Source: Pelomyxa schiedti
Lineage: Eukaryota; Protista; Evosea
Assembly (NCBI GenBank): GCA_020536535.1
Contig: JAHLWZ010000482.1
Coordinates: forward strand, 1-44,226
Length of the DNA stretch: 44,226 nucleotides
Reading direction: 5' to 3'
Shown here: piece after piece, positions 1 to 44,226 of the stretch
How positions within the stretch are numbered: position 1 is the first letter of the stretch
Layout: the number at the start of each line of letters is the position of its first letter
Position numbers and translations under genes: made by a program
Notes under the pieces: generated by a model
Told to the model about the DNA's origin: nothing
Databases searched by the model: none
What the model saw: only the letters and a program-made list of their open reading frames with translations

Positions 1-1242
1 AAAGGTGTGTGGATAAACACAGAATGGAGTAGTTGGCGGTTGCCTCGAGGCGAAGGAAGGAGAGATCGTTCAGCGTGAAGGACTCTCCCCACGAGGGTTT
101 TTTTTATTTGGATAAAAAAAACAAAAAAAAGGCCAAACCGTCTTTTGGCAAAACGCCACGGGAACTGCGGCGTTTCCTCATGGCGTTTTGCCAATTCCAT
201 CGGAGCGCAACTTGAGAAACTTTTGATTTTTGTTTTGCCGGAATTGGTTCCGCATCAAAACTGTTCAATTTCAATTAACAGGACCAGTTCAACTGTTCTG
301 TTATCCCTCAAGAGCTGTGAGAGGGATGCTGGGGAGGGCATCCACGTCACCATCACCCAGGCTCAGGAAGGAATCAAGCCAAGTTAGGAGAATAACCCCT
401 TAAGTCCGATGGTACTGCGAGTTTACAGTTCCAGACTCTACCCTCGTGGGACGACCAAAATGAGGGTTCGATGTAGCGTTAAACACCAGTTTTGAAATCT
501 TACAACTTTTGTGCCTGCAACCATCGTTTTTCTGATCAGTGCGCACTTTGCAAGCACGCCAACGGCCAGCAAGCACACCAATGTGCTTTCCACTCCTGGC
601 ACAACCTGGGTCAGGAGGTGGCTGATGACTTTATAAACATCACATCAGTGCGCAGTATGTAAAGTCGAGCCATTTACATGGGACTCTACTGGTTTAATGG
701 AATACAGGTAGTTGTTGCTGTTCCATTATTCACCCTCTTTTAAAACCTGGTCCAGAATGGATGGCAGTATACTTGTTTGTCCTTAGTCACCTTCTGTAGT
801 CTTTCCCCTTTTTTTAATTTTATTAAAAAAAAGACACAAAAGCCCCCTTTGTCATTGGTGCTCCATTTGTTAGTTAACAGAACAAGTTTTTTTTTTCTTG
901 TTGTCCACATTTTGGTGGATAGTGTCTGGGTCCACAGAATTGCGGAACAAAGATGTAACGTCGCCCCTGTTCATCAGGCTTGTTTCAAGCACCGGACCGG
1001 TACACCAGTACGGCACACCGTCCGCTTCCTCCTGCGATGCATGGAACAGCGTTTTGAACCGTCCATCATCAGTGTGGTGCATCATCTCGAAACTTGTTTT
1101 TCCTTTGTGAATTTACCCAAATGTGGGAACCAACATGGATTCTTGTCAGAACGCACAATTGTTTTTCCTTTCACAACAGAATTAAATTCGTTCTCGTCGG
1201 CAAACGTGGCGGTCTGGTGTTTATTCTGGCACGATTTTGCGG

Positions 1243-3478
1243 TGCGGCAACACACCAACACGAAACGCCAGTTGGTGACATCGTTGTTGTTGATGGCGTA
1301 CAAGTGTGTTCCACCCTTTTTTTAAGCCTTTTTCACGTGGCTCACTCGGCAGCAGGTTATTCCGCCAACTCAAAGGCAGCTCTCATTTTGGGACAACGAA
1401 GCAACGGTGAAGAAAGAAGAGCAGTGCAAAAAACCAGGAACGCAGTCACACCAAGACTTCTTGTTATTCGTCGGAACTTGTTGTGGCACACATCTCACGA
1501 GCCAGACACTGGTCAGTTGTTCCCCTTTTTTTTTTTTATTCTCTTGTGGGTGTTAAACCTGGCACAGAAGCCCGTCCATTGGAATCAAAAGACCCAATGT
1601 GCTCACACATCATCAATTTTCAGTGACACAACTCTTTTGGAAAGTCTTTCTCTATGTGTAAGAACTCCTGTTCTGTTTTTCTCTCTGATCTCATTCGCAC
1701 AGGTCTTTGGAGAAGAAGAATCCGGCACTTAAATCGACACAATAATTGCGTGTTCGATTGGCGGGAAGAATGTCAGTGGCATCATTGGTTTGTTTTTGAA
1801 GGGAGTCCTTTTCCTCATTCATCGCTCAAGCTGGCAGAGTGGGTGAACTGGACCCAGTTCTCCCCCCAACTTGGCAGAACCACTGTGCCGCTCTTGCACA
1901 CGAAGTTTATTCTCTTCTGCCACTTGGTGAGGAGCGGTGCATAGCACCAACTTGGTGACTCGATAGCACCAACTTGGTGACTCGAAGTGATGAAGAAGCA
2001 TGATTCATTGACGGCTCCGCAGCCCATAAGAGTTCAATATCAGCACCAGTTATAAAGAAAGGAAAAAAATCAAAGCCCTTTACTGTCTGTTCTGAGGCTT
2101 GCTCAGCGTTTGCCACTCGTTCATCAACTACTACTTCAGCAAAGAGGTCAGCCAAACTGCAGAATGGTATATAAATGACTGCTACAACTTCTCCCACATA
2201 GGGAGATTTGCTGAAAAAATACCTCAAAAGTTCATTTCTTTTGATTCTTGAAAGTTTCACTCAGGAGTGCCCCATGGAAACAAACTGTATGGTCTAACAG
2301 AACAACAGAGACAGTGGGGGCAAACAAACTTATCAAAAGAATCAAGTGTGAGAGCCAATCAACATATGCGGCTTCGCTCCTTCAAGGCAACTGAAGATCA
2401 GTCACTGTGGTTGTGAGATACAAAGGAGCAAGCCAACCCAGGAATGGGACCATCACTGCACGAGATGATTGCCGATTTCAAGGCAAAGAAGGAGAAGTAA
2501 CAAATACCACAAGAACGTAGCATAACTTCCCGTTCCAACGGCAGACATGGGACGGGATCATCCTATGCAAATTGGATCAAGTCGACAAGTGATTGGACGG
2601 ACCACTTATCCACCCTTCATTATCCACCCTTCAGAAATGCACGAGCCCCTTGAAGCAGATGTCCCTCTGCCCAGTGGTGATAATTTTGAGGAAGGAAGTT
2701 GTCACTTGATTTGATTTGATTTGATTCCTGTTCAAACGGCACGGTGCTATAACTTTTGGATTTCGGCTTGCTGTTCAGATGTCTCACTCACCCCTGGTGT
2801 TGTGATCTATTCTGACCTGCCACTGCGCACTACAGCAGATTTCACTTTTCTTCAAAAAAAAAAAAAATCACTGGTAGATGACAACCATACAACAAAACCA
2901 CATGGAAGAAGAACCAGAGAATATATTGTATATTACAATGCCGATTTAGACAGAGAATAAAAACTTGAAGGAAAGAGGCACATTGGACAACAAATTTCTT
3001 CCAAGAGCTTGAAGTTGGCTGTTAAAATCAACTTGCCAGTCGTTGCTTTTCCGTCTCTTGGTTTTTTTTCTTCTTTTATTTGAGGTTGGCTTTCATTGCA
3101 ACCGTGCTGAACAATAAGCCCTTTCACACACATTTGAACTTCCATGAAATATTATGGTGGCCACTGGAATACCGATTTCATACCATAAAATCTGTTGTAT
3201 CTTCAACATAGATTCGAAAGATGTCTTCTTTTCCTGAAAATTCCAAGGAGCCACTGTAACAGCCACCAACAAAAAGACACACTGCCGTGTCGGTCGATAT
3301 ATACCCAGTTGGTTTGCGAGTTTAAAACCCCCAACAACCATTTGTCCCTGAAATCAGCCAGTCTTATGATATTGAAGCTCTCTGCAACATCACGAACTGT
3401 TCAATTATTGCTTGGATTCGTGACTTCATTTCTGTCAAAGCTTCAGTGAGCCTGAATATGCCAACGAGAACTCTTTGT
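1243..3478. repeat. Diverged duplicated block, copy 1 (paralogous to 6575-8704); unclassified, probably TE-derived
   Basis: Colinear shared sequence (acgccagttggtgaca; gtgttcgattggcgggaagaatgtcagtggcatcattgg; gttcagatgtctcactcacccctggtgttgtgatctattctgacc; ttgaagttggctgttaaaatcaacttgccagt) with indels. No intact ORF. Boundaries approximate. Confidence 0.85.
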
Positions 3479-3549
3479 AGTTTTTTAAATTATTGGAGCT
3501 CCCACAGTCTCTTGTTCCCCAATCCTGGAAGTGATCAATAATTCAGGCC

Positions 3550-4700
3550 AATTTGAACTTTAGCAATCTCTCTCGTGACAGTACTTCTCACGTGATACTG
3601 ACAAGCACATGTGTAGAAGGTGGCACACTGTGCCATAAAATTTCTGAAGGTGGAGAGGTCTTGCTCCATATACAAAGAATGGAATACAACCTGGATTTCA
3701 GGATTTATACAACAAATATCACAAGAAATACCCTTCTGGTATCACTTTTCCAGCCACTCCAGCGTTGTAAGTGAATGAAAGTTTCTCTCCATGGAAAATA
3801 CCAGTAAACACACTTTGGAAGCTACTTCAATGAAAACATGATCTGAATACAAAAATTACTCGAGCCAACGAGGGACAACTTAAAGCAATCAGCAGTACAT
3901 TTTGGTTGTTCTGTAAATGTAACTCTTAAGAGCTGAAAAACATTGTTTGAGTGTCTTGACTACAACAGGCACTCCTTGTTTGGAGAAAAGACTCTACAAA
4001 ATACTTAAATCCTTCATCAGCAAAACCTGCAGCTCCTTTCTTCTCCCTCACTCAACTTGATGCATGATATAATACCATCTTCTGTGGTCTGTTTCTGTCA
4101 ATTCATTTGACATAGCAACTCGTAGAGCAAGATGCCAACTACACAGCATATGAGACTTGAGAGAGAACCAAAAGTGATGAAGAGGGCAGTCACACAATTT
4201 TGGAAGATGCATAGGAGGGATCTTTTTCAGCTTCAAAACTTTCTGGGGAACCTGTTGACTTCCTCTTTTTTTACTGATAAAGAAATGTCAATTTTGGAAG
4301 AATGTTTTGCTATCTTAAGCGGAAATGAACTGAGAACTTCCTGCTTTCCAATGGATGTGTGACTGTGCTTATGGAGTACCATCTTGGGTGTAATATCTTC
4401 AAGAAATATTCCAGGCCTTACAATACCCAAATTGATGGTGTGTCCTACCATTTCCGGGTGGTGGTCATTGTCTGATCCCCTCGCTTCACCACCTTTCCAG
4501 TCCTCCTCAAATCAAATCTACCACACACATATTTACAGGCAACACACTTGAAGATGAGTACAGAAGCACATTTTCCACAGAACCTTTTAGTTTCCAAATT
4601 GCGCATTATGGCAAGAACCACTTGGCCACTGACTTGCTCAAGTAATGGCTGTGTGTTGACCTCTTTTTATCCCGCGGGTTATAAGTACGCAAGAAGCGAA
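3550..4700 (-). pseudogene. Possible MULE/Mutator-like transposase relic
   Basis: Fragmented minus-strand frames contain HMLCSWHLAL (MULE-like CxxH) and a downstream Cys/His patch KFYGTVCHLLHMC (SWIM-like). Many stops. Motif-level resemblance only. Confidence 0.3.
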
Positions 4701-5869
4701 ACAACCTCGAACCCTCACAACCCTATGGGAAATCTCAGGCAACCAGTGGCACTGCTCATATTCATTACCATGAAATACCATACCAAAACCTCGAAACTGT
4801 GAAGAACAAGGTTCTATTTAATTGGCAAATTACTGCTTGTTCGGGAGCTGGTATTCAGTCACAAGGCTTAGAGTTCGCGGTCATCCAGGAGTTTATCCAC
4901 CTCACACGCCTATCGAGTGTGAACCCATGCCGCTTTGTCTGTGAGGCCCCCCCCCAACACAAAAGAACGGAGGTGCTGCACGCAAACGAGGTGCGATCTC
5001 AGGAAACGGACACAGCAGCATCTTCAATACCTGATATTGGTGCCCAGTGCGTTCTTTGTCATTCTCCCAATCTTTTTTCATGTGAGTAAATGGAGAGGGA
5101 AAAACAGACCTCATCCAGTGTCACATGGAACTATTGAGACCAAGTGGTGTATCTCTCCTTGTTTGCCTCAAGCAGTGTTAACAACAACCTATTGTTGTCA
5201 CCCTCGACCTGCCACCTCGCTCAGGTGAAATCATGATGTTGAATGCACCACTTTTCCGGACATGAGGGACACCGCTCGAGCAAGAGCCAACAAAACTGAT
5301 GAAAGCACCGCACAACAACAGACAAAGGATTGTATTGCATTGGGTGCACACCAACACACAGTCCCCTGAGCACCGCAATGCACTCCTTCCTGCGGCAACA
5401 GCGAGCGCGTCAGCAACCCCGAAGCAGCCAGCTCAACTCGGCGTTTGCGAGGGCAACGCCGCGATTATGGGTTGGTTCGGTCCAGCACCGTCGGCTACGA
5501 CCACGACGCGGTCCCATATTGACGTGCCGACTGGTAGAACCACCCACCCTCTACAACCGGACCAAAAAAAGGACTCCCTGTCAGTGCCTTGTACGAGCAC
5601 AACAGCAACAAAAATGGTAACAACACATCTTCGTCAACAACTACTAATCTGGTGATGATGTGACCAGACCGGAGCCCTTTGAAACCGATCCCAATCAATG
5701 GCTGGCAGTACCTACCAATCAGTATCAGTGTGGGCTCCCTGTTATAAGTAAGAAAGTAACACCAGCATGCACATTCAACAAGTTCATAGGGTTTTTATTT
5801 CATGTGCCAGGGTGAGACATATGAACAGGCCAGCTGAAATAAAAAAAAAGTTATAGCCGTGTTCTGCAT

Positions 5870-6432
5870 ATCACAGTCCAAATTGCGTGCGACTACGCTG
5901 ACGGTGGTCACGCAGCGCCCCAATGCACACATAACAACCTTCGTAGGCTCTGTAACTTTGTGAATTAACGCCAAAAAAAGATCTGTTTGTTTCAACTTGG
6001 TTTCCTGTGAAACAGACGAAATTCAATGTGGCCAGCCCTCACGGCTGCACTGAACGGCTGGGGAAGTCCCCATCGCTCAGAACCAGCACGATCACGAAAC
6101 GTTGACTCTGACATCAGCCACTGAACAACCCTGAGGTTTCCACCTTGGCACACGTCAGACAACAGACTTCCTCTCGGTATTGAACGTTGTGACATCTCCC
6201 TGAGGTCATTAATCACGCCCCGTTCATCTTCTACTGACGGCCACCTCAACAACGGGCATGATGCGTATCTGCTTGCAACAAGTCCTTGTGCCATTTCAAG
6301 GTGTCCCCCTTTTGAAAATAGAATTGGATTAATTAAGGAGTGAGAATACAACAATTAAGAAGCGGTATTTAACATGCCACACACATATATATACAGACAG
6401 ACATGGCAAACAAAGGGTGATAGGGATACACA
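5870..6432 (-). pseudogene. Ankyrin-repeat-like gene fragment, copy 1 (paralog at about 21940-23020)
   Basis: SDVCQGGNLRVVQWL and SAAVRAGHIE resemble ankyrin repeats. DNA is nearly identical to 21940-22065 and 22630-23020, with the intervening part deleted here. Confidence 0.5.
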
Positions 6433-6574
6433 CCTATTGCTGGCCGCTTACATCACATCACTTTTTCCACCTGGGGAGTGAATGAGCGCAACTCCGAGTT
6501 GTGAACTTCACCTTCAAAAGAAAAACCCCCGTTTGATTTCTGTGCGCACCTTTTGTGGTGTACGGTACCGTTAC

Positions 6575-8704
6575 GTGCAGCAACACCAACTCATGGAACG
6601 CCAGTTGGTGACACTGTTGGTTGCGAGGTGTACAGGTGTGTTCCACCCTTTTTTTTTCCTTGTTTCACTCAGTGAACCGTGGGCAGCTCTCTTTTTTCAG
6701 ATGACAAGGCAACAGTGAAGAAAGAAGAGCAGAGTAAAAACAGGAACTCATACAGTCAAAGAGTTCTTATTCTTCGGGACTTGTTGTCTCTTCAGAGTTC
6801 AACCCTGGTTTGGCCTTGGGTGGGTCAGTGGTTCCCCCTTTTTTTATTCTCTTGTGAGTTAAACCTGGCACTAGAAGGCCCGCACTTTGGAATCAAGAGA
6901 CCAATGTGCTCGCACATCAGTTTTCAGTGACAGTTGACACACAGTGACTCAACTCTTTCTGTGTTAGAGCAACTGCTTCTTGGCTTCTTTCTCCCTGTGT
7001 AGGAACTCTCGTTCTGTTTTTCTCTCTGATTTCATTCACAGGTCTTTGCAGAAGAAGAATCTGGCACTTAAATCGATACGCAATAATTGCGTGTTCGATT
7101 GGCGGGAAGAATGTCAGTGGCATCATTGGCTTCTTTTTAAGAGGAGACCTTTTCTTCATTCATCACTCAAGCTGGCAGAGTGGGTGAACTGGACCCAGTT
7201 CTCCAACTTGGCGTAACCACTGTGCCGCTCTTACACACGGAGTTTATTCTCTTCTGCCACTTGGTGAGGAGTGGTGCATAGCACCGACTTGGTGACTCGC
7301 AGTGATGAAGAAGCATGATTTACTGACGGCTCTGCAGCCCATATGAGTTTAATTTCAGCACCAGACACGGATATATGAAAAAATCAAAGCTCTTCAACAC
7401 TTTCTGTTCTGAGGTTTCACTCAGGAGTGCCCCATGGAAACAAACTGTATGGTATAACAGAACAACAGCGGCAGTGGGGGTAAACAGGGAAGTTATCAAA
7501 AGAATCAAGTGTGAGACAGTAGATCCTTCATCAACATCTGCTTGCTCCTTCAAGTCAACAGAAAATGAGACACAAAGGACCAAGCCAGTTCAGGAATGGG
7601 ACCATCACTGCACTGTATGATTGCCGATTTCAAGGCAAAGAAGGAGAAGTAACAAATACCACAAGAACGTAGCATAACTTCCCTATGGCAGACATGGATG
7701 GGATCACCTGCAAATTGGATCAAGTCAGTGAAACGAATTGGAAATGATTGGACGGAGCACTTCCCCACCCATAGAAACTGTTCAAACGGCACAGTGCTAT
7801 AACTTTTGGATTGCAGCCTGCTGTTCAGATGTCTCACTCACCCCTGGTGTTGTGATCTATTCTGACCTGGCGCAGCACACTACAGCACATTTCAATTTTC
7901 TTCGAAAAAATCACTGGTCGATGGAAGCCATACCACACGGAAGAATAATCTCTGGGATTGTTTTGTTTGGTGAAATATTCTTCCTTCCTTGCACAAGGGG
8001 CAGTCATGGGGAATAGTTTTCCTGTGACAGATGGCTCATCGGCTATATGTGGCAGCAAGTAAAACAGAATATATTGTAATGCCGATTAAGAAGAATGAAA
8101 ATGCGAATCAAAGAGGCACATTGGGACCACAAATTTCTTCCACATGAAAGAACTTCCAAGAGCTTGAAGTTGGCTGTTAAAATCAACTTGCCAGTGGCGC
8201 CTTTTATGTCTCTTGGTTTTTTTTTTCCTTCTGTACTGTGAGGTTGGCTTTCATTGCAACCGTGCTGAACAATAAGCCCTGTCACGCACAATTTAATGTA
8301 CCCCATAACACCAAGTCGGGGCTTCATGAATTGCAGAGACCCTTCTGGGGTGATTTGCCAGGGCCATTGTGGCTCAATTTCCTTTCCCACTTTGCCTTGA
8401 AAAATTGTCAGACAACTGGAGAAAGACATAATGCATACACATACTTTAAGAACGTCACTTCCATGAAATCTATGTTCAACATAGATTTAAAAGATGTATA
8501 CTTTTCCTGAAAGTTCCAAGGAGCTGCAGACAACAACCACCAACAACTGCCATGTCTATCTATACCCAGTTGGCTTGCGAGTTTAAAACTGAAACACAAA
8601 AATTTGGCCCTGAAATCAGATGGTCTCAATAAATTGCTTGGATCTGTGGCTTCGTTTCAGCTCAAACCTGCAGTGAACCTGAAGATGCCAACAAGAAGTC
8701 TTTG
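6575..8704. repeat. Diverged duplicated block, copy 2 (paralogous to 1243-3478)
   Basis: Same anchors as copy 1, in the same order and orientation. Confidence 0.85.
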
Positions 8705-10179
8705 GGATTACTGAACACCCTGGTGAAAGGCTATAGAAAACTATAGAAGCTCAGACATTTCACGGCAAGATCACTTTCTCTCACTGAGAAAGATTGACGG
8801 AAATAACAATCCAGTAAAACCAGTCACTCTTATACATGAGACGAGCGTTCTGCCGTGACAAGCAAATTCTTGTGTGTTCATGCTAAAAGGGAAATTGGAG
8901 CAGGGAATCGAGCAACTTAACAACAACAACGCTTGTGCAAGAAGTGTGGTCACACCTCTTTGATATTGCACAGGCTCCATGAAAAGCAACTTCAAGCTCC
9001 AACCCAGTACAAAAGAATTTCCATAGATTACTGCCAACTGCTCAGTCTTGCACAGTCTCACTTCTCACCATATTTGTAGTACGAGATATGATGTGAGTGT
9101 TTCCTCCAGAACCTATTAGATGATTCAAATGGATCAATATCTCAAGAAATGTTCAAGGTCGAGCAGGATGTGACCTTACTGAAACACATTATCTTTTGCC
9201 AAATGCAGGAAGAATAGAATATTCACGTGACTCTACTATTTACTTGTCCCCAAAACAATAAAAAACTTGCAATGTTGGTGCTAGTCTAGATGTAGTGTCA
9301 ACCAGAATCATGAGACATACTCTCCCTCCAGTATGACAACAATGGATGGAAGTTATACCGCGGCAGTGTGGCTCTCATGGAATGGGAAAGATCACTCTAG
9401 TGGGGTCAGCAGCACCACCTTTTTAATCAAAGATGATGGTTCTTCTGTGTATGATACATGTAGCTCCTTTGAGGTTGCAAATGAATCTGTTCCACCGGAG
9501 GTTCGTCAATGCAATGCTGAATAACTATGCCATAATAAGTATGATGGGGTCAACTTCTCATTGGAGCTAAATTTTATCTGCTACCCAGTACACAACGACC
9601 TTGAGTCAAGGTCCTAAGTGTGAGTACAATTCTTGGGGCTGAAGATTTTTGTGTCTGGGTAAGACATTCAGCCAAATTACCAACTGTTTAACTCCATTGG
9701 CATTGAGGGCCTCAACAGGCTCTTTATCTTGGTAACAAGATCTTCAACCATGGATTGCTAGCCCACTCAAGGCTTGTGAGCATTGCTAGTGCTGCTGTAG
9801 GGAAGCTTTTGGCAACCGATTTTGGCAATGGAAAGTCGATTTTTGTGCCGTGATGGTGACGGATTGTAGCGTTGGGCGACCGAGAAGCACAGCAACGAAT
9901 AATGGCAAAACTTGCACGTTGTGGCTGTGAATTGAGTGCAAACACTGTACAGCGACAGACATCAAGTCCACCCTGTGAAATTGAAGTTGCTTTGAGTGTC
10001 GTTGTTCCCACCTTGCCTGCAAACTGTTCAGCAACCTGGGTTGCTGCTTATTTGAACAGTCCTGGTAGCTCTCCCTGTGGACTCAGGTAGATTGCCCTTC
10101 CTAATTATTATGCAGGTATGGGAGAAAGCAGATGAAAGCCTACTGTTTATTTCAGTCAGGCTCCAACGTCCCAGCCTTC

Positions 10180-10400
10180 CTGACCTCTTATTCTTTGCCT
10201 TCCGGCTCCAATTCTTTACCTTCCGGCTCTTATTTTTCCCCTTTCGGCTCCAATTCTTTACCTTCTGGTTCTTATTTCCCCTTCCAGCTCTTTTAGCTCC
10301 TTTATCACCTCTCCTAGCTTGTACTTACCCCCTCTCAGTTCCCTCCGCCCGATAATGGTGCCCCCGATAGCTCTCCTGGATCCCTCCTGTCTTCCATCAC
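10180..10400. repeat. About 21-bp degenerate tandem repeat within a dispersed repeat; inverted paralog at about 43900-44130
   Basis: Units like gctccaattctttaccttccg. The flanking ctagcttgtacttacccc matches the reverse complement of 43977-43995. Confidence 0.75.
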
Positions 10401-10776
10401 TCTGATTACCTGTTGCCACTCGCAGTTTGACAGCCAGGCAGCACTAAAGGCTCGAAAAAAACAACTTACGATGCTGTTACGTCGTGTGTTCTTTTGAATA
10501 GAAAAAGCAAAGTCCGATCAGAGTGTGCTTTGCAGTGATTTTGGCTCAACCCCCTGCTGAACTTGAATCGTCAATAAGCAAAGTCAGGGTCGGCAAGCAC
10601 TTAGGCTGTCACGCACGGAGCATCTATGAGAGGCAACTACTGTGGTAGAAAACGCCATTGTGGTTGATCATTTGGTCAATAGGACCTAAACCAAAGCAGC
10701 ATTGGCAAGTAACACTTTGTTGACTGGGTTCTTCTCCAATGCTGTGGGGTTCTGCAGTACCTGTGGGTTGTGAGCA

Positions 10777-11849
10777 CTAGTTTTCCTTAGAAAGAGGAAG
10801 ACCATTATCAGGGGGGCTTGTTTTTGAGTCTGTATCACCTGATTTTATCATTACAAGTAAGACAGGATCCCACTGAGAGCAGAATTTAATTGGGTCACAA
10901 TACTCCTGGTTCACCGAGGTGTCATTGAAAAAGAACCACTGGCTTCTTGACTTGCAAAGTGAGGTGTAGTGACCTGCTGCATATCCCACAATAGAAATCA
11001 ACTGGTATTCTTGGCTGTGAGTGACCCAGGTCAAAAAAAACGAAAGGATAATTAGGAATCACACCCAAATAAATGTAAAGAGAGGTGATCATCTGGATGA
11101 AGGCTGATTTTTGAGGGGTCACTAGATGCAAGAATAAGGCCTTCTCCCAGTTCCATGTTCAAGATGGCCCTGAGATTCTGGCCTGATGTTAATGGAAGTC
11201 TTAGGAACACCAATATACAGATCCACAGTTGGAACAAGCTCTAAGAGTGGGAGCACTGTTCAGTGATTTATCCACTGAATCTTGCAAAGAAATCCCAGGG
11301 ACAGTGACAAGTACATGAAACTTGGGTATAGACTCATTGAATTTCACTGTTCCTTCTTTCTGAAAGCATTCCTGTACATAGTGAGAATTTCTATGTGAGA
11401 CCACAGGGGTAAGTGTATACTGAAGGGCAGGAAAGACTCTCAGACATATTGTGGATCAGGAACTTGTTAATTACAGAGGACCCTTCATCAACAAGCGTGT
11501 TCACCAGAAGTAAGAGGAATTTCTTCACGGTTTTCACTCACTCAAGTGAAAGCAGCACCACTACACACCAAAGCGGAGCCCGCAGAGTTGAGAACATTCT
11601 CAGACCTTGATGAAAGGTGTCTGAGCAACGGTTCCCCACTGCAACCTTCCATCAAAAATGACCGTAGGAGGGATTCCGTGATCCCACCACGTCTGTTCTC
11701 AGCGAAGTTTAACAGACACTTTATTGCCTGCAGGGCGGAGTTGAGGTAACACGTCATCCCTTTTAGGTACCGTTTGCGAAAAACAGGTAATAGTGAGTTT
11801 GTTGCAACGTGCTACCGTAGTTCACCAGCCCAATCGGTTGTGCCATCAT
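10777..11849 (-). CDS. Compact ubiquitin-specific protease (USP/peptidase C19), paralog A; multi-exon; C-terminal Zn finger cut off by a stop
   Basis: Spliced Cys box MMAQPIGLVNY|GMTCYLNSALQAIKCL. His box IVGYAAGHYTSLCKSRSQWFFFNDTSV. Homologous to paralogs B and C throughout. Confidence 0.85.
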
Positions 11850-11950
11850 AGGCTGTTCTACAAACCAACTTGTGTTTGAACGTCTCCCAAGCTGATTAAT
11901 TTTTAAAGATAAAAATTAAAAACGAATCTTCTGAAGAGGAGGTGGACAAG

Positions 11951-14900
11951 TCAACTGCGAAGGATGGGACACTTGATAATCAGAACCGTTTCAGGGAGAC
12001 AGGACACACCTGCGACAATCCTGGCCCAATGAATGTCTCCTGGCAGGGTGTGACCCAGATTTTCCTCAATTAGCTGTAGGAATGGCTTCTCTGCATCCCT
12101 TTTACCAGGCATCGAAATTTCTCTTTTCCCAATTGAAATGAGAAGGCTCTGCAGAGTAAACTTGTGGTCAGAGCACAGATGGTTTTTGGCTATTGCTTGA
12201 AGGCAGGCCATTCGCACTTGAATGATAGTCACTGGTGCTCCAGTGCAGTGAATAATGGTACTGGAAAAACAAGGAAGGCCTCTTGAACTTGTTCCTGCTG
12301 GTTTGCTTGGAGTTCGGGAGAGTTTATTTGACCGTAAGCAGCAGTATCCAGAGTAGCTTGTTGCCTTAGATGAAGTTCCTGACAGTTTGTACAGTTCAAG
12401 GGAAACTAATCCAGCTGCAATGCTGGTGGATGTAACAATTGCTGGGATGATAGAACCTGCAAGAGCATGTGCCTCAGTGATTTCTTTAATAGGCAGCCCA
12501 CGGGTCATGCTTAGAAGGTTACCTGCACTGCTCACAAATTTCAAGTGTGTTGGGTCGTCCTTATTGAAGTAAAAAGACTTATTCGTTCCAAAGAGGAGAT
12601 CAAGAAGGTCACTACAACTTTTTACTAGCATATTCTTCCAGACATTGCTTGTACAAGTCGCTTCACAAATCTCACGCAAAGGCTTTGGGCATATTTTGAA
12701 ACCAGTCCAGAAAGGTACACCTTTCTCATCAACGGACTCTGCAGGATGAACAGTCAATAGCTTCTCGATCTCTGTAACAAACCAGGTGCGCAACTGAGAA
12801 TGTATCCAAGCTTGCTTCTGCTCTTGGTTGTGTTGAAGCCCACTGTAAAGGGATACAATATTGCTAGATTTTTCACAGATATCAAAATGATCCTGTATCT
12901 GTTGGCAGCTCATATTTACAGTCAAGGGCCAATCTGGTTGGCGTGCCATCTCAGCAAAAACAGAGCCTTTTTCCCAAAAGATTTCATTAAATCTGTCTTT
13001 TCCCCATTCCATGCAATGTATCGGATTAAAGGGAAATGTCTTCCCTGTGCACACTGCTTTGGCAACGTTGGCTCCCACCACCGGTGGTGAATATTCTGCT
13101 GTGTAGTACGGTATCACAACTTTGCAAGAGCACACCAATCCCTCTGTCCCAGCTTCAAACATCGGAAGATGGTAAAAATGTGCCTTCTCATTCAGTAAAA
13201 CTCTGGCCTCAACGTTGTCAACCCCACAAATAATGGCATCAATGTTTTCCCATAGGGAATCACTAAACTCCCCTTCAAAACAAGCTTCTACCTGAAGCTG
13301 AAGAGCTCTTGAATGGGCAGATAATGAAGAGTTGAGATCAATAATTGCTCTAGATAAGGCAGTGACAGCCTTGTTCCTCTCCACATCTGACTCTCTGAAA
13401 AGCAGTTGCCGGTTGAGGTTGGATTTAGAGATTGAATCATGGTCTGTAACAACTATGCATCCACTATCTTCACATGCAATTCCGGTCATTGCAAAGTTTT
13501 TTATATATTCGCACCCAAGTGCTCCTGCTCCAACTAGAAAGGGCCGTAATCTCATTAACCTCTCTTGAGTACTCCAGCCAAAGATTTCTGCTCCCTTGTC
13601 ATATCTGCTCCCTTTGCCCTAGATTTTAATTTACTTAAAGATGGAGGCAAAACAATAAGGCGATACTGTTGTATCCAACGGTTTTACGTCAGGTAGGCAA
13701 TCATCAGCACTGATGAAATACCATTGGTGGACAGGCGTGTGTAAATGGAGGAGAGCTTTGATAACTTCTTGGGAGGCAAGTCCACCAAGGATAGAATTAA
13801 GTCCAAAAACAACGCCACCCACCTGAGGTGCCAATTTTTCCAAGAGTTCCTTGGAGACAGGAAAGTTGTAGGAATTCACTGTATCAACAATACTTTTTGT
13901 GTCCCTATCATCCCACACATGGGGACTGCATCCAGTGTCTTGCACAAAAGTTGAATAGGCCTTTATAAGTCCAAAAACTGTCATAGAAGTATGTAGATCA
14001 CAGGTTGATGGGAATGAAGGGGCTGTACTTAGACTTTGCTGTAGAGATACCTAAAGAAAGTTAACGATCTATCAGAGGAAAAAAAAAACACTACAGATGG
14101 TGGGAGCGTGTCAGTGATTGACACCCTTTGGTAAGACCCTCCACCAGGGAAAGTACTCCCTGAAGTGCCAGAAAGTTTTGTCAGAGATGAAGCAGATATA
14201 GAAAAAGATGTCTCAGTAAGTATATCTGCAATAGGGAATGGCTCAGAGGCCTCATTGAGACAATTGAGAGCTGTTCCAGAAAAGGTAATAGTATCAAATA
14301 AGGTCAGGCCATGGGATAAATCCGCGGCATTAATTACAAGTACGGTCCCCTCTAAAGCATCGTCCACAAACTTAATCTGGTCAATGGTCTTATCCATTTT
14401 CTCAATTCCCAAGTCGAAAGTGAAGGTACTGGGTCCAAAGTCATTAAAAATTGCTCCCGCAACGCCTATCGACTGTGCAGCAATAAACGGTATTCCTAAT
14501 TGTCGGCACTTTTCATCACATTGTAGGGATAATTTGTCGGGAATGGGGCCTTCAGCATACAACACTGCACTTTGATTCGAAATTCTGACAAGTAACTCAC
14601 CCTCCCTGTGCACAGTCACTTTCACATCTGGAAACCAATACGAAATCCTTTCAAGAATGACTACAGCCATCTCGTTTCCAATGCGCCCTTCTTGATTCGC
14701 AAGTAGAAACTGCGTATTTCAAGCAAGTCGAGAGGAGTGAGTTCGTTTTAGGCCAAAAGTAAATAAATTTTCAAGCTGAAAACAGGGGGAAAAAATCACA
14801 CGTTTGTATTCACGTCCTCTTGGGTCACAAGCCCCTCACAAAACAACTGCAACTCGCCCACTCCCATAAGTGCCAGATCCTTGATTGCCTCGGCGACCAA

Positions 14901-15017
14901 CGGTCCACATCCCACAATTGCAACCGTGGCGCGTCCGAGCGCCTCGACCCCCGACGCTCCGCCGAGCACCGGGAACTGCCTCGAGACCTTCATATACGCC
15001 GACGAAAGGGCCGACAT
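11951..15017 (-). CDS. Divergent monomeric Uba1/Uba6/Uba7-type Ubl-activating enzyme E1 (about 960 aa, 4 exons: about 15017-14802, 14709-14095, 14050-13666, 13618-11951)
   Basis: N-terminal SRQFPVLG and inactive adenylation domain (IVGCGPLVAEAIKDLALMGV). FCCH-like region. Active adenylation domain FLVGAGALGCEYIKN..DHDSISKSNLNRQLLFR..DNVEAR. Catalytic Cys in VCTGKTFPFNPIHCMEWG. FNKDD and AGSIIPAIVTSTSIAAGLVSLELYK. GT-AG introns restore the frame. Confidence 0.93.
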
Positions 15018-15168
15018 TGGATATTTCGTTATTATTTGCCAAGTCGGCTCTTACGTGCGCCGCAGCACCCCCGAGGGCAACTCTTTGGTTGGAGTTGCTT
15101 TTGGTCCCCAACTTGGGCATGGAATCCACCAACTCGGAGCGAAAACCTATCAAAAAACCAAAGATAAG

Positions 15169-15588
15169 ATGGACGGGCCTGAAGTACCGACGGCGCAATG
15201 GGTTGAAGACGACGAGGACTATTTGTACATCATGGTTGAGGGTTACGACTCAGCTTACAAGGAGCGTATTAATGACCGACTGAAAAACTGTTACAACTAT
15301 GTATTGTGTTTGGCGCAGTTGTGTGTGCTTTTAATACTTCACAAGGTTGTTGCTGGAGAAGGCATGAAGTTTACCGTTCCTAATGTACGGTTGTGCCCCT
15401 GGTGCAATGCGGAGAACATCCTCAAAGGAACATTCCAGCACTGCAAGCACGCCAACTGCTACAACTGTAACCGTGAATTTTGCTATTCTTGCTTGGGGAA
15501 AAAGGAGCCTGGTGGTGCATGGCCATGCGGTTGGACACCATTTCAACCTTGCCCAACAGGTGTTGCAAAGAGGCAACAGCTTCTATGA
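15169..15588 (+). CDS. Small stand-alone RBR-type Rcat (RING2) domain protein, about 124 aa, putative Cys-dependent ligase
   Basis: ATG at 15169. Probable in-frame GT-AG intron 15301-15345. CPWC..QHCKHANCYNCNREFCYSCL..WPC..C matches the Rcat pattern with catalytic Cys-x-His. No RING1 or IBR is visible. Confidence 0.8.
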   Translation: MDGPEVPTAQWVEDDEDYLYIMVEGYDSAYKERINDRLKNCYNYVLCLAQLCVLLILHKVVAGEGMKFTVPNVRLCPWCNAENILKGTFQHCKHANCYNCNREFCYSCLGKKEPGGAWPCGWTPFQPCPTGVAKRQQLL

Positions 15589-15710
15589 ACAAAATAAATT
15601 TTAAAAAAGCCACTTATAAGTTATGTGTTGGTATTTTCTCTTTTTTTCCTCTGCCACCAGGCAAAGAAAAAAAGGGAGATGCTGCTGGCAGTGATTTGTG
15701 GAGAATTGCT

Positions 15711-15968
15711 TTATAAGTGTCCTCCAGTGGGTGCATAGACCACGTCAATAACATTGGGCTCTCTTATAGTGAAGTTTCTCAGCTCCCTGGCAACGTCGTC
15801 AAGAGGTTCCCCATTGAGACGTAATATGATGTTTGCCTGCCCGCCAAAGAAACGGTTCCTTATAGTCGACGCTGCATCTTTGGCGAGAGTGCAAAGTGGA
15901 AGAACGAGTTCCTTTGGCTTGTTGGGAAAGCTGGGATGATAAATTTTGACTGTGATGCGGTCTGTCAT
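15711..15968 (-). CDS. Ubiquitin-like modifier precursor, 85 aa, C-terminal di-Gly followed by a 2-aa propeptide (TGG-HL)
   Basis: Beta-grasp pattern ITVKI..ELVL..helix..ILRLNGEPLDD..LRNFTIREPNVIDVVYAPTGG aligns with Ub [32 protein letters not shown]. It is not ubiquitin, NEDD8 or canonical SUMO by sequence. Confidence 0.88.
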   Translation of the reverse strand: MTDRITVKIYHPSFPNKPKELVLPLCTLAKDAASTIRNRFFGGQANIILRLNGEPLDDVARELRNFTIREPNVIDVVYAPTGGHL

Positions 15969-16025
15969 TTATTGTTTTTTTCTGGTGTCGTGTCGCCACT
16001 TGGTGCGCTGGGGTGTTTTTTGTTC

Positions 16026-16052
16026 TTTTTATAGGTCGCAACACCAAGTTGG
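16026..16052 (-). promoter_or_regulatory. Candidate TATA box (TATAAAA) and CCAACTTG motif upstream of the Ubl gene
   Basis: Minus strand reads caccaacttggtgttgcgacctataaaaag, about 60 bp upstream of ATG 15968. Confidence 0.4.
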
Positions 16053-16361
16053 TGAGCCAAGTGCCGGTTTCGTTACTGTATCTTGGGTACTGACACAGCT
16101 GTGTCAGACAGGGAGAAAAAGTGCGGCACAATTCTTGTTACAAATCAAATTAACACAGCAGCCGCGGATGGTTTCCTTGTTCACTCCATTAGACTTTGGA
16201 GTGCTTGCTGTGCTCGGAAGTTCTTTAGCTGAATTATTAACTGTGCCACATTTTTCCATGTTTTGGAGGAAGTCTCCTTGTGCTCAGCAGCTTTTTTTCG
16301 GTGATCTAAAGCCTCTTTTTGACGATCAAGTATAATATTAACTTTCGTTTCTTGGTAAGAG

Positions 16362-17675
16362 TTAGGTTGGCGAGTATCTATTTCTTGAAATACCTTGAAC
16401 TTGAGAAGCCCCATGCTTCTCACACATATGACTACCATGTTGTCTCTCTTTACATTCCGGGCATAGATCTTGATCTCCGCATTCAAGGCAGGAGTACCAA
16501 CATGCGGTCCACTGCTTGCAAAGTGTGCATTCTTTTTCGGTACTTTCATCATCACTTGTTCCCCACGCATCTTCATCGTTGCCTAAAGATGGAAACCAGG
16601 TTGTAGTGGGTTGCTCAGGTAAAGTGAGATGTGGCTTTATCGGTAAATCGATATCAATCCCGGTGGGTTCAACGTCTGATTTTGTAAATACAAGAAGTAC
16701 AGGGTTCCATTGAAAGCAATACTCATTTGGATCATGGTAACGGTGCTCTACAATTGAATCGTTGAAGTAGAGCCACTCATTAGCTACATTACAGAGAGCC
16801 GTATAATGGAAACCGGCATGCCCCACAATTGACGAGAGCTGATAGGGCTGCCTTTAAAGGAAGTGACAAAAGAATAGCGTAAAGTGCACTGACCCAAACA
16901 ACATCAAAAAATTGGAGTCTGGGTAAAGAGAGATCTCTGTGGGATTACGAGAGGCTATTACGACCCCTGTACCAAGGTCCATATCCAATTTTGAGATGAG
17001 ACTCTTTGAATAACTTGAGATTTGTCTGCTACAAGAGGAGGAAAATACCGAGCTGCAATTAGGGCAGGTTCTCACTGAAGATGATACTAGTGATCTATCC
17101 ACTGAGTCCTGTAAAGAAGATCCAGCAACAGTGATAAGTACACTGAATTTTGGGATATTTTCACTAAACTTTAGCGGCCCCTCTTTGTGCGTGCATTTCT
17201 AACAAAGAGATTTGTTTCAAATGAGCATGCATAGATTGGAATTACCAAGCACCAGAGGGTCTCCGACATGTTGTGAATGAGGAACCTCTCCACAACAGAG
17301 GAGGATCCTTCATCAACAAGTGTGTTCACCAAGAGCGTCAAAAATTTCTATCAAAGGGATTAAGGGAGAGATAAAACAGAGAGCTGTACCAGAGCAGAAG
17401 ACGCCATGTGTGGGTCATTCTCTGACCTCCGCGAGATATGCCTCAGGAATGGTTCTCCACTTCCTCCCTCCATCAAAAAAGACTTGAGCAACCTCTTCGC
17501 CTTTGCATCCCCGGTTATGCAACTGTTCACCTCCTCAAAGTCCACCAAACATTTAATGGCCTGCAGGGTGGCGTTGAGGTAACACGTAAGCCCTGCCGTT
17601 CGTCAGCAGCCAAAAAAAACTTAAAAAAAACGGTGCATCAAACGTGCCGTAGTTTGTCAACCCTCCCCTGGACAT
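16362..17675 (-). CDS. Compact USP protease paralog B with C-terminal ZZ-type zinc finger; multi-exon
   Basis: Spliced MSRGGLTNY|GLTCYLNATLQAIKCL. His box IVGHAGFHYTALCNVANEWLYFNDSIV. ZZ-like CTLC..WYSCLECGDQDLCPEC..HGSH. Confidence 0.85.
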
Positions 17676-17805
17676 TGATATTTGGTATGACGTGTAACCA
17701 CAGCTGCAAAGCAGGGGGTAAAAAGGAAGATGGACCAACTTGAGTGTCAGGCGAACGAAAACAGACCGCAAAACCAAAAGAACAACCAAAACCCCACCAA
17801 GGACT

Positions 17806-19385
17806 ATGGCACAACAGCCCGCGGGGCTACACAATTATGGTGTGTCAGTACCCCAGTGATCAGTATGTCGCCAAACAACGTTTTTTTTTTCGCCCTAGGG
17901 ATGACCTGTTACCTCAATGCGACGTTGCAGGCAATAAAATGTTTGCTGAACTTTGACGAGCCAACTGAAGCCAATACTACTACAACTACTACGACATCAG
18001 CAACGCGAGACCATCCGGCGAAGAGGTTGCTCAAGTCTTTTTTGATGGAGGGAGGAAGTGGAGAACCATTCCTGAGGCATCTTGCACAGAGGTCAGAGAA
18101 TGACCCACACATGGCCTCATCTGCTCTGGTAGAGTATTTTTTTTTTTTTTGTCTTGCCCCTGTCTTCCACAAACAAAAAAAAACGTTGAGCATTCAAAGC
18201 CACACAACAGAAATTTTTGACGCTCTTGGTGAACACACTTGTTGATGAAGGATCCTCCTCTGTTGTGGAGAGGTTCCTCATTCACAACATGTTGGAGACT
18301 CTGTCTTGTCCCTCGGTCACTCTTGTTTTATAGTTGAATAACATCCTCATGTCAAGCAGGCATGCCACCAAGCCAGTTCACCCCTGAAATTCAGTGAAGC
18401 CATTCCAAAGTTCCATGTGCTGATTACTGTTGCTGGCTCTTCATTGCAAGAGTCTGTTGACAAGTCCTTGAGCACACAGTCACATAGTACCTGTATACAC
18501 TGTCATAAAGTAAGCCTTAAAGAAATGACCACAACCCATATCCAGACTGCAACCAAACAAAATTGATAATAACAATTTTGTTTGTAATTCCCAATAAGTT
18601 ACATGATTAAAGCACTTGCTATCTGAATTGGAAATGGAGCTTGGAGAGGGGTTTATCCTGGCTTGTAGTGATCCAAGCAGAATCCGGTTATATCCTGACT
18701 CCTACAATCTAAGAGTTTTCAAGTATGTCTCGTTTTCACCCTGGTTTATGTTTTTACATCTTCCTCAAGCTTGAACTATAACTTAAAATCAATTGTTGGT
18801 CATGCAGGATTCCACTATACATCACTTTGTTACACAAACAGCCAGTGGTACTTTTTCAGTGATGAAAACCTCTCTACGGATACCTATACCGACTTGAATG
18901 TGTACTGTGACAATTGGACTCCTGTGTTGCTTGTTTATGTCAGAGGGACCTTCCTCCCACCTGACGATCAGCCCGTCATATCCCACCACGATAATCCACC
19001 AAGCTTGAGCAACGAAACCTCCTGCAGTGCATTCCTTGATGACGGAGCCTTTACAGGCCCAGAACAAGTCACCTGCAGTACTTGTGAGTTTCCAACAGCT
19101 GCGTGGTACGCCTGTCTAAATTGCCAATGCACAATATGTCCCAGCTGTGAAGACAGGGGGAGGAAAGGACTGAAAGGACACAAGAACCACATTATTGAAA
19201 GGTGTGGTGTTGAAAATTCTGTGAGACACATCTACCGTTGTCGCTCCTGTAAAAAATTTATTGCCAAAGAAGAGGAGCTCTTTCCTAGCAATGGCTATGT
19301 TTATCACATGGAGTGTGCTAAAAGGTGTGGCATAGCATGTTGGTTATGTAAAAAGAAGGTCCCTAAAGAACGACAACCAAGGTAA
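17806..19385 (+). CDS. Compact USP protease paralog C with ZZ-type and LIM-like zinc fingers; multi-exon
   Basis: Spliced MAQQPAGLHNY|GMTCYLNATLQAIKCL. His box IVGHAGFHYTSLCYTNSQWYFFSDENL. ZZ-like CSTC..WYACLNCQCTICPSC..HKNH. LIM-like CRSC..YHMEC..CWLC. Internal splice sites near 18510-18615 are uncertain. Confidence 0.82.
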
Positions 19386-20359
19386 ATGCCAAGACACAAT
19401 AGTCTTAATCAGAACCTCCAAACCAGATTTTCACTACCATGCAAGGGGCACAGAACTTTCTGTTCCTCTGAATGTCACGCAAAGGTGAAGCGATTACAGT
19501 CAAATAAGAATGGAGACTAGCCTTGGTAGAGGGGGGAGGAGAGAGAGGAGGAAGAAGAGGGTCTCCCCCCAACTACCACCAACCTCGTGTTCTTCCCACT
19601 TCAGAGTAAATCACCACACTAATGACAATGCTTTCTGAGATAACAAGGGTGTATCTTGTTATCTTTGGTGCATGGGAAAAACCATATCATGGTTGTACAT
19701 GTACTAGTTAATTTCCCCTTCAACCTGTATTGGAACTAATGACAGACCGCACAGTAGCGGCCCTTTTCCCCTAGGTGGTACCAGTACAAAAGTTTTTCTT
19801 TTCTGTGCCTTTTTTTTTTCTGCTTAAAGGGGCAAATCAAAAAATAAAATTTGCACCTGCACCAGGTGTGGGAGAAGCGCTTTTCCCCCATTTGGAGCAC
19901 TTTCCCCCCCCGAAGCTGCGAAAACCCCTAAACAGCGATTTAGGCTCATTGATCCATGAATGAATGAATTGAATTGATCCACTACAATGTAGTGGAAATA
20001 ACTCCGCAAATACTCACAATCCATTAATAACTCCACAGTTGATACCTTCGTGGGATGGTTTTCATGAACCCCGCTCAATAGCAGAAGATGCACGTCTGAG
20101 GACAGAGGGATGTTATTGACGGCTACTACTTGGATCGAGCGACGCTTAGAATAGCAGTTCTAAATCTAATGGTAAGTTGCGGAAAGCTAAACGGCGTTGA
20201 CAGCATTGCCCTGCGTGCCACGCACTTGATCTTTGTAACCAAAGAGAGGAAAAATAATTCGTTTTGTCGATCATAGTCACATCAAATTGATCCCCTGATC
20301 GAAGAGGAAAAAATAAATTACAACTTGGTACACATAATCGCACCTCGGCGCCATACGCG

Positions 20360-20460
20360 TAGCAGAGTGCGGTGTGCGTTGTGCTCACCGAGTTTGGACT
20401 ACAAGAATCCACTTCATCAATGCTGCGTCATCTCCGTGATGTTCACTCCGAATTAGCACT
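20360..20460 (+). pseudogene. BED zinc-finger fragment (DNA transposon relic)
   Basis: SAVC..STSSMLRHLRDVH resembles the BED finger at 28158-28532. Confidence 0.4.
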
Positions 20461-20599
20461 GTGGTTTTTCTTGTGACTGTGTTTTACACTGCTGCATTTT
20501 TTTTTGTAAAGTGTTAGGAAACAAAAAAACTTGGGAGATATGCCGCCAACAGCAGTAGAGTGGAAGGTATCACCGTGACTAGAAAACTATGGTATCTCT

Positions 20600-20900
20600 G
20601 TGTTTCAGGCATTTTCATTTACTTTACAAAGAGAAAAACGCCGACGTGTGGAGCGCGTTTTTCAGAGGAACCCTTTGGAGTTGTTGGACGATGGTGCTGA
20701 TGTCAACACAATTGCAAGGCTGTGTGAACTGTCACATGGTTATGCGGTATGGGAAAGCATACCATACCGAAGGCAGAGATGCTGCTGCAGAGAAGCTTCA
20801 CAAATTTTCTCTCACAGCTTTAAACCCAAGTATGTAATCCAGGGGTGAAGGGTAGTAGCTATTGAAACTGTTCCCTTATTCTGCTCAGCTCCAAGAACTC
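20600..20900 (+). pseudogene. Diverged fragment of the Tc1/IS630-like element N-terminal exon
   Basis: CELSHGYA..EGRDAAAEKLHKFS..FKPK is homologous to 42352-42630, with frameshifts. Confidence 0.6.
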
Positions 20901-21939
20901 GAAAGTGTGTCAGTTTTTACAAGTGAACTGTTGTGGGAAACCCTAACCCTAAAAAACCAGGACCGCAACTAGAGTCGCTTGTGGTGCGCGTGGCGCTGCC
21001 ATAGCGGGATCACGTCGTGTGGGCTCGCGACCAGTTCGTTGCGTTGGTCGCGTGCACCTGTTTCACTCTGTTGAGAAAGAGTCATAAATGGAGAACACAT
21101 CCCGCAGAGACAAGAACTAAGAATTACGAAGAAGAGCGGAGAAAACGTGATCTCCATTTCACGGCTTCAATATATTTGGCCTGCTCCCAACAGGTGTGAT
21201 TGACCCCAATAAACATCACATCCTCTGCAAGACCGCCATCATCACCACCAGCACTCTGAGCTTGGAACAGCTGCTGCTATATACCACGACACCCCTGTGG
21301 GGATCTCAACACACACCCCAAACAGCCCTGGTTCCTCTCCTTGTTTATCACCACGCTCTCATTATCCTAGGAGAGTGTTGCCAAGTTTTTTGGTTCCATG
21401 CCCTGTTTTGTTGCTAATTTCCAGTTTTTGCATCAACACACACATTATGGTACCTGGATCCCCACCCAGACCCGACTCCGAAACAGCATGCACCCCATCA
21501 AACTTAAACCATAAGTACAAAATAGAAATTATTTTTTACTTCTTAACAGCGGTACTTTGTACATAAAAATGCCGAGAAGGCCCAAGTAATGTCTGCAACG
21601 AATATTGCATTGTCCTGATGTAAGACCACATCTTTGGCATTCACACAGTGGCTCAAGAACTCTTGGCCATTATTTGGCCGCAAAAAATAAAACAACCAGT
21701 CACGATTTTTACCCAAAAATAAAAACCACAGCAAGGGCGGGAAGCAGCAGCGGAAGGGAGGATTGGGCAGTGTGCAGGACAGAGGGTCCCGTCGACGGCA
21801 ACTCGCGTGAAGCAAGCCGCAGTGCGTTGGGGCACCACCGGCCGGGGTCCCAGGCGTGGGGCAACGCCACCCGGGAACGACTGTGCCGGCGGAAAACCAG
21901 TTGAAATAACAAGTGACAGCAGTATTATGCTATCACCGT

Positions 21940-23300
21940 CCAAATTGCGTGCGATTACGGTGGCGGTGGTAACGCAGTGCAACAATCCACGCAGCAACCT
22001 TCGTAGGCTTGTAACTTTGTGCATTAACGCCAAAAAAAGATCTGTTTGTTTCAACTTGGTTGCCTGTGCTGTTGATTGATTGTTCCGACGAGACGAAATT
22101 TCGAACGTTAATGTATTCATATGGTCTGACGGGGACAAGAGCAACGCAACACGTATTTCGTCATTTTTTTTGCTTTAAGAGCCGATCAGTCGTTAAAATT
22201 TGAAACCTCGCATCCCCTAAAATGAAATGGGAGGAGGCAATCACGGACACCTTCCGTGTCACATGGAATTAGTATGAACCATTCTGAACGAGCAACAGTG
22301 ATAGCAAACGGTTGTTTTGGCCCTTGCTCAAGTGGAAGTTTTAACTGAGTAAATGTATCTTTGGTGCACTCTTGACAAGCCATAAAAAAAGGGGGAGCCT
22401 GTAGTGTAAAAGGTGTCTTTGATCCACTGACATCCTTCTTCAACATTACAAAACCAGAAAAGCAACTCCGGAACCAGGTATCTCTGCCTAAACAACTCGG
22501 TACAACGCTTCATGACTTCCAGGCTTGGGCTAAAAATGAAGCACCCAGGGGAAACCAAATTGGTAGTCATCATCATTTCTATGCACACACACAGAACATC
22601 GGTGGAATCGATCATCCAATTCACCACATCAATGTGGCACTGAAGGGCTGGGGAAGTTCCCATCGCTCAGAACCAGCACGATCGCGAAACGTTGACTCTG
22701 ACATCAGCCACTGAACAACCCTGAGGTTTCCACCTTGGCACACGTCAGACAACAGACTTCCTCTCAGTGTTGAACGTTGTGACATCTCCCTGAGGTCATC
22801 AATCATGCCCCGTTCATCTTCTACTGACGGCCACCTCAACAACGGGCAGTCACTCCATGATGCGTATCTGCTGTCCTTGTGCCATTTCAAGGTGTCCCCC
22901 TTTTGAAAATAGAATTGGATTAAGGAGTGAGAATACAACAATTAAGAAGCGGTATTTAGCATGCCACACACACACATATATATACAGACAGACATGGCAA
23001 ACAAAGGGTGATAGGGATACACACCGGCACACAATCCCCTGAGCACCGCGATGCACTCCTTCATGTTGTTCCTCGTCCTGCCACTGCCTGCCTGCCCCGC
23101 TGCTCTCAGCACGAAATACCGTGATGTGCTCAGCGGTGTGCAGTGCGCTCGGTCGAACCAACCGCGCTGCTAACATCAATGCCCTGCACATGCGCGTAAC
23201 AAGCGGGAACAGCGCGTCGGCGACACCGAGCAACCAACTGTACTGGGATGGCGTGAGGCCAACGCCGCGATAACGAGATGGATCCAGCACCACGACTTGG
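21940..23300 (-). pseudogene. Ankyrin-repeat-like multigene-family pseudogene, copy 2
   Basis: DVCQGGNLRVVQWL then a frameshift to HIDVVNWM. The 5' part (GVGLTPSQYSWLLGVADAL) is related to 5340-5500. Confidence 0.5.
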
Positions 23301-23382
23301 TCCCATGGTCTCTAGTCCCATCATCAGAATAGTTGTTGATATCTCTTTGAGTCCGGGTGCATATTTTACCGTTAAAAAAGAC

Positions 23383-23838
23383 CAGCAACCCTCCCACGCA
23401 CCCAAAACCAGGATAGACTTTTTTTTAGCAAACTTTGGCTGCTTCTTTAACTTAAGTTAAAAGGGTTTTCCTGAGACTTTGGGGAAAATTGTCTGAAGTG
23501 TTTTGTTTTTGCTCGAGCCTTTAATGCTGCGAAAATGCTGATGGCTGTCGTGATATCAAAATCAAATCCACATGTGGCGATCGTCACAGCCAGCGACAAT
23601 GTTACAATTCATGGTCAACGCAACTTTCACACATTGGCACAGTCATCCCTTGAAACGCGTCGGCAGGCAATTCCGGTTTGATCCTTTGAACTTGTTGTTG
23701 CAAGAAGGTGCTGGCTGCAAAGAGCTGGAGGAGGAGCGGTGTGATTTGTCCCACAGTTATGCCCTTTCTCTGTGGAAGTTATACCACAACGAAGGAAAAG
23801 ACGCTGCTGCCGAAAAATTACACAGGTCCTTCTCACAG
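23383..23838 (+). repeat. Near-identical copy of the 5' part of the Tc1/IS630-like element (42071-42617), truncated by the assembly gap
   Basis: Matches 42071-42617 except for the MITE insertion and a few substitutions or indels. Confidence 0.9.
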
Positions 23839-23938
23839 NNNNNNNNNNNNNNNNNNNNNNNNNNNNNNNNNNNNNNNNNNNNNNNNNNNNNNNNNNNNNN
23901 NNNNNNNNNNNNNNNNNNNNNNNNNNNNNNNNNNNNNN
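23839..23938. other. Scaffold gap (100 N)
   Basis: Run of exactly 100 N. ORFs spanning it are artefacts. Confidence 1.
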
Positions 23939-24332
23939 CTCACTTGGAAGTCCCTGAAACCCCAAAAAGCGTTTCTTTTCTGAAGTTCTCTGGAATCACT
24001 GACTACCACTGTTTCCTGTCCAGTCCAGGCAGCTCCCAGATAATCTTGAAAACAACTTCGGCCGAGTCATGCCAGGGACACATTATAACCAAGGTGGTTG
24101 GCACCAGAAGCAACACTCATCAGATCAAGCTCAGCCACTCCAAAAGGACGGCAGAGCAAAGCATATGGAGCAGGAGGAGCAAGGAACCGAATATAGTCCC
24201 AGACTTCAGAAACAAGCAAGAAGACAACACCAGCGTATGGTTGCTTCTTACACTGCTGACTCTCAGCCTGAACAGCATGGTCAAGAAGACCACAGTCGGA
24301 ACCTCCACCACAACCACCATAGACACAGCCGT

Positions 24333-24384
<52 letters not shown>

Positions 24385-25042
24385 CACAACAACAACACCA
24401 GCAGCGGACCCAGCAACCCCAACCCCAACAACAACAGCCACGAGCACAAACATAGGCCCTCAACATGTTGCCAGTTCCAAGGACAGCAGCACGGCCCACT
24501 GTCATCACCACACCCCCACCACCACCTTGCACTTACACACATGTGGTACAGCAGCAGGGAGCTGCTGCTGATGCACCCCAGGTTCAATCACAGTTGCTGC
24601 AACAACTTTATCAAGGGAAGTGCCAGAACCGCCAGCAACAGCAGTATCATAAGCCGACGCAATCTCTCCCAAACAGCTATCCGACACCACCAAGGGGAAC
24701 CTCTTCACCACCTCATCACCCTGTTGTGCACACACAAGTGCAACAACTAAGACCACGCCAGGAACAACCACCACCACCATCACCTCAACAAGTATCTCTT
24801 GGGTTCCGCAATACACACACCACACAGCCAGCTGTTCCCCTGATGCAACAACGGGGTCAATCCCACCGGGTTGTATCACCACCACAACCGTCGCCGTTGC
24901 ATCAGTCAGCACCGCCACCAAGGCACACAGCTCCACACCTACAGCAGCAACATGCAGGATCACAACAATACCGGCAATCACAGCAATCACAGTATGTGCA
25001 TGCTATCCCGCCATCATCAGCACATCCCGCCACTGTTCCTGC

Positions 25043-25078
<36 letters not shown>

Positions 25079-25125
25079 GCAACGGTTGTGATGATGGTGA
25101 TGAGGGAGTACGTGGCACACGTTGC

Positions 25126-25170
<45 letters not shown>

Positions 25171-26262
25171 GCAGGAACAGTGGCGGGATGTGCTGATGAT
25201 GGCGGGATAGCATGCACATACTGTGATTGCTGTGATTGCCGGTATTGTTGTGATCCTGCATGTTGCTGCTGCTGTAGGTGTGGAGCTGTGTGCCTTGGTG
25301 GCGGTGCTGACTGATGCAACGGCGACGGTTGTGGTGGTGATACAACCCGGTGGGATTGACCCCGTTGTTGCATCAGGGGAACAGCTGGCTGTGTGGTGTG
25401 TGTATTGCGGAACCCAAGAGATACTTGTTGAGGTGATGGTGGTGGTGGTTGTTCCTGGCGTGGTCTTAGTTGTTGCACTTGTGTGTGCACAACAGGGTGA
25501 TGAGGTGGTGAAGAGGTTCCCCTTGGTGGTGTCGGATAGCTGTTTGGGAGAGATTGCGTCGGCTTATGATACTGCTGTTGTTGGCGGTTCTGGCACATCC
25601 CTTGATAAAGTTGTTGCAGCAACTGTGATTGAACCTGGGGTGCATCAGCAGCTCCCTGCTGCTGTACCACATGTGTGTAAGTGCAAGGTGGTGGTGGGGG
25701 TGTGGTGATGACAATGGGCCGTGCTGCTGTCCTTGGAACTGGCAAAGTGTTGAGGGCCTGTGTTTGTGCTCGTGGCTGTTGTTGTTGGGGTTGGGGTTGC
25801 TGGGTCCGCTGCTGGTGTTGTTGTTGTGGTTGCTGTTGCTGTTGCTGTTGCTGCGGCCGCTGTTGCTGCTGACGGCTGTGTCTATGGTGGTTGTGGTGGA
25901 GGTTCCGACTGTGGTCTTCTTGACCATGCTGTTCCGGCTGAGAGTCAGCAGTGTAAGAAGCAACCATACGCTGGTGTTGTCTTCTTGCTTGTTTCTGAAG
26001 TCTGGGACTATATTCGGTTCCTTGCTCCTCCTGCTCCATGCTTTGCTCTGCCGTCCTTTTGGAGTAGCTGAGCTTGATCTGATGAGTGTTGCTTCTGGTG
26101 CCAACCACCTTGGTTATAATGTGTCCTGGGCATGACTCAGCTGAAGTTGTTTTCAAGATTATCTGGGAGCTGCCTGGACTGGACAGGAAACAGTGGTAGT
26201 CAGTGATTCCAGAGAACTTCAGAAAAGAAACGCTTTTTGGGGTTTCAGGGACTTCCAAGTGA
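23939..26262. repeat. Long inverted repeat (fold-back): arms 23939-25084 and 25120-26262, 35-bp spacer; contains CAA/CAG and CAGCAA microsatellites
   Basis: Arm starts ctcacttggaagtccctg and the other ends cagggacttccaagtgag. Mirror-image polyQ ORFs. Arms differ by scattered substitutions and repeat-length changes. Confidence 0.93.
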
Positions 26263-26315
26263 GCAGGGTACCTTGAGATATGAAGAAGAAGAAGAAGAGT
26301 AAGTAAAAATCGGGC

Positions 26316-27020
26316 TTATTTTTCTTTGAGGGGGTGAATTGAACAAACAACATACTTCAAGATAAAGACATTTTTCATCAAGTTATCCTTCTCAAAGGCA
26401 GACTGGATTTCCGGAATGAACTGCCCCATTGTGTCGATTCTAGTTTTCTTTGTAAAATCGGGACAGCCCAAGGTGCCATCAACTTTGGACTTTGCATGCT
26501 TTGCTGCCCACAAATGCCAGGAAAGGCGGCAGTTCAACTTCTGAGGGAGATGGCAAAGGAATAGGTGTGCCACCTCAAAGTTGTGGAAGTGTGGGCCTTT
26601 GTCTATGAAGAGATTGATGTCAGAGATCATCCCCTGAAACTCGTCAAGGTGGTCTGTGGTGAACTCTTCAAGTGCACCAATAACAAAAGTGGCATCGTTG
26701 CTCAATACGTAGGACACAATATCCCAGCATTTCCTTTCTGTCTTGTGTGTTGTGGGATTTCCTGATTGTTTGGATACAAGGATTGCTGGAAGTAGAAATC
26801 CCTGTTCAGCTCCTTTGGAGCTCTTCTCAGCTGTTGCATCTTTTCCTTGAAGTCCATGGTGATAATCATTTCATGGGCTTGGAGAATTTGAATTCCTGGG
26901 TATTAATTAGTGCGAGAGAACTGAGTGAAGAAGCAATACTTGGAAGTTGCCCACCACTGCAGTGGGTTGTCCCCTTGTTGTAGAGGAGGAAGGTTTAGAT
27001 AAGAGGACACTTCATCAGAC
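26316..27020 (-). pseudogene. DDD transposase relic, Sola2-like; may splice onto the polyQ-rich sequence at 25120-26262
   Basis: Minus-strand motifs IITMDFKEK, FIDKGPHFHN and WHLWAAKHAKSKVDG resemble the DF.EN / SDG..QYKN / HGKGPCDG triad. Superfamily assignment is from memory. Confidence 0.5.
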
Positions 27021-27084
27021 TGGAAATAAAATCTTTGAGCCCTCAACATAGTTTAAAAACCATGCTAAAAAGGAAGGGAAAGTA

Positions 27085-28697
27085 CTACATTTCAATATAT
27101 AACCGTTGGACTGCAAGAGTCTGTTCAAGTAGGGTCATTATACTTTGTTTATAGCGTGGGTCCAAGAAGGTAGCCAAGTAGAGATCACCAGCAATGGGAA
27201 AATATACATTTCTCCATCGGAACCCAAGTCTTGAAGCAAAAGCTGTAGCCATGAATGTGGAGAGAGCTCTCAGTGGCAGTTTGCAGTAGCTGTAAAGCTT
27301 TACTAATAAGAAAGTAGAGCTGAATTTGAACCTTTGAGAGACTTGCTTCAAGTCCCCGAAATGTGGGAGAATCACACTGCAGAATGCACTTGAACTCTCC
27401 ACAAAGGGAACTAGGCAAAACAACAGACTGTTTAGCTTCTGCACAACCTCGGGGCTGACTATCAGCTCAAACCTTTCTAGGTCATTACGCAGCAATTCAT
27501 TTACATCCTCAACAATGTCAACCAATCTTGCTGGTGTTAGAAAATAAAATGGCAATTACAACACACCGTTTGAGCATCTTGTATGTGGAATTCCACCTTG
27601 TGTCATTGTCATTAATGAGTTTGAGTTGTGGTTTGTTCTTTCTCAATTGGTGTTTTATCAGTAAACGTGTTGCTTTGGAGCTCCGTGAAAAATAAGAAAT
27701 CAATGGTTTAATCATTGAAAGGAGTGACTGCACATCAGGTTCCTAAGATAATAAGGAAAAGTCTCAGGACATATAGAAACACACAGAAAGAAGATTCCGT
27801 ATAGTCAGTTGCAACACATGGCAGCCACATGAAAGGTAGCCTAATCCCGGAGCTTTTGCAGTGGCAATCATGTTTGCTCCTTCGTCAGAAGCAAACTTCC
27901 ACACCTGCAATAGTTAGCATGAAGCTCCAGAAACAGTGTCAAACTACTTTGATAGAGGGCCACTCTGCGTTCATAACACAGTTGATATCTGTTGTAAAAT
28001 CAATATGTGAGAGGGTCCGCACTGGCCTCACAGCAACTAGGATCTCCAGTGGTTGCCAGTCGTGGGTAACGAGGAAAAATATCACTCCCAAGTAGCTCTC
28101 ATTGGCGCTAATTGTGTTAAAAAGGAAGGAAATACAAAGGAAACGTGCAAGCAGGGTTCAAGTGCTCCAAAAGTGTGCGAAATGGGGTGAATTGACCACA
28201 GAGAATGACAGTGAACACTGGCAAATCAAATTGGCTAAATTTTCGTTAAGCCTCTGCTGTGTACAATTTGTAAGAGGTTGTTGTGATGGCGTGAGGGCAG
28301 CAGTGTCATCCTGTGATGCCACAGTGGTAAGGGAAACAAGGGGATTATAATGTATAATAATACTTACACATTTAAAATGTAGTCGAAGATGGTTCATCAA
28401 CGACGTGGTCTGCTGATCACCACAGGCCAAAGGTTGAGAACAAATCTTGCACACAGCAGATTTCCCATTCAACTCGAAGTATACCCACACAGGACTGGTG
28501 CGTTTTCGTCCTTTTTTCGTTTCGTGCCACACCGAAAAGGCCTCAACACCCCCGAAATTTCTTTATTGATTTAAGGGAAATTATGGTTGGTGACCAACTA
28601 CAAAAAACCAGCTAACAGATAGCCAAGTACTTGTTGGGACTGGGCAACGAAATTTCAAACGGTACTTGCCAAGTACTTACTTGAAATAACAACCCTG
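27085..28697 (-). mobile_element. hAT DNA transposon, truncated, with intron-containing transposase and one terminus (CAGGGTTGTT.. at 28697)
   Basis: BED finger SPVWVYF..CKIC..TTSLMNHLRLH. hAT hallmarks DTRWNSTYKML and ATFLDPRYK. CAGGG terminus with subterminal ccaagtactt repeats. C-terminal dimerisation domain not seen. Confidence 0.85.
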
Positions 28698-28808
28698 ACA
28701 ACAGAATTAAATTTGTTATCGGCAAACGCGACGGTCTGGTTTATTTTATTGTCCCAAGTATCGTTAGTCTTGAGTTATTTAGCATTATTCTACTCAAAAG
28801 AAAAAAAC

Positions 28809-31663
28809 ATGGATGAATTGCAGACGCAGCTCCCCGATCCTCTGCTTATCGTCCTTGTGGAGAGTGGCAATTCTCTCTCTCAGGAGAGTTACAGCGGCAT
28901 TGTAACACACACTCTTCCGCTTGTCGTTCATAAGACACGGGGGATGCTGCGCAGCATCATCGAGTTCGCCACTACGGTGAAGGTTGTTTGTCCATTTACC
29001 GCAAACGATGCCGTATTGACGTGTGCAATCAAAGGGACCGATGAAATGGTCCCCAACCCAAAATTTCCAAAGGACCCTACAAAGGCTGTGAAGAAGCACC
29101 CAGGTATGACGCAAATGCATGGAGGAGCAAACCTTGCCGATGCCCTCACATCGGCAACATTCGCCGCCCTCGGTGCCATGTCAGAGACCTCCAAGCTTGT
29201 GGTTCTGCTGATTGTCAGTGGCCAGTTTACTTCCCCATTCAGCAAACCCTACCAGGATCTCATGGCTTTGACCCCCCCTCCAATAGTGATGGCTGTTGCT
29301 GTTGGAAGCCATGTGACTGAGGAAGAGTTCAATGGTCTTTTTCCAGGAGCCAGAATATTCTTCTCTGGAAATAACCAGAAACTCTACACTCTACTGAGTG
29401 AGCTGCAGCGAGTGGAGCAACCACCACCAATTGACATTTCCTGTTCACAAGTTGGGACAACATTCCAGACGACTGCTGACCCTGTAATCCTTCATGTAAG
29501 CATTAGACCTACATCAATTACAGGCACCGTTCCCGCAGTAAGCATAACCGTTACTTCCAACCTTGTTATTGATTTTCCCTGTGATAGGGAACCATTCTGC
29601 ACTTCTTGCCAGGGTTCTACCTGGACGAGGTTGTCAAGACCACCGCGGACGTGGACAGAGATCACCCGTTCGAGACTACGGTGACACTGCAGCCCGGGCA
29701 GAGGGCTCTAATTTACAAGGGGCTTGTGCCAGACAAGGTGCTCTACGAGTGCTTCATGGAGGGGACCAAGTACACCGGCTTTGTGACACTTCTTCTAGGT
29801 GCGTGATAGTGCCGTGCACAGGTGCAGTTGGTTGTTTATGTCTTCAGTTTTTATGTTGCTTTTTCTTACTGGCCTGTTTGCTTTCCTGCTTTCTCCCTTT
29901 TTTTTTGCTTGGTTTCAGTCTCCAATTGAACATACCTTTTTTTTTTGTCCAGCATGGTTTGGAGCTGAGTGGCTACCAGAAAGGACCAGGTTGCCAAACC
30001 CAACCATGACAAGGATCAATATTCTTGTATGCAGTGACTGTCTTTTTTTTTGCTTCACTTGGCTCCTCTTCAGTGGAGCCCAACAAATGAGAAAAAAACA
30101 ACAGAAATAACAAATCACAAAAAATTAGGTGTGGGGATGGTATGGATCTGGAAAGAGCGCGTTTTACAATGGAGTTGCAACGTCATTCAGCTCTGAGCAG
30201 AAAGTCCTATCGCCGCTGCTGGCGTTCAACATGCCAGAGCATGTCACTGGTGACTACACGGATCACCCACTCGCGGACCTCCTCAGCGGGAACTCAGTGA
30301 CAGATAAATTAATGAGAAAGCTTAACCTGCACTTCTGGGACCCGTGGGGAATCTCAGAGAATAACTACAAGAAGGTGTCCGTCATGGACTTTTTGAATGG
30401 GAGAATTGAGTCAGGAACCAGCATGGAAGACTCGTTCAACATCGTTGTTAACCCTGACAAGGCCAGTATCATCCATTCTGTCATCCTCCTGGTGCCGATC
30501 GGCACTGGCGCCAACCCACAGGCCCTGGAGATTCTCGGAACACACGTGAAGGCCATCATCAGAGCTGGGAGGAAGCCGATCGTCGTGTGCAACTTCGTGA
30601 ACAGGGTGAGCGATGAGCTTGAGGTGGAAGAGAACTACAAGAAAATACGCAGTGCCACCTTTTTGCCTGAGAAGTGTGTGATCAAGTTTGACAACTACGT
30701 TGAGGAAACGCATCGCAACATGGAGAAGGACCTTCAGTATTGGGGAATCCTGAGGCTTGCGTTCACGTACCCCCCAACTTTTGGTTAAACTTTTGAATGC
30801 ATACCGCAAATAAACTTCAAACACACAAATATGGCATATAGTTGTGGTTATATCATCAATAAAAACCAAGCGAAACGAAATAGAAAATACAAGAAAAAAG
30901 AAACACATAACCATTAAGCAAAACAAAAAAAAAAAAAAAAGTCAAGTAACCACCCTCAGGAATGCAATTACATATTTGTTGTCCCATCCTCGGGACTGTT
31001 ACCTTGAAGGGACTCCGCCAAGCGGCTCCCATCCCCCAGTCATCTGCCCTTCCACCCCCCCACCCCTGGCAGAGCCTACAGCTCTGGAGACACTCAGTCA
31101 AGTTGATGTCATTGATGCCAACAATCCTTCTCTCGTTTCCAATCTGTGGGAAATTGATAGGTATTCATTAAAATGCTTTAGTAGCTACTTATTCTAACTG
31201 AAAACACAGCAACACAAAACTCACTGCCGTGCGCAAAGAGGTTGAAGCAACTGGAGAGTTCACCAGCATTTCACCTTGGATCTTTATTGACGATGCTGGG
31301 AAACAAGTGTCCGTTGCCAAGGAATCAGACCTCACACTGAAGCAAATACTGCGGACTGGTCACATACCATCCATCAGGATACAAAAGTACACGAAAGTGG
31401 TGACGACAGAGCCAACACTTGGAATATACCTGACCACCCCAAAGTCAACACAGGTGCCAGACTACCTCTATGACCTGCTTGTGCCAGAAAACTTCTTGGA
31501 GAAGTCTGTGGCGTGGCTAGACGAGCAGCTCGCGGATTACGACATTCTCGCGAAGAGCAAGGCTGCCAGGGTCGCCCCCTCAGCAAGGGGGAGAGTGCCT
31601 CTCAAGAACGTAATCGACACTCTTGACGGGAAACAAGTTGTTTATGTCACTGAGAGGCCCTGA
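28809..31663 (+). CDS. vWA domain + IFI44-like P-loop NTPase/GTPase + C-terminal probable beta-grasp domains, paralog 1; multi-exon
   Basis: vWA-like N-terminus (LLIVLVESGNS, GGANLADAL, LLIVSG, MAVAVG). Spliced RINIL|VWGWYGSGKSAFYN (Walker A), FWDPWG (DxxG), FLNGRI and IHSVILLV, as in the IFI44 family. GT-AG introns. Confidence 0.75.
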
Positions 31664-31779
31664 ACAGGGTTGTTGAAAAAAGTTTTAAAGGAACGGCTCA
31701 CGGACTCACTGCAGAAATCACTAGCAACTCTGCTTCCTCGCTGTTGGCAAACTTGCCCCAAAGTCGCTTAAACACTGTT

Positions 31780-32000
31780 TACCCCTGTTGTTACTACCCT
31801 GCTGCTTTTTCGTGTGCTGTTGTTGTGCAGTGGCGGGATATGATGATGGAGAGACAGCATGCACATACCGTGATTGCTGTTTGCTGTGTGCCTTGGCGGT
31901 GCAGAGTGATGTAACGACGACGGCTGTGGTGATAAAACCCAGTGAGACCATGTTGCTGCTGACGGCTGTGTCTATGGTTCCGACTGTGGTCTTTCTTTTT
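31780..32000 (-). repeat. Deleted, degenerate copy of the Q-rich sequence of the 23939-26262 palindrome
   Basis: KTTVG..IDTAVSSN and YVHAVSPSSYPAT match the palindrome ORFs. Confidence 0.7.
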
Positions 32001-32486
32001 TCCGCATTCAACCTATTGTACTGGGCCCTGCCTCCATTTCAAATGAATTTCAGTGACACTGGTATGTCGCTTCTTTTCCTTTTTTCCAGTCTCACAGAGC
32101 GTAATTAAGTAGTTGACTTTGCTGGCAGAGATGACAGCGTGTTACCAAGGAGCATTCCCTCCTTCTCCATGCCGGTAAAAAAAGTTCCTATCACTTCCAT
32201 AAAGAGGGCAGAATCACATGGCGGTAGAATCGTGCAACTGACTCGCCGGGCCATTTGGAAGGCCTGAGCCCGGGTTCCTTGAACCATCACTCGGACAAAT
32301 TGTCGTACACTGCGCACGGTACCAAGGTAGGTTAGTTGAGACTGGGTGGAGCCCTCTATTGCATATCTCCCCTTTGTTTTTTCCCGAATTTGGGGACGTC
32401 GCCACCTTGTTGTTTTTTTTTACCCGTTCGTCAAGCCTTGGCACTGCATGATGGTCTCCTTCAACACTTAAACTAGGACCATAAGG

Positions 32487-35067
32487 ATGACAAGCACTGA
32501 CTTGGTGAACGAACTGCAGGCGCAACTTACATCAGACACCCTTCTTATCATACTCGTGGATAGCTCCGAATCTGTTGCTGCGAGTTACCCAACGATTGTC
32601 ACGGGGATCCTGCCCCTCATTCTGGAAAAGACACCAGGAATGATACGAAGCATCATCGAATTCGGCACTGCCGTGAAGACGGTGTGCGCCTTCACCAAAA
32701 ACAGCACAGTGCTGATGAACGCGGTAAAAGGAACAAACGTCATGATCCCCCACCCTAAGTTCCCGCACGACCGCTCCAAGGACGTGAAGAGAAACCCAGG
32801 TATGACACACATGGGTGGAGGCAGCAACCTTGCCGAAGGTCTGACGACGTGCATGTGGGCGCTGTTAGGGTCAGACATGCCGAAGACAGCAATAATACTC
32901 ATTACCAATGGAGAGCCCTCCTCGGATATCAGTAAAGCGTACCGTTCTCTCATGGACTTGCGCCCCGTGCTCATCGCAGTGGGGGTGGGTCATGGCGTTG
33001 AGGAACATAAATTTGCCAGCTTGCTCCCCGATGCCCACAGGTTCTTGTCCAGGGACTACACTGGTCTTCTGAGCACTCTACAAGCCCTTCGACCCATCAT
33101 GCCTAAGTTCGAGATAACGTGCAGGCAGATTGGCACTACACTGCAAAATACAACAGACCCTGTGGTGCTGGAAGTCGTCATCTCCCCACTTCTGATCAAT
33201 GGGGTGGTTCCTGCAGTAAGCCTTCTGAGATACAAGATTGAAACTAACTGTACAATGAAAAGGGCACTGTCTTGCACTTCTTGCCTGGATTCTACCTGGA
33301 CGAAGTGGTCAAGACAACTGCTGATGCATATAGGGAGCGTCCTTTTGAGACGACAGTAACACTGAAGCCAGGGCGGTGGGCTAGCTACAAAGGGCTTGTG
33401 CCTGAAAAGGTTCGCTATGAGTGCTTCATGGATGGAACAAAGTACACTGGATACGTGCCTCTTCTTCTTGGTCTGGCACCCTGGGTTACTCATTGTCCCC
33501 CTCTTTTTTCTGTTTTTTGATCACTTCCCTGATAATAGCGTGGTTTGGAGCTGAGTGGCTGCCAGAAAGGAGAGGATTTCCAAACCCAACAGAGATATCG
33601 ATCAACATCCTGGTGTGTTGATCTTGTGCATACACCAACCAACCCAAAAAAAAAAAAAGGTGTGGGGATGGTATGGCTCTGGAAAGAGTGCGTTTTGCAA
33701 TGGACTGGCAACCTCCTTTAGCTCCGGGCAAGACGTACTTGCCCCTTTGCAGGCCTTCAGTATGCCTGGGCACGTCACGGGCAATTACACTGAGCACCCA
33801 CTTGCAGAACTTCTGCCAGGAAACTGCCCAACCGACGAAATGATGAGGAGGCTCAACCTGCGCTTCTGGGATCCATGGGGCATATCTGACAGCAACTACA
33901 AAAAGGTGAGCGTTGTGGACTTCCTGAACGGGAAGGTCCGGCCAGGAACGCCAATGGAGGACTCTTTTGACATCATTGTCGAGCCGGACAAGTCGCGCAT
34001 CATCCACTCTGTCATCGTCATTGTCCCGATTGGTACCGCGGCCAACCCCCAGAGCCTTGAAATTCTCGGAACACACGTGAAGGCCATCATCAGGGCCGGC
34101 AGGCAGCCGATCGTCGTGTGCAACTTCATCAACAGTGTAAGTGATGAGAATGAAGTGGAGGAGAAGGCCAAGAAAATACGCACCGCCATGTATTTGCCCG
34201 AGAGGTCTGTGATCAAGTTTGACAACTACGTTGAAGAGAAAACACGCAACATGGAGAAGGACCTTCAGTACTGGCGAATCTTGAGGCTTGCATACATGTA
34301 ATCGGGTTTTTTTTTCCTCCTTTTTGCTTTTCACTTCGTGCATTTGTTTTTAGGAATGCCATTACATATCTCCTGTCACATCCCAGAGAGTGTTACCTTG
34401 AGGGAACACCGACAACCGCGACTGCTACCACCATCCCAGCGTACAGTCCACCTGACCGTTCGGCCCCAACGACGGCTACACTGGCCGTATTGCTCGACCA
34501 GGTCGAGGTTGTGGACGGAAGCAATGCTCGTGTGACCTCCAATCTGTGGGGAATTCCAAAGTTCGAATCCACCTCCCTCCCTTCCTCATTTCCCAACACA
34601 CGACCTTACATTCCTTGAACAGCAACAAGAAACTTTCCGCCGTGCGTAGTGACGTTGACGAAACGGGAGAGTTCAAGGGGATCTCGCCATGGGTCTTTGT
34701 GGATGCTGCTGATGTACCAGTGCCCACCACAAAGGAGGCGGAGCTCACACTGAGGCAAATCCTGCGCTCGGGAGACACACTCTCAATCAGAGTTCAAATG
34801 AGCACCAAACCAAAGGCGGTCTCCTGCAGCCTGGGGGTTTACCAGGCGAAACCCAAGTCCTCATCCACTCCTGAATACCTGTACGACATCGAAGTGCCGG
34901 AAAATTTCCTGGACAGGTCCGTAGAGTGGCTCACCCAACAGCTGGGAGCTGATATTCTTGTGAGGAGCAGGGTTGCAAAGGTGGCCCCTCCAGCAAGGCC
35001 CAAGGTAGCCCTCAGGAGTGTTGTTGACGTCATCGATGGAAAAACTGTTGTTTATGTGGCGGGATAA
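32487..35067 (+). CDS. vWA domain + IFI44-like P-loop NTPase/GTPase + C-terminal probable beta-grasp domains, paralog 2; multi-exon
   Basis: MIDAS DSSES and LITNGEP. VWGWYGSGKSAFCN and FWDPWG. Same apparent exon layout as paralog 1, with high protein similarity. Confidence 0.78.
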
Positions 35068-36581
35068 AAAATGAAAATACCTCCCAGCGTTCCTGTCTGT
35101 TGATTATTGATCTATTACTGTAACCACGGGCTCCAGGGTGCCATGCACCGCGCAGCCCCACGCCCTCCCTGCGGGTTGACAACTGTGCCCCCCAGGCGTG
35201 CACGAGGGTCTTATCACCGCCAGCGTTCATTAGGAAAACCATGGTGGGATGTCATTTTGGGAGTGAGTCTATAAATATCTTGCCCACACTGTAACACCAC
35301 CTGCACACTCGGTCCCACCCTCTGCTGAATGAAGCAAAATATCTCTTTGAGCACAGTGGTGTCTCCATATTTCCGGTAACCAAATCCACTTGATCATACA
35401 TCATCTCATTTAATATCCATTCCCCACTTTAGGCAAAATTGGGCTACGGACTCAACAGTGGACGCTGGGGGCAAACATTTTTTGGCGGTTGTCCTCCGAG
35501 GACTTCCCAGAAAAACTTACAAAACGGGAAGGTCGGTGTGTGTTTTTTTTTCTTCTTTGCCGGATAGGTACCTCTTTCACCACCTTCCTGCGGGTAGTGA
35601 CGTGGGCCGTTGTGGCGACAAGAGAATGTACAGTCGTGTGCCCCCTAGACCGGTGTTCCCGGATATGCGACACTAGAAGAAGAAAAAAAAATGTTTTTTT
35701 TTCCCTTAAACACCCATCAAAGCTTCCCCTACACTCACACTTCAGTCCAACCCAGGCCTGGGAAACAACACTCGTGCAGGTAATCGTCGCCTGCACACAA
35801 GGGGAAGGCTCGCCGCTTCAGGAGACACTGTCCCCCTGATGGCCACTTTCCAGAAAACCTGCATTTTTTTCGCGAACATCAGATCACCCACTCACTCAGT
35901 CGCCGGAGGAAGGGAAGCGCTCAAGCCCTCTGCGTTCAGATGCACGTGCACTCTCCTCCCATTCCTTGCGCCTCCAAGTCTCAAGCTGGACTGTGATTGT
36001 AGCGGAAGCAGACCTTTTTTTTTCCTCTTCAGGTGTCGCAAATCCGGCATCACCGGTCATGGGGGCAAACAGCTCCGCTTTGGGATGCGAATACAATGCC
36101 CCACGTCACGACCCACAGTTTGGTGTCCGCTGCCAGACCCGAGAACCTTTCACCGAACAGATCTAGCCAGAGGCTCAGATCCGGACTTAGACTTTTAGGT
36201 TAAGAGCTTTCTATTGGTAAGTCTATTGGATAGATGTCTTTTCCGGACACTTCTAAGAGTTTTTTTGCCCCCTGTGGGCAATGGATATTCCCACACTTCC
36301 GTCTAGCATATTATTAATATTATTAATAGGCCCAGGCTGCGCAACAGTGAGTAAATAATTCAATTTTCTGGTTATGAAAGGGGGGATTTGATGGTAATTC
36401 TTCTGACATTTGGCTCTTTCCTCAAGAAGGACCGACCGGTTCTGGGACGTCTACGCGTCTTGTACAGTGACCTACACTCAACGCCTGATGGCCTCCTTCA
36501 GCTCATCGAACCTCACCTGGTGATGGAGCCTGTCGATGCCGCACCCTACCTCCGTGACGATCCAGTTCGACGACTCCTTGG

Positions 36582-36615
36582 CAGGGTTGTTATTTCAAGT
36601 GAGTACTTGGCAAGT
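36582..36615 (+). repeat. Isolated hAT terminus matching the end of the element at 28697
   Basis: cagggttgttatttcaagtgagtacttggcaagt versus the reverse complement of 28664-28697, cagggttgttatttcaagtaagtacttggcaagt (1 mismatch). Confidence 0.8.
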
Positions 36616-36616
36616 G

Positions 36617-36832
36617 TGTAGGGCGAACCCCTATAGATGTCAAAAGCGAAGTCGGTAGAGCGAACAAAGATCGTTCTCTCTTATGTTTCTATAACTTCTA
36701 ATCCTTTAGGATAGTTCTAAACAGTGTGTGTGGTGATGTCACGGCGACTGCTGATAGAACTATAGCCGATCTGGTCCAGTTTGGGTGAGTGTGATTTAGG
36801 TCTGCTGGGTGTGGGTTCTGAAACGGCCTACA
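36617..36832 (-). repeat. 3' LTR
   Basis: Identical by eye to 41762-41977. Preceded on the minus strand by the polypurine tract gaaagggagggaa (about 36835-36847). Confidence 0.96.
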
Positions 36833-36880
36833 CGTTCCCTCCCTTTCAAACCCGGCGCGTGGGTGGGCTACGGCTATCCC

Positions 36881-38365
36881 TCATTGGCGTGAATGAGCCC
36901 TTTCCTGGCGGGCCCTGGCTTTGTACTCCTTGATGAGTGCCCCACACCCTGTACAATCCTCTTCATACTGCCATGTGTTGTGGTCATCACCCAGGCCCTT
37001 CCACTGAACGAGGAACTGCCTGCCATGGCTCTTCCACCTTTCTCCAACGATGGCCTCCATCCCTTCTGCCCTGGGCTCGCGTGTGTAGTGTATCACCCTG
37101 CGGTGGGGACCTTTGGGGTCAAGGTCGTGCTGGGTGTCTGGTGGATCCTTCGTTTCGGCATCGTCTCCTCGTTCGTGCTGTGTTTGGCCGTCGGCTTGTG
37201 ACCTCCAGTCGTCTCTCTGTTCGGGGGTCTCATTGTGGCTTGTGTGCACCTCACCCCCCACCCTTTCCAGCCCCTCCTCGGGTATTGCGTGCATGGCACT
37301 TGCATAGATGCCCCAAGTTTACCAGTTTCGGGGACTTCTGGCCATTCATAGTCTCGAGCCTGGCAGCCCCATTCACGGGGAGACTTGTGATGCGGTACGG
37401 GCCCTTCCACTTGTTGGCCAGTTTGCCTAGCTCCCTGTCCTTGTGTCCGCCTGTCCATAGGACATACACTAGATCCCCCACCCTGAACTTCCTTTCTGTG
37501 GCTGTTGTGGCTTTGGTGCGCTCGTCATCCCATGCCTGCCGTATGAGCTCTGCTGTCCGTTGCGCCAGCCGCCACGCTTCCCGTACCTTCTTGGTCAGCC
37601 TTTCGGCTTGCCCGCCAACCAAGACCTCCTCACCCGTCCCAGCCATCACCCTGGAGTCCCGGCATTCCTCCCATGCTCGAGGTAGAAAGGTGAAAATCCT
37701 GTTGCTCTGCTAGTTGCCGTGCGGTACGCAAATGCCCTCATTGGCAGGAGCTCATCCCAATTGTCCTTATCCTTGCCAGTGTGTATACGCAGCATTTCCA
37801 CCAGTATGCGGTTGTACCGCTCAGTTTTCCCATCGGCCTGAGGGTGATACGCCGTCGTCTTCCCCTGTTCGATGTGTAGTGCCGTGCATAGCCCTTCCAT
37901 GATCCGGTTCACAAAGTGGGAGCCCCGATCACTAATGATCACGCGTGGGACACCCCATCGGCACACCCAATTCCTTAGCACTGCCCGTACTGCTGACTCG
38001 GCGTCCGGGTGTTTTGTGGCCTTCAATTCCACGTCTCCTGTCAAGTGGTTGATCATCACAAGGATATACGCATTCCCTCATCTGGTGGATCTCAATGGTC
38101 CGATGAAGTCCATACTCATGACCTCCCCAGGTTCACCTGGCACCGCCATTGGGAAGCCCACAGCTGCCCCTTTCCGGGCCGGCGCCTTGGCCACCTTGCA
38201 CTCGTGGCAGCCGTTGGAGTGGCAGGTGATGTCTGCCCCCATGTTCGGCCACCAGAAATGGCCTTTGATGCGGTCCAATGTGTACGCTTCGGAAAGATGA
38301 CCCGCGAAGATGCTGGCGTGGTTATCCTGCATTACCTGTCCCCGCATGATCGTTGGAACAACCAC
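36881..38365 (-). pseudogene. Integrase with GPY/F motif and chromodomain, frameshifted
   Basis: Split across ORFs 38078-38365, 37646-38059, 37251-37649 and 36881-37294. Chromodomain EAIVGER..FLVQWKGLGDDHNTWQYEED. Confidence 0.9.
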
Positions 38366-38376
38366 CGCGTGGTAGA

Positions 38377-40450
38377 TCAGTTTCCTCCGGCCCCATAATC
38401 ATCCAGCAGCATTTGCCAGCGGGCAACCCTGGCACACGGGTGTTCCTGGTTCTGCATCCGGGTTAGGGCTTTGTTGTCTGTCTTGACAACACATCCGACT
38501 CCGTGTATATAGCTGCGGAATTTCTTAAGTGCCCACACGACTGCCGCCGCCTCTAGCTCACACATGGTATCATACTTCTTTTCGTGGGGTGTGGTGACCC
38601 TGCTTGCAAGCTCAATAATGCGTTCCCCTCCCTTCGCGTCCATTTGTACCAGTACGGCCCCCATTCCCACCTTGCTAGCGTCCATGTGAATTTCCCGCCT
38701 GAACTCGGAGCTGTAATCGGGGTACTCAAGCAGTAGTTTCTCGGCAATTAGGTGCTTAATGTGTGTGAACGCTTCCTCACAGCGCTCATCCCACACCCAT
38801 GGCGCACCCTTCACGCCCAACTCTCTTAGTGGCACCGCCACTATGGCGAAGTCTGGCACAAACCTTGTGTAGTAGTTCACCATGTTTACGAATGTTTCCA
38901 ACTCCCCAGTCCATTGCCTCGGTTTCGGCCAGCCAGTGATTACCTTGATTATACCCTCGTCCATTCCCTGGCCCCTCCTTGATCACGCCCAGCCGCCGCA
39001 TCGTGTCGATCTCCTCCCCCACCATCTCCTTTTCTTTTGGAGACATGACTTTCTCTGGTCTGCACATGGTTCTGCACGGCTTAATTGGAATGTGGTGCTC
39101 CAGAAGTGTTGTCCTCCCCGGCTTAGCCCGGTCGTTCGTGAACAGGTCACTGAACTCCGTTTGTAGTTGGGTTAGTGCTGCTCTTTGCCCCTCTGTGAGG
39201 TTTTCCCATGTGATGCTGGCGGTTTTCCACTCAGCCTCATCCGTCTGTACTGTGGTGATGAACAGTTGGTTCACCCTTTCCTCTGGGGCGATTTCGTCAT
39301 ATGGGTCCCTAAGTTTCAACAGCATAGGGGGAATCGCCTGTGCAGTGTCGGCCTGTTCCGCGCTTCTCATTCTTTCCTCCTCTACTGTGACTGGCCACGC
39401 CACCGCGACGGGCTGCCCGGCCCTCACCACTAGTGTGGCCGATCCTTTGTTGAGTAGGCCCACGGTCACCACTCGCAGGTCGTCGAGCTGGGCAACACGG
39501 GGGTCCCCAAATGCCATTCCTCGCGGGAGTAGCACCCATCGCAGCCACACCCGCTTTCCAGCATGTGATGGACTTACCGACTCCACCGTGAGCCGGCGTG
39601 TGGTACCCGGTGGTACGTGCTGGTCCATAGTGGCAATTAGAGTGGCCTTTCCGTCGTCGTTCGTGGGGTTGATAAAGTCCCTCTTCCAGTCCCCACAGCG
39701 CACGCATCCTTTTGCCATTGACAGCTCGGCACCCACCTTCCACAGCAGGTCTAAGCCTATAAGGGCTTGGACTGGACACCCTTGGATTATGATGAAGTCG
39801 TGTTGTATCTTTTGCCCGCAAATGTGTGCCTTCATCCTTGCACGCCCCATTGCCAGCACCCGGCCTCCAATGCATGCAATTCTGCCACACCACGGCTCCC
39901 TGGCGATGTCCCCATCAGCCCATTGTATCCAACGGAAGGTGGCCTCATCCAGTATAGATATCGTCACGCACGTGTCCAACGTTAGCATAAGTCTCTTGCC
40001 ACCAATCCTTCCCCTGATAGTAGGTAATGCGGCACCTGATCCCCCATCCTTGAATATGCACACCCTGCCTCGTATCACGTTCTTCTCCCCCATTGGGTGG
40101 GTATCAGTGTCCATCCTCAGGTCTGCCCATGTAACTGTCTTGCGTGCTGTGGTCACTCCGGTTGGTTTCTCAGTGTCCCCAACTGAGCCTGGAAGGCTCC
40201 CCCTTTCTCCACCCAGTGGAGTGCCCATGGTGTCATCTGACACTGATGGGTTGGCCAGTGTAGGGTTAACAACTGCCAATACCACGGTTCCAGGGGTGAC
40301 GTGGTGCCCCAATATCTCTCCATGACTATAAATATTATGATTGTGCGGTGGGCCCAACAATCCAGCCTCACACGTAGGGTTATATTCGAGCGGAGGGCCC
40401 AACAATCCAACCTCTCTCGCCGATTTATTCCTGGTGGGTGCGCCGCCCAC
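38377..40450 (-). pseudogene. pol: aspartic protease, RT with deleted catalytic core, RNase H
   Basis: LDTCVTIS and ALIGLDLL protease motifs. RT start (EIDTMRRLGVIKE) is joined out of frame to the thumb (VNYYTRFVPDFA). No YxDD is present. Confidence 0.88.
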
Positions 40451-41748
40451 CAGTGTATTAGAGGGAGTGTGTTAGAGATATTAGCACTGCAATACCCAAC
40501 CCGGGTTTGCTTCCAGTTTGTGTGATTGGGGAAACAACCATCTTGCAATCCATTTCTCATTCCCAACGTAGCCTCCCTCATGGTATCCATTAAAACCCCA
40601 GGGCTGACTACCAAAGCCCCTATGTACACATGAAGAAAAAAGAAATGGTGGAAATTAATCATTTATTGGTTTAGGGGTTACTTAGGGTTTTAGGTACGAA
40701 ACTCTCATATCATCCATCTGCCTCTTCATCTGCTCCCATCCCGCCCAACACTCTGTAGGGTGCTGCTCCCTCCATTTATCGCAGTTGTAGATTGTGCCAC
40801 TGGATTGCCGCACAGTCAGCATGGGCTGTGGCAATTCCAAACATGCCCCATCACCACAATTGTTACATCACATCAGCTAGCTCTGCCTTGGTAGCCCAGC
40901 CCCAGACCACCATGGTCGGGGTTGCACAGGTGGTTGTCCTGTCATTGCTCCTCACTTTCCACGAGGAGAGCTCTCTCAGTTCGCTGGCGCTGTTCAAGCT
41001 CCTTCATCAGCGTGTGTGCCTCTTCCTCCCTCCTTGCCTGGTCCACCAGTTCTGGTATAGTGGTGATATCGCCTGCCCAGAGCAAGCCTGCTCATATTTC
41101 TTTCACCATCCCTTCCTGTATTTTAAGGATGAGAGGCCGCCCCACCAGTCCAGGCTCGGCACAATGCCAGCTGCACCATTTTCCTGATGTAGGTGGACAC
41201 CGACTCTGCTGATGATTGCCTAGTTTCGGCCACGTCCCGTCGCAGTCTCTCCATGCCGGCCTCCCCAATGAAGTAGTCGCGGCAGTATTCCAACACCTGG
41301 GTAGGTGAGCGTCATCGGGTATGGCATCGGCCCATGGTGCGGCCACCCCTTTTTATCGAGTTGCGAAGCAGTCGAATAGTCTGCTCATCCATCAGCCGTC
41401 AGTTCCTAGTAAGGTTGGAGAAGTCTTCCAGCCATATGAGCAGGTGGTCAGGGCGCATCGGCGCTGGATCGACAGCCTTCATTAAACAGTTACATGAGCG
41501 ACGAGTCAGCTGGGTCACGCGTTGACATAGACTCCCTGGTCCCCTTCTGTTCGCGCTGGGGGGTTTGTTCGTTTGCGTGACCCTGCTTGGGTTGCGGTCA
41601 CCTTGTATTCGTTTCCATCAAGCCTTTACACGGTGGTGTCGCCGAGTCGAGAGCGTTACGGCGCCCCTTCCTTTTCCTTGCTCCCGCCTTGCTGCGGGTG
41701 TTCCCACCACAATTCTTGGGTGCAATAGGCGTAACAGGGATCAATTAA

Positions 41749-41759
41749 GCACTCCACCA
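41749..41759 (-). other. Primer-binding site, tRNA-Ala-like
   Basis: TGGTGGAGTGC lies 2 nt inside the 5' LTR and is complementary to a tRNA 3' end ..CUCCACCA, typical of tRNA-Ala. Confidence 0.7.
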
Positions 41760-41761
41760 CG

Positions 41762-41977
41762 TGTAGGGCGAACCCCTATAGATGTCAAAAGCGAAGTCGG
41801 TAGAGCGAACAAAGATCGTTCTCTCTTATGTTTCTATAACTTCTAATCCTTTAGGATAGTTCTAAACAGTGTGTGTGGTGATGTCACGGCGACTGCTGAT
41901 AGAACTATAGCCGATCTGGTCCAGTTTGGGTGAGTGTGATTTAGGTCTGCTGGGTGTGGGTTCTGAAACGGCCTACA
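41762..41977 (-). repeat. 5' LTR
   Basis: Identical by eye to 36617-36832. Confidence 0.96.
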
Positions 41978-41979
41978 AG

Positions 41980-42070
41980 TGGCTGAATAAAATAATCAAC
42001 GGACCGGAACGCTGTACTTTTCGTTATCATCGCCCAGGATCGGCGGTCTGGTGTTTTTTTTATTCAGCCA
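41980..42070. mobile_element. 91-bp MITE, copy 1
   Basis: TIR TGGCTGAATAAAA..TTTTATTCAGCCA, flanked by AG on both sides. Confidence 0.85.
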
Positions 42071-42242
42071 AGCAACCCTCCCACGGACCCAAAACCAGGA
42101 TAGACTTTTTTTTAGCAAACTTTGGCTGCTTCTTTAGCTTAAGTTAAAAGGGTTTTCCTGAGACTTTGGGGAAAATTGTCTGAAGTGTTTTGTTTTTGCT
42201 CGAGCCTTTAATGCTGCGAAAATGCTGATGGCTGTCGTGATA

Positions 42243-42333
42243 TGGCTGAATAAAAAAAACACCAGACCGCCGATCCTGAGCGACGATAACGAAAATGACA
42301 GCGTTCCGGTCCGTTGATTATTTTATTCCGCCA
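42243..42333. mobile_element. 91-bp MITE, copy 2 (inverted relative to copy 1)
   Basis: Same TIRs (one mismatch) with a TA duplication. The empty site gtgatatcaaaatc is visible in the paralog near 23550. Confidence 0.9.
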
Positions 42334-42351
42334 TATCAAAATCAAGTCCAC

Positions 42352-43780
42352 ATGTGGCGATCGTCACAGCCAGCGACAATGTTACAATTCATGGTCAACG
42401 CAACTTTCACACATTGGCACAGGCATCCCTTGAAACGCGTCGGCAGGCAATTCCGGTTTGATCCTTTGAACTTGTTGCAAGAAGGTGCTGGCTACAAAGA
42501 GCTGGAGGAGGAGCGGTGTGATTTGTCCCACAGTTATGCCCTTTCTCTGTGGAAGTTATACCACAACGAAGGAAAAGACGCTGCTGCCGAAAAATTACAC
42601 AGGTCCTTCTCACAGCACTTTAAACCCAAGTAAGTAACTCTAACTGCCCCCAACACTGCCATTTTTTTCACTCTTGCAGTTCGAAGAACTTTAGGGTGTG
42701 CACTTTTCTGCAGCACTACTGTGGGAAAGTTCTAGGGGGACCAAAGGCGTTATCGTACTTGGCCTCTGACAACCTTAACGAGGTTATAACACCTAGAGAT
42801 ATCTCCAAAGTATTGCTTGTGTAATTTTGTAGAATATTTGCATTTATTACCCCCTAACAGCCTCGTAGGGAATTTTCTTGCTTAAGTTGTCCAAGAAGGT
42901 TAAAAGTGCAACCCCAGGTTTATCAGTTGCTGTGGAACGGTATCAATACCACCTAGAGCTGAAATCTGTTGTCTGGAGGGCAGAGCAAATTGTTTTTACA
43001 GATGAGAAAACATTTGATTCTGGTGATATTACCAAGAGGTTGGAGGAATGAATTATTATTATTTATTTGTTAATTAAAAAACAGAATGGGAAATTATGGC
43101 TACTCTCCAATAAATGAGCGACTTCCCACAACAGCCCGGCTTGTGCATCTCCCTGTTCCAAAATATGGCCAGGTACTGCCAATCATCTATTATCTTCTTG
43201 TATTCATACCGATTTAGATCGAAGTCATTGCAGCCATAGGAGTTGCGCAGCCTGGGCCTATGCTAGACGGAAGCGTGGGAGATATTGGAGCCATAGCTTT
43301 TTTCTTTCAAAAGGCCGCCTGGACAAGGAAGAGAAAGTCCAGTTTTATACCCGTGTGTTACCTTGTCATCTGTCCCCACATCCTGGTAACTTCAACATCC
43401 TCCATAATGTCTACTCACTTTTCCTTAGGCGCTAACAGTGTTGTGGTATTAGATAATATGCCCCAGCACAGACAACAAACACCAGAGATTGCTTCTGCAA
43501 TATCGGCAGCTGGAAGCTTTATTGCATGGAATCCCCCAGTTCCCAGACCTAAATTTAATTGAGAAGTTCTGGGATGTGGTTTCAAGTCGAATCACACAGT
43601 TGCACTTGGAATTACTGACAGGTTTTACTTGGTTCTACTTCATTCATGATCTAACTTTGCCGCGAACAGGTAAGTATGGAGTGCGGCGATGTGCGGATGT
43701 TGACGATCTAATATTCTGCTTGGAAACAACATGGATGTCACGCCATTCATTGCATGGTGTGGGGTTAGATTGGCCTCACT
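42352..43780 (+). pseudogene. IS630/Tc1/mariner-superfamily DDE transposase, intron-containing, frameshifted
   Basis: IVFTDEKTF, VVVLDNMPQH and PQFPDLNLIEKFWD form the DD..E triad motifs, with a frameshift before the E motif. Confidence 0.8.
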
Positions 43781-43899
43781 GAAACAACTTGTAAAAAAAA
43801 AGACTTTTTTTCCGCATCACAAGTTTTGGTTTTCATGGTATTGCGTTGAATGGGGAGGCTCTTGTGGGCCTTGTAGACAGTCAGGTGAGTGGGGAGAGG

Positions 43900-44130
43900 T
43901 AATGGGAGTGCCAGAAGATGGGAGGGATCCAGAAGAGCTATTGGGGGGACCATTATGGGGCAGGAGGGAACTGGGAGGGGGTAAGTACAAGCCAGGAGAG
44001 CTAAAAGAGCTGGAAGGGGAAGAATAGGAGCCTGTAGAGCCAGAAGATAAAGAATTGGAGCCGGAAGAAAAAGAATAAGAGCTGGAAGGCAAAGAATTGG
44101 AGCCAGAAGGGGAATAAGAGCCGGGAGAGG
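43900..44130. repeat. Purine-rich about 21-bp tandem repeat; inverted paralog of 10180-10400
   Basis: Units like aaagaattggagccggaag and aagaataagagctggaagg. Confidence 0.75.
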
Positions 44131-44226
44131 CTGAGAAAGAGTTGGGAGGTGCCAGGAAGGAGCGAGGAGAGGCTGGGATGTAGCTTGGGGAAACGCCAAG
44201 AGGAAAAGGGGTGTATGGAGCCGGAC

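Follow-up and report, generated by a model that had tools for sequence, protein, structure and literature searches.

The window analysed here is the whole of contig C482 (44,226 nucleotides) from the intron-rich 52.4-Mb genome of Pelomyxa schiedti. Genes for a ubiquitin-like protein (Ubl), a ubiquitin-type activating enzyme (E1), a stand-alone Rcat protein and USP-type deubiquitinases lie next to each other in the order USP, E1, Rcat, Ubl, USP, USP, with the following features:

10777-11811, minus strand: USP-type deubiquitinase A (approximate limits; Cys box near 11760, His box near 10974)
11951-15017, minus strand: divergent monomeric UBA1/6/7-type E1 of 960 amino acids with catalytic Cys595, head-to-head with the Rcat gene (151 bp between the start codons)
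11972-12259, minus strand: C-terminal domain of the E1, of the size of a UFD, predicted beta-grasp fold (pLDDT about 57-70), acidic hairpin loop lost
15108-15115, plus strand: octamer CCAACTTG in the common promoter gap of the E1 and Rcat genes
15169-15588, plus strand: stand-alone Rcat gene Pelo_6037 (124 amino acids), exons 15169-15300 and 15346-15588, with weak Pfam IBR/IBR_1 matches and an Rcat alignment to ARIH1/2
15250-15288, plus strand: predicted helix 28-40, the likely equivalent of the donor-ubiquitin-binding IBR-RING2 helix of RBR ligases (AlphaFold model, ARIH2 alignment, HOIL-1 match; PMC9834252)
15301-15345, plus strand: GT-AG intron of Pelo_6037 (45 nt, phase 0), identical in position to that of the L032 orthologue
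15442-15450, plus strand: putative catalytic Cys77-Lys78-His79 (Cys codon at 15442), aligned to GGCNH of ARIH1/ARIH2
15711-15968, minus strand: putative Ubl precursor of 85 amino acids ending in Gly-Gly plus two residues, convergent with the Rcat gene (122 bp from stop to stop); the best PDB match is a Ubl, though a weak one (E 0.16)
16362-17602, minus strand: USP-type deubiquitinase B (approximate limits), with two introns spliced in an RNA contig
17880-19385, plus strand: USP-type deubiquitinase C (approximate limits)

Reading of the open frames and splice sites placed the ATG of the Rcat gene at 15169 and its stop codon at 15586-15588. The resulting model and the NCBI model Pelo_6037 both encode 124 residues, in agreement with the length of about 124 given in the first-pass annotation of this DNA. 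Exon 2, the intron-retaining frame or database proteins served as queries in the homology searches. Further copies of the octamer CCAACTTG are located at 11865, 16045 and 17735, near starts of cluster genes. It occurs nine times in the window, compared to 3.5 expected, and a count of nine was reached in none of 100 shuffles. The octamer is absent from the related loci L032, L034 and L036.

The Rcat pattern occupies the C-terminal 65 residues of Pelo_6037. When a profile of its relatives was compared with ARIH2, an E value of 1e-12 was obtained and Cys77-Lys78-His79 fell on the catalytic GGCNH of ARIH1/ARIH2, which bears out the earlier claim of an Rcat domain with an intact C-K-H. Judged from the alignment, all eight Rcat zinc ligands seem to be present (Cys61/64/82/85 and positions 90/93/105/113), in addition to Cys77 and His79. 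The AlphaFold model (mean pLDDT 88) consists of a hairpin (residues 9-23), a helix (28-40), a second hairpin and then the Rcat. Its top match among solved structures was the HOIL-1 RING2 bound to ubiquitin (9egv; residues 26-117, rmsd 3.8), with a Z score of 4.5 that is low on its own for such a small domain, while RBR domains filled all the top rows. The predicted helix 28-40 matches the post-IBR helix of ARIH2 as well as the HOIL-1 helix and would thus correspond to the helix at the donor-ubiquitin site of RBR ligases. The part preceding the Rcat had been described as a short acidic segment; it is indeed acidic in Pelo_6037, but it is also predicted to form the hairpin, helix and hairpin mentioned above, and relatives do not share the acidity. 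Cys41 (15289-15291), the residue that closes the helix, is conserved in every clade member whose sequence covers this region. No zinc partner is obvious for it, and it could serve as a second cysteine of reactive or structural function.

A profile constructed from 20 full-length relatives picked up each of the three exons that encode RING1-IBR in a paralogue on another Pelomyxa contig, C1260, and detected no RING1-IBR upstream of the Rcat in the window, where it scored the Rcat alone, as a fold cross-match. Pelo_6037 itself has only one zinc module and the absence of RING1 and IBR, as claimed before, is therefore upheld. In RBR ligases, RING1 recruits the E2 and the helix between IBR and RING2 binds the Ile44 patch of the donor ubiquitin (PMC9834252). 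As the helix and the Rcat are kept and RING1 is missing, Pelo_6037 appears to be a donor-binding and catalytic module that lacks the E2-binding module. In its working it resembles the catalytic half of an RBR ligase, yet, having neither RING1 nor IBR, it is not a member of the RBR family. Pelo_6037 shares with the RBR E3 ligases (ARIH1/HHARI, ARIH2, Parkin, HOIP, HOIL-1, RNF216) the zinc pattern of the Rcat, the catalytic Cys-x-His and the preceding donor-ubiquitin helix, and differs from them by lacking RING1, IBR and an autoinhibitory domain and by being encoded as a 124-amino-acid protein in a gene of its own beside those for a Ubl and an E1. The parent family is an uncharacterised Ubl-RING1-like-IBR-Rcat family of protists and fish, to which the zebrafish si:ch211-212k18.15 cluster and the C1260 paralogue belong. 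Its members have the PxxRxCP, CKH and C-terminal RQ signature in common with Pelo_6037 (Atlas TM 0.64 over residues 4-124), whereas the small proteins have lost all that precedes the post-IBR helix and branch separately.

Word-based searches returned only the query and three clade members, and the family was revealed by an exhaustive HMMER scan, in which short proteins ranked best and seven agreed with the query in layout and signature. Including Pelo_6037, eight stand-alone Rcat proteins were thus obtained, from Pelomyxa, Arcella intermedia, Filamoeba sp. and Dracoamoeba jomungandri together with four further sequences. The members from Arcella, Filamoeba and Dracoamoeba, organisms that we take to be Amoebozoa, come from transcriptomes. 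Among 50 Rcat domains, the eight formed a single branch (SH-aLRT 89) in a quick tree that was based on few columns and for a group that had been picked by eye beforehand. Cys77 is invariant in the clade (8/8), and His79 is found in six members and replaced by Trp or Tyr in the other two. Tandem stand-alone Rcat genes with Cys-Lys-Tyr instead of Cys-Lys-His were observed at L035:442-1261 (assembly GCA_006365035.1), where the contig then ends.

These relatives bear on whether the gene is a 3' fragment, a pseudogene or a mis-assembly of a longer RBR gene. Some of the short database matches are true fragments with remnants of an IBR, and transcript evidence for the Rcat gene is absent, as the RNA-library contigs, which were too sparse for 5' ends to be placed, reach the E1 and a single USP in part and none lies over the Rcat or the Ubl gene. 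On the other hand, a single DNA contig covers the entire region, the E1 gene begins 151 bp upstream on the opposite strand with no RING1-IBR signal in front of the Rcat, and the same truncated layout recurs throughout the clade of eight. The intron of the L032 orthologue interrupts the gene at exactly the same codon boundary as that of Pelo_6037, an in-frame stop precedes the Rcat open reading frame by 5-11 codons in three relatives for which DNA is available, and at three loci a divergent neighbouring gene lies within 48-151 bp of the Rcat gene. One of these is L036, where a divergent gene resembling a USP (weakly, E 0.09) lies 48 bp upstream and the contig stops just past the Rcat gene. Because of the stand-alone clade, the common intron position, the upstream stops and the close divergent neighbours, a fragment of a longer RBR, one of the outcomes that would have overturned the first-pass annotation, is effectively excluded for Pelo_6037, and fragment, pseudogene and mis-assembly taken together are highly improbable.

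A viral or bacterial origin of the stand-alone Rcat was considered and is unsupported, since searches of viral and prokaryotic contigs gave no relatives. A pattern scan of metagenomes yielded nothing but one full-length RBR relative. In the ESM Atlas, a cluster of 95 giant-virus proteins of about 106 amino acids has a feature score of 0.93 to Pelo_6037 and may consist of viral Rcat-only proteins.

The Ubl gene of the window has no Pfam match. At L032, from an AT-rich eukaryote, the Rcat gene is likewise followed by a convergent gene, which encodes an 89-residue protein of the ubiquitin family with a di-Gly and a short tail (Pfam E 2e-8), and at L034 by a convergent gene for 78 residues that ends in Gly-Gly and gives weak Ubl matches. 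A convergent Rcat/Ubl pair is therefore present at all three loci at which the downstream neighbour is another, readable gene. This recurrence of the gene pair in three organisms is new support for a connection with a private Ubl, and we consider it probable that the Rcat serves a dedicated Ubl pathway. If the Rcat instead used ordinary ubiquitin with the general E1 and E2, the neighbouring Ubl would not be its modifier. The three Ubls are very divergent, as this would allow, and the one from the window is the least recognisable, being no closer to those of L032 and L034 than shuffled sequences are (z 1.4-1.8). However, the L032 and L034 Ubls are alike (z 8.3) and chance would hardly place a gene for a di-Gly Ubl immediately downstream of the Rcat in three unrelated organisms, which makes the use of ordinary ubiquitin improbable. 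Pelo_6037 is best explained as the helix-RING2 catalytic module of an RBR ligase that was turned into a separate gene in an amoebozoan-type lineage, for a private Ubl.

Among these loci, an E1 gene adjoins the Rcat/Ubl pair in Pelomyxa only; 45 kb of the L032 contig around the pair contain a USP about 13 kb away and neither an E1 nor an E2. Self-contained clusters with a modifier, an E1 and a protease are also known from prokaryotes, such as the Caldiarchaeum Ub-E1-E2-RING-DUB cluster and BilABCD (PMC11354881), but those contain an E2, whereas the Pelomyxa cluster is eukaryotic and combines a monomeric UBA1-type E1 with USPs and an Rcat.

The E1 of the cluster has the IAD-FCCH-4HB-AAD-SCCH layout of UBA1/6/7 with a catalytic cysteine, and about 900 of its 960 residues, through to the C-terminus, align with the structures of Uba1, Uba6 and Uba7 (Z about 49). 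About seven genes for monomeric UBA1/6/7-type E1s are present in Pelomyxa (contigs C482, C1260, C1127, C171, C423, C851 and C1272), which is an unusual expansion, and scans for motifs in the surroundings of the remaining E1 genes showed no clusters. The UFD had been called poorly recognisable in the first-pass annotation. Regarding sequence this stands, as the UFD profile gave no signal on the tail of the cluster E1 (-1.5 bits, the level of shuffled sequences), whereas canonical tails, each left out in turn, reached 32-85 bits. Also, it is the sole one without a UFD profile signal among the seven monomeric Pelomyxa E1s examined, those of C1260 and C1272 being weak. Regarding fold the statement has to be softened, since the tail past the adenylation domain has a normal length (166 amino acids) and a UFD-like fold is still predicted, from an alignment that contained true UFDs and thus biased the prediction. 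The cluster E1 also lacks the acidic loop close to its C-terminus; in E1 enzymes, helix A of the E2 binds an acidic patch of the UFD (PMC12355090).

The SCCH domain of the cluster E1 is short by about 70 residues over the region of the cys-cap (position according to PMC9391358). The E1 of C1260 has a similar deletion, with spans of 48 and 59 residues in the two enzymes compared to 94-126 in others. Loss of the cys-cap as a mark of E2-free transfer was therefore rejected, because the C1260 E1 is linked to an E2, and SCCH shortening is not diagnostic of E2 use. Similarly, a charge pairing between the acidic N-terminal hairpin of the Rcat and the basic E1 tail was set aside because the N-termini of the other clade members are neutral or basic.

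No E2 had been found in the window before, and this result holds with profiles: UQ_con and the Atg3/Atg10 family had no match on the Rcat contig, and Pfam scans of 30 other frames of the window showed no E2-like domain. On the whole Pelomyxa genome, UQ_con gave 65 matches on about 40 contigs. A second Ubl cluster, on C1260 (L011:374-8850), encodes an E2, a small Ubl, a USP, the Ubl-RING1-like-IBR-Rcat paralogue and a divergent E1 with a shortened SCCH. In this E2, HPG replaces HPN and the basic helix (helix-A motif) is degenerate. A test for the HPN motif alone is therefore unsafe, as it would miss an E2 of the HPG type, and it is the HMM search that bears the claim. E2 and RING1-IBR are present together on C1260 and absent together from the Rcat cluster; this fits a joint loss, although the comparison covers only two clusters and the C1260 E2 could serve both. 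Modifiers that function without an E2 are known in Urm1 and SAMP, although these systems, unlike the Pelomyxa cluster, have no catalytic E3.

The first-pass annotation had left two options, namely that the mini-Rcat replaces the E2 or that it borrows an unlinked one. Direct transfer is plausible and has a precedent in vitro, while the sequence is compatible with either option and cannot separate them. Our tentative preference, held with slightly less than even confidence, is that the UBA1-type E1 passes the private Ubl directly to the stand-alone Rcat ligase in a two-enzyme route, encoded together with USPs of its own in an operon-like cluster. It would start with the trimming of the Ubl to its di-Gly by a cluster USP, after which the E1 would adenylate the Ubl and form E1~Ubl on Cys595. 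The retained helix 28-40 may then bind the thioester-linked Ubl so that Cys77 accepts it straight from the E1, with the rebuilt, non-acidic C-terminal domain of the E1 possibly docking the Rcat in the place of an E2. Finally, Rcat~Ubl would discharge to a substrate, with His79 as the base, and the cluster USPs would undo the conjugation. Several observations favour this E2-free route: RING1 is absent while the donor-ubiquitin helix and the catalytic cysteine are kept; E1, Ubl, Rcat and three USPs are clustered with no detectable E2; C1260 pairs its E2 with a RING1-like-IBR-Rcat protein; the cluster E1 has neither a UFD signal nor the acidic loop; the convergent Rcat/Ubl pair recurs at L032 and L034; and isolated Rcat modules of HOIP and Parkin act with E1 alone. 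The HOIP RING2-LDD without RING1-IBR formed chains with E1 alone and was not stimulated by E2 (PMC3463842), and the catalytic moiety of Parkin had E2-independent activity in vitro (PMC3100294). These engineered fragments (HOIP RING2-LDD and Parkin IBR-RING2) resemble Pelo_6037 in being RING1-less Rcat modules with E1-only activity in vitro, but they are artificial, weak and act on ubiquitin, whereas in Pelo_6037 the truncation arose naturally, is conserved and goes with a private Ubl. In vitro, human RBRs have only weak activity without an E2, and the authors of the HOIP study thought a physiological role unlikely (PMC3463842).

Other observations weaken the E2-free route, and some of them lend themselves to a three-step cascade, in which the cluster E1 would charge a co-evolved unlinked E2, such as the HPG-type enzyme of C1260, and the Rcat would capture the Ubl via the helix alone or with a RING1-IBR acting in trans, as a split RBR. 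Candidates exist on the roughly 40 contigs with E2 matches, and the C1260 E2, with its degenerate basic helix in place of the helix-A motif, could suit a non-acidic UFD. The cluster E1 keeps a tail of UFD length with a predicted UFD-like fold and shares its SCCH deletion with the C1260 E1. Moreover, the 45 kb around the L032 pair revealed no E1, so that genes of this pathway can be unlinked, no RNA contig lies over the Rcat and Ubl genes, and the contrast in co-occurrence concerns two clusters only. In RBR complexes, most of the interface with helix-RING2 is supplied by ubiquitin (PMC9834252), which suits capture via the helix alone. Yet E2 does not activate HOIP that lacks RING1-IBR (PMC3463842), UbcH7 and UbcH8 are not bound by the RING2 of Parkin, and all other types of components are clustered in the window. 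Also, the profile search revealed no orphan RING1-IBR gene within the window, as a split RBR would call for. We regard the three-step cascade as possible and as the less likely of the two options. No other single mechanism explains the data better than direct transfer from E1 to Rcat, which we favour tentatively because it is unproven and all of its catalytic steps are inferred.

Even when loaded by the E1, the Rcat might not be a ligase; it might be a carrier, substituting for an E2 and needing a separate specificity factor or E3, or a regulator that discharges or binds the Ubl. A protein of 124 amino acids leaves little space for a substrate-binding domain, and the occurrence of Trp or Tyr at position 79 in two of the eight members, next to an invariant Cys77, would be compatible with such a role. 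Nevertheless, the second zinc site and the C-terminal extension are kept, which form the region of RBRs that sets the choice of substrate and linkage (PMC9834252), and no partner E3 is seen in the cluster. A carrier or regulator is unlikely, if less so than the use of ordinary ubiquitin.

Canonical E1 pathways all proceed via an E2, and the ability of isolated Rcat modules from HOIP and Parkin to act without one has been regarded as a peculiarity of in-vitro assays. An Rcat-only family that occurs in nature, with its own Ubl and a rebuilt docking domain on the E1, offers a system of four soluble proteins in which the evolutionary use of this shortcut can be tested. Should the pathway depend on an unlinked E2, the RING1-less RBR derivative and the Ubl pathway at this locus would still both appear to be undescribed; in the literature, of which few subscription papers were within reach, we found no natural Rcat-only family, no such cluster and no direct E1-to-E3 transfer.

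Elsewhere in the window, Pfam matches indicated VWA-domain exons of two genes at 28713-33359, and a minus-strand frame of 554 amino acids (38786-40450) matched retropepsin-type aspartyl proteases and is probably a remnant of a retrotransposon. Strong opposite GC and AT skews, long overlapping frames and repeated low-complexity sequence at 24000-26300 suggest an inverted repeat element. Another repeated stretch is common to the regions at 23.7 kb and 42.5 kb.

Follow-up and report, generated by a model that had tools for sequence, protein, structure and literature searches.

To our knowledge, only three pairings between UBA1-class E1 enzymes and modifiers are established, namely UBA1 with ubiquitin, UBA6 with FAT10 and ubiquitin, and UBA7 with ISG15, and all of these modifiers are recognisable relatives of ubiquitin. 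URM1, UFM1, ATG8 and ATG12 are instead activated by non-canonical E1s (UBA4, UBA5 or ATG7), and the C-terminal processing of SUMO and NEDD8 precursors is well established. The residue at position 72 of the modifier is read by the E1: Gln576 and Asp591 of yeast Uba1 recognise ubiquitin Arg72, and their UBA3 counterparts, Arg190 and Tyr207, admit NEDD8 Ala72 and reject Arg72, with Arg190 acting as a gate (PMC3731359). The neighbouring position matters for removal, as the L73P mutants of ubiquitin and NEDD8 are still conjugated and their conjugates resist deconjugation by deubiquitinases (DUBs), CSN and SENP8 (PMC5419743).

In the anaerobic amoeba Pelomyxa schiedti, an 85-aa open reading frame (ORF), hereafter Ubl, sits in an 8.6-kb gene group composed of USP1, E1, Rcat, Ubl, USP2 and USP3, within the 44,226-nucleotide stretch of DNA that was analysed (the window). 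On a modest balance of probability, this ORF is a real, unannotated single-exon gene that encodes a lineage-specific, conjugatable ubiquitin-fold modifier.

Each of the closest described systems shares some features of this locus and departs from others. Similar to the NEDD8/NAE (APPBP1-UBA3) system, the Ubl is a single Ubl domain with a Gly-Gly masked by a short extension, has Ala at the equivalent of position 72, and lies next to an E1 with a basic gate (Lys in the cluster E1, Arg190 in UBA3); however, it does not belong to that family by sequence, its tail is YAPTGG compared with LALRGG of NEDD8, and NAE is a heterodimer, whereas the cluster E1 is a single UBA1-class chain that includes an SCCH domain. 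With SUMO (Smt3 / Rad60-SLD) it shares a T-G-G end followed by a short extension and the lack, in the alignment register described below, of an Ile44-type hydrophobic patch, and Rad60 SLD2 is the top structural match of its model. Unlike SUMO, it has neither a PF11976 match nor a flexible N-terminal tail, it carries Pro where SUMO has Gln before TGG, and its cluster holds USPs and a UBA1-class E1 instead of SENP/Ulp proteases and SAE1/UBA2. The ISG15-UBA7-USP18 and FAT10-UBA6 systems also combine a non-ubiquitin Ubl with its own single-chain UBA1-class E1 (a candidate in the present case), while the GG tail of ISG15 is likewise masked and a USP-fold protease is dedicated to this modifier, and UBA7 and UBA6 match the cluster E1 almost as well as UBA1 does. 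ISG15 and FAT10 are nevertheless tandem di-Ubl proteins that end in ubiquitin-like tails (LRLRGG or CYCIGG) and can be recognised by sequence as ubiquitin-family members, whereas the Ubl is a single orphan domain; moreover, the genes of P. schiedti lie together in one cluster, with a stand-alone Rcat as the candidate ligase. Finally, the L73P mutants share with the Ubl a Pro at P4 (ubiquitin position 73), but theirs was engineered, whereas the Pro of the Ubl is natural and may have prompted adaptation of the three USPs encoded in the same cluster.

Reading Frame and Coding Potential of the Ubl ORF

The Ubl coding sequence occupies positions 15,711-15,968 on the minus strand and consists of an ATG start, 85 codons in all and a TAA stop in a single exon. 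The ORF listing thus agrees with the initial annotation, which had described an intronless 85-aa ORF ending in YAPTGG-HL at this place, and assigns it to the minus strand. The translation ends in ...VVYAPTGGHL, in which the Gly82-Gly83 codons (15,720-15,725, minus strand) correspond to ubiquitin G75-G76 in the hhalign register and would form the predicted mature C-terminus, and the His84-Leu85 codons (15,714-15,719, minus strand) specify a two-residue C-terminal extension. By analogy with known precursors, this extension would need to be removed before adenylation. Neither LRGG nor QxGG is present in the tail, which reads PTGG followed by HL, and lysines occur only at residues 8, 17, 19 and 30; the earlier descriptions of a TGG end lacking both motifs and of lysines restricted to the N-terminal third therefore stand.

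An in-frame TAA lies immediately 5' of the ATG, so the frame has no possible upstream extension in its own exon. No plausible internal intron was found in the ORF. A 33-nt GT..AG stretch within it was considered and rejected because it is shorter than the verified nearby introns (43-45 nt) and its removal would delete the first β-strand. The ORF is present in a single copy in the genome. Among the 85 ATG-initiated ORFs of 60-130 aa in the window, three carry GG within the final 8 residues, namely the Ubl and two low-complexity ORFs that are antisense. On a codon log-odds scale trained on securely identified exons of the window, the Ubl reached 0.155 bits per codon, in the same range as the E1 exons, ranking 10th of 92 ORFs and highest among the six frames at its own location.

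It is rather unlikely that the ORF arose by chance or is a decaying remnant, either unexpressed or yielding no functional protein. Such an origin would be in keeping with the fact that chance ORFs of 80-130 aa are common in the window, with the absence of the Ubl from public annotation, RNA contigs and homologue searches, and with its intronless structure in a genome that has 7.4 introns per gene (PMC8887013). However, a chance ORF would hardly combine a Ubl fold and a Ubl-dominated list of structural matches with a GG at the ubiquitin register, nor would it be expected to have a TATA box 60 nt upstream and top-decile codon usage, or to be flanked by an E1 and by USPs without counterparts elsewhere in the genome.

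Promoter, Transcription and Annotation

A TATAAAAA box (TATA box) is located at 16,026-16,033 on the minus strand, about 60 nt 5' of the Ubl ATG, and is preceded by a CCAACTTGG motif at 16,044-16,052 on the same strand, a second copy of which lies in the divergent E1/Rcat promoter (15,108-15,116). Six exact copies of CCAACTTGG, starting at 1866, 1947, 1969, 7203, 15,108 and 16,044, were found in the 44 kb window, compared with about 0.3 expected per 9-mer, and three of them fall inside 110 nt (1866-1977); with up to one mismatch, the window contains 33 matches versus 17.8 expected. As four of the exact copies sit outside the cluster, this amoeba probably uses CCAACTTGG widely, as a promoter element or transcription-factor site, and the motif would not be peculiar to the Ubl cluster. 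The Ubl and Rcat genes converge, and their stop codons are separated by a spacer of 122 nt. An inverted repeat, CTGCCA...TGGCAG, together with the T-rich stretch that it encloses, lies in this spacer at 15,640-15,700 (minus strand), 3' of the Ubl stop, and could serve as a common 3'-end element of both genes.

In shallow assemblies of three single-cell RNA runs from the study that published the genome, no contig covered the Ubl ORF, and contigs from the same runs covered parts of USP2 and USP3; because of this shallowness, a missing contig is not evidence that the transcript is absent. The exact Ubl sequence is missing from a 15-billion-protein collection that contains Pelo_6037, the protein of the Rcat gene, and therefore the ORF appears to be unannotated. 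Likewise, the published P. schiedti annotation, for which transcript evidence was used, has no Ubl protein, yet it includes the Rcat gene 120 nt away. The Ubl may thus be a reminder that short single-exon genes get missed in protist annotations. The assembly searched here is the single-cell genome of this archamoeba (52.4 Mb, 5,337 scaffolds), and the paper that describes it nowhere mentions ubiquitin (PMC8887013).

Sequence Relationships

The initial annotation had described the Ubl as novel and proposed a profile search against the known families. A Pfam scan of the protein gave no match to ubiquitin, Rad60-SLD, Urm1, Ufm1, Atg8 or Atg12 at E up to 1. When the P. schiedti genome itself was scanned, PF00240 produced 152 matches and the Ubl contig (C482) was not among the 150 of them that were listed, and PF11976 did not match the Ubl ORF; the same scans do recover a canonical SUMO gene (on contig C567) and many ubiquitin-like genes. 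Wider searches gave a similar picture. A word-indexed search of 5.8 billion proteins returned zero candidates, and the best hit of a PDB sequence search, the mouse Ubl 1wia (E 0.16), was not significant. Searching 1.84 billion representatives with phmmer returned five matches, all of them long repetitive proteins; they were rejected as artefacts, because their scores are sums of numerous weak matches to residues 40-78, as illustrated by a 364-aa protein in which the same 36-residue repeat was matched five times.

Features that define the individual families are missing as well. The tail Y-A-P-T-G-G lacks the Arg72 and Leu73 of ubiquitin, and PF00240 gave no match at E up to 1. In place of a SUMO-like N-terminal tail, strand 1 begins at residue 4 of the AlphaFold2 (AF2) model, in line with what had been claimed, and the protein ends in P-T-G-G with no PF11976 match. 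ISG15 and FAT10 have two tandem Ubl domains and the Ubl is a single domain of 85 aa. As to URM1, UFM1, ATG8 and ATG12, no profile matched and the neighbouring E1 is of the canonical UBA1 class with an SCCH domain. By every sequence test run, the Ubl would therefore be a member of none of the known families.

These results bear directly on the idea that the Ubl arose as a paralogue of SUMO or NEDD8, diverged very strongly and still depends on canonical SENP/SAE or NAE enzymes for its processing and activation, in which case the neighbouring E1 and USPs would serve ubiquitin. We regard this as very improbable. The T-G-G end as in SUMO, the Ala at position 72 as in NEDD8 and the presence of Rad60 SLD2 and SUMO-2 among the best structural matches would suit such an origin, but neither the Rad60-SLD nor the ubiquitin profile matches, the own-genome scans that find the SUMO gene pass over this ORF, a SUMO-type N-terminal tail is missing, and the neighbouring E1, which lacks the Gln/Asp pocket for ubiquitin Arg72, is unlikely to be a ubiquitin E1.

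Predicted Fold and Ubiquitin Register

A β-grasp fold had been proposed for the Ubl from its sequence, along with structure prediction as a check. The single-sequence AF2 model, although of low confidence (pLDDT 65), shows the element order E-E-H-E-H-E of ubiquitin topology (strands 4-9 and 19-24, helix 29-40, strand 48-51, helix 57-63, strand 73-76), followed by a tail with pLDDT below 50, that is, flexible in the model. When the model was compared with 48,161 PDB representatives by VIA-align, the top 50 matches were almost all ubiquitin-like domains, with Z scores of 3.7-4.7 (every one below 5) and rmsd of 2.5-3.5 over 56-65 residues. Rad60 SLD2 was the best match, and NUB1, FAT10, TBCE, Herp, Rad23, BAG1, ISG15, SUMO1, SUMO-2 and ubiquitin were among the others. 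Foldseek against the PDB found no match at E up to 0.001. Language-model neighbours of the Ubl include the ubiquitin/Rad60-SLD, YukD and TmoB β-grasp clusters, and its Atlas shape matches include USP7 Ubl, RAWUL, YchF C-terminal and Fer2_3 folds. Topology and match list, both derived from this low-confidence model, thus place the protein in the β-grasp ubiquitin-like superfamily, which agrees with the proposal.

Alignment by hhalign to 20 ubiquitin domains of the same genome was weak (P = 0.028, probability 1.8%), and it pairs Ubl residues 50-78 with ubiquitin residues of about 44-71 with one gap. In this weak register, A79-P80-T81-G82-G83 correspond to ubiquitin 72-76, and six residues separate the last strand from the final Gly, the same as in ubiquitin. 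The Pro reported at position 73 agrees with this weak alignment (P = 0.028), as does the reported lack of lysine at the K48 and K63 equivalents, where the equally weak register places Glu54 and Glu70; ubiquitin Ile44 and His68 are paired with Arg50 and Asp75. The C-terminus thus has the layout of a type I modifier tail, in that G82-G83 lie at the ubiquitin distance, are masked by HL and belong to a segment that is flexible in the model.

A ubiquitin-fold protein need not be conjugated, and the Ubl may instead act as an adaptor, or as a decoy or regulator that binds the E1, the USPs or Rcat, with a GG that is incidental or a relic. Many of the top structural matches are indeed non-conjugated UBL domains (NUB1, TBCE, Herp, Rad23 and BAG1), the contig carries no E2, and Arg50 and Asp75 stand at the Ile44 and His68 positions of the hhalign register. 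This reading is nonetheless judged unlikely, if not strikingly so: GG follows the last strand at exactly the spacing found in ubiquitin, the short extension resembles that of a precursor, the E1 retains both the ATP motifs and the catalytic Cys and its position-72 pocket is remodelled in a way that fits Ala79, and three dedicated USPs would make little sense in the absence of a cleavable tail.

The Cluster E1

The E1 of the UBA1/UBA6/UBA7 class is encoded by four exon-sized ORFs at 11,951-15,017 on the minus strand, and all three gaps between them hold frame-compatible candidate GT..AG introns. The exons of this gene and of the USPs were used one by one as single-exon queries. Pfam identified ThiF (3.4e-37) and UBA_E1_SCCH (6e-17) and did not detect a UFD; the match to human UBA1 reached 1.3e-56, and those to UBA1, UBA7 and UBA6 ranged from 1e-56 to 1e-41. 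Both the ATP motifs and the catalytic Cys align with human UBA1. The pocket for position 72 is different: in an ungapped HMMER alignment to human UBA1, Lys and Val stand at the two positions equivalent to Gln576 and Asp591 of yeast Uba1, where the human enzyme has Gln and Asp. As the Gln/Asp pocket needed by ubiquitin Arg72 is gone, the cluster E1 is unlikely to be a ubiquitin E1. Its basic gate, taken together with the Ala at position 72 of the Ubl, follows the NEDD8/NAE pattern and suggests, at the level of sequence, that this enzyme does not serve ubiquitin.

No close paralogue of the E1 exists elsewhere in the 52 Mb genome, and a search for orthologous loci with the E1 returned generic UBA1s as the best matches (27-36% identity) and no sister locus. 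A predicted complex of the 534-aa E1 exon with Ubl(1-83) scored 0.22 against a mark of 0.34, a result that speaks neither for nor against their binding.

The Rcat Protein and the Three USPs

Convergent with the Ubl gene, a gene at 15,169-15,588 on the plus strand encodes a stand-alone Rcat/IBR-like cysteine-rich protein, present in GenBank as KAH3762116.1 ('hypothetical protein Pelo_6037 [Pelomyxa schiedti]', 124 aa). Its Pfam matches, IBR_1 (3e-4) and IBR (7e-4), are both below the gathering score. The Pelo_6037 model and the Rcat ORF are the same except for one 45-nt in-frame intron, which encodes a hydrophobic 15-residue stretch when unspliced; tiny in-frame introns can thus hide within ORFs in the P. 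schiedti genome. A protein search with Rcat found only its own NCBI entry, and a contig search with that protein found none.

USP1 (10,777-11,757, minus strand) lies downstream of the E1 and consists of a Cys-box ORF (11,542-11,757) and a His-box ORF (10,777-11,034). USP2 (from about 17,600 down to 16,181, minus strand) is the next gene 5' of the Ubl and has the same orientation, with a stop 212 nt upstream of the Ubl ATG; it has a His-box ORF at 16,362-16,826 and a Cys-box segment at 17,531-17,594 that is paralogous to USP1. A spliced RNA contig skips a 43-nt intron at 16,351-16,393 (GT..AG on the minus strand), from which it follows that USP2 is spliced and has its stop at 16,181. USP3 (17,730-19,385, plus strand) is arranged head-to-head with USP2, with inverted repeats I1 and I2, and matches the Pfam UCH profile at its Cys-box end (E 0.025) and its His-box end (E 0.0045); an RNA contig spans 19,187-19,381. 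The 5' halves of USP2 and USP3 are inverted duplicates with 90-98% DNA identity (17,256-17,501 and 18,017-18,302), but their zinc-finger tails share only 40% protein identity, which suggests either a recent duplication or gene conversion, confined to the exons of the catalytic core.

When USP3 was used to query the genome, exactly three matches were obtained, namely the cluster USPs themselves, with USP1 as the last. The USP described as adjacent in the initial annotation is one of these three, and their subfamily was found nowhere else in the genome. More generally, the 52 Mb genome contains no paralogue of the Ubl, the E1, Rcat or the three USPs outside this cluster. No E2 (PF00179) was found on the Ubl contig.

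Proposed Mechanism and Implications

If the Ubl is a conjugatable modifier, as we favour, the 85-aa precursor would be trimmed after Gly83 with loss of His-Leu, and one of the three cluster-specific USPs would be the likeliest enzyme for this step. The exposed Gly-Gly would then be adenylated and thioesterified on the catalytic Cys of the adjacent UBA1-class E1, whose Lys/Val pocket would suit Ala79 of the Ubl and disfavour ubiquitin. From there the Ubl may be passed to the catalytic-type Cys of the neighbouring stand-alone Rcat and onward to substrates, with a route from E1 to Rcat that could be direct or could run through an E2 encoded elsewhere, and the modification would be reversed by the cluster USPs. 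On this reading, the Ubl would be expressed, processed, activated, transferred and conjugated. The earlier suggestions that an adjacent USP is the maturase and that the Ubl resists ubiquitin DUBs are both plausible; that ubiquitin DUBs would ignore it is consistent, by analogy, with the behaviour of the L73P mutants. Should conjugation occur, EPNVIDVVYAPTGG-type remnants on lysines would be its trace in the proteome.

A more far-reaching possibility, which is quite improbable, is that the cluster constitutes a complete Ubl pathway that arose, or diverged beyond recognition, in Pelomyxa and works orthogonally to ubiquitin, with an E1 Lys/Val pocket that excludes ubiquitin, a natural Pro73-type tail that ordinary DUBs do not see and that only the three co-evolving USPs handle, and transfer by Rcat that is possibly E2-free.

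If true, a modifier of this kind would represent a fourth UBA1-class pairing, found in an amoebozoan, and would imply that the origin and divergence of whole Ubl pathways can still take place within single eukaryotic lineages. It would bring together a sequence-orphan modifier with a natural Ala72/Pro73-type tail, an E1, USPs and a minimal Rcat ligase in one cluster, thereby offering a compact, natural, ubiquitin-orthogonal system for E1 gating at position 72, for the reading of the P4 residue by USPs and for the question of whether an Rcat domain is able to act in the absence of RING1 and an E2.

Other Features of the Window and the Genome

Several additional features were observed in the window. 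An 'IFI44-like' label for neighbouring vWA genes was not confirmed, as Pfam gives vWA only, and therefore the locus was not read as an immune island. Around position 25,000, a large, near-perfect inverted duplication (23,572-26,258), interrupted by a gap of 100 N at 23,839-23,938, contains poly-Gln/Pro-rich ORFs with mirror copies on both strands; either a palindromic duplication or a single-cell assembly artefact may account for it. A BED zinc-finger ORF (Pfam zf-BED, 7.8e-6) at 26,316-28,532 on the minus strand, after which more ORFs follow on the same strand, may encode a hAT-type transposase, and an ORF at 38,786-40,450 resembles a retroelement and matches the RVP protease weakly.

Elsewhere in the genome, well over 100 ubiquitin repeats are distributed over many polyubiquitin loci (contigs C711, C202, C106, C166, C830, C893, C2083 and others), and dozens of divergent ubiquitin-like domains are also present, a ubiquitin gene complement that is unusually large for a 52 Mb genome. 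Contig C1260 carries an E2 (UQ_con, 2.1e-23) and an E1-like fragment about 6 kb apart (398-703 and 6562-6927); the fragment shares 26% identity with the cluster E1, and this contig may represent another case of linked ubiquitin-pathway genes.
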